Assembly (NCBI GenBank): GCA_035409945.1
Contig: DAONQC010000001.1
Coordinates: forward strand, 87,361-151,360
Direction: 5' to 3'
DNA length: 64,000 nt
DNA from: Clostridia bacterium
GTDB taxonomy: Bacteria > Bacillota > Clostridia > Christensenellales > DTU072
Shown: positions 1-64,000 of the stretch, one piece after another
Layout: each line of letters starts with the position of its first letter
How positions within the stretch are numbered: position 1 is the first letter of the stretch
Notes under the pieces: model-generated
Seen by the model: the letters and a program-made list of their open reading frames with translations, nothing else
What the model was told of the DNA's origin: nothing
Database searches by the model: none
Position numbers and translations under genes: made by a program

Positions 1-627
1 ATCTTGGACGCACCTTCCAATAGGTGCGGTGATCTCGCCTTCTGTTATTTTAATTTTTCCATCAAGTAGTGCTATATATTTTTTTATAACATTTCGTTTG
101 GAAAATTGATTAGCTATGTTTATGTGGGCATTGTCATTTTTAGCGACAACCATAAGCCCTGTCGTATTCTTGTCTAGCCTGTGAATTATGCCAGGACGTA
201 TTGTTCCATTTATGGAAGAAAGGTCTTTTAAATGATACATCAATGCGTTGACTAATGTGCCTGAATAATTACCCGCTGCGGGATGTACAACAATGCCTCT
301 TTGTTTATTAATAATAGCTATGTCAGCATCTTGATAAATAATGTCTAAAGGTATTTCTTGGGGCTCGGCAGATATGGTGGTTGGCGGCGGAATAATAATT
401 TGGATTTCATCTCCCTCGCGCAATATTGTAGATGGTTTATAAATTATTAAGTTATTTTTATAAACATTTCCATTAATTATTAATTTTTGTACAGCATTAC
501 GGGTGTTTGGTATACAATTGAGTTTTTTAATATCTACATTATGACACAATGAGAGTGCTTGAGTTATGTAAACATCTGCTCTCTCACCCATTACCCCTTC
601 ATTAACTATTAACTTGATATTTTCCAT
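1..627 (-). CDS. rluD: RluD/RluA-family rRNA pseudouridine synthase (partial; C-terminus lies beyond the window edge)
   Basis: My own minus-strand translation from the ATG at 627-625 gives MENIKLIVNEGVMGERADVYITQ..., an S4-like N-terminus. The catalytic-loop motif PGIIHRLDKNTTGLMVVAKND lies around nt 130-200. The ORF is absent from the track because it runs off the window. The lspA-rluD adjacency is conserved. Confidence 0.9.
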   Translation of the reverse strand, partial: MENIKLIVNEGVMGERADVYITQALSLCHNVDIKKLNCIPNTRNAVQKLIINGNVYKNNLIIYKPSTILREGDEIQIIIPPPTTISAEPQEIPLDIIYQDADIAIINKQRGIVVHPAAGNYSGTLVNALMYHLKDLSSINGTIRPGIIHRLDKNTTGLMVVAKNDNAHINIANQFSKRNVIKKYIALLDGKIKITEGEITAPIGRCVQD

Positions 628-663
628 TTATATACCTATTTATAGGTTAAGTGACTTATTATA

Positions 664-1188
664 TTACTCTTTATTTTTTTGGTCTTTTTTAAAATCTTTT
701 ACATAAAAAATAACAACATAAAGAATTACTAAAAAGCACCCTATTGTCAAACAAGAATCTGCAATATTAAATACAGGAAAATCTATTATTTCAAAATATA
801 TAAAATCTCTAACATGTCCAAGCATAAATCTATCGACGATGTTGCCTATACCACCAGCGACAATTAGTATAAAGCCTATTCTAATTAATTTATCCTTCAA
901 TTTGCTGATACTTAACACTTGTATCGTAAATATTATAATAATTATTATTAATGATACTATTCCCAAAATATTTGCATTATTTTTAAAAATTCCGAAAGAG
1001 GCACCAGTATTTTGAACGGCTGTAAACTTTAACACATTTTTTATTAATATAATATCAGACGCTTCTTGATTGATCGGTTCATAAATATAAATTTTCGTTA
1101 ATAAGTCAATAGCGACAAAAACTAGTATTAAAAAAACTTCAATACATATATTCAATATAACTTTTTTTTTCATCTTATAATCTGCCAT
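664..1188 (-). CDS. lspA: Lipoprotein signal peptidase II
   Basis: 174-aa polytopic membrane ORF with LspA motifs GASFGIF, GNIVDR and FNIADSCLTIG. The true start may be M6 at 1173 (MKKKVIL...). Confidence 0.9.
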   Translation of the reverse strand: MADYKMKKKVILNICIEVFLILVFVAIDLLTKIYIYEPINQEASDIILIKNVLKFTAVQNTGASFGIFKNNANILGIVSLIIIIIIFTIQVLSISKLKDKLIRIGFILIVAGGIGNIVDRFMLGHVRDFIYFEIIDFPVFNIADSCLTIGCFLVILYVVIFYVKDFKKDQKNKE

Positions 1189-1212
1189 ACATCTTCAAAA
1201 TGATTTCATTAA

Positions 1213-1878
1213 TTATGCGTCAAAGATTGCCCTTCCTAGCCTTATCATATTTGAGCCTTCTAATATTGCATCCATATAGTCATTAGACATTCCCATGGAT
1301 AAATGTTGAATATTCGGATTTGATTTTTGAAGGGAATCAAATAAGTTTTTAGCTTCCTTAAAGTATTCACGTCTTATGTTGGTATTCAGTGGTGTTACAA
1401 CCATAAGTCCTTTAACAATGATTCTTGGATATTTTTGAACGATTGAATAAAAACTGTTAACAGCATTAAATTCTAATCCTGCTTTATTTTCTTCATTACC
1501 AGCATTAATTTGCAAAAAGATTTCTTGTTTTTGTGAATATACTATACAAAGCCTTTCTATTTCGTCACATGTTTTTTGGTCACATACACTTTGAATAGTA
1601 TTCGCTTTTCCAATCAAATACTTTATTTTATTCCTCTGAACTTGACCAATAAAATCCCATATTAAATCGTTAGTATATTTATCTCTAAAACTCTGTGCTT
1701 TATTTTCAGCCAGCCTCACATTTTTAAAAAACGAGGCAGCATATTTAGCTTCGCTAACAGTTCGATTTTTTGTAGCTAAAACAACAGTAATAGTTGAAAT
1801 ATCATCACATATCTCTTTTATATTATTAACAACTGCTTTAACATTTCGTGTAATTATATCTTTATTTATAAGTTCCAT
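1213..1878 (-). CDS. yggS: YggS/YlmE-family pyridoxal-phosphate homeostasis protein
   Basis: 221 aa with alanine-racemase-N-like fold motifs: VLATKNR (PLP lysine context) and the C-terminal LSMGMSNDY...IRLGRAIF. Confidence 0.88.
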   Translation of the reverse strand: MELINKDIITRNVKAVVNNIKEICDDISTITVVLATKNRTVSEAKYAASFFKNVRLAENKAQSFRDKYTNDLIWDFIGQVQRNKIKYLIGKANTIQSVCDQKTCDEIERLCIVYSQKQEIFLQINAGNEENKAGLEFNAVNSFYSIVQKYPRIIVKGLMVVTPLNTNIRREYFKEAKNLFDSLQKSNPNIQHLSMGMSNDYMDAILEGSNMIRLGRAIFDA

Positions 1879-1953
1879 TAGTATATTATATTGTTCTCCT
1901 TTGTTTTAATCTAGTCTTTATGAAACATTCATAAATTGTTAGACAAAGTTTGT

Positions 1954-4900
1954 TCACTCGGAAACTAAATATGTTGACCATATAGGATGATTAGCATAAT
2001 AAGATATCTTACTATTAGGTAATAATATATTTAGTTTGTTGTAATCATACGTGTCAAGCATGCCTCCATTAAAAATATGATTATACGTTATAACTTCTTT
2101 TTTATTGTCTTTCAAATCGATTGTTAAATTTGTTTCTCCATCCCAGTATAGCGAACTGTTACCTAGCTCTTTAAGATTAGTGAATTTATAAGTATGAACA
2201 TTTGGTGTGTTAAAAAAAGCGTAATTATAAACATGTAGCCCTTGTGGAGAGTCAATATCTGAAAAATTAAACATATACTCTTCTGGGTCGTACCTATCAG
2301 TATATATTTTTTGTAGATTTTGCATTGAACTAAATGCATATTCTCTTATTTCAATTAATTTTCCCCTTCCTAAAAATTTAACTTCACTCAAAAAGCTTGC
2401 ACCATAAAAGGCAAAGTCATTTATTACTGCTACCGATTGAGGAACTATGTAAGTAGGTTTGGTTGCGCCTGCCGGATAGGAAATTAACCTTTTTTTACTT
2501 TTATCGAACAAAACACCATCCTCTTGACTTAGTACAGGATTATCTTTTGCAACAAGATAAAACTTAATATTATTTAGTCCCATTAATGCTGTCGAGTTTA
2601 TACTAGTCACATAACTTAAGTCTATTGACTTAATTTGCAAGTTATACAAAGAATACGGAGCAAGCTCCTTTACATTTGATAAATTAATACCTTTGATTAT
2701 TCTTTGTTTAGCATTAAACGAATTTTTACCTAAATAATCAATTATTCTATATGATTGTCCATTTTCACTAAATTCTTTGGGAACATCTATATACCACTTC
2801 TTTGAAATCCAACAATACACCCCATACGTTCCTGTTGGCCGTTTAAATAGGATGCATTTATTTTCAGTATCTTTAAAAAGTCCATTTCTAAAAACATAAT
2901 AATCTTCACTAGGAACCCCATCTATCGAGACAATAATATAATTATCTATTATCTCTGTTTTAACAAATGTATTAAAATAATAATATTTTACATACTTATC
3001 TAAAATTTGAGCAGCCTTATTTAACATAGTTAATTTATTTAAATTGATGATGTAAAATTTATTCCCCCAATCTGTTTGAGCATATATTACAATTTCCATA
3101 TGCTTAATTAATGAACTGATTTTAATCGTTTCTGAATCTTTAAAATGTTCGTTTAACACTGTATAATTATTCAAACACCTTAAAAAAACACCAAAGTCTG
3201 TATATAATTTTTTCGCACATTCTCTGTATCTATTAATTAAAGAAAAGTTAGAAAACTCCATTGGAATAAACTCTGGGATGATGGTAACATCATATTCTTT
3301 CATTGTAAAAATATCTGATATATTTTCGCCCTCATCTCGCATATTGGATGTTTTATATAATTTTAAACTCTTAAGTTTATATCCTTTATCCGCTAATATA
3401 CTAAGTTCGACCAAAGCTCCAGAACTATATGTATTAGTGTTTTTTATAGTACTAACATTTCCGCCATAACTATTATCAATATCAACTCTATATGAAATAA
3501 CATTTGACGTGTTAACTATTTTATCATAATTGAGATTTATGATAGGAGTATTATCGGGTGTTGTAAATGTATTATTAATAATTCCTGTTAAATTGTAACG
3601 GATTTGTGTAACTGAATATTGATGATTATTTGCCCTACTATTTATAAAAACCGTAACGCTCTCTCCCTCAAAAGTTATTGATTTATCAGGATATATTAAG
3701 AAAAACTCATCTTCACAAGCATTAATAATAACAGTAGGTTTAAATATGACCATAATATTTATATTACTATTTTTCATTAAAAATCCAATCTTAGATTGTG
3801 AAAAATAAGTATCAATATCTGTTTCATTGCTATATGAAACTAGGGTATCTTCTTGTTCTCCGTTTTGCCCGTGTTTGACTACTAAACTGAATAAGCCAAA
3901 ACCTTCAGCAGGATTGATATCTAATTCTACTAATTCGTTAAATTGAGCCAATTCTGAATTAGACTCTATATTACCATTCCCCATTTGTGTAATTGTAATA
4001 TGGTATTCGTTTGTTGAAGTAACATGTTTAGGAATGGCTTTAATTTCTATATCATAACTAGGCATTAAAAACGACCCAGAATAAGAGCTAATTCCATCTA
4101 ATTCAATATTAACTTCTTCATATAAAGTACTATTCAAATTAATATATTTAAACTCAACGCTATTAGGGGCGAGCAAACTAGTATTTTCTAATTCAAGTTT
4201 AATTAATTCACCTTCAGTTGCGAAATCATGTGAAACAATTGGTTTCGGGGAATATGTATCAGATACTTTGATTTTATAAATTTGAGGTGAAAGCGTTATA
4301 GTTAATACAGAATCTTCATTAGGCATAATTAAATTATCTAATGATACAAAATTTCCATTTAAAAGTATATTATTAATTTTAACATTATCTAAATATGAAG
4401 TATCAAGAACAATTTTTTCCCCTTCATAAAAACGGTTTTCTATATTTGTGGTTGTTATTATTTTGTCAGAAGGTGTTCCTGAAGATTCTTTTACTTGTAT
4501 TGTTAAATTATATAATTTTTGTTTATTTATTGGTTGGATTATGGGTTTAATCAAAACAGTATCGTTGGGCATAATAAACCCTTCTATGTCGGTTGTACTC
4601 TGGTTGTTAATCAAAAGCTGCGTACATATAAAGCCCTCATCACATATAATTTCTATCGGAACATACTCTCCAGTACTAGCTTTTGTAACGAAAGTATTTA
4701 TTTTTATATTATTTGTTTCATCTATTGTAACATCGTATTTTACATCACAATTAATTTTTACTACTTCTGCCGCAATAGTAACTGGCTTGGAAGGCATTAG
4801 AAATGAATCTGAAACACTCTCACTTGTTTCTATAATGTAGATTTTATTGATGTAGTAACCTAATGACGGTATAGCGTCTACATAAACTGTATCATCTCTA

Positions 4901-5592
4901 TGAGCTAGTTCTTTACTTACATTAATGATAACATTTTCTTGTTTATAAACATTAACTTTTAACGGAGGCAGTTCAAATATTGCTATAATGGTAATGGGAT
5001 AGGGAGGCATTAAAAACGATTTGGTATCGTCGTTAATAATTATATCATCATTTATACCATCATTTGATTTAGCACATAGCGAACCAGGTTTTAGTATATA
5101 GTCGTGGTCGATGTATGAAATTTCAAGTGTGATTTCTGTACCTTTTGCTGCTGTGATTTTTGTATCTTTTGCTGTTTTATTTAAATTAGTCTTAATTTCT
5201 GCAACATCATAGCTAGCAATAAAAATTTCATGAGGATAAGTATCGACACTCTGCCATTTGGCAAAAATCGTTCTGCTTTCAACAGCTTTGAATAAATCAA
5301 TGTTAAGCTTATCTGCTGAATTAAAGCTTAAATCTAAATACCACCCAACAAAAACATATCCTTCTCTTATAGGTTCATGTTCTGGTAACTCAATTGTATC
5401 ATTTTTATTCAATGTAATACTAACTGCAGAAATATTTCCAGGAAAAACACCACCATTAGCATTAAATGAAATAACTATAGCTTTATTATTTTGTTGAGCA
5501 TTACTGTCACAAGAGCATAATAATGCTCCTGTTAAACATATAACAATAACTAACAATGCAATTACAAAATATTTATTCAATTTTACATACAT
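1954..5592 (-). CDS. Giant secreted or cell-surface protein with an N-terminal signal peptide, Listeria-Bacteroides (Flg_new/InlB-B type) repeats and C-terminal BspA-type leucine-rich repeats
   Basis: 1212 aa. The hydrophobic N-terminus is MYVKLNKYFVIALLVIVICLTGALLCSCDS. One repeat reads FNANGGVF...REGYVFVGWYLD...IFAKW. The C-terminal LRR-like units include NDFAFYGASFLSEVKF and IREYAFSSMQNLQKI. No Shine-Dalgarno sequence precedes the ATG. Confidence 0.75.
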   Translation of the reverse strand: MYVKLNKYFVIALLVIVICLTGALLCSCDSNAQQNNKAIVISFNANGGVFPGNISAVSITLNKNDTIELPEHEPIREGYVFVGWYLDLSFNSADKLNIDLFKAVESRTIFAKWQSVDTYPHEIFIASYDVAEIKTNLNKTAKDTKITAAKGTEITLEISYIDHDYILKPGSLCAKSNDGINDDIIINDDTKSFLMPPYPITIIAIFELPPLKVNVYKQENVIINVSKELAHRDDTVYVDAIPSLGYYINKIYIIETSESVSDSFLMPSKPVTIAAEVVKINCDVKYDVTIDETNNIKINTFVTKASTGEYVPIEIICDEGFICTQLLINNQSTTDIEGFIMPNDTVLIKPIIQPINKQKLYNLTIQVKESSGTPSDKIITTTNIENRFYEGEKIVLDTSYLDNVKINNILLNGNFVSLDNLIMPNEDSVLTITLSPQIYKIKVSDTYSPKPIVSHDFATEGELIKLELENTSLLAPNSVEFKYINLNSTLYEEVNIELDGISSYSGSFLMPSYDIEIKAIPKHVTSTNEYHITITQMGNGNIESNSELAQFNELVELDINPAEGFGLFSLVVKHGQNGEQEDTLVSYSNETDIDTYFSQSKIGFLMKNSNINIMVIFKPTVIINACEDEFFLIYPDKSITFEGESVTVFINSRANNHQYSVTQIRYNLTGIINNTFTTPDNTPIINLNYDKIVNTSNVISYRVDIDNSYGGNVSTIKNTNTYSSGALVELSILADKGYKLKSLKLYKTSNMRDEGENISDIFTMKEYDVTIIPEFIPMEFSNFSLINRYRECAKKLYTDFGVFLRCLNNYTVLNEHFKDSETIKISSLIKHMEIVIYAQTDWGNKFYIINLNKLTMLNKAAQILDKYVKYYYFNTFVKTEIIDNYIIVSIDGVPSEDYYVFRNGLFKDTENKCILFKRPTGTYGVYCWISKKWYIDVPKEFSENGQSYRIIDYLGKNSFNAKQRIIKGINLSNVKELAPYSLYNLQIKSIDLSYVTSINSTALMGLNNIKFYLVAKDNPVLSQEDGVLFDKSKKRLISYPAGATKPTYIVPQSVAVINDFAFYGASFLSEVKFLGRGKLIEIREYAFSSMQNLQKIYTDRYDPEEYMFNFSDIDSPQGLHVYNYAFFNTPNVHTYKFTNLKELGNSSLYWDGETNLTIDLKDNKKEVITYNHIFNGGMLDTYDYNKLNILLPNSKISYYANHPIWSTYLVSE

Positions 5593-5599
5593 ATATATT

Positions 5600-5608
5600 A
5601 TTATATCA
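5600..5608 (-). promoter_or_regulatory. Extended -10 element (TGaTATAAT) ending 7 nt upstream of the ATG of the 1212-aa gene; candidate leaderless or near-leaderless promoter
   Basis: The minus strand reads ctttGATATAATaatatatATGTATGTAAAA. The TG-n-TATAAT element is followed by 7 nt and then the start codon, and there is no SD. Confidence 0.4.
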
Positions 5609-5637
5609 AAGAATTAAACATTGTTTATAAAATAAGA

Positions 5638-7182
5638 TCAATTTGGTAATGTCATAAGTTTTTGAAATAATTTTGCAGTAGCTATAGCGTCACTTAATGC
5701 TCTATGTGCATTTGTATTTGAAATATTAAATCTTTTACATAAACTCTCAAGGTCAGCTCCGCGTGTGATATTTAACTTTTTACGAGCTAAGAGCATTGTA
5801 TCTTTAACTGGATGATCAAAGTTATATGAATATTTTTTTGCATGAAATGTAAGCATACCTAAATCGAAACTTGCATTGTGTGCAATTAATACACATTCAT
5901 GACAAAACTTATAAAAATCGGCAATTACTTCGGAAAATGCGGGTGCATTTTCTAACATGCTATCCACAATATGATTGACTTTAGTAGCCTCAGTTGGCAT
6001 TGGTATTTGAGGTTTAATAAGTGTTTCAAAAGACTCGACAATTAAGCCATTTTTCATTTTTACAGCTCCAATCTCAACTATTTCATCTTTTGTTTGATCT
6101 AATCCAGTGGTTTCTAAATCGAAAACTACATAAATATTAGAATCAAAATCAGGTTTTTGCATTTGGAAAACATTACTCTGTACATAATCATTATAAGGCT
6201 GAGGGAACACAGTGGAATAATCGCTCGCTACACTTTTATATGGAATTTCGGTTGAAATACTTCCATAATCAATTGTACAAGCCGCTAGTCCTCTGACGGT
6301 TAATGAATGCTGGCTTTTGTTACCAAACATTTGTGATAATTTTCCAGTGACAACTACAGTTTGATTTTCTGATAAAAATAAATCCAATGAATCTTGTATA
6401 TCTTTTGATTTAGAAAAACGTGTACATAGTAAAGTATCCGTGCTATCGTTTATAGTGAATTCTGTTATATAATAGTCTCGTCCATCTTTTGAAATTTGCT
6501 TGCTGTTTACACTTGATACTTTTCCACATGCAACAACACTGTCCTTAGATGTTATATTGTTAATATCAGAGATATACACCGGTTGACGAGTAATATGACC
6601 AAAAAATGTTGTACCTTGATTAATATTTATAAGCCTGATTAACTTTTCAGCTTTTGAACCTATTGATAATTTCCTGTTTTTGACAACTAACGATTTTTTA
6701 GTGTCGTTAATAATAATGCTAATATCTTCCATTAATTTTTTTTCGAGTATTAAAGACAAGTTTTTATCAATATCTGCCCCTAATAACAATTGTTTTATAC
6801 TTGGCGTTGTTTCTATGGTTATATCAATCCCATAAGGAGTTGGATTGATTTGTATATCTTGTTCGGAAAGTTGAGAATTTAATAGATGGTGTTCGGAATA
6901 TAGATATCTGCTAACTTCCCCTATAATAAAACTCTCTTCAGAGATGGTCTTTTTAAATTTCACTTCTATGTTGGGTAAAAAACTAAATGTTTCAAAAGCA
7001 AATTCTTTTACATCATTCATTAAGCTCTCGCTTAATTTGTCATCAAAATCCTTTGCATTAACTAATAATATTATAACTAGCCCCCCATTGTCTGTAATAA
7101 CCGCTTCCGAACAGGTAAAAATATGATATTTGTCAGGTAAGGTTTTATTTAATAATTTTATGAATTTAGTTTCTTCTCTCAT
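5638..7182 (-). CDS. PolC-like N-terminal region plus OB fold plus DEDDh 3'-5' exonuclease; no PHP or polymerase core
   Basis: 514 aa. The exonuclease motifs are intact: VVFDLETTGL (ExoI), HNASFDLGML (ExoII) and HRALSDAIATA (ExoIII). They are collinear with the B. subtilis PolC exonuclease insert as I recall it. Residues ~195-300 (GHITRQPVYISDIN...VVACGKVSSVNSKQISKDGRDYYITEFTINDSTDTLLCTRF...VVVTGKL) resemble the PolC OB domain. A good SD is present (AGGGGAAAT-ATG). The gene sits directly after ispG, where Clostridia normally have polC. Confidence 0.7.
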   Translation of the reverse strand: MREETKFIKLLNKTLPDKYHIFTCSEAVITDNGGLVIILLVNAKDFDDKLSESLMNDVKEFAFETFSFLPNIEVKFKKTISEESFIIGEVSRYLYSEHHLLNSQLSEQDIQINPTPYGIDITIETTPSIKQLLLGADIDKNLSLILEKKLMEDISIIINDTKKSLVVKNRKLSIGSKAEKLIRLININQGTTFFGHITRQPVYISDINNITSKDSVVACGKVSSVNSKQISKDGRDYYITEFTINDSTDTLLCTRFSKSKDIQDSLDLFLSENQTVVVTGKLSQMFGNKSQHSLTVRGLAACTIDYGSISTEIPYKSVASDYSTVFPQPYNDYVQSNVFQMQKPDFDSNIYVVFDLETTGLDQTKDEIVEIGAVKMKNGLIVESFETLIKPQIPMPTEATKVNHIVDSMLENAPAFSEVIADFYKFCHECVLIAHNASFDLGMLTFHAKKYSYNFDHPVKDTMLLARKKLNITRGADLESLCKRFNISNTNAHRALSDAIATAKLFQKLMTLPN

Positions 7183-7199
7183 ATTTCCCCTAATAACAA

Positions 7200-8255
7200 C
7201 TAATCTTGAGTAAATTTCTGTACTAAATGTTTTAATTCCTTGACAATGGAATTATTGTCAATATATTTATAAGGTTTACCCGATATAAATAATAATGAAT
7301 TGTTTTTTCCGGCACATATTCCGAAATCTGCATCGCCAGATTCACCTATCCCGTTAACAATACATCCCATAATAGCTATTTTTAGTGGTTTTTTAATGTC
7401 TGCTACGTATTCTTTCATTTCTTTAACAATATTAACAATATCAATTTCAGTTCTTGCGCAAGTAGGACACGATATTATATCTACGAATTCTAAATTCTTA
7501 CCTGTGGCTCTCAAAATATTTTTAGCTAAATGAACTTCATTGATTGGGTTTCCAGTTAATGATACCCTAATAGTATCACCAATATTGTCAGATAACAACG
7601 AACCAATAGCAATAGAAGATTTGATCTCAGCAAAATCGCCGTAGCCAGCTTCCGTCAAGCCTATATGTATTGGATATGGCATTTCTTTATATAACAATCT
7701 ATTGGCTTCTATAGTGGATTTAATATCTGAAGTTTTAATCGAAACGACAATATTATAAAAGTTTTCTTTTTCTAAAACTTTAATGTTTTCTTTTGTAAAT
7801 GATATTAAATCTTCAACTGACATTTTTTTATTAAACGAACCACGATTGACGCCAATCCTAATAATGGTCCCTTTTTCTTTAGCAGCAGCAATTATATTAG
7901 CAAGAGCTTTTTTAGGCATGTTGGATGGGTTAAGTCTAATTTTTGCGGCGCCAGCCTTGATTGCACCGAGTGCCATTTGTTCATCAAAGTGAATATCGGC
8001 GATTATAGGTATATCGCCACTTAATGAAACAATTTCTTTAAATTGAATTAAAGATGCTTTATCAGGTACAGAAACACGGATTAAATCACACCCCGCTTGA
8101 GATAGCATGAAAATTTGTCGTAATGTAGCATCAACATCCGTTGTTTTAGTATTTGTCATAGACTGAATCCTGACAGGATGGTTATTGCCTAAAAATAATT
8201 TACCTATTTTAATTGTTTTTCTATCCATAAACATATTCTCTTTCATATTGTTCAT
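7200..8255 (-). CDS. ispG: 4-hydroxy-3-methylbut-2-en-1-yl diphosphate synthase (flavodoxin)
   Basis: 351 aa with the GcpE TIM-barrel N-terminal half (VRIQSMTNT, IRVSVP) and a C-terminal 4Fe-4S domain (SCPTCARTE...GCIVNGIGE). Confidence 0.95.
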   Translation of the reverse strand: MNNMKENMFMDRKTIKIGKLFLGNNHPVRIQSMTNTKTTDVDATLRQIFMLSQAGCDLIRVSVPDKASLIQFKEIVSLSGDIPIIADIHFDEQMALGAIKAGAAKIRLNPSNMPKKALANIIAAAKEKGTIIRIGVNRGSFNKKMSVEDLISFTKENIKVLEKENFYNIVVSIKTSDIKSTIEANRLLYKEMPYPIHIGLTEAGYGDFAEIKSSIAIGSLLSDNIGDTIRVSLTGNPINEVHLAKNILRATGKNLEFVDIISCPTCARTEIDIVNIVKEMKEYVADIKKPLKIAIMGCIVNGIGESGDADFGICAGKNNSLLFISGKPYKYIDNNSIVKELKHLVQKFTQD

Positions 8256-9355
8256 ATAAATTTTAAAACATCAATAAGAATTGCAAACAATATAATAGCA
8301 AGAAAACCTATTGTATGAATTATACCTTGCACTTTTTTGCTTATTGGTTTTTTGGTTATTATTTCTACTATACAAAAAACAATTCTTGCACCATCTAATG
8401 CTGGAATAGGAAGCAGATTCATCACTGCAATGTTTGCTGATATTATTGATATTGCATATAATAATGTTGCAATGCCAGATCTACTAGCATTGGTCATTAC
8501 TTGTATTGTCGACACGGGACCGCCCAGCGCGTCTATACCTAATTTTCCAGTCAGAAGCCTACCAAATATCTCGAAAACTTTGTAAACTACAAAAAAAGTA
8601 AAAGAAAACGCACGTTCCAAACTTAACCCAAAAGAGATTTTTTGAACACTTATTGTGCCTACAAATCCGAACCCATAATTAGTTTGCTCTTTCTCATCAA
8701 CTAGAGTTGGGGTAAAGTTTCCGTTTTCATCAAATTCGCCAACTATATAATTATATTTGTTTATGGTGATGTTTTCTTGCTTTCCATTTCTCAAAACCAC
8801 TATATCCGCTGTATCTTGAGAGCTTTTAAGCAATACAAAAGCATCATTTGTTTCTAAAACATTTAAATTATGACCGTTAACTTTTAAAACGATATCTCCT
8901 TTCATAATATGATTTTCCGAATCTGGATAAACGTGTTCTACTTTTAACATTACTTGCCCAAATACAGAAAAAAATATTGATATTATTATTAACGCTGAAA
9001 TTAAGTTAAACAATGCACCTGACGCTAAAACAATTATGCGTTTCCAGGCAGGTTTGTTGTCAAATGCTGTGGGGCTGTTAGATTCGTATTCGTCATCCTC
9101 ACTTTCAAATCTGCAAAAGCCACCAAGCGGAATGGGCCGGATGGAAAATATCTCTCCGTTTCTTTTATTTATATGTTTATAAACAGGTGGACCAAAACCA
9201 ACGCCAAATTCAATTATTTTAAACCCAAGCGCTTTCCCTGCTACATAGTGACCAAGTTCATGTATAATTATCATGGAAGTGAGAGCAAGCAAGCCCAGTA
9301 TAATGTATCCAGTAGTTTGTAACACATCTATAAAATTTGAAAGAAGAAAAACCAT
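8252..9355 (-). CDS. rseP: RIP (site-2) zinc metalloprotease, M50 family
   Basis: 367 aa with HELGHY zinc motif, a PDZ-like middle region and C-terminal NLLPIPALDG. Its stop overlaps the ispG start. Confidence 0.9.
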   Translation of the reverse strand: MVFLLSNFIDVLQTTGYIILGLLALTSMIIIHELGHYVAGKALGFKIIEFGVGFGPPVYKHINKRNGEIFSIRPIPLGGFCRFESEDDEYESNSPTAFDNKPAWKRIIVLASGALFNLISALIIISIFFSVFGQVMLKVEHVYPDSENHIMKGDIVLKVNGHNLNVLETNDAFVLLKSSQDTADIVVLRNGKQENITINKYNYIVGEFDENGNFTPTLVDEKEQTNYGFGFVGTISVQKISFGLSLERAFSFTFFVVYKVFEIFGRLLTGKLGIDALGGPVSTIQVMTNASRSGIATLLYAISIISANIAVMNLLPIPALDGARIVFCIVEIITKKPISKKVQGIIHTIGFLAIILFAILIDVLKFI

Positions 9356-9362
9356 AATATTA

Positions 9363-10451
9363 TTAGTATTTTATATGTATTTGGGACTCGATAAAGTGTT
9401 TTACACTATCTGCAATGACGAGTACGTCGGAAACATTTTTAATACTACCTCCCCTGAATTCTTTTAAGCATTTTTTAATAATGTCATATAAATCATAAAA
9501 TCCGATAGCATTATTCAAAAACAGATGGACTGCAATTTCATCTGCTGCCACCATAACGGTTCCTTCAAAGTCGCCCATATTTAGGACCTCCATTGCTATT
9601 TCAAGGCACGGAAATCGTTTAAAATCAGGTCTTCCAAAAGTTAAACTCCCTAATGACGGGAGGTCAAGGGGTTTTGCTATACTCTCTAATCTCTTCGGAT
9701 AGGTTAGAGCGTACTGTATGGGTATTGTCATATCAGGATTTGATAACATAGCCTTCATTGAGCCATCTTTAAATTCTACTAGCGAGTGTACAATACTTTC
9801 TTTATGAATTAACACATCTATATCGTTGATGCCGAAAAGATGTTTTGCTTCAATTAATTCCATACCTTTATTCATTAGCGTCGCACTATCTATAGTTACT
9901 TTTGGTCCCATTTTCCAAGTTGGATGTTTTATGGCTTCATTGGATGTTACCATTTTTAATTGCTCTTCAGAATAACTTATGAAAGGACCACCAGAGGCAG
10001 TTAATATTAACTTGCTTACATTAGAAATATCTTCGATACATTGAAAGATTGCGGAGTGTTCACTATCAACTGGTATTATTTTTTTATTGTTGCGTGCTGC
10101 AATTTCCATTATTTTCGAACCGTATGCAACTAGGCTCTCCTTATTTGCGGTTGCTAGCTTAGCAGGACTCTCTAAAATAGCTATTGTTGGCACTAACCCA
10201 GCTAGCCCACTAATCCCATTAATAACAATATCGCAATTTATATATGTTTCGGAATAATTTAACAGTGTTGTATCGCCATGTATAACTTGGGAAGGATTAA
10301 ATCTAGAAATTTGTTCACTTAATAATTTAATATTTCTTTTACAAGATAATAGCGTCACCTCAAACAAATCTCTGTGAGATTCTATAACTTGCAGTGTTTG
10401 AGTACCTATAGACCCTGTTGACCCGATGACTCCTACTTTAATTTTTTTCAT
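9363..10451 (-). CDS. dxr: 1-deoxy-D-xylulose 5-phosphate reductoisomerase
   Basis: 362 aa with GSTGSIG NADPH motif, LANKESLV, PVDSEHSAIFQC and HPTWKMG. Confidence 0.95.
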   Translation of the reverse strand: MKKIKVGVIGSTGSIGTQTLQVIESHRDLFEVTLLSCKRNIKLLSEQISRFNPSQVIHGDTTLLNYSETYINCDIVINGISGLAGLVPTIAILESPAKLATANKESLVAYGSKIMEIAARNNKKIIPVDSEHSAIFQCIEDISNVSKLILTASGGPFISYSEEQLKMVTSNEAIKHPTWKMGPKVTIDSATLMNKGMELIEAKHLFGINDIDVLIHKESIVHSLVEFKDGSMKAMLSNPDMTIPIQYALTYPKRLESIAKPLDLPSLGSLTFGRPDFKRFPCLEIAMEVLNMGDFEGTVMVAADEIAVHLFLNNAIGFYDLYDIIKKCLKEFRGGSIKNVSDVLVIADSVKHFIESQIHIKY

Positions 10452-10542
10452 AATTCTCCTATGTATAAATATAAAAGCTAATTAAACTATAAAAAATAGT
10501 TAATAATGTTAAGAATTAAATTAATGCTTTAGGTTTTAACTG

Positions 10543-11430
10543 TTAACCAAAACTAGTAAAGCTCATGAAAACCGCCATAAAAACAACTGTAAATAGTAAA
10601 CTATCTAATCTGTCTATAATTCCACCATGAGAACCTAAAATTTTTCCAAAATCTTTAATTTCCATACATCTTTTAATTCTACTGGCTATTAAGTCGCCTA
10701 TTTCACCTATAAGTCCTAAAACAATACCTATTATTGGATAAAAAATCCAGGGGTTGTATTTTTCACTAAACACAACAATCCTATTTAGCGGAATTGGAGC
10801 CAGTTCAAACATAGCATAAACTATAATGGCACCAACCGCACCGCCTACTAAACCCATTATAAAGCCAGAATACGTTTTATTGGGACTTATCTTAGGGAAA
10901 ATCTTCGGACCTTTAATTAAGCTCCCAAAATAATAAGCAAAAGCATCAGCCATCATCGCTGCCCCTAATGCCAGCAATAATGGAATCATCCCAAATTGGT
11001 TAATAATTTGGAATGCTATAGTCAAAGGGAGTATTGGATAAAAAAATAAAAACAAGGACACCATAAAATTATTAAATGTTACTTTCGAATCAAAAACGTA
11101 AAATAAAAACAATAAAAGTATGGAAACAATTAATAAAGTGAAAATACCGTGATATCCATTCCCTAAAAATATATCAAAGAGTTTAACTGTTGGATAAGAA
11201 AGTACAAGAATTATACATAGCGGTATTACTTGCGGCGAGTAGCCTCCTGCTTTTGTTGCACAAATCATTTCATATAGCGCTACTGACATAACAATAATAA
11301 GTAATGCGTCAAAAAAATATTGTCCGTAGTAATAACCATTTTCTCCCTTGAGAGTCCCAGTTAAAACAACAACCCCTATAAAGATTGCTAAAAAAGATAA
11401 TCCTTGAACAGTTCGTTTTAATACTTTCAT
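10543..11430 (-). CDS. cdsA: Phosphatidate cytidylyltransferase
   Basis: 295-aa polytopic membrane protein with the CDS signature SRIKRCMEIKDFGKILGSHGGIIDRLDS near the C-terminus. Confidence 0.88.
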   Translation of the reverse strand: MKVLKRTVQGLSFLAIFIGVVVLTGTLKGENGYYYGQYFFDALLIIVMSVALYEMICATKAGGYSPQVIPLCIILVLSYPTVKLFDIFLGNGYHGIFTLLIVSILLLFLFYVFDSKVTFNNFMVSLFLFFYPILPLTIAFQIINQFGMIPLLLALGAAMMADAFAYYFGSLIKGPKIFPKISPNKTYSGFIMGLVGGAVGAIIVYAMFELAPIPLNRIVVFSEKYNPWIFYPIIGIVLGLIGEIGDLIASRIKRCMEIKDFGKILGSHGGIIDRLDSLLFTVVFMAVFMSFTSFG

Positions 11431-12122
11431 TGTTTGATTTCTCCAAAATTACGTTTGATTTTTAAAAATTTCTCTTTAATTATAAAAATATCTTCTCTTG
11501 TTGCATCGGGAAAGTTTTTTTCAAGGAAAAACAACTCCGAATAAACCGATTGATATGTTAAAAAATCGGACAATCGTTTGTGTCCACCATACCTAACAAT
11601 TGCATCTGGGTCCGGTATTGTGGTGGTATATAATCTATTAGAAAGTTCTTTTCTATTAATCGGGGTGTAATCTCCATTATTAATTTTCTCTTCAAGCAAT
11701 AGATTGAATGCTTTAACAATTTCTTCTCTACCACTATATGCTATAGCAATAACTATTTGCATACCTTTATTGTTAACACCAATCTGATATGCTTTTGATA
11801 TAGTTGTAAGCAATTCTTGAGGTAAGCGGTTTAACTCTCCAATAAACATAAGTTTATAACCTCTAGTTCGTACTAACGGGATTAGTTCAGACTCAATGTA
11901 GTCATTAATAATCCCTAAAATTCCATATACCTCACTTACGTCCCGTTTAAAATTATCCAAACTAAATGCATATAAAGATAAAACTTTCACCTCTAGTTCA
12001 TCTGCAGCATCTATTATTTCAGTAATTACGTTAACTGCAGCCTTATGACCACTTAACCTTGGTAATCCTTGCGCTTGTGCCCAGCGACCATTTCCATCCA
12101 TTATAATCGCAAGATGTTTCAT
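11427..12122 (-). CDS. uppS: Undecaprenyl diphosphate synthase (cis-prenyltransferase)
   Basis: 231 aa with HLAIIMDGNGRWA, FS.DNFKR and RYGG..RLSDFL motifs. Its stop overlaps the cdsA start. Confidence 0.95.
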   Translation of the reverse strand: MKHLAIIMDGNGRWAQAQGLPRLSGHKAAVNVITEIIDAADELEVKVLSLYAFSLDNFKRDVSEVYGILGIINDYIESELIPLVRTRGYKLMFIGELNRLPQELLTTISKAYQIGVNNKGMQIVIAIAYSGREEIVKAFNLLLEEKINNGDYTPINRKELSNRLYTTTIPDPDAIVRYGGHKRLSDFLTYQSVYSELFFLEKNFPDATREDIFIIKEKFLKIKRNFGEIKQ

Positions 12123-12698
12123 TTATACAGACATTATCTCTTTTTCTTTCTCAGTAGTTAATTCATCGACTTTTTGGACAAACTCACTAACCGACTTATC
12201 AACATCTTTTTCTGATACTTTTAATTCATCTTCTGTAAGTAGCTTTTCTTTTTCTAGCGATCTTAGTTTACTAATTTGATCTCTCCTAATATTACGTATT
12301 GCAATCTTAGTTGTTTCGGCTTGACTGCGTATATCTTTAACTAGAGATTTTCTTCTCTCTTCATTTAGTTCAGGGAAAATTAATCTTAAAACCTTACCGT
12401 CATTACTAGGGAAGATGCCGACATTTGCGTCTATGATTGCCTTTTCAACTGTTTTTAATGCGCTAGCATCCCAAACATTAACAACCAACATTCTAGCTTC
12501 CGGTATGGTTATATTGGCCATTTGATTAATGGGCGTAGGAACGCCATAGTAATTAACAGTAACTTTGTCTAATATTCTGGGATTTGCCCTACCTGCTCTC
12601 ATTAAGGCTAGTTCATTTTTGTAGTTTTCTATCGATTTTTCACATTTTGCTTCAAGATCTAGAAAAATCTCTTGAATAAATTCGTTTTCATACGCCAT
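12123..12698 (-). CDS. frr: Ribosome recycling factor
   Basis: 191 aa with LMRAGRANPRILD, IFPSNDG..LRLIFPELNEERR and IRNIRRD. Confidence 0.95.
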   Translation of the reverse strand: MAYENEFIQEIFLDLEAKCEKSIENYKNELALMRAGRANPRILDKVTVNYYGVPTPINQMANITIPEARMLVVNVWDASALKTVEKAIIDANVGIFPSNDGKVLRLIFPELNEERRKSLVKDIRSQAETTKIAIRNIRRDQISKLRSLEKEKLLTEDELKVSEKDVDKSVSEFVQKVDELTTEKEKEIMSV

Positions 12699-12748
12699 GA
12701 TATCTATCTCCTATTGTTTAAGTACAAGTAACATATTTACTTTAAAAT

Positions 12749-12777
12749 AATATACCATAAGTAAGCCAATTATTCAA
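12749..12777 (-). promoter_or_regulatory. Candidate sigma-A promoter for frr-uppS-cdsA-dxr...
   Basis: The minus strand reads TTGAAT-N17-(TGg)TATATT about 45 nt upstream of the frr SD (AATAGGAGA). Confidence 0.35.
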
Positions 12778-12928
12778 CAATGCAATCATTTGATAAGTCA
12801 ATAGACAAAACAAATATAATACACTACAAAAACATAAACTCCACTGTTTTTAACTACGTTTTCATAACAAATAAAAAAACATCGTCTAAAATTACAATGT
12901 TTTGTATTACATTTATATCTTTTGTATG

Positions 12929-12955
12929 AAAAAGGGGTTGTGTTTTTACAACCCC
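12929..12955 (-). terminator. Rho-independent terminator after the tRNA cluster
   Basis: The minus strand reads GGGGTTGT-aaaaac-ACAACCCC followed by TTTTT. Confidence 0.7.
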
Positions 12956-12960
12956 TATGA

Positions 12961-13045
12961 TGGTGGGCAGGGATGGATTCGAACCATCGAAGTCTCCGAC
13001 GGCAGATTTACAGTCTGCTCCCTTTAACCACTCGGGAACCTACCC
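12961..13045 (-). tRNA. tRNA-Tyr (GTA), class II long variable arm, CCA encoded
   Basis: The reverse complement is GGGTAGGTTCCCGAGTGGTTAAAGGGAGCAGACTGTAAATCTGC...GGTTCGAATCCATCCCTGCCCACCA. I folded the cloverleaf by eye. The anticodon loop is CTGTAAA. Confidence 0.9.
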
Positions 13046-13057
13046 ATATATTTAAAT

Positions 13058-13133
13058 TGGAGCTGGCTATCGGATTTGAACCAACGACCTACTGATTACA
13101 AATCAGTTGCTCTACCAGCTGAGCTAAGCCAGC
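13058..13133 (-). tRNA. tRNA-Thr (TGT)
   Basis: The reverse complement is GCTGGCTTAGCTCAGCTGGTAGAGCAACTGATTTGTAATCAGTAGGTCGTTGGTTCAAATCCGATAGCCAGCTCCA. The anticodon loop is TTTGTAA. Confidence 0.9.
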
Positions 13134-13146
13134 ATACACTTAGACT

Positions 13147-13222
13147 TGGTGCCTTGGGACGGAATTGAACCGCCGACACAGGGATTTTCAGTCCCTTGCT
13201 CTACCGACTGAGCTACCAAGGC
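13147..13222 (-). tRNA. tRNA-Phe (GAA)
   Basis: The reverse complement is GCCTTGGTAGCTCAGTCGGTAGAGCAAGGGACTGAAAATCCCTGTGTCGGCGGTTCAATTCCGTCCCAAGGCACCA. Confidence 0.92.
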
Positions 13223-13228
13223 AAAAAA

Positions 13229-13305
13229 TGGCGATCCGGAAGGGACTCGAACCCTCGACCTCTAGCGTGACAGGCTAGCGTTCTAACCAACTGAACTACC
13301 GGACC
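13229..13305 (-). tRNA. tRNA-Asp (GTC)
   Basis: The reverse complement is GGTCCGGTAGTTCAGTTGGTTAGAACGCTAGCCTGTCACGCTAGAGGTCGAGGGTTCGAGTCCCTTCCGGATCGCCA. Confidence 0.92.
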
Positions 13306-13347
13306 TTAAAGTCATTCATTTTTTACAGCATATACTAATTTAATTGG

Positions 13348-13424
13348 TGGTGGGCCTTCACGGACTCGAACCGCGGACCAGTCGGTTATGAGCCGACCGC
13401 TCTAACCAACTGAGCTAAAGGCCC
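13348..13424 (-). tRNA. tRNA with CAT anticodon (elongator Met or lysidine-type Ile2; not initiator-like)
   Basis: The reverse complement is GGGCCTTTAGCTCAGTTGGTTAGAGCGGTCGGCTCATAACCGACTGGTCCGCGGTTCGAGTCCGTGAAGGCCCACCA. The 1:72 pair is G-C and the anticodon stem lacks the three-G:C stack of initiators. Confidence 0.85.
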
Positions 13425-13442
13425 TCACGCATTTTATGCCTT

Positions 13443-13519
13443 TGGTCGGGATGAAGAGATTTGAACTCCCAGCCTCTTGGTCCCAAACCAAGCGCGCTAC
13501 CAAGTTGCGCCACATCCCG
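13443..13519 (-). tRNA. tRNA-Pro (TGG)
   Basis: The reverse complement is CGGGATGTGGCGCAACTTGGTAGCGCGCTTGGTTTGGGACCAAGAGGCTGGGAGTTCAAATCTCTTCATCCCGACCA. Confidence 0.9.
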
Positions 13520-13542
13520 TTTGTCATAACGAGCACTTTGAT

Positions 13543-13571
13543 AGTTTACATTAAGATATTTGTATTGTCAA
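13543..13571 (-). promoter_or_regulatory. Sigma-A type promoter of the 6-tRNA cluster
   Basis: The minus strand reads TTGACA-N17-TAAACT, with the -10 ending about 23 nt upstream of the tRNA-Pro 5' end. Confidence 0.6.
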
Positions 13572-13669
13572 TCTTTTATAAACAAAATTAACCTATTTTA
13601 TTACGGTGTTTATCAGAGATAAATATGTGATTATTTTACGTACTTTGACAAGTAAATACGTTAACAATA

Positions 13670-15829
13670 TCAAACTCCTCTACGCACAGAGATAACTTCT
13701 GGTAGTTCACTGAGTTTTTGTATAATTGACTCCAACTCAGCAGCTTCTTTAATTTCTAATCCTAAACTAATATGAGTTTTGTTCATTGGTTTTTTATGGA
13801 TTTCTAACGAACTAATAGATACTCCCTTTGCGGCAAGTAGTGGTATAAAAGAATTAACTAGTCCTGCCCGGTCTTCACACTCCATTTTTAGATATGCGGT
13901 ATATAGCTGTGTAGCATTTTGGGAATCAGCCCATTTAGCCTCTAATAAACGTTCTTTTTCCATGTTTTTAATATTAGGACAATCTATTCTATGAATGGAA
14001 ACTCCAGTGCCTCTAGAAGCATATCCTACTATTAAATCTCCTGGTAATGGATTACAACACTTACTAAGTTTAACGAGAAAGCCATCATATCCTTCAATCA
14101 ATATATTGCTGATGTTTTTCCTTTTTTTATCTTGACTAGTTTCAAAAGCAGGTTGAGGATTAGCTACATATTGATGTTTTACATATCTATCAATAAGTTT
14201 TGTTATAATTTGATTTGACGTTAAAGAGCCATGCCCCACAGAAGCATACATTTCGTCTAAAGACGTAATTGAATAACGTTCATTAAGATTTTGTAAAGAT
14301 TCTTTTATGGATATCAAGTCCGATAAATTATACCCTCGTCTTTTTGCTTCCCTTTCAAGAATATCTCTGCCTAATTTAATATTGTCTTCTTGTTGAATTT
14401 TTTTGAAAAAAGCCTTGATTTTAGATTTTGCTTGTGAAGATTTTACAATTTTTAACCAGTCACGGCTTGGTCCTTTTGCATTTTTTTGCGTCAAAATCTC
14501 AATAACATCACCCGTTTTTAATGTTGTGTTTAGAGGTACTAATTTCCCATTAATCTTAGCACCTACACAAGAATTACCTATTTCACTATGAATGCGATAT
14601 GCAAAATCTAATGGAGTAGAATCTAGAGGTAAATCAATAACATCTCCCTTAGGCGTAAAAACAAATATCTCATTGGGTAAAATATTTGTTTTAAGAGCTG
14701 CTAAAAACTCTGCACTGTCCTTAATTTCATTCTCCGACTCAACCATTTCTTGAATCCAGCCAATATGCTTATCGTGTTCAGAGAATTTTATGTTTTCTTT
14801 ATTCTCTTTATACTTCCAGTGAGCTGCCAGTCCATATTCCGCCACTCTATTCATTTCTATTGTTCTTATTTGAATTTCAAAAACCTGACCAAAATTGCTA
14901 ATTACTGTTGTATGAAGCGACTGGTATTGATTTGGTTTTGGCATGCTTATATAATCTTTAAATCTTCCTGGGATTGGTTTCCACAGCGAATGAATAATAC
15001 CTAAAACAGTATAACATTGACTCTCCGTCTCAACTATCACTCGTATAGCAATCAAGTCATATATTTCATCTAGTGTTTTGCCTTGGTTTTTCATTTTTTT
15101 ATAGATGCTATATAAATGTTTTGGGCGACCTTTTATATCCGCCTTAATATGTGATGCGATAAGTTCTGCTGAGAGCCTATCTATAATCCTATTGACCATT
15201 GCCATACTTTCTTTTCTCTTAATTTCTAACTGATTAGAAAGTTCATAATAATCATCAGGGTATAAATATTTAAAACATAAATCTTCAAGTTCTATTTTAA
15301 TTTGAGAAAAGCCTAACCTACTCGCAATTGGTGCGTATATTTCTAACGTTTCTTTAGCTATTCTTACTTGTTTTTCTCTAGGTAATGATTCTAATGTTCG
15401 AATGTTATGCAAACGATCTGCTAACTTAATAAAAATTACTCTAGAATCATTTGCGATTGACAAAAATAATTTTCGATAGTTTTCAGTCTGCTCCTCTTCA
15501 ATTGATTTAAATTTTATTTTGGATAATTTGGTTACACTCATTACAAGGTAATGTATCTCATCCCCAAACTTACGTTTTAAAACGTCATCTGAACAATCGG
15601 TATCTTCAATTACATCATGTAATAAGGCGGCCGAAATACACGCAAAATCGAGACCATAATCTACGAGTATAGAAGCGGTATTGATAGGATGGGTTATATA
15701 AGCATCCCCTGAAAGCCTAGTTTGCCCCTTATGACACTCTTTTGCAAACTCAAGTGCATACTGAATCATTTGATACTCTTCAGGAGCATAAGCTTCTTTA
15801 CATTTAGTTAATAATTCCGATTCATTCAT
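13670..15829 (-). CDS. rel: Bifunctional (p)ppGpp synthetase/hydrolase (RelA/SpoT homolog)
   Basis: 719 aa with an HD hydrolase domain (HPINTA..LLHDVIEDT), a synthetase domain (RPKHLYSIYKKM, YQSLHTTV) and TGS and ACT-like C-terminal regions. Confidence 0.95.
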   Translation of the reverse strand: MNESELLTKCKEAYAPEEYQMIQYALEFAKECHKGQTRLSGDAYITHPINTASILVDYGLDFACISAALLHDVIEDTDCSDDVLKRKFGDEIHYLVMSVTKLSKIKFKSIEEEQTENYRKLFLSIANDSRVIFIKLADRLHNIRTLESLPREKQVRIAKETLEIYAPIASRLGFSQIKIELEDLCFKYLYPDDYYELSNQLEIKRKESMAMVNRIIDRLSAELIASHIKADIKGRPKHLYSIYKKMKNQGKTLDEIYDLIAIRVIVETESQCYTVLGIIHSLWKPIPGRFKDYISMPKPNQYQSLHTTVISNFGQVFEIQIRTIEMNRVAEYGLAAHWKYKENKENIKFSEHDKHIGWIQEMVESENEIKDSAEFLAALKTNILPNEIFVFTPKGDVIDLPLDSTPLDFAYRIHSEIGNSCVGAKINGKLVPLNTTLKTGDVIEILTQKNAKGPSRDWLKIVKSSQAKSKIKAFFKKIQQEDNIKLGRDILEREAKRRGYNLSDLISIKESLQNLNERYSITSLDEMYASVGHGSLTSNQIITKLIDRYVKHQYVANPQPAFETSQDKKRKNISNILIEGYDGFLVKLSKCCNPLPGDLIVGYASRGTGVSIHRIDCPNIKNMEKERLLEAKWADSQNATQLYTAYLKMECEDRAGLVNSFIPLLAAKGVSISSLEIHKKPMNKTHISLGLEIKEAAELESIIQKLSELPEVISVRRGV

Positions 15830-15854
15830 AAACTGTCATTGTTAAATTCTTACA

Positions 15855-18110
15855 TTATATATCATTAATAAACTTATATACTTCTGACGACTCTAGACGT
15901 TGGCACTTTTCAGTTATAGTAATAGCCCCGCCTTGCAAAAATATTGCATTAATTTCTTGTAATATTATAATACAAATAATAAACTCTTGGAAAGTCATGG
16001 TTAAGCCTTTACTATGTAGATACATATAAATCTCATTAAAATCAGAAAAATTTTTATTCTTAGAGAATGCATTGATAAACAAATAACACTGTTCAACATA
16101 ATCTCTTGTAATAATTAATTTCATTGATTTATCATCATTTAATTCTATATATTTTAGCGGTATGTTTGTTGTTTCATAATATTGTCGGTTAATACTTTTA
16201 ATAGCGTTTGGAGAATCGACAACAACAAGACTCGAATAATAATCAAAATTGATATCTTCATCAGGTGATAAAACAATTGTATTGATCGGATTACGTGTCG
16301 AGAGCTTTTTATAAGCTTTTAGATATTTAGGATACTTTTTTGTCATTATATTGAAATGTTCTATAGACCAAACCAAAATAAGTTCACCAAAAATATCGTT
16401 AGGTTCATTTTTTTTTCTCTCCACAAGATACTTGTTTTGTTTAGGTAATATTCTTGAATAGTAGTTATAAAACAATTGTTCCCTTGGAATATTAAAATCA
16501 ACGAGTTCTACATCTTGTATTATACAACTAGCATAAATTCGTTTGTTGAATTGTTTCGCATCAATAGTGTAATATATATTTTTCTCAACACTCGCTTCTA
16601 ATATCTCCTTAAAATAAATTTTATTAAAGGCTACAAACTCAACTTGATTGCTCAATATACGTTTGATATGCGGGTGATTTTTTATCCTTTCAGTTTTAAA
16701 CTCATTTATAATTGATTTAAAAACAGGTCGTTTATTACCTACGCCAAAAGGTTCTAACAGTTTTAACTCATTAGCAAATGAAAGTGATATATCATTTATA
16801 TCCATTTCAAACTCGTAATATATACTTGGTAAGAAAGTATCTTGATGGTAGGTTTTACGCATATAACTATTGCAATCTTCAACAAATTTATCTAAATTAA
16901 TCTCCTCTAACTGTAAGCCCGCTGCCATAGTATGACCACCAAAATTAGATAAATGTTTTTTATTATTATTCAGTATATCTAGTAAATCAACACCTATTAT
17001 ACTCCTTCCAGAACCTTTAATTAAACCATTAGAACTTTTAGTTAATATGATAGTTGGTCTATTAAACATTTCGACTAGTTTTGCTGCAACTATGCCAACA
17101 ATACCGGATTCCCATTGAGGATCATATAATACTATAATTGGATTATTTGCTATGTCATAAAATAATAGCTTGTCCTGAGCTTCTGCTAAAGCTTTATCAC
17201 ATAAATTTTGTCTTAATCTATTTTCGGCATCTAATTCATTTGCCAGATTGCATATTTCTGACTTGTTGTTTGATACAAGCAATCTGAATGCTTTATTTGC
17301 ATCTGTTAGACGTCCAGCAGCATTTAATCGTGGGGCAATTTTAAAGGCTATATCACTAGCATCAATTTCTTTATCTTTATTTTGCGTAGCAAGTTTAATG
17401 ATCTCGAGTATACCAGGTCGTGTAATACCATTATTAATCAATTTTAATCCTTCTTTGACAATAATTCGATTGTATCCTCGAAGTGGAACTATATCTGCAA
17501 TCGTGGATATAGCACAGATATCTAGATATTCTTTTGCTTCAGTAAATCCAAATAAGGATTTAATAAGCATAAAAGCTACACCGGCTCCCGAAAATTCTGC
17601 TTCAACTTCATTTTGTAATTTAGGATTTACAACTATACAGTCTGGCAAAATTGAACCCGGTTCATGATGGTCTGTTATTAAAACATCTATATTTAGTTTT
17701 TTCAAATAATCAACTTCTCTGTGTGATTGAATACCACAATCTACTGTAATTAGTAACGCAGGATTATACTTAGGTATAATGCGTTGCAATGTTTCGACAT
17801 TCAATCCATAACCATCTTCTTCTCGTGATGGTAAAAAAACATCAACATCAACATCTCGCTTTTTAAGTGCTAAATATAAGATTGACGATGCTCCAATCCC
17901 GTCACAATCATAATCGCCATATATTAATATTTTACTTCTTCTAAGAATATGTGATTTTATTAATTCGGTGGCTATATCAATGTTAATTAACATTTCAGAT
18001 TTATCTAATTGTTCCAATTTAGGGAAAAGGAAATTATTAATTTCTAGAGGACTATGTAGTCCTCTATTGTAAAGAAGTTGGATTAAATTACTACTGTAGC
18101 TTTTAAACAT
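15855..18110 (-). CDS. recJ: Single-stranded-DNA-specific exonuclease RecJ
   Basis: 751 aa with DHH family motifs (YGDYDCDGI, TVDCG, ITDHH) and DHHA1 (GGHTMAAG). Confidence 0.92.
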   Translation of the reverse strand: MFKSYSSNLIQLLYNRGLHSPLEINNFLFPKLEQLDKSEMLINIDIATELIKSHILRRSKILIYGDYDCDGIGASSILYLALKKRDVDVDVFLPSREEDGYGLNVETLQRIIPKYNPALLITVDCGIQSHREVDYLKKLNIDVLITDHHEPGSILPDCIVVNPKLQNEVEAEFSGAGVAFMLIKSLFGFTEAKEYLDICAISTIADIVPLRGYNRIIVKEGLKLINNGITRPGILEIIKLATQNKDKEIDASDIAFKIAPRLNAAGRLTDANKAFRLLVSNNKSEICNLANELDAENRLRQNLCDKALAEAQDKLLFYDIANNPIIVLYDPQWESGIVGIVAAKLVEMFNRPTIILTKSSNGLIKGSGRSIIGVDLLDILNNNKKHLSNFGGHTMAAGLQLEEINLDKFVEDCNSYMRKTYHQDTFLPSIYYEFEMDINDISLSFANELKLLEPFGVGNKRPVFKSIINEFKTERIKNHPHIKRILSNQVEFVAFNKIYFKEILEASVEKNIYYTIDAKQFNKRIYASCIIQDVELVDFNIPREQLFYNYYSRILPKQNKYLVERKKNEPNDIFGELILVWSIEHFNIMTKKYPKYLKAYKKLSTRNPINTIVLSPDEDINFDYYSSLVVVDSPNAIKSINRQYYETTNIPLKYIELNDDKSMKLIITRDYVEQCYLFINAFSKNKNFSDFNEIYMYLHSKGLTMTFQEFIICIIILQEINAIFLQGGAITITEKCQRLESSEVYKFINDI

Positions 18111-18127
18111 AATTTGTTGCTTATAAT

Positions 18128-18155
18128 CAAAAATATAGCCCGTGTAATACGGGCT
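18128..18155 (-). terminator. Hairpin terminator downstream of secF
   Basis: AGCCCGT-gtaat-ACGGGCT stem-loop. On the minus strand it is followed by ATATTTTT. The hairpin also has a T-run on the plus strand, so it has a bidirectional shape. Confidence 0.55.
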
Positions 18156-18166
18156 TTTATTGATTA

Positions 18167-19249
18167 TTATCGTTTAATACTTTTAGCCTTTTTAGGCGCT
18201 TTATTTAACTTTAAATTCATTAGTGTACCCCAAATGCTTGGTGCTAAAAATAAAGAGGAATATAACCCTGATAAAACACCAAATATTATAGGTAAAGCAA
18301 ATTCAGTTAATGCCCTTACTCCCATCATTGCTAATATTGATATTGTTAGTAGTGTTGTAATTGAGGAAAATATCATCCTAGTTAAACTTTGTGTTACTGA
18401 TAAATCAACTAGTTCTCCTGGAATTATTTTAAAATTTTGTGCTCTTACTATAGCCATATTACTTCTAATTCTATCAAAAACGAGAAGTGTATTATTTATG
18501 GAATATGCAACAATAGTAATAAGTCCAGCAATAATAGCGGAATTAATTTGTATTCTAAATATTATAACCAATGCCAACATTATAATAATATCATTAATTT
18601 GTATCAAAAGCGCAGAAATACCACTGAAAAAATCGAATCTAATTGCTGTGTAAATCAACATTATTGCCAAAGCTATACCAACAGATAATGCGGCTTTTTT
18701 TATTAAATCTGAACTCGCTGTTGCATTAATTAATTCAGCGTTCGCTGTTACATTTTTATCTGCACCATAATCGGTTTTTAGCATGTTGGTTATTTTATCT
18801 TCTAGATTACTATTAATTGTTAACATCTGTGGTGTTTTATCAGTCGTATTAAGATTTTCAATACTGCCATCAGGTTTAATAACTGAGTTTGGATAACGAA
18901 TAATTATTGCGCTCGAACCACTCGTTTGATTTGATGTCACTTGTAAACCTTCTGTTTCGATTAAATCTAACACGGATGTAACCGCTCTATCCTTATCTTC
19001 ACTTTTAACACCAGTCATTTCTATTGTTAGTACTGTTCCTCCTTTAAAATCTACACCAATATTTGCAAATCCATCATATTTATTTCCAGTCTGACTGTAT
19101 ACAGTACCGCAAACTAATGCTATAAAAATAATAGCTAATGGTAAAATAAACCAATAAGGAGCATTTTGAAATATTTTCATTGGGGATTTTACACCAAGAA
19201 TTTGATTTAATCCACTATTTGTTATAACCTTAGGCTTTCTTTTTTTCAT
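18167..19249 (-). CDS. secF: Protein translocase subunit SecF
   Basis: 360 aa with the SecD/SecF C-terminal 6-TM module (DFKGGT, VFDRIR). Its start overlaps the secD end by 20 nt. Confidence 0.9.
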   Translation of the reverse strand: MKKRKPKVITNSGLNQILGVKSPMKIFQNAPYWFILPLAIIFIALVCGTVYSQTGNKYDGFANIGVDFKGGTVLTIEMTGVKSEDKDRAVTSVLDLIETEGLQVTSNQTSGSSAIIIRYPNSVIKPDGSIENLNTTDKTPQMLTINSNLEDKITNMLKTDYGADKNVTANAELINATASSDLIKKAALSVGIALAIMLIYTAIRFDFFSGISALLIQINDIIIMLALVIIFRIQINSAIIAGLITIVAYSINNTLLVFDRIRSNMAIVRAQNFKIIPGELVDLSVTQSLTRMIFSSITTLLTISILAMMGVRALTEFALPIIFGVLSGLYSSLFLAPSIWGTLMNLKLNKAPKKAKSIKR

Positions 19250-20585
19250 TTTTTACCTCCTTAAAGGATAAAGCGTAAAATGTCTCATTTTCATTATTGA
19301 GAGATAAGAAACAATTTATAATAAGCCTAGTGATTACTAATGCTGAAAACATAGATAATAAGTTTCCTATTAACAATGTGATACCAAACCCTTTAATTGA
19401 TGCAGCGCCAAAAACGATCATTACAATAGCACCGAGTATGGTTGTTACATTACCGTCTATTATTGCCGGCAAGCCCTTCCTAAAGCCTATAGCAACTGAA
19501 CTCGGTATTCCTTTCCCTAATCCCCCTAGGCGTTTTTCTTCTTTTATTCTTTCAAAAACAATTATATTAGCATCGACAGCCATTCCAATACTTAGAATGA
19601 TACCTGCAATGGAAGGTAGTGTTAATTGAACCCAAGGAATTAAGGCTAATAGATAAATATAAATTATACTATAGATTATTAAAGCAGAAGATGCGGCAAT
19701 ACCAAAGCCTCGATAATAAAGCATAAGGAATAAAATTATACAAGCTAAGCCAACAACACCTGCGATTATGCTTGCCTTCATAGCATCTTGTCCTAAAGTT
19801 GGAGAGATTGGAGCAGCAGATATTGGCGAGAGATTAACTGCAAACGTGCCTGCATTAATTTTAGTGGCCATATCCTTTGCGGTTTGTTGATTATAATTAC
19901 CTGAAATAATGGCATTTCCATCTGTAATAGCAACATTTACCTTAGGTTCCATAACCTTCTCACCGTTTATGTAAATGCCTATCGTTTTCCCGACATTTTT
20001 TTCAGTAGCTTCTGCAAACAGCTTAGCTCCTTCCGTATTGAAAGTTAGTGCTATTATGTGTTGCCCTTCATATATGCGAGCTGATGCATTTTCTAAATGT
20101 TTACTACCTGTTACTAACACTGTTCCAGATTCATCTTTAAACTCAAGTATTGCGGGTTCGCCTAACAATTCAATCAAACGATCTGTATCTTGTATTGACG
20201 GAACTTCTACTCTAATTTGATTTTCTCCCTGTTTGGTAACTGTTGCTTCTGGATACCCTTCATTAAACAACAGGGATTCTAAATTAGATATGGTGCCATC
20301 CATTGCATTATTTTTTTCTTCTGCATTAGCAAACTGTGATAAATCAGCTTCATATACTGCATACATACCACCTTCTAAGTCTAATCCTAGCTTTATTGAT
20401 TTAGAAATCCAATAAAAATCATAATTGCCTTTGCCAATTCTAAACGAATCTTTTTTATTCAAAGGGAAAATAAAAATTGCAAGGGTTATAGAAATAAGTG
20501 CAATAATTACGAGAATAATTATCGCAGTACTTTTTTGGAATGCTTTCCAATCAGTAGTCTTTTTTGTAATTTTATTTTTTCGCAC
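19230..20585 (-). CDS. secD: Protein translocase subunit SecD
   Basis: 451 aa with LGLDLEGG, a periplasmic P1-like domain and a C-terminal TM bundle (GMAVDANIIVFERIKEE). Confidence 0.9.
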   Translation of the reverse strand: MRKNKITKKTTDWKAFQKSTAIIILVIIALISITLAIFIFPLNKKDSFRIGKGNYDFYWISKSIKLGLDLEGGMYAVYEADLSQFANAEEKNNAMDGTISNLESLLFNEGYPEATVTKQGENQIRVEVPSIQDTDRLIELLGEPAILEFKDESGTVLVTGSKHLENASARIYEGQHIIALTFNTEGAKLFAEATEKNVGKTIGIYINGEKVMEPKVNVAITDGNAIISGNYNQQTAKDMATKINAGTFAVNLSPISAAPISPTLGQDAMKASIIAGVVGLACIILFLMLYYRGFGIAASSALIIYSIIYIYLLALIPWVQLTLPSIAGIILSIGMAVDANIIVFERIKEEKRLGGLGKGIPSSVAIGFRKGLPAIIDGNVTTILGAIVMIVFGAASIKGFGITLLIGNLLSMFSALVITRLIINCFLSLNNENETFYALSFKEVKNEKKKA

Positions 20586-20617
20586 GATTACTTTATCTCC
20601 ATTTTAAAATCTTTAAT

Positions 20618-20646
20618 ATTATATATTGACTTATAATAATAGTCAA
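20618..20646 (-). promoter_or_regulatory. Sigma-A promoter for secDF, embedded in an 8-bp-arm inverted repeat
   Basis: The minus strand reads TTGACT-N17-TATAAT. The arms TATTGACT (20624-20631) and AGTCAATA (20641-20648) flank the spacer. Confidence 0.6.
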
Positions 20647-20710
20647 TAAATAACTCAAAGCAAAAATTTTAAGTAAAAATATTTATCGGTTATTGTGATC
20701 ATTGTAATTA

Positions 20711-22069
20711 TCAGAGACCAAGTTTTTCAATAGCCCAAATTGCTAAACTAAGTTCTAATCTCTTTTTGGTCAACTTGCACCCTATTGTATATTCGCCGTG
20801 TAAATCACCAGTTAAATTATAACTATTTGCAGTGCAACCGCCACCACAAAAATATTTTGCAAAACAATTTTTGCAATGACCCTTTGAAAAGATGGTATTT
20901 TTAGAAAAAATTGTTCTTATATTGGGGTTTAATATACCATCAAATACATTGCCTATGACAAAATCCTTGTTTCCTACAAATTGATGGCATGGATAGATAT
21001 CGCCTGTTGGACTAATTGCAAGATATTCAGTACCTGCACCGCAACCACTTAGTCTTTTATTAATGCAAGGACCATTTTCTAAATCAATCATAAAATGAAA
21101 GAAATTAAACCACTTATCAGACTTTCTAGATTCTAGATATTTTTCAGCAAACAAATCGTATTCTTTTAAAACTCTATCTAAATGTTCGTCCCTAATGGCT
21201 AAACTATTGTCGCTCGGAAGAACAACAGGTTCAATTGAAATTTGATCAAAGCCTTTTTCAACAAGGGCAAATATATCGTCACAAAAATCTAAATTAAGAG
21301 ATGTAAACGTTCCTCTTGCATAGTACTTTTTGTCATTTCTTTTGTCCTTAAAGGCTAATGCATTTTTCAATGCTAAATCATATGTTCCTTTTCCATACTT
21401 ATCAATCCGTACATTATCGTGAGTCAATTTACGTCCGTCTAAGCTCAAGACAACATTCACCATTTCCTCATTCAAAAAATCCATAGTTTTTTTTGATAAT
21501 AACGTACAGTTAGTAGTGAATGTAAAATTAAAAAGTTTATTGTATTCTTTTTCCTTACTCCTTGCGTATGATATTACTTTTTTCACCGTTCGTAAGTTTA
21601 AGAGAGGCTCCCCACCAAAAAAGTCTATTTCTACATTACGCACAGAATTACTATGTGCTATTAGAAAATCAACTGCTTTCATCCCTATTTCTGGTGACAT
21701 AAAATCTTTTAAAGTATTATAAGTACCGTCTTTTGCAAAACAATATTTACATCTAAGGTTACAATCGTGACATACGTTTAGACATAAAGATTTAATTAGA
21801 TCTACGGACTTTGTATAATTTGTAATTTTTGAAACACAGTTCAACAAATTATTTTCTTCCAAGGTTAAAATCTCAGATAGTGTTGAGTCACGATCCGATA
21901 CAGCAAAGGAATTTAAATCGTCATATTCCTCATCTGTCATTAGCAATTTATAGTGATGTTTACACATCAAAAATGCTAAATAATCTACTACATGTAAACT
22001 ACCGCTCTCAACATCCCATAAAAAGTAAAGTAAAATATTTTTGTGTCTAAATGAAAATGTGTGAATCAA
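20711..22069 (-). CDS. scfB: Radical SAM/SPASM thioether-forming maturase of the SCIFF peptide
   Basis: 452 aa with the CNLRCKYC radical-SAM cluster and a C-terminal Cys-rich SPASM region (CGAG...CHQF...CKNCFAKYFCGGGC). The TTG start at 22069 directly abuts the stop codon of the SCIFF precursor. Confidence 0.88.
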   Translation of the reverse strand: MIHTFSFRHKNILLYFLWDVESGSLHVVDYLAFLMCKHHYKLLMTDEEYDDLNSFAVSDRDSTLSEILTLEENNLLNCVSKITNYTKSVDLIKSLCLNVCHDCNLRCKYCFAKDGTYNTLKDFMSPEIGMKAVDFLIAHSNSVRNVEIDFFGGEPLLNLRTVKKVISYARSKEKEYNKLFNFTFTTNCTLLSKKTMDFLNEEMVNVVLSLDGRKLTHDNVRIDKYGKGTYDLALKNALAFKDKRNDKKYYARGTFTSLNLDFCDDIFALVEKGFDQISIEPVVLPSDNSLAIRDEHLDRVLKEYDLFAEKYLESRKSDKWFNFFHFMIDLENGPCINKRLSGCGAGTEYLAISPTGDIYPCHQFVGNKDFVIGNVFDGILNPNIRTIFSKNTIFSKGHCKNCFAKYFCGGGCTANSYNLTGDLHGEYTIGCKLTKKRLELSLAIWAIEKLGL

Positions 22070-22243
22070 TTACTTAAGTATCTCAGTTTCTTTTTTATTA
22101 ATCTTTTCCTCTCGTGCACAATTTTGATTTCCTACAGTGCAACTTGTTTTACAAGCAGATTGACAACTAGACTGGCATTCTTTGCAATTTGTTTGATGAT
22201 CTTTTTGAAAAATGTTATTAGAAATAATTTTTATATGTTTCAT
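22070..22243 (-). CDS. scfA: SCIFF (six cysteines in forty-five residues) ribosomal peptide precursor
   Basis: My own translation, below the ORF-track cutoff: MKHIKIISNNIFQKDHQTNCKECQSSCQSACKTSCTVGNQNCAREEKINKKETEILK (57 aa, six Cys). SD is GAGGTG with 4 nt spacing to the ATG at 22243. The core CQSSCQSACKTSCTVGNQNC matches the SCIFF core as I remember it. Confidence 0.9.
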   Translation of the reverse strand: MKHIKIISNNIFQKDHQTNCKECQSSCQSACKTSCTVGNQNCAREEKINKKETEILK

Positions 22244-22271
22244 AACGCACCTCGTGTTTATTAATGACGAA

Positions 22272-22301
22272 ATTATATCATATTGTGTAGTTTAATGCCA
22301 A
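22272..22301 (-). promoter_or_regulatory. Promoter of scfA-scfB
   Basis: The minus strand reads TTGGCA-N18-(TGa)TATAAT, ending about 28 nt upstream of the scfA ATG. Confidence 0.55.
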
Positions 22302-22304
22302 CAT

Positions 22305-22327
22305 AAAAGGGTTGCGCATGCAACCCT
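22305..22327 (-). terminator. Rho-independent terminator after yajC
   Basis: GGGTTGC-gcat-GCAACCC palindrome. On the minus strand it is followed by TTTTAT. Confidence 0.65.
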
Positions 22328-22357
22328 CTGTACATCAACTCAAGGATTAGATGACAA

Positions 22358-22639
22358 TTATAATTTATTCCTAATTGCACCTTTAACTACAACTATCTCA
22401 ACCGGGTTTTCTTCAGTACCGATATCAAGAGTTACTCTATCTGTGTCAGAGTTTATAACTTTAATAGTTCCAATTATTCCCGCAGTAGTCATAATCTTAT
22501 CTCCTACTTTAAGGCTATCCATCATAGATTGATATTGTTTTTTTTGTTTTCTCTGGGGGATTATGGTCATCACTATCATTATAACAAAAAACACACCTAA
22601 AATTACTAAAAAAACCCAATTGTTGGTTCCGTCAAACAT
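22358..22639 (-). CDS. yajC: Preprotein translocase subunit YajC
   Basis: 93 aa with a single N-terminal TM and the motifs PQRKQKKQYQ.M..L.VGD.I.T.GGI.GTI. Confidence 0.9.
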   Translation of the reverse strand: MFDGTNNWVFLVILGVFFVIMIVMTIIPQRKQKKQYQSMMDSLKVGDKIMTTAGIIGTIKVINSDTDRVTLDIGTEENPVEIVVVKGAIRNKL

Positions 22640-22787
22640 TGCTTTATCTCCTAAATGTTTTTTTTAGTTTATCATGAACAATAAACTCGTTGCAAGCATT
22701 ATTTAGGTTTACTTATGGATGGATTATAATTTGAACTTTCCAATAACAAAATTTAGTTTTTTTATTAAATTTGTCAGTATAAATGTG

Positions 22788-24027
<1,240 letters not shown>

Positions 24028-24028
24028 G

Positions 24029-25078
24029 TTACTTTAAAAACATAGCGTCTCCAAAACTAAAAAATCTATATTTATTTTTTATGGCAATGTCATACAATTC
24101 AAGTGTTTTCTCTCGTCCGATAAACGCAGACACTAACATTAATAATGTGCTTTCTGGAAGATGAAAATTAGTAATCATGGAATCAACAATTTTAAATTGA
24201 TAAGGAGGATATATGAATATATCAGTATCTCTCACCCCATACATTACTTCTTTATTTACATTAGCCGCCGCTTCTAGTGCCCTTACGGATGTGGTTCCTA
24301 CCGCTATAATGCGTCTCCCTTCCGATTTTGCTATATTGATTGAATGAGCTGCTTCTTTAGAAATCTCATAGTATTCACTATGCATAACATGTTTTGCAAT
24401 ATGAGAAACTTTAACTGGTCGAAAAGTCCCTAAGCCAACATGTAAAAGTATTTCCACTATTTCAACGCCTTGATTTTTGATTTTTGTTAAAAGCTCTTTA
24501 GTGAAATGTAATCCAGCAGTTGGCGCGGCAGAAGAACCAAGAGTTTTAGAATAAACTGTTTGATATTTTTCAGTATTATCAAGTTTTTGTGTTATATATG
24601 GAGGTAAAGGCATTTCCCCGAATTTTGATAAAATATTTTCAAAGACACCTTCAAAATTACAAGATATTCTCCTAATCCCTGTTTCAGGCTCAATACCTTG
24701 TATACTAACAGATAAACTCTCATTAACTATTAAAGTCTGACCAATTTTTGCTTTTCGAGCTGGCTTTAATAAAGCCTCCCAATCTGTATAATTAAGTCGT
24801 TTTAACAATAGAATCTCGAAGCGTCTTCCCTTCGCATCAAAAGCAAACAATCTAGACGGCATAACTCTGGTATTATTAATAACCAATACGTCCCCTTTCT
24901 TTAACCAGGTTAATATATCAGAGAATATAACATGTTGTACTTCGTGCGTTTCTTTATCATAAACTAATAGTCTAGAGGAGTCTCTAGGCTCTGCTGGGGT
25001 TTGTGCTATTTGTTCGTTGGGAAGGAAATAAAAAAAATCTTCTTTTTTTAAACCTAAACAATTCTGATTATCAGTCAT
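24029..25078 (-). CDS. queA: S-adenosylmethionine:tRNA ribosyltransferase-isomerase
   Basis: QueA motifs are present: [37 protein letters not shown] and [10 protein letters not shown]. The track ORF (to 25159) runs into ruvB. I place the start at the ATG at 25078 (MTDNQ...) or 25093. Confidence 0.92.
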
Positions 25079-26147
25079 TTTTTTCACTATCATCTTGTTT
25101 CCATGTAAGAAGGTTATATTCTTCAGTTGTTGCATTAAATGGTATATTAAGATGTTCATAGGCTAATTTTGTGCAAGTTCGTCCTCTTTGAGTTCTTGCT
25201 ATGAAACCAATTTGCATAAGATATGGTTCGTATACATCTTCAATAGTAACCGATTCTTCACCACTTGCCGCTGCAATGGTTTCAAGTCCGACCGGACCAC
25301 CTCCATATTTTTCGATAATGGTTGTCAATATAACTCTATCTATATCATCTAACCCTAGGTTATCAACTCCTAATCTAGACAAAGCATATTGTGCTATTTT
25401 TAGTGTTATTGTATCAGAATTTTCATGTTGAGCAAAATCTCGCATTCTTTTTAAAAATCTATTTGCTATCCGTGGGGTTCCTCTTGAGCGAACTGCTAAC
25501 TCTAATGCTGCATCTTCATCTATTCGAATGTCTAAAATGCGTGCAGATCTCTTAATTATTGTTTTTAGTTCCTCAGGTGTATATAAATCTAGCCGTTTGA
25601 TTATCCCAAAACGATCCCTAAGCGGAGAGGATATATTACCAGCTTTTGTAGTAGCTCCAATTAATGTAAATTTATTAATAGGAAGTCTAATCGAACGAGC
25701 TGCTGGTCCTTTACCAATGAACATATCAAACATAAAATCTTCCATAACAGGATACAAAGCTTCTTCAACTACATGGTTTAATCTATGAATTTCATCAATA
25801 AAAAGTACTGAATGAGGTGAGAGTGACGTTAATAGTGAGGCTAGTTCGCTTAGATTAGTTAAAGAAGGACCAGAAACTATTTTAAAATCCACAGCTAGTT
25901 CATACGAAATAATGCGACTTAACGTAGTTTTTCCTATTCCTGGCGGGCCATATAGTAAAACATGATCTAAAGATTCATTTCTTTCTTTAGCAGCTTGTAT
26001 ATAAATCCTAAGGTTATGCTTGAAATCTTCCTGCCCTATGAATTCATTTAGCGTTAATGGTCTTAAAACATTTTCGCCATCGGAAGTTTCGTTTTCAATA
26101 ATCTCCATAGATACATATCTATTCTCGCTATTATTATCTTCTTGCAT
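25071..26147 (-). CDS. ruvB: Holliday junction branch-migration ATPase RuvB
   Basis: 358 aa with Walker [10 protein letters not shown], Walker [10 protein letters not shown], and RGTPRIANR. Confidence 0.95.
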
Positions 26148-26208
26148 AATTTATAAAATCCTCTTAAATTTGTTGTTTAATTTTAAATAATTTGTTTTCA
26201 ATACTTTT

Positions 26209-26814
26209 TTAGTATTTATTCATGCTTTTCAGTGCATTATAAATTAGGTTTTCCAATGTTCCATCCCAATTGTTTTCTTTACTCAAACTTACAGCCTTCA
26301 TTGCATCCGCTCTTAATATACCTAGTGAGCACAAGGCTTCTATGGCTTCATTAATTATTTGGTTGTCACTATCCATAACATCTTCAATGTGAGTTAACAA
26401 AGAAGCATTTTCTGTAATTATTTTCTCTTTCAACTCCAATACTAATCTCTCTGCAATCTTTTTTCCTACTCCCTTGATTTTAGATAAAGATTTAGTATCT
26501 TCAGAGACAATCGTGAGTGCTAACGATTTTACTGGCATTCCTGAAAGTATTAAAATCCCTAGTTTCGGGCCAACACCTGATACTGTAATTAAATTTAAAA
26601 ACATTTTTTTTTCTTCAGCTGATGAAAATCCATATAAATCTAAACTGTCATCTCGAACAACAAGATGTGTATATATAGTTACAACAGAATTAACAGATGA
26701 AAACTTTTCTAGAGTGTTTTTTGACACTATTACATTAAAGCCTATGCCATTAATATCTATAATTACACTATCTTCATTTGTTTGAATTAATTTACCAGTT
26801 AAAGAACTTATCAT
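26209..26814 (-). CDS. ruvA: Holliday junction DNA helicase subunit RuvA
   Basis: 201 aa with an OB N-terminus (MISSLTGKL...GIGF.V) and HhH motifs (ISVSGVGPK, LSKIKGVGKKIAERL). Confidence 0.93.
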   Translation of the reverse strand: MISSLTGKLIQTNEDSVIIDINGIGFNVIVSKNTLEKFSSVNSVVTIYTHLVVRDDSLDLYGFSSAEEKKMFLNLITVSGVGPKLGILILSGMPVKSLALTIVSEDTKSLSKIKGVGKKIAERLVLELKEKIITENASLLTHIEDVMDSDNQIINEAIEALCSLGILRADAMKAVSLSKENNWDGTLENLIYNALKSMNKY

Positions 26815-26886
26815 TTACTATTCTCCTCTTGTTAAATATTATACAGACATTATTAGTCAAATTGTAGTAATTCTTATTTAAACTAA

Positions 26887-27366
26887 CTATCTCAATAACC
26901 TGTTATTTTGGATGTGTGTTAAAGCAATAGCAATTGCATCTGCTGCATCATCTGGTTTCGGAATTCTATCAAGTTTTAGTAATAATTTTACCATTTCTTG
27001 TATTTGTTGCTTTTCTGCCTTACCATAACCAGTGAGTGATTGTTTAACCTGTAGAGGTGTGTATTCAAATATCGGTAGATTTTGCTGCGCGCAAACATAT
27101 AGTATGACGCCTCGTGCTTCAGCGACTTTAATGGCTGTTTTCGCATTTTTTTGGAAATATAACTCCTCTATTGAAACTTCATCAGGTTTAAACTTGTTAA
27201 TTAAAACTAAAATCTGCTCTCCAATATACTTCAGCCTATCCGAAAAAATATCATCTTTGTGTGTCACAATTGTGCCATATGAAACCAATCGCCACATCCC
27301 TCTTTCAGAATCCACAACACTAAAACCCAATCTTCCATACCCTGGGTCAAATCCAATAACTCTCAT
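26887..27366 (-). CDS. ruvC: Crossover junction endodeoxyribonuclease RuvC
   Basis: 159 aa with MRVIGFDPGYGRLGF, VSIEELYF and DAADAIAIALTH. Confidence 0.93.
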   Translation of the reverse strand: MRVIGFDPGYGRLGFSVVDSERGMWRLVSYGTIVTHKDDIFSDRLKYIGEQILVLINKFKPDEVSIEELYFQKNAKTAIKVAEARGVILYVCAQQNLPIFEYTPLQVKQSLTGYGKAEKQQIQEMVKLLLKLDRIPKPDDAADAIAIALTHIQNNRLLR

Positions 27367-27505
27367 GTCTCGATTTTATCCTAGATTATATATTTAAGTC
27401 AAATTATATACGAAGTACAAAATGTAAGATACTAGAGTGGTCATATAACAATGAAATTTATTTTTATTAATTAATTTTGTAACCGAGGATTGTCAATTTA
27501 AACTA

Positions 27506-28522
27506 CTATATCATTCTCTTTTCGGTGTTACAATCGTAAAAACGCATATCGTCATAAATGATTTTAACTCTATACTTTTCTTTTAGTTTTTTTGTTAATA
27601 AAAGCCCAATGTCAGTATCTATTAAATAATAACCATCTAAAAACCTAACATTATTAACACCAACCTCTATGCCATCATTATTAACAATGGTTTCTTCTAA
27701 TAAATAAGAACAGATAGTACCTGGTGGTAAATCGTTAATTTCTAAATTACCTAAGCTACTGCTGTTAATTAAACAACTAATTTCATTAAGTGCAATAAAA
27801 GTCCTATTTTTGTTAATCAATTTATCAATGTATAAAGTTTTCGGATTATTAATAATATCTTCTTTTTTTGCATACTGCTCTACAAATCCTTGTCTAATAA
27901 CCATAATCTTACTACCAACATATAAAGCTTCATTTGGAGTACTCGTTAAAAAGATTAATGGACACGTAAACTTAAATCGATTTTTTAAATCATGTAGTTT
28001 TTTGTAGACAACTATTTTTTCTTCTGATGATAAATTATAAAAAATGTCATCTATAATCATAAGTTTTGGCTCACGCAAAAGCAGCCTAGCTAACTTTAAC
28101 AATACTCTATCAACATTATTAAGCTTCTTTACAGGACAATCAGCAAGGTGTTGAAATCCAAATATATTTATGACTTCATCAATTTTATTATTAGCTACAT
28201 CACTGTTAACTTTTCGCATTTTAAGAATTTTAAGCAGATTATACTTTAGCGATCTGTTTTTGTAAAAACCACCTTCTTGAAAAACTAATTGTATATCACG
28301 TAATTTAATATTTGTTTTAGTTATATCATTATTATTCAGTAAAATTGAACCTGATATTCCATCATCTATTAATCCTGCTATGGACTTAGCAATAGTTGTT
28401 TTTCCAGAACCGCTTTCGCCTATAATTGCAATTATTTCACCGCTAGTACAACTAAAACTCGCATCAACGATACCATACGTTCCAAACAAGTATTTGACTG
28501 TAAGATTCTTTACATCTAACAC
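27506..28522 (-). CDS. Orphan MalK/UgpC-like ABC ATPase with degenerate catalytic motifs
   Basis: 338 aa. Walker A (GESGSGKT) and the Q-loop (LVFQEG) are present. The signature LSGGQ is replaced by LNNVD, Walker B/catalytic DE by IIDD, and the H-loop His by LTSTPNEA. A C-terminal regulatory-type domain is present. No permease or binding-protein gene is adjacent. Confidence 0.7.
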   Translation of the reverse strand: MLDVKNLTVKYLFGTYGIVDASFSCTSGEIIAIIGESGSGKTTIAKSIAGLIDDGISGSILLNNNDITKTNIKLRDIQLVFQEGGFYKNRSLKYNLLKILKMRKVNSDVANNKIDEVINIFGFQHLADCPVKKLNNVDRVLLKLARLLLREPKLMIIDDIFYNLSSEEKIVVYKKLHDLKNRFKFTCPLIFLTSTPNEALYVGSKIMVIRQGFVEQYAKKEDIINNPKTLYIDKLINKNRTFIALNEISCLINSSSLGNLEINDLPPGTICSYLLEETIVNNDGIEVGVNNVRFLDGYYLIDTDIGLLLTKKLKEKYRVKIIYDDMRFYDCNTEKRMI

Positions 28523-28568
28523 AATGATAACACCTTCTAATTATATCAATTAAACAATCAAAGCAAAG

Positions 28569-29984
28569 TTAACCAATGATAAACCTTTGAGACTTTGGTT
28601 TGGAAGAGCGTAACTCTCTCGCCTTAGCCTCATAGCCTTTACGTCCAAGTAGTGCATATGTAGCATTTTTCCCCTCTTCAACTCCAGGTTGATTAAATGC
28701 ATCAATTTCCAGAAAATAACCCATATATGCAGTTTCTAGCATTAACAGCATTAAAAGCTGACCTAAATAATATTCATTAACAATAGGTAATGTAATTGTT
28801 CTATTTGCTCTTTTATTCTTCATAAGAGCATATTCTGTAGCTTTCATTTCACTGGATATTAGTTCATTAAGGGTATGACCTGATAAGAAAGAAACCGAAG
28901 TCATATCTTCATACCCTCCCGGGATGGTAATTGTACTTCTGTAATTTTCCACATTAATAAATGTTATAGTTTTATCATACGGACCTTCAGTGTACAACTG
29001 AATTTGACTATGTTGATCAGTTACACCGATTGCTTTTACCGGCGTTTGTCCTTCATTAACTGTTTCACCATATATATTTTTCGCCTTACCTAAACTTTCA
29101 CCCCAAAGCTGGCAGTACCAGTCAGCCATAAGCTTTAAACTATCTGCATATGGCATCATAACGCTAATATTTTTGCCTTTTTTATACATTATGTATTGTG
29201 TAACTGCCGCGGCTAAGGACATATTGTCGGATATGCTCGCTTTTCGGCAGGATTTTTCCATATCCAAACAACCTTTTAAAAGATTTCTGATATCCATACC
29301 TAATACTGCAGCAGGAAATAGCCCTACTGGAGATATTACACTGAATCTACCTCCTACATTTTTAGGAATAAAAAACGTTTTTAATCCTTCAATTTGTGCA
29401 ATTTTAATTAGATTTCCATCATTCTCATCAGTTGTAGCAATTATATGATCTCTCGCATTTTCGCCATATGTTCTCTTTAGGATATCCATTATAATCAAGA
29501 ATTGACTCATTGTTTCAGAAGTGGAGCCACTTTTTGTTATCACATTAAAAACTGTTTTGTTTAGGTCAATTGTATCTAATAGTGCTTGCATCCTTTCAGG
29601 ATCTATATTATCTTCGACATAAAATTTAGGCGCTTTACGTTTGGTTCTATTCAATTCGTTGTGATGTAGGTGACAAAGAGCTTGAAATAAAGCCATGATA
29701 CCAAGAGCAGAACCGCCAATTCCTAAAACAACAAAATGTTCTGCTTTCCTAACTTGCTTAGCTGTAGATAAAATATCACTCACAATGCTTTTTTGATTAT
29801 GCGGTAAATCTAACCAACCCAACATACCGGTATTAGCAATCCTATCCTCTTTGAGCTTAGCAACAGCCCTTTTTTGTAAAGTCTTTACTGCCACAAGGTC
29901 CTTTTCAGTAATTCCTTCACTTCCGATATGATTTTCCATCATATAATTATAATCAAATTTTATAAACTTCTTCTCTTGTATCAT
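28569..29984 (-). CDS. pgi: Glucose-6-phosphate isomerase
   Basis: PGI motifs are present: VLGIGGSALG, TKSGSTSET, GGRFSV and QHSQIQLYTEG. I moved the start to the ATG at 29984, which is preceded by the SD GGAGGG. The track ORF starts 18 nt upstream. Confidence 0.93.
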   Translation of the reverse strand: MIQEKKFIKFDYNYMMENHIGSEGITEKDLVAVKTLQKRAVAKLKEDRIANTGMLGWLDLPHNQKSIVSDILSTAKQVRKAEHFVVLGIGGSALGIMALFQALCHLHHNELNRTKRKAPKFYVEDNIDPERMQALLDTIDLNKTVFNVITKSGSTSETMSQFLIIMDILKRTYGENARDHIIATTDENDGNLIKIAQIEGLKTFFIPKNVGGRFSVISPVGLFPAAVLGMDIRNLLKGCLDMEKSCRKASISDNMSLAAAVTQYIMYKKGKNISVMMPYADSLKLMADWYCQLWGESLGKAKNIYGETVNEGQTPVKAIGVTDQHSQIQLYTEGPYDKTITFINVENYRSTITIPGGYEDMTSVSFLSGHTLNELISSEMKATEYALMKNKRANRTITLPIVNEYYLGQLLMLLMLETAYMGYFLEIDAFNQPGVEEGKNATYALLGRKGYEAKARELRSSKPKSQRFIIG

Positions 29985-30023
29985 TTTTGCCCTCCAATAC
30001 AAATAAAATATTATTTACCTTGT

Positions 30024-30827
30024 TTACATTTGTTCAGCAGTATTAATACACTCAAGCAAATACTGCATGCTGTCTTGAATTTCACTAAAACTGTTATAGT
30101 TATTTGCATACACCTCAATAATCAAAGGACCTTTATAGTTAATATTGATTAGAGCCTTGCATAATTTGACAAAATTGAAGGTCCCTTGACCAGGTAGTTT
30201 TAATCTACCATCGTCATCATAATCGCACACATGTACATTAACAATGCGATCTTTCATAACATCTATATAATCATAAACATCTATGCCAGATTGTTGTGCC
30301 TGTTTTATATCTAAACAAGCCTTAACTGGAGATAGCGTCTTTAACTCTTTGAAGAACTCTGGTTCGTCAAAGTATGTCCAATGAACATTTTCATATGCGA
30401 GCTCACACTTCCCATTTGTACAACTAGATAAGATGTTATTTAAATGCGCTAAACATTTCGCAATCCATTCGTAATTATGGATATATTTCCGTTTTTTTAA
30501 CTTTGCTGGACCATGAAAGGTATAATAATTCGCATTTAATTCATTTGCCGCATGTGCTACTTGTGTAAAGAACACCTCACAATCTTCTCTTGTTCGCTGC
30601 ATTACATTAAACAGTTCTGGTTCAAACTGTTGATTTAGTGTATGAATACTATACACTCTTAAGTCTCCTAATTGTCTTTTGAACAGCGAAACAAACTCCG
30701 GAGTATACTCACGGAATGTAGTTAAAAAAACCTCACAAACCTCAAATCCAAGATTTTTGATTATTTCAAAAGTTTCTTCCGTAGGAAACTTAGTAAAAAA
30801 TGACGCCGTTGAAATCCCAACTTCCAT
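30024..30827 (-). CDS. Sugar phosphate isomerase/epimerase (xylose-isomerase-like TIM barrel family)
   Basis: 267 aa with an AP-endonuclease-2/TIM-barrel pattern (GFEVCEVF, YYTFHG, LAYENV, HVCD). Substrate is unknown. Confidence 0.65.
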   Translation of the reverse strand: MEVGISTASFFTKFPTEETFEIIKNLGFEVCEVFLTTFREYTPEFVSLFKRQLGDLRVYSIHTLNQQFEPELFNVMQRTREDCEVFFTQVAHAANELNANYYTFHGPAKLKKRKYIHNYEWIAKCLAHLNNILSSCTNGKCELAYENVHWTYFDEPEFFKELKTLSPVKACLDIKQAQQSGIDVYDYIDVMKDRIVNVHVCDYDDDGRLKLPGQGTFNFVKLCKALININYKGPLIIEVYANNYNSFSEIQDSMQYLLECINTAEQM

Positions 30828-30833
30828 AAAAGA

Positions 30834-31379
30834 TTAGTACTCCGGTGATATTAAACCATAATTTCCGTCCATTCGTTTATATACAACAGAAACTTTATTA
30901 TCTTCGGCATTCAAAAACACATAAAATGAGTGATCTAGCAACTCCATTTCTTCTATTGCTTGCTCTGGTGTGATAATCGATATATGATAGTTTTTGACTT
31001 TTAAAATTTTATTGTGTGACATTTCAGGGAACGAAGAGTCGTTTTCATCCTCTAGCAAAACTGAATTTGATTTTTGATTATATTCCCCCTTTCTCTTCCT
31101 AATTTTTGTAAGTTGTGATTCTAACTTCGGTATTACTTTATCTATGTTATCCCACATGTTATAGGATGTATGTTCTGACCTTATGATTTGACCTTTTATC
31201 TGTATACTTATTTCTAAAGTGAATTTGTACTGCTCGCCCTCTTTCCCGAAACTTTTTAACATTACTGTAGTAACAGTATCTTCTGGAACGAACTTATCTA
31301 AAACTTTTAATTTGTTTGTAATTACTCTTTCTATTCTCTTATTGTCTCCGTAGTTCTTAGTTTTAAAATTGATAATCAT
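30834..31379 (-). CDS. hpf: Ribosome hibernation-promoting factor, long form
   Basis: 181 aa with an N-terminal RaiA/YfiA fold and the C-terminal dimerisation domain (MELLDHSFYVFLNAEDNKVSVVYKRMDGNYGLI). Confidence 0.88.
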   Translation of the reverse strand: MIINFKTKNYGDNKRIERVITNKLKVLDKFVPEDTVTTVMLKSFGKEGEQYKFTLEISIQIKGQIIRSEHTSYNMWDNIDKVIPKLESQLTKIRKRKGEYNQKSNSVLLEDENDSSFPEMSHNKILKVKNYHISIITPEQAIEEMELLDHSFYVFLNAEDNKVSVVYKRMDGNYGLISPEY

Positions 31380-31588
31380 AAAATCCTCCTATAGTATATA
31401 TAAAATTGAGAAACGAACTTTTTAAAATAAATTAACTTTAACAACAACGTAAATCTATAATTATGTTTATTGATTGTTTATGTATTAATTATACAACTAA
31501 CAACATTTATGTGCAATATTTAAAGATATTGCATAAACCAATAAAGTTATACTGCTAATAAGTTTGTATAAGATTTTTTATTAATATC

Positions 31589-31617
31589 TTGACAAAAATC
31601 ATTGCTTGTAATAATAT
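31589..31617 (+). promoter_or_regulatory. Sigma-A promoter for the two tRNA-Leu genes
   Basis: TTGACA-N17-TAATAT, with the -10 ending 14 nt before the tRNA 5' end. Confidence 0.6.
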
Positions 31618-31631
31618 ACAACATAGTACTT

Positions 31632-31718
31632 GCGGGCGTGGCGGAATTGGCAGACGCGTTAGATTCAGGTTCTAATGGTTGCAAGGCTGTGCAGGTTCAA
31701 GTCCTGTCGCCCGCACCA
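31632..31718 (+). tRNA. tRNA-Leu (CAG), class II
   Basis: GCGGGCGTGGCGGAATTGGCAGACGCGTTAGATTCAGGTTCTAATGGTTGCAAGGCTGTGCAGGTTCAAGTCCTGTCGCCCGCACCA. The anticodon loop is TTCAGGT. Confidence 0.9.
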
Positions 31719-31759
31719 TGCACAAGAACACATTTCTAGCGTATTAACATTTTATATAT

Positions 31760-31843
31760 GCGGTCGTGGCGGAACTGGCAGACGCGTACGTTTGAGGGGC
31801 GTATGGTTATACCGTATGGGTTCAAGTCCCATCGACCGCACCA
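31760..31843 (+). tRNA. tRNA-Leu (GAG), class II
   Basis: GCGGTCGTGGCGGAACTGGCAGACGCGTACGTTTGAGGGGCGTATGGTTATACCGTATGGGTTCAAGTCCCATCGACCGCACCA. The anticodon loop is TTGAGGG. Confidence 0.88.
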
Positions 31844-31863
31844 ATTTAATTCATTTTCTTACA

Positions 31864-31889
31864 ATCAGCTTTTTGCTGATATTTTTTTG
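31864..31889 (+). terminator. Terminator hairpin between the convergent tRNA-Leu genes and the PurL-like gene
   Basis: ATCAGC-ttttt-GCTGAT followed by ATTTTTTT. Confidence 0.6.
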
Positions 31890-31895
31890 TCGAAT

Positions 31896-34895
31896 TTATT
31901 TATCAGGACTGAAAAAATATTCTTTGGCATTTTTGAACATGCCATCAAGGAGTTCTGCTGTTCCTCCAGGTATATGGTAAGTTTTTTCAATCGAAGTGAA
32001 AAATCCAAGGACCCTACCATTTGGAGACATAATACTGCTCATTGAAAAAGATGAACCTAGCGAATTATCTAATACTTTTGACGTAATGTCACCATTGTCA
32101 TCAATATATTGAGATGTAATCTGATTATTTTTAATTAATAGTTCACCTAGCTTTTCATCCACTTTAATTTTCATCATGTTTTCTGGAAATGCGGTTTTAT
32201 AAACCGAACCAATTTTGGTTTTAGATAACCATATTGAATCATTAGAAGAAATACGTATTCTTTGTGTCAGTGCTTTAATATTATTAACATTGTTATCTTG
32301 AAATTTAATCGGCGCGTTTTCTGAATTGCCATATGGTAAATACCCCAATTTAAATAGCGCTCTCGTTCCTTCGCCACAGCCCAATATCAACCCTAAATTC
32401 CTAATGGCAACTTCATTTATGGCATCTATGATTTCTGGACGTTTTAGTATAGAATATAACAAGTCTCCAGAAAATTTATTGTTCACAGTATTTTGACCAC
32501 ATAGTACAATAATATTTGCTTTCGAAATATCTATTCTTAAACCGCGAACAAACATATCGTTTATATAAATCGTATCAGTGAAATCACGTAAGTTTACACT
32601 AAAGCCTGCCTTATGGCATATTCCTCTAAATATATCACCAGAAACCTTATCAAAAGTTAAAATTAATACTTCAGGTTTATGCAAATATTTATTGAAAAAC
32701 TGAGTTTGTTCAAGCTTTTGCGTTGTAAATGCTGATGTAACTTTCCCATCCCCCATATCTATATTTTGTTTCTTTACAACATCATAATTTGCATTATACG
32801 GCTGCCCTTTTACATCTCTAAACACACCCGTTGCATCAACAACGCCAACATATAGGCTTTTAAGTGCTCCCATTTCTTTTATGTCAGAAACAGAAATTAA
32901 AAGGCCACCCTTTTCTTCATTGCCATTTAGATATCTATCTTCACTAAACGCGAGAGAAAAACCCAGTCCATTACCAATAATAGATGACATAATTGATTTA
33001 TTAATAGATTTTTCTACCACAATTGCAGATTGTATATTGCCGGACATTATCTGCATATTGATGGCACTAGTTAATTTAAGAAAATATTTTAAATCAGGCA
33101 CACCATAATCATCTTTTTCAATTGGAAAATAGAACAATTTTTGACCAACTTTAAATTGATTTGCAATAGTTGTGCTATTTGAATAACCTATGGCATGAGA
33201 AATAACTTGTAGGCTTTTACAACTATCACTTTTTTTTATGTCTGCTTTAATATTAGGGATAGAAAGGATCATTTGCGAATAAAAAACAGCTAATATGGCC
33301 TCCAATACTTTCCCCATATCATCAATGTTTGTTGGATAATAAAGGGAGATTGTTGTTGCTATGTGATGCGTTGGCACCCCTAATAAAACAAGCTTTAAAA
33401 CCGACATAATCATTGACTCTAGTACTGTTATAAAAATTGTTTTGTTGTTGGACTCGATGGTGGATGAAAAAAACAATTTCAACTTATCAAAACCGCATTC
33501 ATCAAACACAAACATATATGCTTGTGATTTCGTGTTTTGCCTTTCTCCGATAAACTGCGGCAAAGCAGTTTTACCTCCTTTGAATATATCAAATTTCAAA
33601 CAAGCATCGTCGTTGGGTTTGTTGATTTGTGTTTTATTTAGTCTTAATTTTGAGCAAGGTTCAATCATATTATCAAGTTCAATTTTTAGCACAGTTTCAT
33701 TATGGAAGTTCCCCCACAATACCTTATGAGTTAAATTAAAAATTGTTAGAGGACCTTTTAAAATTCTTATTGCCTTACTTTTAGTGATTTTACCTATATC
33801 AAAAATAGAAAAACTTCTTTGTTCACAAAATTCAGTAAAAGCATATTTTTCTTCTGGTTTTACTATTGCAACGATGTATTGATGCGTTGGATTCATAAAG
33901 AAATTTTCAAAACTTTCTGTTTTTAATGGTAGCTTTTCAAATAATATATCAATACCTTTTGCAATTTGAACAAGTGCATTAAACAAACCTGCTTCACATG
34001 TATAAGGTTTGACATTAAAATGATAAAAAGCACCTTCATTCGCAAGACGACAGAAATCTATTCCTTTCAAATGATCCTTTTGATTAGTACACACCAACAA
34101 AATTCTATCTCCATTATTATGTTCAGCTGCTTTTTTCAATCTAAAATGAGAAGTTTTTAACATGGTAACTTCATTAATCCCTTCAAAGCATATGGAATTA
34201 TCATAAAATGGTATTTGTAACATACAGGCAACATTTAAGTCATCTGCAATTTTAGATATGGCTTTGTGTGAAGTCTCGCTGTTGATAGTATTTTCTATTA
34301 TCGCTAGAGGTTCAAAACCATCTAAAGATGATTTATATACGACACTCTCCACAGATGATATAAGCTCATCAAAAGAAGTACTATGGTTAATATTAATAGA
34401 GAGATTATTATTCTCACCATCACCGGTGCCTTTGCAACAAAAAACTACACTATCATCATTTTTGTTGTGGAAGATTGTACCAAGATTTTGGGATGATAAT
34501 TCAGATATTGCTAACTTTAAAAATGATTCTATTGTTTTTTCTCTAGGTTTGTTAAGTTTTAAATTGATTTTATTGTATAGATCAAGGGATTTATTTATAT
34601 GTGGATTTTGGGACAATATTTCAATTTTGTTAATATAAGAATTCAGTATGTATTTATCCGTACGTCTAAATTTGTCAATTGCTATTAATTCTAGTGAAGA
34701 AGGTTCTGTATTTATGCCTCTATAATACTCTTCAATTTCAATTAAGTCATCTTTAGATAATTTTAATTCAAGTTCCAGTATCAACTGTTCTAACTGAGTA
34801 TTCGTGAAAGTTGTAAAGCCATCTATTTTTTTATTAATAGGTTGAAAATCAAAAGATTCTGCCGTTTGTCCTGTTTCTGCGATAAATTTAATCAT
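31896..34895 (-). CDS. FGAM synthase (PurL)-like protein lacking recognisable catalytic residues; probable pseudoenzyme
   Basis: 999 aa with no signal peptide. By eye it is collinear with single-chain PurL from the linker region through the AIRS-like domains to the C-terminal triad-glutaminase domain, but the key motifs are replaced (details in findings). Its ATG overlaps the upstream stop in an ATGA, and it has no SD of its own. Confidence 0.65.
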   Translation of the reverse strand: MIKFIAETGQTAESFDFQPINKKIDGFTTFTNTQLEQLILELELKLSKDDLIEIEEYYRGINTEPSSLELIAIDKFRRTDKYILNSYINKIEILSQNPHINKSLDLYNKINLKLNKPREKTIESFLKLAISELSSQNLGTIFHNKNDDSVVFCCKGTGDGENNNLSININHSTSFDELISSVESVVYKSSLDGFEPLAIIENTINSETSHKAISKIADDLNVACMLQIPFYDNSICFEGINEVTMLKTSHFRLKKAAEHNNGDRILLVCTNQKDHLKGIDFCRLANEGAFYHFNVKPYTCEAGLFNALVQIAKGIDILFEKLPLKTESFENFFMNPTHQYIVAIVKPEEKYAFTEFCEQRSFSIFDIGKITKSKAIRILKGPLTIFNLTHKVLWGNFHNETVLKIELDNMIEPCSKLRLNKTQINKPNDDACLKFDIFKGGKTALPQFIGERQNTKSQAYMFVFDECGFDKLKLFFSSTIESNNKTIFITVLESMIMSVLKLVLLGVPTHHIATTISLYYPTNIDDMGKVLEAILAVFYSQMILSIPNIKADIKKSDSCKSLQVISHAIGYSNSTTIANQFKVGQKLFYFPIEKDDYGVPDLKYFLKLTSAINMQIMSGNIQSAIVVEKSINKSIMSSIIGNGLGFSLAFSEDRYLNGNEEKGGLLISVSDIKEMGALKSLYVGVVDATGVFRDVKGQPYNANYDVVKKQNIDMGDGKVTSAFTTQKLEQTQFFNKYLHKPEVLILTFDKVSGDIFRGICHKAGFSVNLRDFTDTIYINDMFVRGLRIDISKANIIVLCGQNTVNNKFSGDLLYSILKRPEIIDAINEVAIRNLGLILGCGEGTRALFKLGYLPYGNSENAPIKFQDNNVNNIKALTQRIRISSNDSIWLSKTKIGSVYKTAFPENMMKIKVDEKLGELLIKNNQITSQYIDDNGDITSKVLDNSLGSSFSMSSIMSPNGRVLGFFTSIEKTYHIPGGTAELLDGMFKNAKEYFFSPDK

Positions 34896-37800
34896 GTAAT
34901 TTCAATCAATGTATTATTCTCTTCACTGAAAAATGTTGTTACAAACTGATCTTCTCTGTAACTTTCAATATTAGTTACTTCTAGCTTACAAGTAGTTGAG
35001 ATCCCTTTAAACGAATTAACAGAGAAACTTACTTTATGATTTTCTCTTTTGATAGTAATAGTGTTTAAAACATTACAGCCTGAAAAAGCCTCATTCCCAA
35101 TAAGGTCGATTTTACTATCTTTATTAAATGTTATGCTTATTATGTTACTAGGTCTGTCGCTAAAAATTTTTGTTTTAAAAGCTCCATCTGCTATAGCAAT
35201 GATTTCGTCTGGAATAGAAACCTCATTAGACTCACTTTTCTCGTAGTTATACGTTAAGAGCACTTGTCCTAATTTGATAAACTCTTCGTTGGATTGTGTC
35301 ATATACCAGGGGTTGTCTTCGTTTAACACACATTCCCCCAATGTTTTGAGATTAGAATTTTCTCCTATTGAGACGGTACTTAATTTATAACAACCTTTGA
35401 AAGCAAAGCTTTCAATTGCAGTAACTTCATTTGGTATATTGAAGGACAACAGATTTTCACAACCTGAAAATGCCATCCTACCTATTCTGGATAAGTTAGA
35501 ACCATTAAAATTGTCATCTAAATCAAGGAAACTAATATGTTTTATGTTCTTACAATTAGCAAAGGCACCAGGTATAATTTCTTGAGTATTAGATGAAATT
35601 TCATATGTATTATTAGCATAAGTTTTTTGAGCGGGAACTAAATAGATTTTGGTATTATCAGTAGATACAATGGAATCTTGAGCATCTAAAACAAAACAAT
35701 CATTACCATCAAAGCTAATTGTTTCTAAAAGACTACAACCTAAGAAAGCCAAGTCTCCTATATGAATTATTGAACTAGGGATTGAAATTTTATTAAATTT
35801 AACTCCATGATCATAGGAAGCAAAAGCTCCTGACGCAATTGAAACAACAGGTTTCCCATTGTGTTTTGCAGGGATAACCATTTCTCCTATTTCAACATTT
35901 TTAATCGCAGGATTGTAATTAACAAGTTTATATGATGTTTGTTCAGCCGAATAATATTCAAATTCTAAACCTTCTGTTCCTGCTAATAAGTCAGTCCAAT
36001 AAGCATAAAAACTCGTTTCGCCTTTAATTGTTACTTCTGAATTGCTTTCTATCATTTCTGAAGTGTAATTACTATCTGTAAAACACCCCATGTATTGGAA
36101 ATTGCTTTCCCTTCCATCATCAGGATATTTAGGAACTTCTGTAAAATATGTACTTGGGTTTATAGGCGAACCATGTTCGACTATCATTTCTTTTTGTGTA
36201 TAATTTTTTATAATCTCATAATTGGGCTCGCTCCCAGTTATTTTCCACGTATATAAACTAACATTATATTCATTAATTTTGAGTAACGGTGTAAAAGATC
36301 TATCTAAGAAAGGCTCTGCATTAAATTGTCTAAAATCCTTAATTTCAATTTGATTAGACTCGCTAAAATAATACTCTTCCGAAGGATGAACTGTCCCTAT
36401 ATAATTCCAGTACGCAATATTTTCAGCGGACGGAACTATTCCTAATGTAGAATTTTGTTCACATTGATAAAAACCTTCATTATAACGTACTAATTCATTT
36501 TTTTGATATTCTGTATCTGCGCTATAATCCACACAGTTCTTTTTATGTCTCCATCCAATAATTGTATAACCTTCTATGTTATAACTAGGAGGCGTAGTTA
36601 GAGAATTAGGTCTAACTGTTTGTCTTATTGCGTTGTATTCTCCATACTCTGAAGGAATCACAAAATCAACAATATAGTCTCTATATTCCCACACAGCCCT
36701 AAGAATCCGTTCATCTGCAATATGAGAAACTCTAAATGGGAATGTTATATCCTTCCTATTAACTTGCCACTTCACATTAATATATTTAACATCGAAACCA
36801 TCATACTCTTGTTCGCCAATAGTCAAATTTTGATATAAGTTAATCATGTCCGTCTGTATAAGCTCAGTCCCAAATTCATATTCACGAGTTATAGTGAGGG
36901 CATCACTATAATCGCTATCATGCCTAAACATCTCAAATTTAAACTGCACTGGATATTTATTAGCATCATATATCGCATAAACATTCGTATTACCTTTGAT
37001 GTAAAAGTCTGATATGTCAACTTTCTGCTTATTGCCACTTTCAAGTATAGACCAAAAACCAGTGTGTCCATCTTTGTTTGGTGGTTCTGGTGGATTTTGC
37101 AATATACTATTATAGTCAACTCCTGTTCTTCTTAAATCTAAGATTTCATTTTCATCTTCGTCTAAAAATCTTACTTGATATTTTAACTTAGTATATCTAG
37201 CTACTATGTTGTAATCTCTGAAAACACCTGTTTTAAAATCGTGAATAACCGTGTTGTTGTTATCATAATCTACCCATTCAACACTATGCCCATCAACCTG
37301 CACTGCTGATAAAGGAGAAAAGTGCGTATCGAATGATTCGCCATATCTTACGTTTTCTATTATAGGCGTAAAAGTAGATCCGTCTAGCGGAGATATAGCA
37401 CTGTATTTAACTGTAAAAGTTTTTGTCCTATATTCTAAAAGAATTCGAAAATTTGCTATTACTTCAACCGTAGTGTCTTGATCATCAACATATGTGTATT
37501 CTTGATAGGACTCAGGTACATTGTCTACAATTTTTTGTACACTGTATTTTACAAAATCACTACTAGGAAACCTATCAGGGATTCTCAGTGTGATTATAGA
37601 ACCGTGTTTGAATGTTTGTTTATTAACCCCAGGAATATCTTGTATTGCACCATCTATACTAATCTTATATTCAACTGACCAATTATCAGGCGATTCCCAT
37701 TTAGCATACAGGGTAATATCTTTGGTAACTATTTTGCCAGTAACATATTTTGTCTCAATTCTATCAATATCTTCAAACCAGCCTGCAAATATATACCCTT

Positions 37801-38269
37801 CTCTTTTGGGTACAACTATGGCATCCATTTCGCTCAATGACTTAGTTATTACTTTACTATTCACATCGGATCCGAAATATCCTTCACTAGCATTAAATGT
37901 AACATTAAATTCTGATATGATTGGTTTCGGTTTAACAGTGACTGTTACAAAGGTTCTTTCCCCCTTGTATAAAATTTCAAGCGTTTTCGTGCCAACAGTA
38001 TTTAATTTATCACGTTCTGCATCATCTTTGAGTATTTCAGGCGTCAATCTAATTTGTTCTAACAAATTATCTCCTGAAAAAACGTTGAGAGTATAATCTC
38101 TCCATTCGACCGCATCTGTATCACTTTTAAAAAAAATAATATCCTCAGAGGAAGTAACCGTAATATTATTACCTGATTGCACTACTTCATCTGGTTTGCA
38201 TCCAATTAATGTAAACACTAAAATAGCAATCGCTATGGTTATTAGAAAAATTATTAGTTTTTTGATCAT
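34892..38269 (-). CDS. Giant surface lipoprotein with Listeria-Bacteroides (Flg_new) repeats and BspA-type leucine-rich repeats
   Basis: 1125 aa. The signal peptide plus lipobox is MIKKLIIFLITIAIAILVFTLIGC. Repeats include FNASEGYF...REGYIFAGWFED...LYAKW, GHTGFWS and GYTIIGWRH. C-terminal LRR units include IASGAFAS, IGDLAFLGCSLLETISF, IGRMAFSGCENLLSFNIP, IESFAFKGCYKLSTVSI and IGNEAFSGCNVLNTITI. Confidence 0.8.
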   Translation of the reverse strand: MIKKLIIFLITIAIAILVFTLIGCKPDEVVQSGNNITVTSSEDIIFFKSDTDAVEWRDYTLNVFSGDNLLEQIRLTPEILKDDAERDKLNTVGTKTLEILYKGERTFVTVTVKPKPIISEFNVTFNASEGYFGSDVNSKVITKSLSEMDAIVVPKREGYIFAGWFEDIDRIETKYVTGKIVTKDITLYAKWESPDNWSVEYKISIDGAIQDIPGVNKQTFKHGSIITLRIPDRFPSSDFVKYSVQKIVDNVPESYQEYTYVDDQDTTVEVIANFRILLEYRTKTFTVKYSAISPLDGSTFTPIIENVRYGESFDTHFSPLSAVQVDGHSVEWVDYDNNNTVIHDFKTGVFRDYNIVARYTKLKYQVRFLDEDENEILDLRRTGVDYNSILQNPPEPPNKDGHTGFWSILESGNKQKVDISDFYIKGNTNVYAIYDANKYPVQFKFEMFRHDSDYSDALTITREYEFGTELIQTDMINLYQNLTIGEQEYDGFDVKYINVKWQVNRKDITFPFRVSHIADERILRAVWEYRDYIVDFVIPSEYGEYNAIRQTVRPNSLTTPPSYNIEGYTIIGWRHKKNCVDYSADTEYQKNELVRYNEGFYQCEQNSTLGIVPSAENIAYWNYIGTVHPSEEYYFSESNQIEIKDFRQFNAEPFLDRSFTPLLKINEYNVSLYTWKITGSEPNYEIIKNYTQKEMIVEHGSPINPSTYFTEVPKYPDDGRESNFQYMGCFTDSNYTSEMIESNSEVTIKGETSFYAYWTDLLAGTEGLEFEYYSAEQTSYKLVNYNPAIKNVEIGEMVIPAKHNGKPVVSIASGAFASYDHGVKFNKISIPSSIIHIGDLAFLGCSLLETISFDGNDCFVLDAQDSIVSTDNTKIYLVPAQKTYANNTYEISSNTQEIIPGAFANCKNIKHISFLDLDDNFNGSNLSRIGRMAFSGCENLLSFNIPNEVTAIESFAFKGCYKLSTVSIGENSNLKTLGECVLNEDNPWYMTQSNEEFIKLGQVLLTYNYEKSESNEVSIPDEIIAIADGAFKTKIFSDRPSNIISITFNKDSKIDLIGNEAFSGCNVLNTITIKRENHKVSFSVNSFKGISTTCKLEVTNIESYREDQFVTTFFSEENNTLIEIT

Positions 38270-38277
38270 AATAGTTT

Positions 38278-38312
38278 TAAGATTACATACATCATTATAA
38301 GATTACATACAT
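38278..38312 (-). repeat. Two copies of a 15-bp direct repeat (period 20 bp) in the 5' leader of the lipoprotein gene
   Basis: On the plus strand, TAAGATTACATACAT occurs at 38278-38292 and 38298-38312. On the minus strand the unit is ATGTATGTAATCTTA. Confidence 0.8.
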
Positions 38313-38330
38313 AATTATTTACATATTAAT

Positions 38331-38359
38331 ATTTAACATTAAAATTAATTAATAGTCAA
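38331..38359 (-). promoter_or_regulatory. Candidate promoter of the lipoprotein/PurL-like operon
   Basis: The minus strand reads TTGACT-N17-(TGt)TTAAAT. The -10 ends 18 nt upstream of the first ATGTATGTAA repeat. Confidence 0.35.
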
Positions 38360-38470
38360 TGTATAGATTAATCTCGTGAGCGCGCGTCACTAAATTTTCA
38401 GGTACTTTTCAATTTAAGAAAATACTGTTAGAATTCTCTAATTAGGCAAAGACTAGAGTCAGAGGTTATT

Positions 38471-38496
38471 AAAAACGGCTATTTCCCAATAGCCGT
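38471..38496 (-). terminator. Rho-independent terminator after pnp
   Basis: The minus strand reads ACGGCTAT-tgggaa-ATAGCCGT followed by TTTTTAAT. Confidence 0.7.
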
Positions 38497-38519
38497 ATCC
38501 CATTTTGAATGATATATAA

Positions 38520-40613
38520 CTATTTGACAATGTCAATTAGTTTTAAGTTTAACCAGCCCTTCCTTTCATCTATTTTTATAAGTTTTACTTTGACAATATC
38601 CCCTTCTTTTAAAACATCACTAACTTTTTCCACTCTTTTATCCGATAATTTACTAATGTGAATCATGCCGTCTCTGCCTGGGAACAAATTAACCCAAGCA
38701 CCTAAATCATCAGTTATTTTGACTACTGGGCCTTCGTAAATGTCTCCTACTTCTGGATCTTTAGATATGCGTAATATAATGTTTTTAGCTTCGTTAGCCA
38801 TCTTTGTGTCTGATGAGGCTATAAACACTTGTCCTTCATCGCTTATGTCAATCTTAACACCTGTATCCTCAATTATTTTATTTATAACTTTACCGCCAGA
38901 TCCAATAACATCTTTAATCTTGTCTGGATTAATGTCAAATTTAATAATTTTAGGAGCATATTTATTTAGCTCTTTTCTAGGTTGTTTGATGGTCTCTAGC
39001 ATAATCGACAAAATGTGTAGCCTTCCAACTCTAGCTTGCTCTAATGCTTTAGTTAGTATCTCTTCATTAATTCCAGAGATCTTTATGTCCATTTGAATTG
39101 CAGTAATACCATGCTCTGTACCCGCTACTTTGAAGTCCATATCTCCAAAAAAGTCTTCAATTCCTTGAATGTCAGATAGAATGTGAATTTTATTTCTCAT
39201 ATCGTCTTTAATAAGACCCATAGCTATTCCAGCAACAGGGGATTTTATTGGAACTCCAGCATCCATTAATGACAAAGTGCTTCCACACACGCTTGCTTGT
39301 GAAGTTGAACCGTTACTTGATAGGATTTCAGATACTGTACGTATCGCGTACGGAAAAACATCTTCAGAAGGCAATACTGGTTCTAGCGCTCTTTCTGCTA
39401 ACGCACCGTGGCCTATTTCTCTGCGTCCTGGGCTACGCATCGGTTTTGCCTCACCAGTACTATATGGTGGGAAATTGTAGTGATGCATGTATCTCTTAAA
39501 TACATCGTCATCTAAACCTTCAAGTTTTTGGGCATCACTAATTGTACCTAACGTAGTAATTGTCAATGCTTGAGTTTGTCCTCTAGTAAACACGGCACTT
39601 CCATGAGCTCTAGGCAGCAAGTCAACTTCACACCAAATAGGTCTAATCTCTGTGAGCTTTCTGCCATCGGGTCTTACATTTTTTGTGGAAATCATATCAC
39701 GTACAGCTTCTTTTTTCATGCTATACAAAACATCCAATATTTCACTTTTTGAATTTGGATGCTTTTCATCAAAATAGGAGATAATATCAACGGTTACTTC
39801 GCTTTCTCTCTTTTCTCTTTCAGTTCTATCGAATGTATCAAAGACAAAATCAATTTTATCTTTTGCATATTCTTTTACTTCTTTTTCCAATTCCTCGCTG
39901 GGTACTTTAGCAGTATATGCCCTTTTGGGTTTTCCTACTTCTTTTACAATACTTTCAATCCATTCTACAATTTTTTTAATTTCCCTATGTCCGAACATGA
40001 TTGCATCTAACATTTCCTTCTCGGTAACTTCATTAGCACCAGCTTCAACCATCATAATAGCGTCTTTAGTTCCGCTAAGTGTTAAATGTAATAACGATTT
40101 TTCTCGTTGTTCGATATTCGGGTTGATAATATATTCGCCATCTACATATCCTACAACAACAGAACCTGTGGGGCCATTGAATGGGATATCTGATACCGAT
40201 AACGCAACTGAACTCCCAATCATAGCCAATGCTTCTGGCGGGATATTGGGGTCAACCGATAAAGCTGTTGCTACTACAGCGACATCATTATAAAATCCCT
40301 TAGGAAATAGTGGACGTATAGGCCTATCAATTAGCCGCGATGTTAAAATTGCTTTATCGCTTGGTCTTCCTTCTCTCCTTTTAAATCCACCTGGGATTTT
40401 ACCAACTGAATACATTTTTTCCTCAAAATCAACTCCTAATGGAAAGTAATCTAATCCATCTCTAACTGAATCGGACATTGTTACATTTACCATTACAATA
40501 GTTTCTCCACATTTTATGAAGCATTCACCATTGCTATGAGAGCAATATCCGCCTATTTCTGCGCTAACCTCTTGCCCTCCAATTATTGTCTTAAAAATTT
40601 TACTTTCTTTCAT
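38520..40613 (-). CDS. pnp: Polyribonucleotide nucleotidyltransferase (PNPase)
   Basis: 697 aa with two RNase PH domains (FKRREGRPS, REIGHGALAERAL), a KH domain (VIGSGGKVINKI) and an S1 domain (GAWVNLFPGRDGMIHISKL). Confidence 0.96.
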   Translation of the reverse strand: MKESKIFKTIIGGQEVSAEIGGYCSHSNGECFIKCGETIVMVNVTMSDSVRDGLDYFPLGVDFEEKMYSVGKIPGGFKRREGRPSDKAILTSRLIDRPIRPLFPKGFYNDVAVVATALSVDPNIPPEALAMIGSSVALSVSDIPFNGPTGSVVVGYVDGEYIINPNIEQREKSLLHLTLSGTKDAIMMVEAGANEVTEKEMLDAIMFGHREIKKIVEWIESIVKEVGKPKRAYTAKVPSEELEKEVKEYAKDKIDFVFDTFDRTEREKRESEVTVDIISYFDEKHPNSKSEILDVLYSMKKEAVRDMISTKNVRPDGRKLTEIRPIWCEVDLLPRAHGSAVFTRGQTQALTITTLGTISDAQKLEGLDDDVFKRYMHHYNFPPYSTGEAKPMRSPGRREIGHGALAERALEPVLPSEDVFPYAIRTVSEILSSNGSTSQASVCGSTLSLMDAGVPIKSPVAGIAMGLIKDDMRNKIHILSDIQGIEDFFGDMDFKVAGTEHGITAIQMDIKISGINEEILTKALEQARVGRLHILSIMLETIKQPRKELNKYAPKIIKFDINPDKIKDVIGSGGKVINKIIEDTGVKIDISDEGQVFIASSDTKMANEAKNIILRISKDPEVGDIYEGPVVKITDDLGAWVNLFPGRDGMIHISKLSDKRVEKVSDVLKEGDIVKVKLIKIDERKGWLNLKLIDIVK

Positions 40614-40640
40614 CTAAATTATTTCCTCCATTTTGCATAG

Positions 40641-40666
40641 AAAAAGAGGGCTAATAACCACCCTCT
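40641..40666 (-). terminator. Hairpin/attenuator between rpsO and pnp
   Basis: The minus strand reads AGAGGG-tggttattag-CCCTCT followed by TTTTTC, in the classical rpsO-pnp intergenic position. Confidence 0.6.
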
Positions 40667-40679
40667 CATCTATGTTCTC

Positions 40680-40943
40680 TTATTTTCTTAAACCTAGTGC
40701 ACTAATTATCTCTCTATATCTTTCGACATCTTTTTTCTTGAGATAATCCAGTAAACTTCTTCTTTGACCTACCATCTTTAATAAGCCTCTACGGCTATGA
40801 TGGTCTTTTTTATGTACATTTAAATGTGCAGTTAATTCTACAATTCTTTCTGTTAATAAAGCGATTTGAACTTCTGGGGAACCAGTATCGCCTTCTTTCT
40901 TTCCAAATGTTTTGATAATTTCTTGTTTTCTTTCTTTCGTCAT
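40680..40943 (-). CDS. rpsO: 30S ribosomal protein S15
   Basis: 87 aa with [42 protein letters not shown]. Confidence 0.96.
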
Positions 40944-41100
40944 TTTTTAACTCCTTTTCATATGAGATGATTCACCGTACTCCTAGCATAAACATATAGA
41001 ATAAGCCAAGATATAGGCACATTTTGTATGTTAGCATAAAAGTAGTAATATTTGCAAAGGTTTTGTTCGGTTTTCCACCAAATAAACGAATAAAAAATGT

Positions 41101-42516
41101 TTAGTGTTTAGCTAAATTTATTATGTCGGTCATATAAAGTTCTATGTTTTTTTTGTTTCTTACTCTTTCTATTCTGTTTTCTTTATTGAATACAAATTTT
41201 GTCATAGCTCCTGCGCCAAGGCCTAACACAGTATTGGTTTCTTCCATATAATTGATATTATATCTGCACTGTTTACCAGGTTTACAGTATCCTACATTTT
41301 CTAAATTATCAAAAGTGTTTTTTTGTCTATATAAGTAGTATGGAATATATCCATTTTCAACCAGGGTAGACTGTGAATAATCCACCATTTTTGTTACAAC
41401 TCCAGACACATCTTTCTTATTTGCTTCTTCCATAAAAATTGAACCTCTTTTTATAGATAGTGAATGAACTGTTATGTTATCAGGCGAAAGTGCAATCGTT
41501 TTATTCAAACTAGAGATAAAATCCTTTTCATGTTCATCAGGTAGCCCTGCTATTAAATCCATATTAATGCAAAAACTGAATAATCTTGATAACTCATAAG
41601 CTTCGTATATAGAATCAACATTATGATTACGTCCAATTTTAATAAGCGTGTCTTCATTAAACGTTTGCGGATTGATCGATATGCGAGAAACTTTATTGTT
41701 AGCCATAATATTTAAGTTTTTTAAACTTATACTGTCTGGTCTACCAGCTTCAACAGTAAACTCGATATTATTTGCAAACTCTGATAAATGTTTTAACAAC
41801 TTGTCTAACAGACAATCTGGAATACAGGTAGGAGTACCACCTCCTACATATATGCTTCCAATTTCATAGTTTTCTAGTATATTCCTCTTTAATTCGATTT
41901 CCATCAAAATACAATTGATGTAGTCTTCTAGGATGTCATTTGATTTGGCTAAAACTGCTGTAGGAAATGAACAATATTTGCATTTGGTTTTACATATTGG
42001 TATATTAATAAATAGATCAATTTTAGTATCGCTCGGACAATAAAACCCAATTTGGTTCGTGTGAACGTCGTTAATTAATTTTGCTTTAGATTCTGTCACG
42101 AAAAAATTAATCTTAAAATAATTTTCAACATCTTCTTTTCGGATTTCGCCTCTATAAATAATACTTGTTGGTCGTACTCCTGTTAGACTTCCATAAGCTA
42201 GTTTTACGCCTAATTTACTCACAAAATGTTTGTACAGATAATTTTTAATAATTCGTTTAGTTTGGCTCTTTACAGTTAAGGAGTCTGTGTCTTCAATTTT
42301 TAATGGAACTTCTAGTTTATAAGTTAAGTTATCTATTATGAGCTCAAAAATGTGATTATTAACTGGTTCATTGTAATAAAACTTTAGTATAATTTCAGCA
42401 CCATCATCCGAGATTTGTATATGAGGCTGGAATGCTCGGATAATTTCTGGGACGTCATTCAGGAAATCTGGTAACAAGTTAATAATTTTATAAACATTAG
42501 AATTTACATTTGTCAT
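41101..42516 (-). CDS. HemN/HemZ-family radical SAM protein (coproporphyrinogen dehydrogenase-like, with N-terminal extension)
   Basis: 471 aa with the CKTKCKYCSF cluster motif, YVGGGTPT, and a long N-terminal domain as in HemZ-type proteins. Confidence 0.7.
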   Translation of the reverse strand: MTNVNSNVYKIINLLPDFLNDVPEIIRAFQPHIQISDDGAEIILKFYYNEPVNNHIFELIIDNLTYKLEVPLKIEDTDSLTVKSQTKRIIKNYLYKHFVSKLGVKLAYGSLTGVRPTSIIYRGEIRKEDVENYFKINFFVTESKAKLINDVHTNQIGFYCPSDTKIDLFINIPICKTKCKYCSFPTAVLAKSNDILEDYINCILMEIELKRNILENYEIGSIYVGGGTPTCIPDCLLDKLLKHLSEFANNIEFTVEAGRPDSISLKNLNIMANNKVSRISINPQTFNEDTLIKIGRNHNVDSIYEAYELSRLFSFCINMDLIAGLPDEHEKDFISSLNKTIALSPDNITVHSLSIKRGSIFMEEANKKDVSGVVTKMVDYSQSTLVENGYIPYYLYRQKNTFDNLENVGYCKPGKQCRYNINYMEETNTVLGLGAGAMTKFVFNKENRIERVRNKKNIELYMTDIINLAKH

Positions 42517-42575
42517 ATGCTTAAATTTATGTAGCTATAGCTACGAAATAAATAATAGAATGTAAGCTTTATCAA

Positions 42576-43205
42576 TTAAAAATACATTAATATAGGGTTA
42601 TGTGTCCTTTCATAATTTAAGGAGCTAAAATCTTCATGTCCAGGAAATACATTATAATCTTGTTCTGAAAATGTAAATAGCTTCTTTAAAGAACATTTCA
42701 TTTGATTAAAGTCACCATCAGGAAAATCAGTTCTACCAAAACTATTGAAAAACAATGTATCTCCAGAAAAAACATTATTACCTACTACGAAACAGCAACT
42801 ACCCTTTGTGTGCCCAGGTGTATGTAATACATCAATTGGGATTCCTTCAAAAACATAGTTTTTTTCGCTAAGTTCTTCATCTATGGTTATCGGTGGTAAG
42901 TTCAATGATTTTAACATTAGAATAGTCCTATCACTATTCAAATTAAATAACTCTTGCTTGTGAGCGAAAACCCTAATCCCCAGCCTCTGCCATTTAGGAA
43001 CATCAATTACATGGTCAAAATGGCCGTGAGTCAACATAACTGCTTTTAATTCTATATTGTTCTCAATTATGTATTGCCGTGCAGATGCAAAACAACCGGT
43101 AGGATCTATAATTACACCCTCTTTTTTATCTATACTTCTGTCGTTAAAAATAAGGTATGTATTATTAGAAAGTATACCAGATACAAACGTTTTAATTTTA
43201 ATCAA
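42576..43205 (-). CDS. MBL-fold metallo-hydrolase (glyoxalase II-like)
   Basis: 209 aa with the LTHGHFDH zinc motif, HTPGHTKG and a C-terminal GH. Confidence 0.8.
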   Translation of the reverse strand: MIKIKTFVSGILSNNTYLIFNDRSIDKKEGVIIDPTGCFASARQYIIENNIELKAVMLTHGHFDHVIDVPKWQRLGIRVFAHKQELFNLNSDRTILMLKSLNLPPITIDEELSEKNYVFEGIPIDVLHTPGHTKGSCCFVVGNNVFSGDTLFFNSFGRTDFPDGDFNQMKCSLKKLFTFSEQDYNVFPGHEDFSSLNYERTHNPILMYF

Positions 43206-43227
43206 TATGTTTCTCCATAATAATATG

Positions 43228-44442
43228 TTAGATTGATAGCTTCAACTCTAATGATGCAGCAACTTTTTCTAAGAAACTCATCGTATCTAGTGGTTTAGGA
43301 TTAATTCCTTCCTTAAAAAACAACCCTACCAAATCTTTAGTCATATAGCCACTTTCAATCGTTTCTTTTGTTACTTCTTCTAGTAAATTGGCAAATTTAA
43401 TTAATTTATCTAAGTTATCTAGCTCGCCTCTTTTACGTAAAGCGCCAGTCCAAGCAAAAATAGTAGCCACTGAATTTGTGGATGTTGTTTCGCCCTTCAA
43501 GTGTTTATAGTAATGTCTTGTTACAGTGCCATGGGCCGCTTCATACTCATAGTGTCCCTCGGGAGAAACTAACACCGATGTCATCATAGCTAGTGACCCA
43601 AATGCCGTAGCAATCATATCACTCATAACATCGCCATCGTAATTTTTACATGCCCATATAAAGCCTCCAGAACTACGCATGACTCTAGCAACCGCATCAT
43701 CTATCAATGTATAAAAATATTGAATATTTTTTTCTTTGAACTTTTCTCTATATTCTGTTTCAAAAATTTCTGAAAATATATCTTTAAATCTATGGTCGTA
43801 AATTTTACTAATTGTGTCTTTTGCACTAAACCAAATATCTAAACACTTATCTAACGCAAAATTAAAACAACTCCTCGCAAAACTTTCTATACTCTTATCT
43901 GTATTATGAATACCTTGTACAATACCTGCACCATCAAAGTTTTTAATCTCTAAAGAATTCCCCTCAGGTCCGACCATTTTTACGCTTCCGCCATTATCAC
44001 CAACCATGAACTCAACACCAGCATATATATCTCCGTAGGCATGCCTGGCAATGATTATGGGGTTAGTCCAAGTGGGTACAATTGGCTTTATCCCATCAAC
44101 AATTATTGGTTCTCTAAAAACCGTACCATCAAGTATTGACCGAATGGTTCCATTCGGCGATTTCCACATTTTGCTTAATGAATATTCTTTTACTCTATCG
44201 GCATTAGGAGTAATTGTTGCGCATTTAACCCCAACCCCATACTTTTTAATTGCACTTGCGGCATCAATAGTAACTTGGTCTTTAGTTGCTTCCCTATACT
44301 CTAAACCTAAATCGAAATATTCAGTTTTTAAATTAATATATGGGCAAAGTAGTATATCTTTAATTGCCTTCCATATAATCCTAGTCATTTCATCACCATT
44401 GATTTCAACAATTGGTGTCTTCATGGTAATCTTGCTTGTCAT
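43228..44442 (-). CDS. icd: NADP-dependent isocitrate dehydrogenase (subfamily II, eukaryote-like ~400-aa type)
   Basis: 404 aa with VEINGDEMTRIIW, KCATITP, SPNGTIR, IIARHAYGD and CKNYDGDVMSD. Confidence 0.92.
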   Translation of the reverse strand: MTSKITMKTPIVEINGDEMTRIIWKAIKDILLCPYINLKTEYFDLGLEYREATKDQVTIDAASAIKKYGVGVKCATITPNADRVKEYSLSKMWKSPNGTIRSILDGTVFREPIIVDGIKPIVPTWTNPIIIARHAYGDIYAGVEFMVGDNGGSVKMVGPEGNSLEIKNFDGAGIVQGIHNTDKSIESFARSCFNFALDKCLDIWFSAKDTISKIYDHRFKDIFSEIFETEYREKFKEKNIQYFYTLIDDAVARVMRSSGGFIWACKNYDGDVMSDMIATAFGSLAMMTSVLVSPEGHYEYEAAHGTVTRHYYKHLKGETTSTNSVATIFAWTGALRKRGELDNLDKLIKFANLLEEVTKETIESGYMTKDLVGLFFKEGINPKPLDTMSFLEKVAASLELKLSI

Positions 44443-44444
44443 AA

Positions 44445-44951
44445 TTAATACTCAATCTCCTTTATTTTAGTGTTTATATATTTAGTAAATACGAAATTAT
44501 ACCCGTTATCTACTTGATTATCACTTGCTTCTTTATGAATCCAATTTAGTTTTTCATCAAGATTTGGAAAAAAAACAGTGGCATCATCACAGGTGGCATC
44601 TACCTTCGTAACATAAGCACTCTCACAATAATCAAGCATTGTACGGTAAAACATTGCTCCGCCTATGATAAAAATGTCATCTGTATTATATTTTTTTAAT
44701 TCATAAAATAATTCCTTTAATGTAGGAACTATAATACAGTCGTCCCTAGTAAAAACATCTGTAAGTACAATGTTTATCCTATTCGGCAATGGTTTCGACT
44801 TAGGTAGTGATAACAAAGTATTGCCCCCCATTACTACTATTTTATTTCTTGTTATATTTTTAAAATATCTCAAATCTGCAGGAATATGAAATAAAAGTCC
44901 ATTATTTTTTCCAATACCCCAGTTTTTATCTACACAAACTATTATATGCAT
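44445..44951 (-). CDS. folA: Dihydrofolate reductase
   Basis: 168 aa with IGKNN.L...P.DL..FK..T, VVMGGNT, LP.R.NIVLT and IIGGA..Y. Confidence 0.9.
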   Translation of the reverse strand: MHIIVCVDKNWGIGKNNGLLFHIPADLRYFKNITRNKIVVMGGNTLLSLPKSKPLPNRINIVLTDVFTRDDCIIVPTLKELFYELKKYNTDDIFIIGGAMFYRTMLDYCESAYVTKVDATCDDATVFFPNLDEKLNWIHKEASDNQVDNGYNFVFTKYINTKIKEIEY

Positions 44952-45781
44952 TATACAGCCACCTCGATTTTTTCTTTTAACTCGTTGTACTTATATCCTT
45001 CTAACCTAAAATCTTCTACTTTGAAACTATAAAAATCATCAATATTTTTATTCATAATAAACTTCGGTGCATCATATTGTTGGTTTTCAATTATTTTCTT
45101 AACAATAGGTATATGTCTATCATAAATATGAGCATCGGCAATTACATGAACTAACTCTCCAACCATTAATCCACTAACTTGAGCAAACATGTGAAGTAAG
45201 CACGCATATTGAACCACATTCCAATTATTTGCAGTTAGCATATCTTGACTTCGTTGATTTAAAATTGCATTTAATACATTCCCAGAAACATTAAATGTCA
45301 TAGAATATGCACACGGATAAAGGTTCATTTCATGGAGATCATTGTGAACGTATATGTTAGTCATTATTCTACGAGATTGCGGATTGTTTTTTAAGTCATA
45401 TAGAACTCTATCAACCTGATCAAAACAACCTTCCTTATACCTATGCTTTACTCCAAGTTGGTATCCATATGCTTTACCAATCGTTCCTTTGTCGTCAGCC
45501 CAAGAATCCCATATTTTTGATTTTAAATCAGCTACATTATTAGATTTTTTCTGCCATATCCAAAAAACTTCATCTAGTGCAGACTTGAACGCTGTCCTTC
45601 TGATAGTGAGAATTGGAAATTCTTTTTGAAGATCATACCTATTTACTATACAGAACTTTTTAACAGTGTGTGCTGGTGTTTCGTCAGACCATTTGGGTCT
45701 AACATTAAGTGAGGCATCACTATAGCCATTAGCTAAAATATCTTTAATATTGTTTATAAAAACTGTATCTGCATAACTCAT
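44951..45781 (-). CDS. thyA: Thymidylate synthase (ThyA type)
   Basis: 276 aa with DRTG-region analogs, the catalytic LYPCAYSMTFNV context, NQRSQDM and DAHIYDRH. Confidence 0.92.
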   Translation of the reverse strand: MSYADTVFINNIKDILANGYSDASLNVRPKWSDETPAHTVKKFCIVNRYDLQKEFPILTIRRTAFKSALDEVFWIWQKKSNNVADLKSKIWDSWADDKGTIGKAYGYQLGVKHRYKEGCFDQVDRVLYDLKNNPQSRRIMTNIYVHNDLHEMNLYPCAYSMTFNVSGNVLNAILNQRSQDMLTANNWNVVQYACLLHMFAQVSGLMVGELVHVIADAHIYDRHIPIVKKIIENQQYDAPKFIMNKNIDDFYSFKVEDFRLEGYKYNELKEKIEVAV

Positions 45782-46066
45782 AAAATTTTATTCCTTTAAA
45801 TTAACTATCTTTAATACTAAATGAACGGATATTATTTATTGAGTACTATTAACTCAATTGGGATAACCGTATTAGTAATTATATGTGGTGTTTTATACAG
45901 TGACTTAACATATGTTTAACTTAACCAGGTATATGATAACATAAACTAAATCAAAACAACACTAATCATCTTGGATTATTTAACTGAATACACTATGATG
46001 TAATGTGATTTACAAAAGTTGATATTTTGTGCTATATTTAAAAAAATAAACAATTAGAGGTCAATT

Positions 46067-46954
46067 ATGATTAAGTTATTTTTTGATACAGATAGCGAAT
46101 TAACTTTTGAACTAGCAAAAAAAGTTGGTATAGAAAACAATGTTATTAGATTCCCATATACCCTGGACGGAGAAATATATTACGCCGACCTAGGTCAAAC
46201 ATATGACCCAAGTTGGTTTTTTGGTAAAGTCAGAGCAGGCTCAATCCCTACTACTTCCGCACTTAACGGAGAAGAATTTAAGGAGTATTTTGAACCTGAG
46301 TTCAAAAATGGCAATGAAGTTTTATATGTTAGTTTTGGTACAAATTTTAGTGCCACATTTAGTATGATGGACCAAGCTATCAACGAACTTAAAATAAAGT
46401 ATCCAAATCTTAAATTTACACGGTATGATACTAAAGCTATTAGTTTAGGGACTGGAATTTTAGTACTGCAAGCAGCTAAATTATTAAACAAAGGAAAAAC
46501 TACACAACAAATTATAAAAAAACTAGATGAAATAGCTCCTTTTGTACATATGGAATTCGTGGTTGATGACCTGTTATTTTTAAAAAGAGGAGGAAGATTA
46601 ACTACTGGAAAAGCAATAATGGGAACAATTTTACAATTAAAACCTATTATCAAATTAACAGAAGCTGGAAAACTTGAACCTTTTCAATCGGTACAAGGGA
46701 AAGCTAAAGCAAGACAAATTATTGTAGATAACGCAATACAAAATGCTGATGGAAACGCCGATTCTCCGGTTTTTATACTTCATGGAGATTGTTTAGAAGA
46801 AGTTAGTAGATACACATCTCTCATAAAAAACAAACGCCCCGATTTAGATGTAGTTCAATTAGATATAGGTCCTGTCATCGGAACTCATTGTGGCCCTGGC
46901 ACAATTGGACTTTGTTATGTTGCAAAAAACAAAAAACCTCAAGGTAAGTACTAA
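46067..46954 (+). CDS. DegV-family fatty-acid-binding protein
   Basis: 295 aa with DTDSEL, TSALNGEEF, FSATF, FVVDDLLFLKRGGRL and HCGPGTIGL. SD is AGAGGT. Confidence 0.88.
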   Translation: MIKLFFDTDSELTFELAKKVGIENNVIRFPYTLDGEIYYADLGQTYDPSWFFGKVRAGSIPTTSALNGEEFKEYFEPEFKNGNEVLYVSFGTNFSATFSMMDQAINELKIKYPNLKFTRYDTKAISLGTGILVLQAAKLLNKGKTTQQIIKKLDEIAPFVHMEFVVDDLLFLKRGGRLTTGKAIMGTILQLKPIIKLTEAGKLEPFQSVQGKAKARQIIVDNAIQNADGNADSPVFILHGDCLEEVSRYTSLIKNKRPDLDVVQLDIGPVIGTHCGPGTIGLCYVAKNKKPQGKY

Positions 46955-46983
46955 AATTAATTTAATTTACCTTATATACTCAT

Positions 46984-47015
46984 CGCCATTGTTTCATAAC
47001 AATGGCGTTTGTGTT
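46984..47015 (+). terminator. Rho-independent terminator after degV
   Basis: CGCCATTGTT-tcat-AACAATGGCG followed by TTTGTGTT. Confidence 0.75.
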
Positions 47016-47058
47016 ATTATAAAGTGAATCTATGGTAAAACTTTATAGTGGAGACATT

Positions 47059-48081
47059 ATGCGTAAAAAATTCTTTAGCACTTTATTAATAATTGTTATC
47101 CTCTTTATTCAATTACTATCAAGTACTGGATGTAGTAAAACCACGCACATTTTCGCATTTGGAACAGAATGTAATATATATTCAGCCAATACAAGTGAAA
47201 TAAAAATCAAAGATGTGAAAAAATATATTGCGAACATTGATGCCCTTCTTTCACAAATAGAGACAGCTAGTGATTTATATAAAATTAATTCAGCCAAAGC
47301 ATTTGAAGTTGTTAGTGTTAACAAGATTACATTTGACTTACTATCTCTTACAAAAGAACTTTATGAATACAACCATAATTTTAATCCCGCGATATATCCC
47401 CTCGTTGAGCTATGGCATTTTGATCCTAAGACATATATTTCTGGAGTTTCTCCTGAAAAAATTCCAACCGACAGCGAAATTGAAACAACTTTACAATATT
47501 GTAATTTTGATTATTTTGAATTAAATCCAGAAGAACTAACTGTTTCAAAAACCATCTCTGAAGCTAAAATAGATCTTGGTGCAATCGCCAAAGGTTTTGT
47601 TTGCAATGAAATATTTGAACAATTGAAATCCGATAAAACTGCAGTTGTTGACATAGGTGGCACTCTTAAAACGAACAAAGACATTGAAGTCAATATTTTG
47701 AATCCCATAAAAGATAGTGACGAACCATTTGCAGCTAAATTAAAGTTATCCGCTGGACTTGCCACTGCTACAAGCGGTGATTACCATCGCTTTTATTATG
47801 TAAATGGTACAAAATACCACCATGTAATCAATCAAGATGGTTATCCTGCTTGGCATAATGATATTGATCCGATAATATCTGTTACGATAATAGGAGAAAG
47901 TGCAACTATTTGTGATTATTTGTCGACATTAATATTTATACTAGGTGACTCGGAAGAAGCAAAATTATTACTGAATAATTTTGGCTACTCAGCTATTATA
48001 TTTAGAAAAAACACTTGTTCTTTAATAGGAGATATCAACAACTTTATGATTATTGATAATAGATATACATTAACAAACTAG
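47059..48081 (+). CDS. apbE: FAD:protein FMN transferase (ApbE), lipoprotein
   Basis: The lipobox is LSSTGC. ApbE motifs are present: PLVELW, DLGAIAKGF, NIGG, ATSGDY and HHVINQDG. I set the start at the ATG at 47059, which follows the SD GGAGA. The track ORF starts 27 nt earlier. Confidence 0.88.
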   Translation: MRKKFFSTLLIIVILFIQLLSSTGCSKTTHIFAFGTECNIYSANTSEIKIKDVKKYIANIDALLSQIETASDLYKINSAKAFEVVSVNKITFDLLSLTKELYEYNHNFNPAIYPLVELWHFDPKTYISGVSPEKIPTDSEIETTLQYCNFDYFELNPEELTVSKTISEAKIDLGAIAKGFVCNEIFEQLKSDKTAVVDIGGTLKTNKDIEVNILNPIKDSDEPFAAKLKLSAGLATATSGDYHRFYYVNGTKYHHVINQDGYPAWHNDIDPIISVTIIGESATICDYLSTLIFILGDSEEAKLLLNNFGYSAIIFRKNTCSLIGDINNFMIIDNRYTLTN

Positions 48082-48110
48082 TTCCTAATATGTTCTAAGC
48101 ACCATGACTA

Positions 48111-48539
48111 TTGCAAAAACCGCAAATTAATTTTATGAATACTACCAGCAAGAATATAAAGTACAAAAAACATTATTTAACAGCCCGCCCTTTCGGCCTG
48201 TTTGATATATTGTTAATCTTAATTTTACTTACGATTAGTATTATACTTGTTATTGTTTTTATTCCTTCAGTACAAGGTGAGTTTGTAGAGGTTTACCATA
48301 ACGGTAAAATGATAGAAAAAATTGATTTAAGTTTAAATAAAAATTATACATATGATATTGATGGGGAGATAATCGTAGAAATCAAAGATAAAACAGCTCG
48401 TGTCGTTTCTAACAACTGCCACTCGCAAATTTGCGTACAAACACCCCCTATAAGTAAGGTTGGGGAAAAAATTATATGTGCACCAAAAAAATTTGTAATA
48501 GTTGTTGCAAACAATCAAGAGATGTATATAACTGGGTAA
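48111..48539 (+). CDS. NusG domain II-containing small membrane-anchored protein
   Basis: 142 aa with an N-terminal TM followed by EFVEVYHNGKMIEKIDL...IVEIKDKTARVVSNNCHSQICVQTPPISKVGEKIICAPKKFVIVV, typical of the NusG_II family found next to Gx transporters. The start is uncertain: TTG at 48111 or ATG at 48135. Confidence 0.7.
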   Translation: MQKPQINFMNTTSKNIKYKKHYLTARPFGLFDILLILILLTISIILVIVFIPSVQGEFVEVYHNGKMIEKIDLSLNKNYTYDIDGEIIVEIKDKTARVVSNNCHSQICVQTPPISKVGEKIICAPKKFVIVVANNQEMYITG

Positions 48540-48543
48540 AATA

Positions 48544-49074
48544 ATGAATAGAAATCATATAATTCTAAAAATTGCATATACTGCACTTTTGCTATCATTG
48601 ACAATTATTATTGGTCTATTAGAAATGCTTATTCCACCAATAATACCTCTCTTGCCGTTTATTAAAATTGGTTTCAGTAATATCGTCATCATATTTACAA
48701 TAATAATCCTCGATGAATTATCGTCAATTATTACAGTTATTTTAAAATCACTTATTATCCCACTACTTTTTGGAAACCCTATAATGATTTTATACTCATT
48801 ACCTGCAAGTATATTATCACTATTTTTAATGCTACTGATGTTTAGGTTAAAAATATTAGGCATACCGCTTATAAGTGCACTGGCTGCAAGTGTTCATAAC
48901 ACAATACAAGTTGTTGTAGCTTTTTTAATCATGGGAACAACGGTTGTGTTTTCATATCTACCATATGTTTCACTAGCAGGACTAATTTCTGGCATGATAA
49001 CGGGAATAATTAGCTATTTCCTTATAACCCATACCCCTAATAGAATAAAAAAAATACAAGACTATTTTCTTTAA
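48544..49074 (+). CDS. Gx transporter family protein (heptaprenyl diphosphate synthase component I-like, PF07456-type)
   Basis: 176-aa protein with 5 TMs and the FIKIGFSNIVIIF motif. It begins 4 nt after the upstream stop. Confidence 0.7.
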   Translation: MNRNHIILKIAYTALLLSLTIIIGLLEMLIPPIIPLLPFIKIGFSNIVIIFTIIILDELSSIITVILKSLIIPLLFGNPIMILYSLPASILSLFLMLLMFRLKILGIPLISALAASVHNTIQVVVAFLIMGTTVVFSYLPYVSLAGLISGMITGIISYFLITHTPNRIKKIQDYFL

Positions 49075-49091
49075 TTTTTTAATTAAGTAAA

Positions 49092-50321
49092 TTACCTAAA
49101 TATATCTTCGTCTATCACATCGCCTGTAATAACTTCTTGTGTTATGTCGCAGCCACGCTTGAGTATTTCATACCCATACTTAGTTCTTAAATCATCGATT
49201 GCCCTTTCCAACGATTCAGTTTTTACGATGCGTGACTCAAAAAAGCTTAATTGCACCGATTCATTATTATCAATTAAATCATAAGTAGTGACTGTTATGG
49301 CCCTAATAGGCGACATGCTCCCGAAGGAATAAAAACTTAAAAACAATTCGATTGCTTTATTAGCTATAATAGAACTCGAACAAGTGTAGAACCCTAAAAT
49401 CCCTTGTTTGCTCTTCAAATTAAATTCATTATCTTTTACACTTAATGAAACTCCATTGCACAACATATTATATTTTTTTAACCTAAAAGCGACAATTTCT
49501 GATAAGGCATAAATAACCCTTTCAACCTCTTCAAGTTTTTTGATATCTTTGGGTAAGGTAGTGCCATTACCTACACTTTGGTGAGAATGCGATTGAGATG
49601 ACAATAAAATTTCTTCATTATCTTTACCTCTAGCAGAAGCAAGGAGTTTTTCTCCATTTTTTCCCAATTCATTAATAATTATAAAATCATGAGCCTCAGC
49701 TAAATCTCCAATAGTAAAAATATTTAATTGATTTAATACTTTCCTCGTTGCCTGCCCAATAAAAATCATTGACTGCACAGGCAATCCATATAAGATTTCT
49801 TTATAGTTATTTCTACTAATCACGGTAAGACCATATGGCTTCTTTAAATCCGACCCTAGTTTGGCAAAAACTTTCGTAAAAGAAACGCCTACTGAAATGG
49901 TTAAGCCGCCAGTTTTTTCCTTAACCTCTTTTCTAATTTCATCTGCTAATTTTGCGCCTTCTTCAATATCATTTACTTTATTCGTTATATCCAACCAGCA
50001 TTCATCTTGTCCAAAAGTCTCAACTAAATTAGTATAAGACAAATATATCTGATAAATCATATTGGAAAATCTTTTATACTCTACAAAGTTGGGGGCAACT
50101 AGTATTAAATCTGAACATTTTGCGAGTGCCTCACCTATTGTTTCTCCAGTCCTTACTCCTTGTTCGGATGCTAGCCTAGATTTTGCAAGAACTATACCTC
50201 GTCTTAATTCTTTACTTCCTGAAACAGCTATGGGCTTATTTTGTAAACTCGGGTCTAAAACTGCCGCAACTGATGCATAAAAATTATTAACGTCACAATG
50301 TAAAAAGACTTTTTCTTTCAT
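49092..50321 (-). CDS. dinB: Y-family DNA polymerase IV
   Basis: 409 aa with FLHCDVNNFYASV, QDECWLDIT, SVGVS..K.FAK..SD.KKP and the little-finger region. Confidence 0.9.
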   Translation of the reverse strand: MKEKVFLHCDVNNFYASVAAVLDPSLQNKPIAVSGSKELRRGIVLAKSRLASEQGVRTGETIGEALAKCSDLILVAPNFVEYKRFSNMIYQIYLSYTNLVETFGQDECWLDITNKVNDIEEGAKLADEIRKEVKEKTGGLTISVGVSFTKVFAKLGSDLKKPYGLTVISRNNYKEILYGLPVQSMIFIGQATRKVLNQLNIFTIGDLAEAHDFIIINELGKNGEKLLASARGKDNEEILLSSQSHSHQSVGNGTTLPKDIKKLEEVERVIYALSEIVAFRLKKYNMLCNGVSLSVKDNEFNLKSKQGILGFYTCSSSIIANKAIELFLSFYSFGSMSPIRAITVTTYDLIDNNESVQLSFFESRIVKTESLERAIDDLRTKYGYEILKRGCDITQEVITGDVIDEDIFR

Positions 50322-50323
50322 AG

Positions 50324-50899
50324 TTAAAACGTTGGCAATATATTTAATTGTTTTTCAACTTCTTTTTGTAGCGAGTCCGTATCTCCGTCATTTGATATTA
50401 TGATGTCTGCAATGTCGTATATAGTTTCTTCCTTTACTTGTATATCAATTATTTTTTCTGCTAATTCTTTAGATATGTCATCTCTATTTATTATCCTTTC
50501 GACTCTGACTTTACGAGGAGATTTGATCGCCCACAACATATCAAACATGTCAACCATATTAGATTCAACTATTAATGGTACTTCTACAAACAACAATGTT
50601 TTATCAGCAGTATCATATTTTTCAAATATATTTTTAATCCGAGGGTGTGACAATTTATTTAATAATATTCGTTTACTTTCATTGTTAAATATCTCATTTT
50701 TTAAAATTTTTTTATCGATAACTCCATTAACAACCGCTTTAGGAAAATTAATTTCTATTAATGAAACATATTCTCCACATGATAATAACTCCCTATTAAT
50801 TGAATCCATGCTCAAAACCGCATAGCCTTTCGATGCCAAAATTTTAATGACTTCACTTTTCCCAGTTCCAATTCCACCACAAATTGCTATTTTATACAT
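50324..50899 (-). CDS. coaE: Dephospho-CoA kinase
   Basis: The P-loop is IAICGGIGTGKSEV, and LL.E is present. I set the start at the ATG at 50899, which follows the SD AAGGAA and lies downstream of the polA stop at 50913. The track ORF extends into polA. Confidence 0.88.
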   Translation of the reverse strand: MYKIAICGGIGTGKSEVIKILASKGYAVLSMDSINRELLSCGEYVSLIEINFPKAVVNGVIDKKILKNEIFNNESKRILLNKLSHPRIKNIFEKYDTADKTLLFVEVPLIVESNMVDMFDMLWAIKSPRKVRVERIINRDDISKELAEKIIDIQVKEETIYDIADIIISNDGDTDSLQKEVEKQLNILPTF

Positions 50900-50912
50900 A
50901 AAATAAATTCCT

Positions 50913-53579
50913 TTAGCTTGCTTCAAACCAATTACTACCACTTTTAACATCAACTGTTAGAGGAACTTTTAATTCAACGGACTTCTCCATACATTGTTTA
51001 ATAAGCTTTGACATTTCTGACACTTCATCAATAGGTACATCAAAAATTAATTCGTCATGAACTTGAAGAATCATTTTAGATTTAAAGTTTCGTTCTTTTA
51101 TGCCATTATAAACTAAAATCATGGCTTTTTTTATAATATCAGCTGCAGATCCTTGTAAAGGCATGTTTTTAGCAGCTCTCATCGCAAACTCTTGCTCCCT
51201 AGTTTTTCCTGAAATAAACTCAGGGAAAAATCTAATACGGCCAAAAATAGTTTTGATATAATAATTTTCCCTAGCGTAATTCGCATTTGTTTCCATATAC
51301 ATATGTACTTTTGGATGTGTTTCAAAATATCTATCCATAAAACTTTTTGCTTGCGATATACTAGTCTCTGTGTTTTTAGCTAACCCAAAAGCACTTATGC
51401 CGTATATGATACCAAAGTTAATTGCTTTTGCTTTTCTTCTTAAATCGGATTTAACTTCCGAGATCGGTAATCCAAACATTTTTGCCGCAGTAGCAGTATG
51501 GACATCTACATCTTTTTTGTAATAATCAATAAAAATTTCATCTTCGGAAAAATTCGCCACCAACCTTAATTCTATTTGCGAGTAATCAGCTGTTATCAAT
51601 ACATTGCCTGGAGATGCAACTAACATTTTTCTTATTTCCTTTCCTTCATCATTTCTAACTGGCATATTCTGAAGATTTGGCTCAGTCGAAGATAGGCGCC
51701 CTGTTGCAGTAACACACTGTTGAAATACGGTATGAATCTTGTTAGTCTTTCTATTAATTAATCTTTGCATCCCATCAATATATGTAGATAGGAATTTTGT
51801 TGCTGTCCGGTATCTGAGTAATAACTTAGCTATCGGATGGTCTATATTGTATAGCACATCTGCATCAACCGACCAATTTCCGGTTTTTGTTTTATTGCGT
51901 GAAGAAATACCCAGATCAACAAACAAAACCTCAGCTAGTTGTTTGTTTGAGTTAATATTAAACTCCTTACCTGCAATATCATAAATTTCTGTTTTAAGCT
52001 GCTCAATTTCTTCAGTGTATTTTTGAGATAACTCAACAAGGATTCTTTGATCTACGGCAAACCCAGAACATTCCATATCATATAATATATCGATCAGCGG
52101 GCTCTCAATTTCAGTATAAAGTCGCGTTAAATTAAGTTCGTTTAAATCATTGTCTTGAGCTTTTGATAAGTGGAAAAACCAAATAGGATATTGGTCTGTT
52201 AATACCTTTTCCCCTAACAAATCTTTAACGTTTTTATATGTAAAATGACTTCGTAACAAATATTCCTTTAACTGAACATCACTATATGGCATTTTGATAG
52301 CAATATTTATTTTTGCTAATCGATGTTTAAGAGTTTTTAAATCAAAACTAATCTTTTGAATTTTTGGGGACTCGAGGATTTCTTTAAACAACGATAACGC
52401 CTCTTCAAGAGTATAGTTGAAATCGAACAATGAATATGTACAATTCGTTTTATATGCATTGATTCCATCGCTTGTAAAAATCAAATTATCGTCAATATAA
52501 AATGCCACTTTATCTAATTTTGAAATATCTCGCAGGATACCCTTTAAAGAATCTAAACTTGTTATTTCTGTTACCGTAAAATTTAAATTAGGAATAACTC
52601 TCTTATTTAGATATTTTTGTATAATTGAAGGATTTATTATCTCTTGCATACTGTAATGTTCTTTTCTATCATCTTCTGTAGACTCTATTAATTCTAAGCC
52701 TTCTCCTTCATCATTTTTATGTAGGTTGGTAAATAGTTTTGAATATCTTGAAACAAGAGATTTCATTTCTAAAAAATCTAAATAATCATTAAATCTATCT
52801 GATGCGTTATAGTGTAGTGTAAAATAATCTAAAGTATAATCTAAAGCTAAATCGGTCTTAATCGTAGCAAGAATTTTAGAAAGCTTGATTATGTCTTTAT
52901 TCTTTCTAATAGTCTCTCCTAGTTTGCCCGATAGTTTATCAGCCGATAGTAATAAATTATCCAAATTATCAAATTCTATTAAAAGCTTCTTTGCTCTAAT
53001 ATCTCCTATACCTGGTGCTCCTGGAATATTATCAGAAGTATCTCCTGCTAAAGCTTTATAATCTATAATTTGGTTGGGTGTAAAACCTTCTTTTTTCAAT
53101 TCATTAATTGTATATTTTCTTGTTTGCGAAACTCCTCTTTGTGTTAATATAACTTCTGTTGAATCAGAAATTAATTGTAGAACATCCCTATCTCCACTCA
53201 CTATCTTAGTTTTAATATTATATTTTTTTGATAAGGTCCCTATTACATCATCAGCTTCAAACCCTTCTTTTTCTATTGTTTTTATGCCAAGCGATTCCAA
53301 AATTTCTTTAATTAACGGAAATTGCTCAACTAATTCTTCAGGCATAGGTTTTCTTGTTCCTTTGTATTCAGGATAAATATTATTTCTAAACGAAGGGGTT
53401 TTTGTATCAAAAACCACACAAATGTGAGTAGGTGTTTCTTCCTCCAATAATCTATATAGCATCGTTAAAAAACCGTAAATGCCATTCGTTATAATCCCTT
53501 TACTATTTGATAATTGTGGTAAAGCATAAAACGCTCTATACATCAAACTGTGTCCATCGATTAAAATCATCGTTTCCAT
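50913..53579 (-). CDS. polA: DNA polymerase I
   Basis: 888 aa with a 5'-nuclease domain (LIDGHSLMYRAFYA, GDRDVLQL, SDNIPGAPGIG) and the family A polymerase motifs A (LITADYSQIELRL), B (RRKAKAINFGIIYG) and C (QVHDEL). Confidence 0.96.
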   Translation of the reverse strand: METMILIDGHSLMYRAFYALPQLSNSKGIITNGIYGFLTMLYRLLEEETPTHICVVFDTKTPSFRNNIYPEYKGTRKPMPEELVEQFPLIKEILESLGIKTIEKEGFEADDVIGTLSKKYNIKTKIVSGDRDVLQLISDSTEVILTQRGVSQTRKYTINELKKEGFTPNQIIDYKALAGDTSDNIPGAPGIGDIRAKKLLIEFDNLDNLLLSADKLSGKLGETIRKNKDIIKLSKILATIKTDLALDYTLDYFTLHYNASDRFNDYLDFLEMKSLVSRYSKLFTNLHKNDEGEGLELIESTEDDRKEHYSMQEIINPSIIQKYLNKRVIPNLNFTVTEITSLDSLKGILRDISKLDKVAFYIDDNLIFTSDGINAYKTNCTYSLFDFNYTLEEALSLFKEILESPKIQKISFDLKTLKHRLAKINIAIKMPYSDVQLKEYLLRSHFTYKNVKDLLGEKVLTDQYPIWFFHLSKAQDNDLNELNLTRLYTEIESPLIDILYDMECSGFAVDQRILVELSQKYTEEIEQLKTEIYDIAGKEFNINSNKQLAEVLFVDLGISSRNKTKTGNWSVDADVLYNIDHPIAKLLLRYRTATKFLSTYIDGMQRLINRKTNKIHTVFQQCVTATGRLSSTEPNLQNMPVRNDEGKEIRKMLVASPGNVLITADYSQIELRLVANFSEDEIFIDYYKKDVDVHTATAAKMFGLPISEVKSDLRRKAKAINFGIIYGISAFGLAKNTETSISQAKSFMDRYFETHPKVHMYMETNANYARENYYIKTIFGRIRFFPEFISGKTREQEFAMRAAKNMPLQGSAADIIKKAMILVYNGIKERNFKSKMILQVHDELIFDVPIDEVSEMSKLIKQCMEKSVELKVPLTVDVKSGSNWFEAS

Positions 53580-53611
53580 TCTTCAGCGCCTCTCTCAAAG
53601 TTCCTATAACT

Positions 53612-54988
53612 TTAACTCATTTTCAATTTCATATCATCAAGTTTAATCCAACCCACTTTTCTTAAAAGGACGGATACGCCAAGAGATATAGCTGCTGGCA
53701 AGATGAAGCACAACAATACAATTCCTAACCACATTTGCCAAGCAGGTATTATTCCTGAAGATGCCTCAATGATCCCAATTATTCCAACCAGACCGCTTGT
53801 GCCCATACCTCCACCAGCTGCATTACATCTTAACTTGAAAACACAGGTTGACAAAGGTCCAACTACCATACTTGAAACAATTTGTGGTATTAAAATCTTT
53901 GGATTTTTCATAAGATTGGGTATTTGTAACATACTAGTACCCAAGCCTTGTGCAATTAAACCACCCCACCTGTTTTCTTTGAAACTAGATACAGCAAAAC
54001 CAATCATGTGAGCACAACAACCTACACATGCAGCTCCTCCCGCTATTAACATAACATCGGAGTTAGCAGAAGGAAGTGCAATGGCAATCCATATTGCCGC
54101 AGACGATGTGGGTAAAGTTAATAACAAGCCCATAACAACAGAAATAAGAACTCCCATTATAAACGGAGCGGCGCCTGTAGCATATTCAAGAGCAATACGA
54201 ATTAAATCAACGAGCTTAACAAACGGCCATGCAATATATACCGACAACATAGCAGTAAAAATCATACATAATGGAACTATCAATATATCGACTTTAGTTT
54301 TACCAGACACTATGTTGCCAACTTCAGTTGCAATTAAAGCACACACATAAGCACTGATGGGATTCCCCGGCGAGCTTACTGCTACAATTGGTTTATTATT
54401 TAAAAAGGAAACCCAATCTCCATTTAAAAAACTCATGGCAAACGAACCTATCATACCTGCAACTAATGCAGAAAAAATAGTTAGAGCACTCCCTTTTAAC
54501 GCTTTCGCTATACCTGCACCTATACCAGCACCCATTAAAAAAGAAGCAATTGTGCCAACTGTCATTAATGCATTACCAACGGTAAGAGCAGCGGGAGTTG
54601 CTGCTTTTAAAATTAATAACCCTAGCTGCTTTATAATTGTGCCTGCAATTAATGTTACAAATAATCCCTGGGCCATCCCACTGAAGGCAGAAATGAACCA
54701 TCTATTGCTAACCTTTTTTATAAAAGAAATTACATCTGCTTTTTTTACATTTTTTACACAAAACTTTTTTTTCTTAGTTCCATCTTTATGGCAAACATCT
54801 TCCTTGATAGTTTGGACATTACCCTCTTCAATATTCTTTGTAGTCATCACTTTATCGCTAGAATCATTTATTTTATCTGTCTCAACAATTTGTCTGTCAG
54901 ACACTCCAACGACATCTTGTTTAATATTATCTTTAGCTAAATCGGCAGTATCATTTGCCTCTTCTTTAATTGGCTTTTTTTCTGTCAT
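53612..54988 (-). CDS. PTS EIIC-like (PF13303-type) polytopic membrane protein with ~95-aa hydrophilic N-terminal extension
   Basis: 458 aa with GMAQGLFVTLIAGTIIKQLG, LPTSSAAIWIA, GLGTSMLQIPN and GGGMGTSGLVG. The family assignment is from memory. No EIIA, EIIB or HPr gene is nearby. Confidence 0.5.
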   Translation of the reverse strand: MTEKKPIKEEANDTADLAKDNIKQDVVGVSDRQIVETDKINDSSDKVMTTKNIEEGNVQTIKEDVCHKDGTKKKKFCVKNVKKADVISFIKKVSNRWFISAFSGMAQGLFVTLIAGTIIKQLGLLILKAATPAALTVGNALMTVGTIASFLMGAGIGAGIAKALKGSALTIFSALVAGMIGSFAMSFLNGDWVSFLNNKPIVAVSSPGNPISAYVCALIATEVGNIVSGKTKVDILIVPLCMIFTAMLSVYIAWPFVKLVDLIRIALEYATGAAPFIMGVLISVVMGLLLTLPTSSAAIWIAIALPSANSDVMLIAGGAACVGCCAHMIGFAVSSFKENRWGGLIAQGLGTSMLQIPNLMKNPKILIPQIVSSMVVGPLSTCVFKLRCNAAGGGMGTSGLVGIIGIIEASSGIIPAWQMWLGIVLLCFILPAAISLGVSVLLRKVGWIKLDDMKLKMS

Positions 54989-54991
54989 TTT

Positions 54992-56140
54992 TTAACTCCT
55001 GTATGCATTAATCAATAGTTGTATTGCTTGCACTACCGGATTAATGGTATTTTTTTTATATTTATCGGAAATTTCCATTTCCTTTAAAAATGTTTCAATA
55101 GAATAAATCTGAAATTTTTCAATTTTGTTATCATCAGCTAAAAATTCAATTGTCTTTAAAAAAACCTCTGCATCATTTAATGCCTTATCTAACTTTAAAA
55201 ACCCTTTCATTTCTTTGAACAACCTTGTCGTTAATGCCTTTTTATTACCTTTTTCACTAAATAAAGTCGATAAATTAACAAAAAAATTAGATTGTTGAGA
55301 TTCTATTAAATTGTAGACATAACTATTTGTAACATTCTTGAAATAAAATTTTTCTCCCATTAAATTATCTAAATATCTAACAGCATCATAATAACCTAAC
55401 TTTAAATTACCAAGAATGTTTTTATTTCTTAAATCAAGGGTATTACCGAGAGGTTTGCTTGGGATTATATAGTCAACCTTAACACTTTTATCGGCAACGC
55501 GTCTCGCTGGCATTTTGCTCAATGTTGAAATGACAATTATTTTCTTGTAACCACCCCTTCTAATTAACGGATTTACAGGACAATTATCATATATACCGCC
55601 ATCAATAAAAACCCTACCATCGATACGGGGACGCCGGAATGCTGGATAATAAGCACTTGCTAACACATATTTTTTTAGCATGCCAGCAGGCATTTGATCT
55701 TTGAAAATTTCTATTGGTAACCAATCGGAGGTAATATCAACGGTTATAATTCCGAAATCGATATTACTTTTCCTAATCTTATCCTCAATTATAAGGTTAT
55801 TAACAATATCTTCTAAACGTTGAATAGAAATGCCTTTGTTAGTTATGGCAGTTTTAGCAAGTCCTATAAAATATGGTATTTCTTTAACTTGTATCTTTGC
55901 ATCACTAAAAATAGAGTCAATCTTTGCATCATCAATGTCTAATAGCGTCGAAGGCGTTACTGTTTGCCAAAAGTCGTAACACTTATCAAAATCTCCTTGT
56001 GCAACCATAGCTCCATTCAAAGCACCTATAGACGTACCTGCAACACCAGCGAACTGAAAGCCTCTTTCAAATAAAGCTTTTAAAGCACCTATATGAAAAG
56101 CTCCTTTAGCCCCTCCCCCCTCCAAAACCAATCCTAGCAT
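54992..56140 (-). CDS. Patatin-like phospholipase
   Basis: 382 aa with the oxyanion GGGAKGAFHIG, the nucleophile GTSIGA and the DGG catalytic Asp (FIDGGIYDN). Confidence 0.88.
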   Translation of the reverse strand: MLGLVLEGGGAKGAFHIGALKALFERGFQFAGVAGTSIGALNGAMVAQGDFDKCYDFWQTVTPSTLLDIDDAKIDSIFSDAKIQVKEIPYFIGLAKTAITNKGISIQRLEDIVNNLIIEDKIRKSNIDFGIITVDITSDWLPIEIFKDQMPAGMLKKYVLASAYYPAFRRPRIDGRVFIDGGIYDNCPVNPLIRRGGYKKIIVISTLSKMPARRVADKSVKVDYIIPSKPLGNTLDLRNKNILGNLKLGYYDAVRYLDNLMGEKFYFKNVTNSYVYNLIESQQSNFFVNLSTLFSEKGNKKALTTRLFKEMKGFLKLDKALNDAEVFLKTIEFLADDNKIEKFQIYSIETFLKEMEISDKYKKNTINPVVQAIQLLINAYRS

Positions 56141-56160
56141 AACATATGTTCAGCTCCTGT

Positions 56161-59229
<3,069 letters not shown>

Positions 59230-59347
59230 CTATTTATAATCATAAATTTACAAGTTATTATACCATAAATACACTTATATCGTACAGTCAACAAAACATC
59301 AGCTATATTATTCTTTAGGATTGACTAATGTTTCTTAATACCAAATA

Positions 59348-59381
59348 TAAAAAATGCGAAGCATTACGACTTCGCATTTTC
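59348..59381 (-). terminator. Terminator after dapL (bidirectional shape)
   Basis: ATGCGAAG-cattacga-CTTCGCAT flanked by an A-run and a T-run. Confidence 0.75.
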
Positions 59382-59396
59382 TTATTATCTATGAAA

Positions 59397-60587
59397 CTAA
59401 TGCAATTCTTTCAAGAATTCCTTTAGCCTACTCATCGCTTCAACCGTATTTTCTAAAGTATTAAACGAAGTAAGTCGGAAAAACCCTTCCCCACACTTGC
59501 CAAAGCCACTTCCAGGGGTGCCCACAATTTGTGCTTTATTTAGTAGAAGATCAAAGAACTCCCAACTATCCATTCCACATTTTAACCAAATATATGGTGA
59601 ATTTATTCCTCCTGTAAACCAAACGTTGCTCTCTTTTAACGTTTTCGAAATTATTTTAGCATTATTCATGTAGTAATTAATATTTTCCTTGCAAGCAGAA
59701 ATACCTTCTTGTGAAAAAACAGCTTCTGCGCCTCTTTGAACAATATATGACGTTCCATTAAATTTCGTTGTTTGTCTTCTCAACCACATTTTGTTTAATG
59801 ACAAGCCATCAATGGTAATATCCTCTGGAACTATCGTATATCCGCACCTAGTTCCAGTAAAACCAGCAGTTTTGCTTAAAGAACAAAATTCAACAGCACA
59901 GTTTCTTGCTCCTTCAATTTCATATATTGACCTTGGCAAAGAACTGTCTGCAATAAAAGCTTCATAAGCACTATCAAAAAATATTATTATGTTATTTTTC
60001 AGAGCAAAGTCAACCCACTCTTTAAGTTGATCATGGTTATATACTGCCCCAGTTGGGTTATTGGGCGAACAAAGATAGACTATATCTCCTTTTGTATTCT
60101 CATCTGGTAAAGGTAAAAATCCATTTTCTTCATTACCTTCGATAAACACTATCTTCCGGCCAAACATTAAATTACTGTCTAAGTAGACGGGATAAACAGG
60201 ATCGGGAATGATAATAGTATTTTCATTTGAGAATAGCTCAGTAAAGTTAGCAATGTCACTCTTAGCTCCATCACTTATAAAAATCTCATTACCCTTTAGT
60301 TGTACATTGCAATTGTCTATATAATATTTTTGAATAGATTGTCTAAGGAATCCATATCCTTGCTCATCACCGTATCCTTTAAACGTTTCTTTATTGCCCA
60401 TTTCGGACGAGGCATTAATTAGAGCATCTACTACTGGCTTAACTAAAGGTAAAGTTACATCACCGATCCCCATTCTTATAATTTCCTTATTAGGGAAAGC
60501 TGTTCTATAGTCGCTTACCTTTCGCGCTATATCGGAAAATAGATAGTTTGTTTTTAAATTGCTATAGTTCAAGTTGATTTTAGCCAT
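59397..60587 (-). CDS. dapL: LL-diaminopimelate aminotransferase
   Basis: DapL-type N-terminus (MAKINLNYSNLKTNYLF..I), SPNNPTG and the SLSKTAGFTG.R PLP-lysine context. The start ATG at 60587 follows the SD GAGAGGAAA. Confidence 0.88.
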   Translation of the reverse strand: MAKINLNYSNLKTNYLFSDIARKVSDYRTAFPNKEIIRMGIGDVTLPLVKPVVDALINASSEMGNKETFKGYGDEQGYGFLRQSIQKYYIDNCNVQLKGNEIFISDGAKSDIANFTELFSNENTIIIPDPVYPVYLDSNLMFGRKIVFIEGNEENGFLPLPDENTKGDIVYLCSPNNPTGAVYNHDQLKEWVDFALKNNIIIFFDSAYEAFIADSSLPRSIYEIEGARNCAVEFCSLSKTAGFTGTRCGYTIVPEDITIDGLSLNKMWLRRQTTKFNGTSYIVQRGAEAVFSQEGISACKENINYYMNNAKIISKTLKESNVWFTGGINSPYIWLKCGMDSWEFFDLLLNKAQIVGTPGSGFGKCGEGFFRLTSFNTLENTVEAMSRLKEFLKELH

Positions 60588-60610
60588 ATAATTTCCTCTC
60601 ACATAATCTT

Positions 60611-61312
60611 CTATTTAATATATAAAATCCTTTGACACTCTGGACAGTGTGTTGTTGATTCCTTTTGAAGCTTTCTAGACACCTCTGCTTCGACATCTTT
60701 ATTACATCCACTACAGAATCCATCAACATACTCGCATATAAAAGGAGCAGTTTTCACATTGTTTTTGGTTTTTTTATAACTTTCAAGATCCTCTGGCAGT
60801 AATTCACTTTCAATTTTTGCCATTCTATCTTTAATTGGTGTAATTTTTTCTTTTATAATGGTAAGGACATTATTATCAAATTCTTTCTTTTTTTGGGTTA
60901 GTAAAATGCAAGCCTTTTTCCAATTAGTAATAATATCTGGATGCTTATTGGCGATAACTTCCAATTTTTCAATTTCCTTTATTTTTCCCTCTAATTTGTT
61001 GGCATCTTGCTCAATATCACCAATTTCTTTCTCAACGGGCAATAATTGATCGAGTGTTTCGCATCTTTCTATCTCTTCTTGTAAAAATTGAATTTTTTCA
61101 TCTAAATCTGATATTTCCGTGCCGAAAGAACCTTCCATTAAATTTAATTCATTTCGTTTTTTTTCAGCTTCTTTGCCTTCTTCATACAACTTATTCACCA
61201 ACGCGTTTATTTGGCGAAGATATTGTGACTGAGGGCTGTTTTTTATAGCTTCTTCAATAGCTATAATTTTTTGGTCTTCCTCTTGATACTCTAACAACTT
61301 TGCTATATTCAT
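60611..61312 (-). CDS. COG1579-type coiled-coil protein with C-terminal C4 zinc ribbon
   Basis: 233 aa with a long coiled coil and C..C...18...C..C (CSGCNKDV...HCPECQRIL). The adjacency downstream of nif3 is conserved. Confidence 0.75.
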   Translation of the reverse strand: MNIAKLLEYQEEDQKIIAIEEAIKNSPQSQYLRQINALVNKLYEEGKEAEKKRNELNLMEGSFGTEISDLDEKIQFLQEEIERCETLDQLLPVEKEIGDIEQDANKLEGKIKEIEKLEVIANKHPDIITNWKKACILLTQKKKEFDNNVLTIIKEKITPIKDRMAKIESELLPEDLESYKKTKNNVKTAPFICEYVDGFCSGCNKDVEAEVSRKLQKESTTHCPECQRILYIK

Positions 61313-62119
61313 TTATTTATGTACTCCTTGTATTGGACTATTACATTTAGCAGACATATAAACGGGACTTTGTACACCATTTTCCATTAGTTTATCATAT
61401 ATAAGATTCAAAAAATGTATTTCGCTGCTAAAATGACTAAGGGAGATTATAGCATAATTACTATCGTTTGCCAATCTTAGTTGATGGTGTTTGAACTCTG
61501 AGCTTACAAAAGCATCCACTCCACAATTAAAAACCTTATCTATAACTACATCATTAGCGCCTGCACCATTGATGCACGCTATTCTCTTTATTAACTTATG
61601 AGGCTCTCCTGTGAAAAAAACTGTATTATCGTTAAAAGAGCGTGAAATTTCACTAGCTAATTCTTTCAATAATTTAGGTTTCTTTAAAGTACCGATCCTA
61701 GGAGAAAGCGGGTCTTCACTATCTAATTTCATAGAAAAATCGCAACCTAGCAATTCTGCGAATTTATCATTTAATCCGCCTGGTGCAAAATCAACATTTG
61801 AATGAGCTGCATATATGGAAATATCCTTTTTCGCACAAAGGTCTATAATCTTTCCCATTGAAGAGCAAGTATCAATTTTTTGTATCGGATTAAATATTGT
61901 AGGATGATGTTCTATTATTAAATTACAATTTTTGTTAACTGCTTCTAGTACAATTTCTGGTGTCAAATCTAATGTTATAAGAACACCAGTAACTTCATTA
62001 TCAAGATGCCCGTAAATTAATCCTATATTATCATACATCCCGTCTTTAAGGTGTATAGGGGGAGCAAAACTTTCGATTATTTGAGCAATATCTTTTATCT
62101 TTACCATTTTCTTTTTCAT
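61313..62119 (-). CDS. Nif3-like dinuclear metal centre protein (GTP cyclohydrolase 1 type 2 homolog)
   Basis: 268 aa with LIIEHHP, YAAHSNVD and ISLSHFSSE. Confidence 0.85.
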   Translation of the reverse strand: MKKKMVKIKDIAQIIESFAPPIHLKDGMYDNIGLIYGHLDNEVTGVLITLDLTPEIVLEAVNKNCNLIIEHHPTIFNPIQKIDTCSSMGKIIDLCAKKDISIYAAHSNVDFAPGGLNDKFAELLGCDFSMKLDSEDPLSPRIGTLKKPKLLKELASEISRSFNDNTVFFTGEPHKLIKRIACINGAGANDVVIDKVFNCGVDAFVSSEFKHHQLRLANDSNYAIISLSHFSSEIHFLNLIYDKLMENGVQSPVYMSAKCNSPIQGVHK

Positions 62120-62120
62120 G

Positions 62121-63191
62121 TTATGCCTTTTCCAAAAAATCTCTCAATTTCTTCGAGCGGGTAGGATTTTTTAACCGCCTTAATGCTTTCGCTTCTATTT
62201 GTCTTATTCTTTCCCTAGTGACATTAAAAACTTTACCCACTTCTTCCAAAGTTCTTGGATTTTTGTCTCTTAAGCCAAATCTTAATATTAACACCATGGC
62301 TTCTCGAGGGCTTAATGTTTCAAGCACCTTGTTTAATTCATCTTTTAGCATGTTCATTTCCGCTACTTCAATGGGAGAAACAGCGCTTGTATCTTCTATA
62401 AACTCACCTAAATGGCTATCATCCTCTTCGCCTATAGGCGTCTCTAAAGACACTGGCTCCTGAGCAACTTGTTGAATTTCTATGACTTTGCTTTCAGGTA
62501 TTTGCATTGCTTCAGCAATTTCAGCAATAGTTGGTTCTCTACCAAGTTCTTGAAGTAAGTTCCTTTGAATTTTTGATAATTTATTTATAGTTTCTACCAT
62601 ATGAACAGGAATCCTAATTGTTCTTGCTTGGTCTGCAATAGACCTAGTAATTGCTTGTCTAATCCACCAGGTTGCATATGTTGAAAACTTAAATCCTTTT
62701 TCATGGTCAAATTTTTCAACGGCTTTAATCAATCCAAGATTGCCTTCCTGTATTAAATCTAAAAATGACATACCTCTGCCTGTATATCTCTTGGCAATAC
62801 TTACTACCAAGCGTAAATTGGCAGTTATCAATGCATTTCTTGCCTCTTGATCTCCTTCGGCAACTTTCTTTGCAATTACTCTTTCTTCTTCGGGTGTTAA
62901 TAAAGGAACTCGACCAATATCTTTTAAATACATTTTTACACTATCACTTACATTAATTTCTTTAGAAATTTTATCATAGATGGCAGCTTTATCTTCGGAA
63001 TCATCTTCTTGACTAATTTGCATTCCTTCTGCTTCAATCGCAGCATAAAGCGCTTCCATATCTTCAGCGGTTAGCACTTCTTTTCCGATTTGCTCTTCAA
63101 TTTGCTCTACAGTAACAGTTCCCTTCCCTTTATACTTTTTAACAATTTTAGCTTTCACATTTTCAATTTGTTGTTCAATATTTTTTGCCAT
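62121..63191 (-). CDS. sigA: Primary RNA polymerase sigma factor
   Basis: 356 aa covering regions 1.2-4.2, with [43 protein letters not shown] and [20 protein letters not shown]. Confidence 0.96.
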
Positions 63192-63192
63192 T

Positions 63193-64000
63193 TCATAACC
63201 CCCTGTTTCTTTGGTATGCCAAAACTTTATCTAGTTTCTCTTCATATATGCTTTTTTCTTCATCATTTGTTGATCTATTAATATCTTCAACTATATTTTC
63301 CATAACTTTTTGTAAATAGTCCTTCATCAACCTTTTAATTGCATCTTCATATGTATACATGCCGTATTCACTTTTCCAATCCTCTCTTTTGTCATCAATT
63401 ACATTCAATTCGTTTCTAATTCCATCTGCCCCAACTTCATGAGACCAAAGATCTTTAAACACAAGTCTATTATTTTTCGTATATTCTTCTAAAAATTTAC
63501 TAGCTATATTTTTTTGATCTTCCGTTTTAAACATGTCTGCATTTGTAAATTCATCTATATTTAAATCAAACTGTCCAAACAGCCAAGCAGCAAGTACTAT
63601 TCTCCCTCTATCTATATCAGCATTACTAATATTTTTGTCTTTTTTTAATGTAGCAACAGTTCTAACAACTGGAGAAGGCTTATTACCTTTGCTTTCAACA
63701 ATTGCTTGTTCTATAACTTCCTTAGGTATACCTGATATTTGTGACACATAATCAACATAAGTACTTCGAGTTATACTATCAAGTTTTGATAATATAGGAA
63801 TTGTTTCCTTAACAAATTTGGGTTTACCCTCAATTGTTGAAAAATCAGCACTTTCTTTTAATTTGCGAATTTTAAATTGCGTAACAGGTTCAGCTTGCGC
63901 AAGAAGTTTATCGAAAGAACTCACGCCAAATTGTCTAATATAATCATCAGGATCCATATTATCGGGGATGGTAACAACACGAACATCAACATCTTCATCA
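63193..64000 (-). CDS. dnaG: DNA primase (partial; N-terminus beyond the window end)
   Basis: The reading frame stays open upstream of the track's first Met (…[22 protein letters not shown]…), which is the end of the Toprim domain. A DnaB-binding C-terminal region follows. The dnaG-sigA order is conserved. Confidence 0.88.

Follow-up and report, generated by a model that had tools for sequence, protein, structure and literature searches.

A predicted non-catalytic descendant of FGAM synthase, apparently coupled to a surface LRR lipoprotein gene, in uncultured Clostridia

FGAM synthase (PurL) is among the largest and most conserved enzymes of core metabolism. In a group of uncultured Clostridia, this old enzyme seems to have been given a role outside metabolism, a use of which we found no description for bacteria. 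The protein concerned, referred to here as pseudo-PurL, is encoded in the 64 kb stretch of DNA that was analysed (the window). It descends from a clostridial-type single-chain FGAM synthase, has kept the PurL fold (linker, pseudo-dimeric PurM-like core and GATase-like domain) and is maintained by purifying selection, while the elements missing from its sequence indicate that it can neither make FGAM nor hydrolyse glutamine in the way PurL does. Most informative is its invariant association, within an operon, with the gene of a surface LRR lipoprotein: from the gene arrangement, two translationally coupled genes form the operon, and that of pseudo-PurL comes second, directly after the lipoprotein gene. 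The features of the locus are as follows.

31896..34895, minus strand: gene of the PurL-derived pseudoenzyme, 999 aa including the start, stop codon at 31896-31898 (basis: ORF, TIGR01857, hhalign, AlphaFold 2 and Foldseek)
34521..34838, minus strand: aa 20-125, retained FGAR-AT linker-like region, with RRTD-K in place of HCRH (local hhalign, translation)
33621..34520, minus strand: aa 126-425 (approximate), remnant of the A1/B1 catalytic half (column table, deletions, conservation profile)
32706..33620, minus strand: aa 426-730 (approximate), A2/B2 half, GKDS lost (hhalign, 433-715 to 655-950)
31974..32675, minus strand: aa 741-974, class I glutamine-amidotransferase-like domain without nucleophile (Pfam GATase_5, translation)
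32361..32381, minus strand: GCGEGTR, aa 839-845, the former nucleophile elbow G-I-C-N-G-F-Q, with Gly at the Cys position
31983..31997, minus strand: TSIEK, aa 967-971, the former G-H-x-E-R, with His replaced by Ser, Glu kept and Arg replaced by Lys
34892..38269, minus strand: partner lipoprotein gene, upstream, 1125 aa, lipobox LIGC, Flg_new and BspA-type LRR_5 repeats (Pfam, PDB matches)
34892..34895, minus strand: ATGA stop/start overlap between the lipoprotein and pseudo-PurL genes (sequence)
38475..38496, minus strand: terminator-like hairpin after pnp, upstream limit of the two-gene operon
31632..31843, plus strand: two convergent tRNA-Leu genes which, with a hairpin at 31864-31880, form the downstream limit of the operon

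The homology of pseudo-PurL to FGAM synthase is far above chance. The best-scoring family was NCBIfam TIGR01857 (clostridial single-chain FGAM synthase), the direct evolutionary source of the protein, whose model positions 508-1214 aligned to aa 303-971 with 143.3 bits (E 6e-42); the equivalog cut-off of 1057 bits was not reached. Pfam GATase_5 (PF13507) matched aa 741-974 with 75.6 bits (E 4e-21), exceeding its gathering threshold of 27 bits, in agreement with the preliminary description, which had read the last ~250 aa as a glutaminase-type domain. Taken as a sequence match, this denotes fold-family membership and says nothing on activity. The Pfam AIRS_C model gave an E-value of only 0.1, a weak match to PF18072 was seen in the linker region (E 0.08), and PDB sequence searches with pseudo-PurL and with a 3-sequence profile returned chance matches only.

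When a profile of 18 family members was compared with a profile of 18 canonical PurLs using hhalign, the two were collinear, with query positions 1-995 aligning to PurL 122-1247 (probability 100, E 3e-167); the proposed collinearity of the 999-aa ORF with the clostridial single-chain enzyme from the linker onward was thus borne out. Local alignments were obtained for aa 21-134 (PurL 161-279, E 2e-19), aa 302-408 (PurL 504-613, E 2e-12), aa 433-715 (PurL 655-950, E 1e-33) and aa 737-995 (PurL 981-1247, E 5e-52). The former catalytic A1 subdomain, aa 136-300, was hardly recognisable (E 2e-4).

An AlphaFold model built on a 27-sequence family alignment had a pLDDT of 81.6 and a pTM of 0.86, whereas a 3-sequence alignment gave a pLDDT of 29.5 only. 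With Foldseek, the model matched Salmonella lgPurL and human PFAS (1t3t, 9n9w) with an E-value of ~1e-44, a TM-score of 0.70 and 12% identity. Together with the collinear hhalign result, this shows that the PurL fold and domain order are present. A profile or structural match to FGAM synthase, set beforehand as a test of the PurL origin, was therefore found by both routes. A hydrophobic peak at aa 487-505 was considered as a TM segment and rejected, as it corresponds in the model to a buried core helix of the PurM fold; neither a signal peptide nor a TM segment was detected in any family member, and the earlier remark that a signal peptide is lacking extends to the whole family.

Motif losses were computed from alignments that included E. 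coli PurL (Ec numbering below) and were scored column by column. At the N-terminus, ~140 residues are absent (the preliminary description had put the missing domain at ~170-250 aa) and the alignment begins at canonical residue ~140-160, so that the PurS-like adaptor domain is lacking; no separate purS was found in the window. Internal deletions sum to ~100 residues. They remove the HC of HCRH (H216), ETHNHP (H296) with the GGxIRD stretch that follows (Ec 314-353), the catalytic C-loop (Ec 449-473 and P0023 450-474 align to a gap) and a further part of the A1/B1 half (Ec 489-500); of the 80 columns of this half that are invariant in canonical PurL, only 7 are retained. Other residues stand in place of DxGAGG and GKDS. 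Overall, none of the FGAR/ATP-site motifs (H216, H296, GGxIRD, DxGAGG and GKDS) survives in P0001 or in any of the 18 relatives aligned, each being either deleted or replaced. In the glutaminase triad, C1135 is replaced by Gly and H1260 by Ser, and E1262 is kept as E970; among the relatives, the Cys position is occupied by Gly or Ala in 18 out of 18, the His is lost in most, and the Glu is present in 16 out of 18.

The earlier claims that HCRH and ETHNHP had been lost were thus upheld, and the supposed loss of the triad stood for Cys and His but failed for Glu. The position given for HD.SDGG had to be corrected, as this motif aligns to 'AIVVE-KS' and not to 'SSIIGNGLGF', ~12 residues away. The C-loop (St/Ec 447-468) caps the FGAR site, and its contacts with the N-terminal domain are needed for both activities (PMC7124931). 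A protein that has neither the N-terminal domain nor the C-loop, and in which the ATP/FGAR motifs as well as Cys and His of the triad are lost, would be unable to perform PurL chemistry, and because whole catalytic elements are deleted, the presence of a canonical purL elsewhere matters little for considering the enzyme dead. Pseudo-PurL shares the order linker, A1/B1, A2/B2, GATase with clostridial FGAM synthase but lacks its ~140-aa N-terminal domain, C-loop, HCRH, ETHNHP, DxGAGG, GKDS, triad Cys/His and, within the 64 kb, a pur context. Similarly, large PurL and human PFAS (1T3T, 9N9W) have the overall fold and domain arrangement of the AlphaFold 2 model, and carry the adaptor domain and catalytic loop that are missing here.

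The family was recovered by exhaustive HMMER search only; a word-indexed search gave three close relatives. The hits numbered ~480 in total. About 30 clusters at 50% identity scored better against the pseudo-PurL family profile than against the canonical PurL profile, and in these the reading frame was intact at about 900-1015 aa. Conservation extended over the full length down to 20% identity, dN/dS was about 0.09-0.25, and pseudo-PurL evolved slower than its LRR partner. The most conserved stretch was the former nucleophile elbow (GxGEGxR), and a family-specific, highly conserved stretch was found at aa 576-650 of the A2/B2 half (RDEYGxPDFKYxLKL...GNGLGFSFA); the A1/B1 remnant was the least conserved part. 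Because selection is purifying, the term 'pseudoenzyme' fits and 'pseudogene' does not: judged from the sequence and the predicted model, the fold is kept and the catalytic residues are lost. The original reading as a PurL-derived pseudoenzyme is accordingly supported by profile alignment, structure model and column-by-column scoring.

The gammaherpesvirus vFGARATs were the only viral proteins to match the model in structure, with E-values of 1e-34 to 1e-26, weaker than the match to PurL. These proteins (vFGARAT/vGAT: ORF75, BNRF1, ORF3) are likewise derived from FGAM synthase, lack the catalytic triad and have a non-metabolic use (PMC7605207). Full-text literature searches for a bacterial PurL pseudoenzyme returned the viral review only and no bacterial counterpart, in keeping with the earlier statement that the vFGARATs were the only ones known; beyond these herpesvirus tegument proteins, no reuse of PurL as a non-enzyme was found in the literature searched. 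The vFGARATs are thought to originate from capture of animal host PFAS, keep the full ~1300-aa length and, as proteins of the virion, act on nuclear and innate-immune targets of the host, whereas pseudo-PurL comes independently from a bacterial clostridial-type PurL and is a chromosomal gene among housekeeping genes, coupled to a surface lipoprotein. The family nested among bacterial clostridial-type sequences in a crude NJ tree, and no relatives were found in viral contigs.

To describe the gene neighbourhood, as the preliminary description had suggested, we surveyed homologues and their flanking genes; a related-locus search with a 7-sequence alignment gave 7 genome loci and 1 JGI metagenome locus. 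An orthologue of the LRR lipoprotein (~1100 aa, Flg_new and BspA-type LRR) lay directly upstream of pseudo-PurL in all 12 independent lineages with upstream DNA (window/L001, L002/L005/L012, L003, L006, L007, L008, L010, L011, L013, L014/15, L016 and L022/23), which span 31-51% GC and 20-66% identity. The same stop/start overlap, or a 1-3 nt junction, was observed in L002, L003, L006-L008, L010, L011, L013 and L016, so that the coupling is kept across lineages with very different flanks. The lipobox was kept in the seven LRR orthologues checked and in L016; the LRR ORF of L014, as called, starts without an obvious signal peptide. In P0037 (L021), two Flg_new/LRR_5 genes were located upstream, ~270 nt away and not directly adjoining, and the deeper relatives P0029 and P0067 had no LRR neighbour. 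The partner lipoprotein matched the LRR cell surface proteins 4gt6 and 4fs7 in the PDB, and shares its LRR_5 and Flg_new domains with surface proteins of the BspA-type LRR/Listeria-Bacteroides-repeat kind. We are not aware of any reported BspA-type protein for which a cytoplasmic pseudoenzyme is an obligate partner, and none was found in our literature searches.

A gene for a small 3-TM protein was found directly downstream in most lineages, and was absent from the window, L002/5, L014 and L016; in the window, its place is taken by the tRNA-Leu genes. The small protein adjoins pseudo-PurL in 8 loci, including L017, which has no LRR gene, and its C-terminal domain was read as cytoplasmic by hand, according to the positive-inside rule. 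The L022 locus shares synteny with the window (pnp ... hpf), and the LRR, pseudo-PurL and small 3-TM genes are all present in it. It also encodes a lineage-specific 395-aa neighbour protein; no Pfam family was found for this protein or for the small TM protein, even at E 10. Neither pur genes nor a purine riboswitch were detected in the 64 kb window, where tRNAs were the sole Rfam elements. A 1212-aa ORF at 1954-5592 and its neighbours were considered as a real purL operon and rejected, since they correspond to a second repeat surface protein and housekeeping genes. No PADLOC defence-system match was obtained for pseudo-PurL, the LRR protein or the small TM protein.

These observations lead us to lean, with modest confidence, towards a role for pseudo-PurL as a non-catalytic, cytoplasmic and membrane-proximal subunit of an LRR-lipoprotein envelope module rather than in purine synthesis. 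Co-conservation alone does not prove a complex, as operon partners share their history, and a mature 1:1 complex would be topologically awkward, as the lipoprotein is extracellular once exported, whereas pseudo-PurL carries no signal for export; this would leave room only for a role before export or one mediated by the membrane. Pseudo-PurL may be synthesised in step with the lipoprotein by termination-reinitiation, on a shared mRNA that would be held at the membrane by the secreted partner, and where the small membrane protein exists, pseudo-PurL could dock on it. It might then support the LRR lipoprotein either in its function or in its biogenesis, where it would hold or target the very large precursor ahead of export by Sec. 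The likeliest interaction or ligand sites would be the former glutaminase pocket (GxGEGxR with E970/K971) and the B2 stretch at aa 576-650, proposed on the ground that conservation within the family is highest there. In the accessory Sec system, a very large surface adhesin depends for export on Asp1-3, cytoplasmic proteins that resemble enzymes but are non-catalytic and whose genes lie beside that of the adhesin. Their likeness to pseudo-PurL is a hypothetical analogy of function, with no relation in sequence or fold, and no SecA2/SecY2 is present here. In its widest form, the proposal is that this is the first bacterial family of FGAM-synthase-derived pseudoenzymes, independent of the herpesvirus vFGARATs and providing the cytoplasmic part of a hitherto unrecognised envelope module whose two other components are the surface LRR lipoprotein and the small 3-TM protein, and in which an entire 1000-aa metabolic scaffold was reused for the biogenesis of, or signalling by, an adhesin-like surface protein; we put this forward tentatively, at slightly less than even confidence.

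Pseudo-PurL could instead regulate or partner genuine purine or glutamine metabolism, by binding real PurL or by sensing FGAR, ATP or glutamine, in which case its linkage to the LRR gene would be positional only. There is precedent in the herpesvirus vGAT pseudoenzymes, which act through cellular PFAS (PMC7605207); the PurL fold, domain interfaces and triad Glu are retained, and some related full-length PurLs, P0065 and P0126 for instance, look intermediate in that the GATase is dead, with GEG substituted as it is here, and the synthetase is intact. We nevertheless consider this unlikely, given that sensing at the old sites is hard to envisage once the nucleotide/FGAR motifs, C-loop and N-terminal domain are gone, that the neighbourhood holds neither pur genes nor a purine riboswitch, and that the stop/start junction with the lipoprotein gene has outlasted large changes in the flanks. 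It is improbable to a similar degree that a new active site has arisen, for instance for a lipoprotein- or glycan-linked step, in the remodelled pocket (GxGEGxR, E970/K971) or at the acidic residues of B2 (D595, D601, D671, D687). The high conservation of the former elbow, in which the new charged residues E842 and R845 are fixed, would suit such an enzyme, as would the GH2, GH29 and GH38 glycosidases encoded downstream in distant loci; however, the elbow has no nucleophile (Gly or Ala in 18/18), conserved positions are mostly glycines and hydrophobic residues, typical of fold maintenance, and the glycosidase neighbours are limited to one sub-clade and absent from the window.

The two remaining explanations are far less probable. 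A decaying relic without function would agree with the eroded catalytic motifs and the poorly conserved A1 remnant, but is very hard to reconcile with a frame that is intact in ~30 clusters, the low dN/dS, an evolution slower than that of the LRR partner and a fold predicted with confidence. NCBI and JGI name the protein PurQ or FGAM-synthase-like amidotransferase, and GATase_5 does score above the Pfam threshold; a divergent but active FGAM synthase or PurQ is nonetheless extremely improbable, as 143 bits stand against a 1057-bit equivalog cut-off and the catalytic Cys and His, H216, H296, the C-loop and the N-terminal domain, elements that are experimentally required (PMC7124931), are absent.

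Strict coupling to the gene of the LRR surface lipoprotein makes the function of pseudo-PurL open to concrete tests, and the finding bears on the way in which Clostridia of the gut and of digesters assemble BspA-like surface proteins of very large size. A 1000-aa fold kept over hundreds of millions of years' worth of divergence (20% identity), with its catalytic elements deleted, suggests that the scaffold itself is selectable. Moreover, systematic mis-annotation as PurQ/FGAM synthase would inflate the purine prototrophy predicted in MAG-based metabolic reconstructions. Finally, we observed a graded series of PurL paralogues, in which the glutaminase alone, the synthetase alone, or both are dead, and which could document the decay of a multidomain enzyme into a pseudoenzyme.

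Dead PurL, the PurL (FGAM synthase) homolog under study, is encoded by a gene in an ordinary chromosomal setting (GC about 32% throughout the window; standard bacterial code), directly downstream of an LRR lipoprotein gene:

31896..34895, minus strand: dead PurL ORF, 999 aa
34892..38269, minus strand: LRR lipoprotein gene, 1125 aa, with a signal peptide (…LIGC), a Listeria-Bacteroides repeat and BspA-type LRRs

Upstream of this module lie rSAM, rpsO and pnp, and downstream two tRNA-Leu genes, hpf, an AP endonuclease gene, pgi, ruvCAB, queA, tgt, yajC, and the SCIFF peptide and maturase genes, SCIFF being indicative of Clostridia. Databases label the protein PurQ; the identical NCBI entry (HQC54210.1, 'MAG TPA: ... 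PurQ [Clostridia bacterium]') is present on contigs of up to 620 kb. The window also holds a six-tRNA cluster (Tyr, Thr, Phe, Asp, Met, Pro; 12961-13519, minus strand) and a gene for a second very large Listeria-Bacteroides-repeat protein (1954-5592, minus strand; 1212 aa), presumably also surface-located, with no dead PurL partner beside it.

By every measure, dead PurL is derived from PurL, as the preliminary description had claimed. The sole Pfam match was GATase_5 (4e-21, aa 741-974), apart from a sub-threshold AIRS_C, and the best NCBIfam model was TIGR01857 (clostridial single-chain FGAM synthase), which gave 143 bits where its equivalog cut-off is 1057 bits. Profile-profile alignment of 18 family members with 18 canonical PurLs of ~1240 aa (probability 100, E 3e-167) was collinear, query 1-995 corresponding to PurL 122-1247. 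Aligned singly, the linker (aa 21-134; E 2e-19), the B1 (2e-12) and A2/B2 (1e-33) parts of the synthetase core, and the glutaminase domain (5e-52) each fell at the expected PurL position; similarity was barely detectable in the A1 remnant (aa 136-300), which is also the least conserved region within the family. The AlphaFold model used for fold comparison, built from 27 family sequences, reached a pLDDT of 81.6 and a pTM of 0.86 (only pLDDT 29.5 with a 3-sequence alignment). Its top PDB matches in Foldseek were Salmonella lgPurL and human PFAS (E ~1e-44; TM 0.70 over the whole query, 12% identity), followed by small PurL, HypE, ThiL, and PurM. A hydrophobic peak near aa 490, considered as an internal TM segment, proved to be a core helix of the fold. 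The absence of a signal peptide, already described for dead PurL, extends to the whole family, no member of which has a signal peptide or TM helix.

Canonical PurLs share 147 invariant columns; of the 80 in the catalytic A1/B1 half, dead PurL keeps seven. In a second, independent MAFFT alignment including E. coli PurL (Ec; numbered like the Salmonella structures), EHCRH had lost its HC (H216), ETHNHP (H296) had no counterpart, DxGAGG and GKDS were both replaced, and four blocks were missing:

Ec 1-116: most of the N-terminal domain
Ec 314-353: GGxIRD
Ec 449-473: catalytic C-loop
Ec 489-500: further deleted block

C-loop residues 449-455 bind FGAR, and the D464/L465 switch of this loop and the N-terminal domain are needed for glutaminase and synthetase activity alike (PMC7124931). 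In the glutaminase domain, the nucleophile elbow GICNGFQ reads GCGEGTR (aa 839-845), with Gly or Ala at the nucleophile position in 18/18 relatives, and SHGEG is replaced by PENMM. The losses of HCRH, ETHNHP, the elbow context, and the N-terminal domain reported from the first inspection were thus borne out; of the triad His and Glu, both said to be lost, the His is gone (GHxER to TSIEK) but the Glu is conserved, and HD.SDGG had been misplaced by about 12 residues. Judging from these alignments, PurL chemistry is gone; an active PurL or PurQ, as the database label would have it, is highly improbable.

A word-indexed search gave no more than three close relatives, at 100, 66, and 48% identity; an exhaustive HMMER search gave 480 matches, of which about 30 clusters at 50% identity fit the family profile better than the canonical one. 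Their proteins, about 900-1015 aa long, lack every motif. Saturation of dS makes the dN/dS values of 0.09-0.25 an upper bound, and dead PurL evolves somewhat more slowly than the neighbouring gene product. The best conserved regions of the family are aa 576-650 (RDEYGxPDFKYxLKL...GNGLGFSFA), aa 826-850 (where the nucleophile elbow used to be and GxGEGxR now stands), and aa 951-975. Dead PurL is under selection, a gene and not a wreck, and a relic without function is very improbable. The protein is a PurL fold without PurL chemistry, maintained by selection.

The gene context is the main finding and goes beyond the preliminary description. The dead PurL start overlaps the LRR lipoprotein stop codon (ATGA), and in the window the two-gene operon is bounded by a terminator-like hairpin after pnp and by the convergent tRNA genes. 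A survey of homolog neighbours placed an LRR lipoprotein ortholog directly upstream in 12/12 lineages with upstream DNA (window/L001, L002/L005/L012, L003, L006, L007, L008, L010, L011, L013, L014/15, L016, and L022/23), at 20-66% identity to the query, 31-51% GC, and with several unrelated flanks. Junctions were ATGA or TAATG overlaps, or 1-17 nt. The lipobox is kept in seven orthologs plus L016; the LRR ORF called in L014 begins without an obvious signal peptide. Just outside this group in a crude NJ tree, P0037 (L021) is likewise preceded by two giant Flg_new/LRR_5 genes, not adjoining but about 270 nt away. Among deeper relatives, P0029 has the third gene described below but valS upstream, P0067 is preceded by mfd, and P0110 (full-length, degenerate) has Rrf2, phosphomutase, and SDR genes as neighbours. 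By this arrangement, dead PurL is co-transcribed and translationally coupled with the surface lipoprotein. Immediately before the lipoprotein start codon and reaching it are 2.7 copies of a 20-nt unit, CATACATAATTATAAGATTA (window 38267-38318), which may have a regulatory role or be prone to slippage. In two near-identical contigs, the LRR gene is one ORF (1182 aa; L022 4443-7991) or two (134 and 1029 aa; L023 4461-7991), which could reflect frameshift, phase variation, or assembly error.

A third gene recurs, encoding a 168-178-aa protein with three TM helices, a strongly basic loop 1, a conserved C-terminal domain (VLDSGxxVPYRFIxW…GFDT), and no Pfam match. This domain is probably cytoplasmic, given the basic loop (positive-inside rule, read by hand). 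The gene lies directly downstream of dead PurL in L006, L007, L009, L011, L017, L021, and L022/23, and 2 kb downstream in L010:

L006 10889-11401; L007 13042-13551; L009 2607-3116; L010 15270-15779
L011 9512-10021; L017 11015-11551; L021 11330-11848; L022 11062-11568

L022 (P0011, 24% identity) shares synteny with the window (rSAM-rpsO-pnp-LRR-dead PurL-3-TM-395 aa-clpB-hpf-AP endonuclease-pgi); it follows that the third gene disappeared from this position in the lineage of the window. A tRNA-Leu pair (CAG, GAG; 31632-31843, plus strand) stands where relatives have the 3-TM gene, the 395-aa gene, and clpB, and an HMM search found no 3-TM copy within the 64-kb window. In the sub-clade of higher GC, genes for GH2 beta-mannosidase-like, GH29 alpha-fucosidase, or GH38 alpha-mannosidase enzymes come after the module, together with an MFS sugar transporter gene (L006 11462-16326; L007 13573-17691; L010 16487-18997; L011 10046-14125), a set that looks like N-glycan breakdown.

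In a viral structure library, dead PurL matched the gammaherpesvirus vFGARAT tegument proteins (E 1e-34 to 1e-26, TM 0.5-0.6), analogous dead proteins also derived from PurL and thought to have been captured from the animal host (PMC7605207). No relatives were found on viral contigs. The family is of independent origin, since its best-scoring model is the bacterial clostridial one (TIGR01857) and a crude NJ tree, in which long-branch attraction is possible, puts it among other degenerate clostridial-type sequences. Full-text literature searches found no bacterial FGAM-synthase pseudoenzyme; the family adds to the FGARAT-derived pseudoenzymes a new case that evolved independently, differs in architecture, and has a conserved partner that is also new. 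Dead PurL acting on genuine purine enzymes as a vGAT-like regulator would follow the viral analogy; no pur genes or purine riboswitch occur within the 64-kb window, and we consider this role unlikely. Conserved segments such as the altered elbow might suit a neo-enzyme with a remodelled pocket, for which we see a similarly small chance. Defence-system models gave no match.

We lean, by a modest degree, towards dead PurL as a putative non-catalytic, cytoplasmic partner of the LRR lipoprotein module; any specific step within it deserves much less confidence. Export of the upstream product would probably keep its mRNA at the membrane, and ribosomes reinitiating at the ATGA overlap would synthesise dead PurL in that location, with the 3-TM protein as a natural docking site. 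On the most economical reading, dead PurL would hold or target the ~1100-1700-aa precursor, or otherwise support the lipoprotein.

The HMMER matches included other degenerate PurLs. Fourteen full-length clostridial-type proteins (P0019, P0038, P0042, P0049, P0050, P0051, P0059, P0065, P0070, P0083, P0099, P0126, P0137, and P0151) keep all synthetase motifs and have lost the glutaminase Cys (GIGNGFQ, GISNGFQ, GINNGFQ, GIDDGF, and others). Two of them, P0065 and P0126, carry G[IL]GEGFKAL; since this GEG replacement is shared with the dead PurL family, they may be intermediates or ammonia-dependent enzymes. Both halves are degraded in other full-length (~1140-1290 aa) PurL-like proteins (P0022, P0028, P0032, P0043, P0072, P0074, P0088, P0091, P0103, P0110, P0134, and P0141; loci L018/L019). 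Finally, P0079, P0087, and P0096 (locus L024) keep the Cys-His-Glu triad and have lost the synthetase motifs; P0087 adjoins an FTCD_C cyclodeaminase gene.

Follow-up and report, generated by a model that had tools for sequence, protein, structure and literature searches.

The window analyzed here is a 64-kb stretch of clostridial DNA. Two adjacent reading frames lie on its minus strand, one for a surface lipoprotein of 1125 aa (34892-38269) and one for a PurL-fold protein of 999 aa (31896-34895), and both were found exactly where a preliminary description of the sequence had placed them. The minus strand at their junction reads ...gaaattacATGAttaaa, and this reading bears out an ATGA overlap (34892-34895) in which the ATG of the PurL-like gene (34895-34893) overlaps the TGA of the lipoprotein gene (34894-34892). 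The PurL-like gene also lacks a Shine-Dalgarno sequence, as had been described, with an anti-Shine-Dalgarno duplex of -1.6 kcal/mol against a window median of -6.0. This absence had been taken to indicate translational coupling, for which it is weak evidence because about one third of the reading frames in the window lack such a sequence as well, the lipoprotein gene among them (+0.8). The PurL-like gene would be translated by ribosomes terminating on the lipoprotein gene.

One conserved promoter, located upstream of the lipoprotein gene, is common to all complete loci of this type. In the window it has the -35 hexamer TTGACT (38354-38359, minus strand), which recurs as TTGACT/A at the equivalent place in 10 of 10 complete loci, and the extended -10 element TGTTAAATA (38330-38338, minus strand), which a simple consensus scan had missed and which is kept in related loci as TG(T/A)TA(A/T)A.T 14-15 nt past the -35 hexamer. 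These elements form a strong, conserved promoter of the sigma-A type that drives the lipoprotein gene. The predicted 5' leader contains two copies of ATGTATGTAATCTTA (38278-38312, minus strand), and related TATGTAAT(C/T)T motifs are found in the leaders of two other loci (L013 and L006). The 5' boundary of the unit is the pnp terminator, a 9-bp stem followed by TTTTT (38475-38496, minus strand), and the 3' boundary is a hairpin with a T-run on the plus strand (31864-31880) that faces and terminates two convergent tRNA-Leu genes (31632-31718 and 31760-31843); read on the minus strand, no T-run follows this hairpin. Thus, the pair is enclosed by the two terminators that had been proposed, and with a conserved promoter of its own it is self-contained, as was also claimed. 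The further claim that the pair was inserted among housekeeping genes is not supported: GC content is uniform, and because the pair lies between pnp and hpf in relatives with PNPase only 73-77% identical, its position is ancestral.

The N-terminus of the lipoprotein, MIKKLIIFLITIAIAILVFTLIGC, consists of MIKK, a hydrophobic core, and the lipobox L-I-G-C24, with the lipobox Cys at residue 24 (residues 1-24 as read from the translation; 38198-38269, minus strand). It combines a Sec signal peptide with the lipobox pattern [LVI][ASTVI][GAS]C, and lipid anchoring of the protein is predicted; the lipoboxes of orthologues read LIGC, LVGC, LVAC, LFAC, LIAC or ITAC. Flg_new-type repeats (Flg_new, 61.4 bits with a gathering threshold of 27) are followed by BspA-type LRR_5 repeats at the C-terminus (85.5 bits; gathering threshold 27.7). 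Proteins with BspA-type LRR and Flg_new domains are abundant in gut anaerobes and poorly understood. The lipoprotein aligns end to end with the products of the upstream genes at L001-L006, L008, L011, and L012, and the lipoproteins of these pairs belong to a single orthologous group whose fixed architecture spans ∼1000-1180 aa; no such end-to-end alignment with them was found for the window's other Flg_new protein. Between strains, the lipoprotein gene is a hot spot of variation.

The second protein has a linker, A1-B1 and A2-B2 regions, and a glutaminase (GATase) domain. It lacks the PurS-like N-domain and begins where that domain ends, with the linker motif (P65/E69) at residue ∼65; in a relative, P0028, the FGAR-AT_linker starts at residue 14. 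Its best sequence match is the PurL equivalog model TIGR01857, at 143.3 bits and hence well below the cut-off of 1057; GATase_5 (Pfam) scored 75.6 bits, and solved PurL structures were not matched by sequence. The top Foldseek matches of an AF2 model (pLDDT 84.4, pTM 0.89) were Salmonella FGAM synthetase (lgPurL; 1T3T), 4LGY, and human PFAS at TM 0.70, with 12% identity to 1T3T and human PFAS at that score. On the strength of this model, the 999-aa protein is confidently predicted to keep the whole large-PurL fold.

The same cannot be said of the catalytic residues. The motifs (ET)HNHP, GGxIRD (GGAxTxxGGxIRD), and DFGAGG and the A2 motif IGGKDS are absent from the window protein and from every ∼1000-aa family member, and both nucleotide-site motifs of the synthetase domain are lost from the window protein. 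Its glutaminase triad has Gly841 in place of Cys and Ser968 in place of His, with Glu970 alone kept (S968-I-E970, formerly His-x-Glu; 31986-31994, minus strand), and the oxyanion motif GGFS is gone. Only 53 of 214 PurL-conserved columns are retained, and in the catalytic A1-B1 half 11 of 104. The nucleophile elbow, G-I-C-N-G-F-Q in PurL, has been remodelled to G839-C-G841-E842-G-T-R845 (32361-32381, minus strand), in which Gly occupies the catalytic Cys column and the neighbouring Cys840 is not conserved. Conservation of the G, E, and R of the resulting G-E-G-x-R motif reaches 76-88% across the family, against 0% among bona fide PurL proteins. Residue by residue, therefore, the label of pseudoenzyme given to this protein at the outset is justified. 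The conserved positions of the ∼1000-aa family are mostly glycines, and its family-specific conserved polar residues are found where the glutaminase site used to be and within A2-B2; G-E-G-x-R together with the retained Glu970 in the former glutaminase pocket would be the best candidate for a binding site.

NCBI names this protein "PurQ". We rejected this identity: its scores against TIGR01737 (33.7, cut-off 177.8) and NF002957 (24.1, cut-off 212) are far too low, its length is 999 aa where ∼220-260 aa is expected, and its triad is incomplete. Public records give the same label to the other proteins of this kind, and it would wrongly credit the genomes that encode them with a step of purine biosynthesis.

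Intact reading frames of ∼1000 aa persist in over 15 clusters with identities as low as 20%, and new family-conserved residues have appeared. The dN/dS ratio is 0.13, a value resting on 6 substitutions only. These are signs that the PurL-like family is still under selection.

The relationship between the two genes was clearest in the genomic contexts of relatives. An orthologue with Flg_new and LRR_5 domains lies directly upstream of the ∼1000-aa family gene in 12 of 12 informative contexts, down to 20% identity (linked loci: the window, L001/L003, L002, L004, L005, L006, L008/L009, L010, L011, L012, and L013). Inspection of contexts covered about half of the family clusters, those other than P0007, P0009, P0010, P0012, P0014, P0020, P0021, P0026, P0029, and P0031, and in every inspected ∼1000-aa member the PurL-like gene lay immediately behind a Flg_new/BspA-LRR lipoprotein gene. 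The linkage therefore held in the comparative check by which the preliminary description had said it could be refuted. The pair was seen in five different genomic neighbourhoods, with pnp, RuvX/MBG, uxu/kdg, recG-like, and other genes as upstream neighbours. P0028, a more distant dead PurL that serves as an outgroup, has no linked lipoprotein gene. The junctions in relatives measure -11, -4, -1, -1, +1 (five loci), +2, +9 (two loci), and +17 nt. With the window included, 10 of 14 lie between -4 and +2 nt, none is outside the span from -11 to +17 nt, and the reading frames change. Its recurrence in 13 related loci makes the tight junction more than chance, and the conserved overlap or abutment of stop and start codons is the layout expected of a putative coupled operon.

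Sequence change in the two proteins has also kept pace, and it has far outrun that in the products of flanking housekeeping genes. Identities to the window for the lipoprotein and the PurL-like protein, respectively, are 62/66, 36/48, 35/34, 33/33, 29/31, 23/26, and 24/24%, compared with 93, 77, and 73% for PNPase in loci where it was also compared, and in pairwise comparisons the identities of one protein track those of the other (r = 0.91). Equal rates and a correlation of this size are, however, also expected from shared phylogeny and relaxed constraint. The pair is an autonomous, vertically inherited two-gene operon, and the Clostridia that carry it are an uncultured, Christensenellaceae-like lineage sampled from gut and biogas digesters. 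A literature search returned no description of a lipoprotein/dead-PurL pair, in keeping with its initial designation as undescribed.

What might a secreted lipoprotein and a cytosolic pseudoenzyme have in common? The best explanation, which we put forward tentatively, is an operon in which the dead PurL works with the lipoprotein from the cytoplasmic side of the membrane, in a non-catalytic role. The two proteins would be made together in a fixed ratio by ribosomes ending on the first gene, and the dead PurL would serve its partner without catalysis. A protein of the cytosol has access to a lipoprotein only until export is complete, unless a membrane protein connects the two. The dead PurL would therefore most likely be a holdase or targeting factor reserved for the giant precursor, or else the inner arm of an assembly that spans the membrane. 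Counting against the chaperone view, a dedicated chaperone of 1000 aa would be unusual. As for a membrane protein, a gene for a small DUF5673-like protein with three transmembrane helices lies directly downstream of the PurL-like gene in L006, L008/9, and L011 as well as in the unpaired outgroup L014, and in these other lineages its product would tether the dead PurL to the membrane. An HMM built from the DUF5673-like proteins found no match in the 64-kb window or in L001-L005, L012, and L013, and since the gene is missing from the window and its closest relatives, such a tether is not obligatory. A bolder reading, which we regard as rather doubtful, is that the pair, with the DUF5673 protein where present, forms a new envelope-spanning assembly in which a non-catalytic PurL scaffold inside is wired to a fast-evolving LRR lipoprotein outside. 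Such an assembly might relay ligand binding to the cell interior or give the go-ahead for the lipoprotein to be exported and displayed; if real, it would be the first case of a dedicated protein partner for a PurL pseudoenzyme of cells rather than viruses.

The dead PurL could instead work in the cytosol as a regulator or ligand binder, perhaps sensing glutamine or a purine intermediate, and have no physical connection with the lipoprotein. The genes would then remain neighbours only because the second, lacking a promoter and a ribosome-binding site, depends on the strong promoter and the ribosomes of the first. The missing Shine-Dalgarno sequence, the near-universal lack of intergenic space, and the single promoter upstream of the lipoprotein gene all suit this alternative, as do the unpaired outgroup P0028 and a remodelled pocket whose conserved charged residues could bind a small molecule. 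We nevertheless consider it unlikely, though a serious contender: the adjacency has outlived at least four neighbourhood rearrangements and divergence down to 20% identity, no case of capture of the PurL-like gene by another operon was seen in the inspected contexts, the two proteins change at an equal and unusually high rate, and the known substrate- and nucleotide-binding motifs are all gone. Still less probable is a new enzymatic activity on the PurL scaffold, perhaps toward an envelope precursor or the lipoprotein, that uses E842, R845, E970 or the acidic cluster D595/D601/D671/D687. The family-specific conserved polar residues noted above, the indication of purifying selection (dN/dS 0.13, 6 substitutions), and the retention of the fold with high model confidence would fit such an activity, but the catalytic Cys has no replacement nucleophile, given that Cys840 is not conserved, the oxyanion GGFS and all nucleotide-binding motifs are lost, and the conserved positions are mostly glycines.

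Two further readings carry very little weight. Both proteins evolve fast, the lipoprotein gene varies between strains, and the compact unit has its own promoter and is bordered by terminators and tRNA genes, all of which could describe a mobile island or anti-phage defence cassette set between housekeeping genes. This origin is highly improbable given the uniform GC content and the identical pnp-hpf position in distant relatives; moreover, neither protein matched the PADLOC protein models, collections of phages, plasmids, and viral contigs held no close homologue, and no integrase or repeats were noticed at the borders. The scenario with the least to recommend it is a decaying purL relic that lies beside a surface-protein gene by chance. 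Although resemblance to PurL is very weak (143 bits where the cut-off is 1057) and solved PurL structures go unmatched by sequence, the uninterrupted ∼1000-aa frames in many lineages, the confident predicted fold, the dN/dS of 0.13 (6 substitutions), and the pairing in 12 of 12 informative contexts mean that the conservation data have effectively refuted it already.

Compared with known systems, the partnership proposed here between lipoprotein and dead PurL has several partial counterparts. Like the BspA-type LRR_5 and Flg_new (Listeria-Bacteroides-repeat) surface proteins, the lipoprotein has both domains and a lipoprotein signal, but in the inspected contexts its group always has a dead PurL gene behind it. 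A literature search found no such pairing for BspA, LrrA or internalins, and we know of none; the pair is a specific experimental entry point to BspA-type proteins. Coupled gene pairs in which a secreted protein is encoded with a chaperone or accessory factor of its own share the stop/start overlap, a second gene without its own ribosome-binding site, and co-inheritance. The accessory here would not be a small chaperone but a fold of 1000 aa derived from an enzyme, and the likeness is at most a functional analogy. The large single-chain FGAM synthetase (PurL/FGAR-AT; EC 6.3.5.3), of the TIGR01857 type of Clostridia, has the same linker, A1-B1/A2-B2 pseudo-dimer of the PurM superfamily, and C-terminal class-I glutaminase domain, and its structural glycines and Glu970 are kept in the window protein. 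The latter, however, is ∼240 aa shorter, has no PurS-like N-domain, and is encoded outside any pur operon, behind a surface lipoprotein gene. To our knowledge, the only well-known PurL-derived pseudoenzymes are those of gammaherpesviruses. One account describes these tegument vFGARAT or pseudo-GAT proteins (ORF75, BNRF1) as having a PurL fold without catalytic residues and acting via protein-protein contacts (PMC7605207). The window protein shares the fold and the loss of catalytic residues, and its model matches herpesviral vFGARAT at TM 0.5-0.6 (E about 1e-33 to 1e-28), but the viral proteins are ∼1300 aa long, keep the N-domain region, work in eukaryotic nuclei and cytoplasm, and have no lipoprotein partner. 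Membership in the viral vFGARAT lineage was rejected, given the bacterial chromosomal context, the lack of a close viral homologue, and a sequence affinity to clostridial PurL. Since the bacterial family is nearest to clostridial PurL by sequence, its loss of activity was probably independent of the herpesviral event. A bacterial PurL pseudoenzyme family that is under selection, with its glutaminase pocket remodelled and an obligate partner in the operon, would represent an independent recruitment of a large metabolic enzyme to a non-metabolic role.

The two genes of the pair lie on the minus strand, a 1125-aa lipoprotein ORF at 34892–38269 followed by a 999-aa PurL-like ORF at 31896–34895 in the ORF table, and at their junction, which reads gaaattacATGAttaaa on that strand, the start codon (ATG) of the second gene shares bases with the stop codon (TGA) of the first, just as the preliminary description had it. 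The outer boundaries it gave were likewise borne out by two hairpins: a 9-bp terminator hairpin with a T-run after pnp (38496–38475, minus), and a hairpin at 31864–31880 that faces two tRNA-Leu genes and has its T-run on the plus strand. All 10 complete loci share a promoter 5′ of the lipoprotein gene (TTGACT/A, 14–15 nt, TG(T/A)TA(A/T)A.T), represented in the window by a TTGACT/A-type −35 element at 38359–38354 and an extended −10 element at 38338–38330 (minus). The two genes themselves leave no room for a comparable element between them, and none occurs there. The previously noted absence of a Shine-Dalgarno sequence before the PurL-like gene is real, but as evidence of translational coupling it is weak, since about one third of the ORFs in the window, the lipoprotein gene included, lack one as well.

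In the leader predicted 5′ of the lipoprotein gene, ATGTATGTAATCTTA is present twice (38278–38312, minus), and related TATGTAAT(C/T)T motifs are present in the leaders of two distant loci (L013 and L006). The motif may be a regulatory or translation-initiation element; no riboswitch or other known RNA of an Rfam family was found in the leader. The otherwise A+T-rich stretch that separates the operon promoter from the pnp terminator carries a G+C-rich near-palindrome, GTGACGCGCGCTCAC (38376–38390, minus), and CGCGCG-type G+C-rich patches occur at similar places in L005 and L006. Elsewhere in the window, tRNA genes for Tyr, Thr, Phe, Asp, Met, and Pro form an ordinary-looking six-gene cluster (12961–13519, minus).

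The N-terminus of the upstream protein, MIKKLIIFLITIAIAILVFTLIGC, is that of a Sec signal peptide with a terminal lipobox (Cys24), and the protein matches Pfam LRR_5 (85.5 bits) and Flg_new (61.4 bits) as well as the TIGR02543 repeat. For the PurL-like protein the sole Pfam match is GATase_5 (75.6 bits). Its score against TIGR01857, the clostridial single-chain FGAM synthetase model, is 143 bits, far under the cut-off of 1057, and searching the PDB by sequence with the single protein or a profile gave no match. Structure prediction with AlphaFold2 depended on alignment depth, with a pLDDT of 29 from 3 sequences and a confident model from 63 (pLDDT 84.4, pTM 0.89). The best solved structures matching this model over its whole length were the Salmonella large PurL (1T3T and mutants) and human PFAS, with a TM score of 0.70 at 12% identity, while small PurL, HypE, ThiL, and PurM match parts of it.

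Residues were compared with those of 25 bona fide PurLs of ∼1240 aa. The PurL-like protein begins at the end of the PurS-like N-domain and retains the linker motif (P65, E69). It has lost the catalytic-half motifs ETHNHP, GGAxTxxGGxIRD, and DFGAGG, the second-half motif IGGKDS, and the oxyanion GGFS motif of the glutaminase, where Gly841 replaces the catalytic Cys and Ser968 the catalytic His. Just 53 of the 214 columns that are at least 90% conserved in real PurLs are kept, and 11 of 104 in the catalytic A1-B1 half. On the strength of these motif and column losses, the protein is predicted to be a pseudoenzyme with respect to both PurL activities, in agreement with the original suggestion of an enzyme-derived pseudoenzyme. 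Cys840 of the window protein was considered as a shifted nucleophile and rejected, as even the closest relatives do not conserve it.

Word-index protein searches returned only three or four relatives; the family itself emerged only from an exhaustive HMMER search. Its members align end to end at ∼900–1015 aa (cluster representatives P0001–P0015, P0017, P0020, P0021, P0024, P0029, and P0031), with identity dropping to 20% while length is preserved. A scan of genome contigs gave one locus, and a metagenome scan gave one 5′-truncated locus and one genuine purL. The named members come from MAGs labelled Clostridia, Christensenellaceae, and Candidatus Stercoripulliclostridium (Bacillota), sampled from biogas reactors and guts. 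Partly degenerate PurLs of full length (∼1220–1250 aa) were also seen: P0019 has GIDDGF and P0038 GISNGF for GICNGF, and P0022 and P0032 lack HNHP. Half-dead PurL paralogues, it seems, occur as intermediate steps toward the fully dead family.

Genomic contexts were retrieved for 12 family clusters, about half of the total, and for the genome and metagenome hits. In every locus with a visible upstream region, a Flg_new/LRR_5 gene of ∼1000–1180 aa lies directly upstream of the PurL-like gene (the window, L001/L003, L002, L004, L005, L006, L008/L009, L010, L011, L012, and L013); in L007, where the visible part of the upstream gene is limited to the final 61 residues, the C-terminal pattern is the same. 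All upstream proteins whose N-terminus is present carry a lipobox, and the alignment of these proteins to the window lipoprotein covers nearly the full length. The pairing persists in different surroundings. In the window, L002, L003, L005, and L008 the pair follows pnp; its upstream and downstream neighbors are, respectively, RuvX/DUF1292/MBG and GH38 in L006, uxuA-uxaC-kdgK-eda and Hpt/Fe-ADH in L012, and a recG-like gene and an M42 peptidase in L013, and the gene set around L011 is different again. The preliminary description had proposed this linkage as the test of an undescribed two-gene module, and its central interpretation is supported. A more distant dead PurL, P0028 (1027 aa), lacks the N-domain, keeps the linker, AIRS_C, and the His, and has no lipoprotein gene beside it; the association therefore marks the ∼1000-aa family and not all degenerate PurLs. 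A second giant protein in the window (Flg_new/Flg_new_2, 1212 aa; 1954–5592, minus), also without a Shine-Dalgarno sequence, resembles the partner lipoprotein only over a local stretch of 123 aa, and no PurL-like gene adjoins it.

The spacing between the two genes varies among loci (−11, −4, −4, −1, −1, +1 in five loci, +2, +9 in two loci, and +17 nt), and the relative reading frame varies too, which excludes a programmed frameshift fusing the ORFs. This pattern would fit co-translation of two separate products. Both partners diverge in step and much faster than their neighbors: the lipoprotein/PurL-like identities to the window in successive loci are 62/66, 36/48, 35/34, 33/33, 29/31, 23/26, 24/24, and 24/24%, and in the same loci PNPase stands at 93, 77, and 73%, PGI at 86 and 62%, and HPF at 85 and 47%. 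Pairwise identities of the two partners correlate with r = 0.91, to which shared phylogeny contributes. Between the near-identical strains of L001 (109–3471) and L003 (3347–6712), the lipoprotein gene differs at 59 nt, clustered at residues 240–330 and 570–630, the PurL-like gene at 6, and hpf and an AP-endonuclease-family gene at none. The surface-exposed repeat region of the lipoprotein is a hot spot for variation or recombination. In L009 (4461–7991) the lipoprotein gene is broken into ORFs of 134 and 1029 aa by a short scrambled patch with indels (L008 4843–4899) and is otherwise nearly identical to that of L008 (4443–7991); the split may stem from inactivation in that strain, from a variable region, or from an assembly artefact.

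In three paired lineages and in the unpaired outgroup L014, the gene directly 3′ of the PurL-like gene is DUF5673-like (L006:11052–11564, L008:11062–11568, L011:6475–6981, L014:11166–11771). The products in L006, L008/L009, and L011 (168–170 aa) have three predicted membrane helices and a C-terminal domain weakly matching DUF5673; the L014 protein matches above threshold, sizes overall range from 168 to 201 aa, and all four align along their length. From the positive-inside rule and a strongly basic first loop, the DUF5673 domain is probably cytoplasmic. An HMM of the four proteins found no match in the 64-kb window or the closest relatives, where tRNA-Leu genes follow the pair instead; a 168-aa window ORF (44445–44951) was rejected as the third gene for lack of similarity. 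The link of the dead PurL to DUF5673 may be older than its link to the lipoprotein.

The comparison establishes the pair as a conserved, separately promoted bicistronic unit for an exported lipoprotein and a non-catalytic PurL-fold protein. The second cistron would be translated by termination–reinitiation, and its product would act by binding rather than catalysis. In the dead PurL no segment is hydrophobic enough to rank as a signal peptide or transmembrane helix. Lacking an export signal, the protein could come into contact with the lipoprotein only until export is complete, or else indirectly via a membrane protein such as the DUF5673 protein. The reading we favor, tentatively and at somewhat less than an even chance, is a dedicated cytoplasmic accessory, either a holdase/targeting factor or the inward-facing arm of a complex associated with the membrane. 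Its main rival, expression hitch-hiking by an unrelated ligand-binding pseudoenzyme, is rather unlikely.

A neo-enzyme using a new E842/R845/E970 pocket is less probable still. In the family, the nucleophile elbow G-I-C-N-G-F-Q has given way to a conserved G-x-G-E-G-x-R, and the triad Glu970 is kept in 94% of members. That same new motif and Glu970, together with the intact family, its preserved length, and a dN/dS of 0.13 (from few substitutions between two near-identical strains), show that the gene is not decaying, and a relic is scarcely credible. A mobile or defence island is equally implausible. The unit had been pictured as inserted among housekeeping genes, but GC content does not change along the window and distant relatives have the same pnp-pair-hpf order, so a recent insertion is excluded. 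Neither protein matches a PADLOC model, phage and plasmid collections gave only distant genuine PurLs, and a viral-contig collection gave no match.

The PurL-like protein shares fold and ancestry with large PurL, but every defining catalytic feature tested fails, and it should be filed under neither PurL nor PurQ. NCBI nevertheless calls HQC54210.1, MDR0696709.1, MBO8423983.1, and MDE6618093.1 ‘phosphoribosylformylglycinamidine synthase subunit PurQ’, an erroneous name that could mislead attempts to reconstruct the metabolism of these MAGs. Full-text literature searches turned up no publication on bacterial PurL pseudoenzymes, DUF5673 function, or lipoprotein/PurL pairing; the gene pair is confirmed as real, conserved, and undescribed, linking a cellular PurL pseudoenzyme to a lipoprotein of the BspA type. 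PMC7605207 describes the herpesviral vFGARAT/pseudo-GAT tegument proteins as PurL-fold pseudoenzymes working via protein contacts, and these are its nearest functional analogues (TM 0.5–0.6 to our model). They belong to viruses, however, retain the N-terminal region, and lack a lipoprotein partner, so the bacterial family looks like an independent loss of PurL activity.
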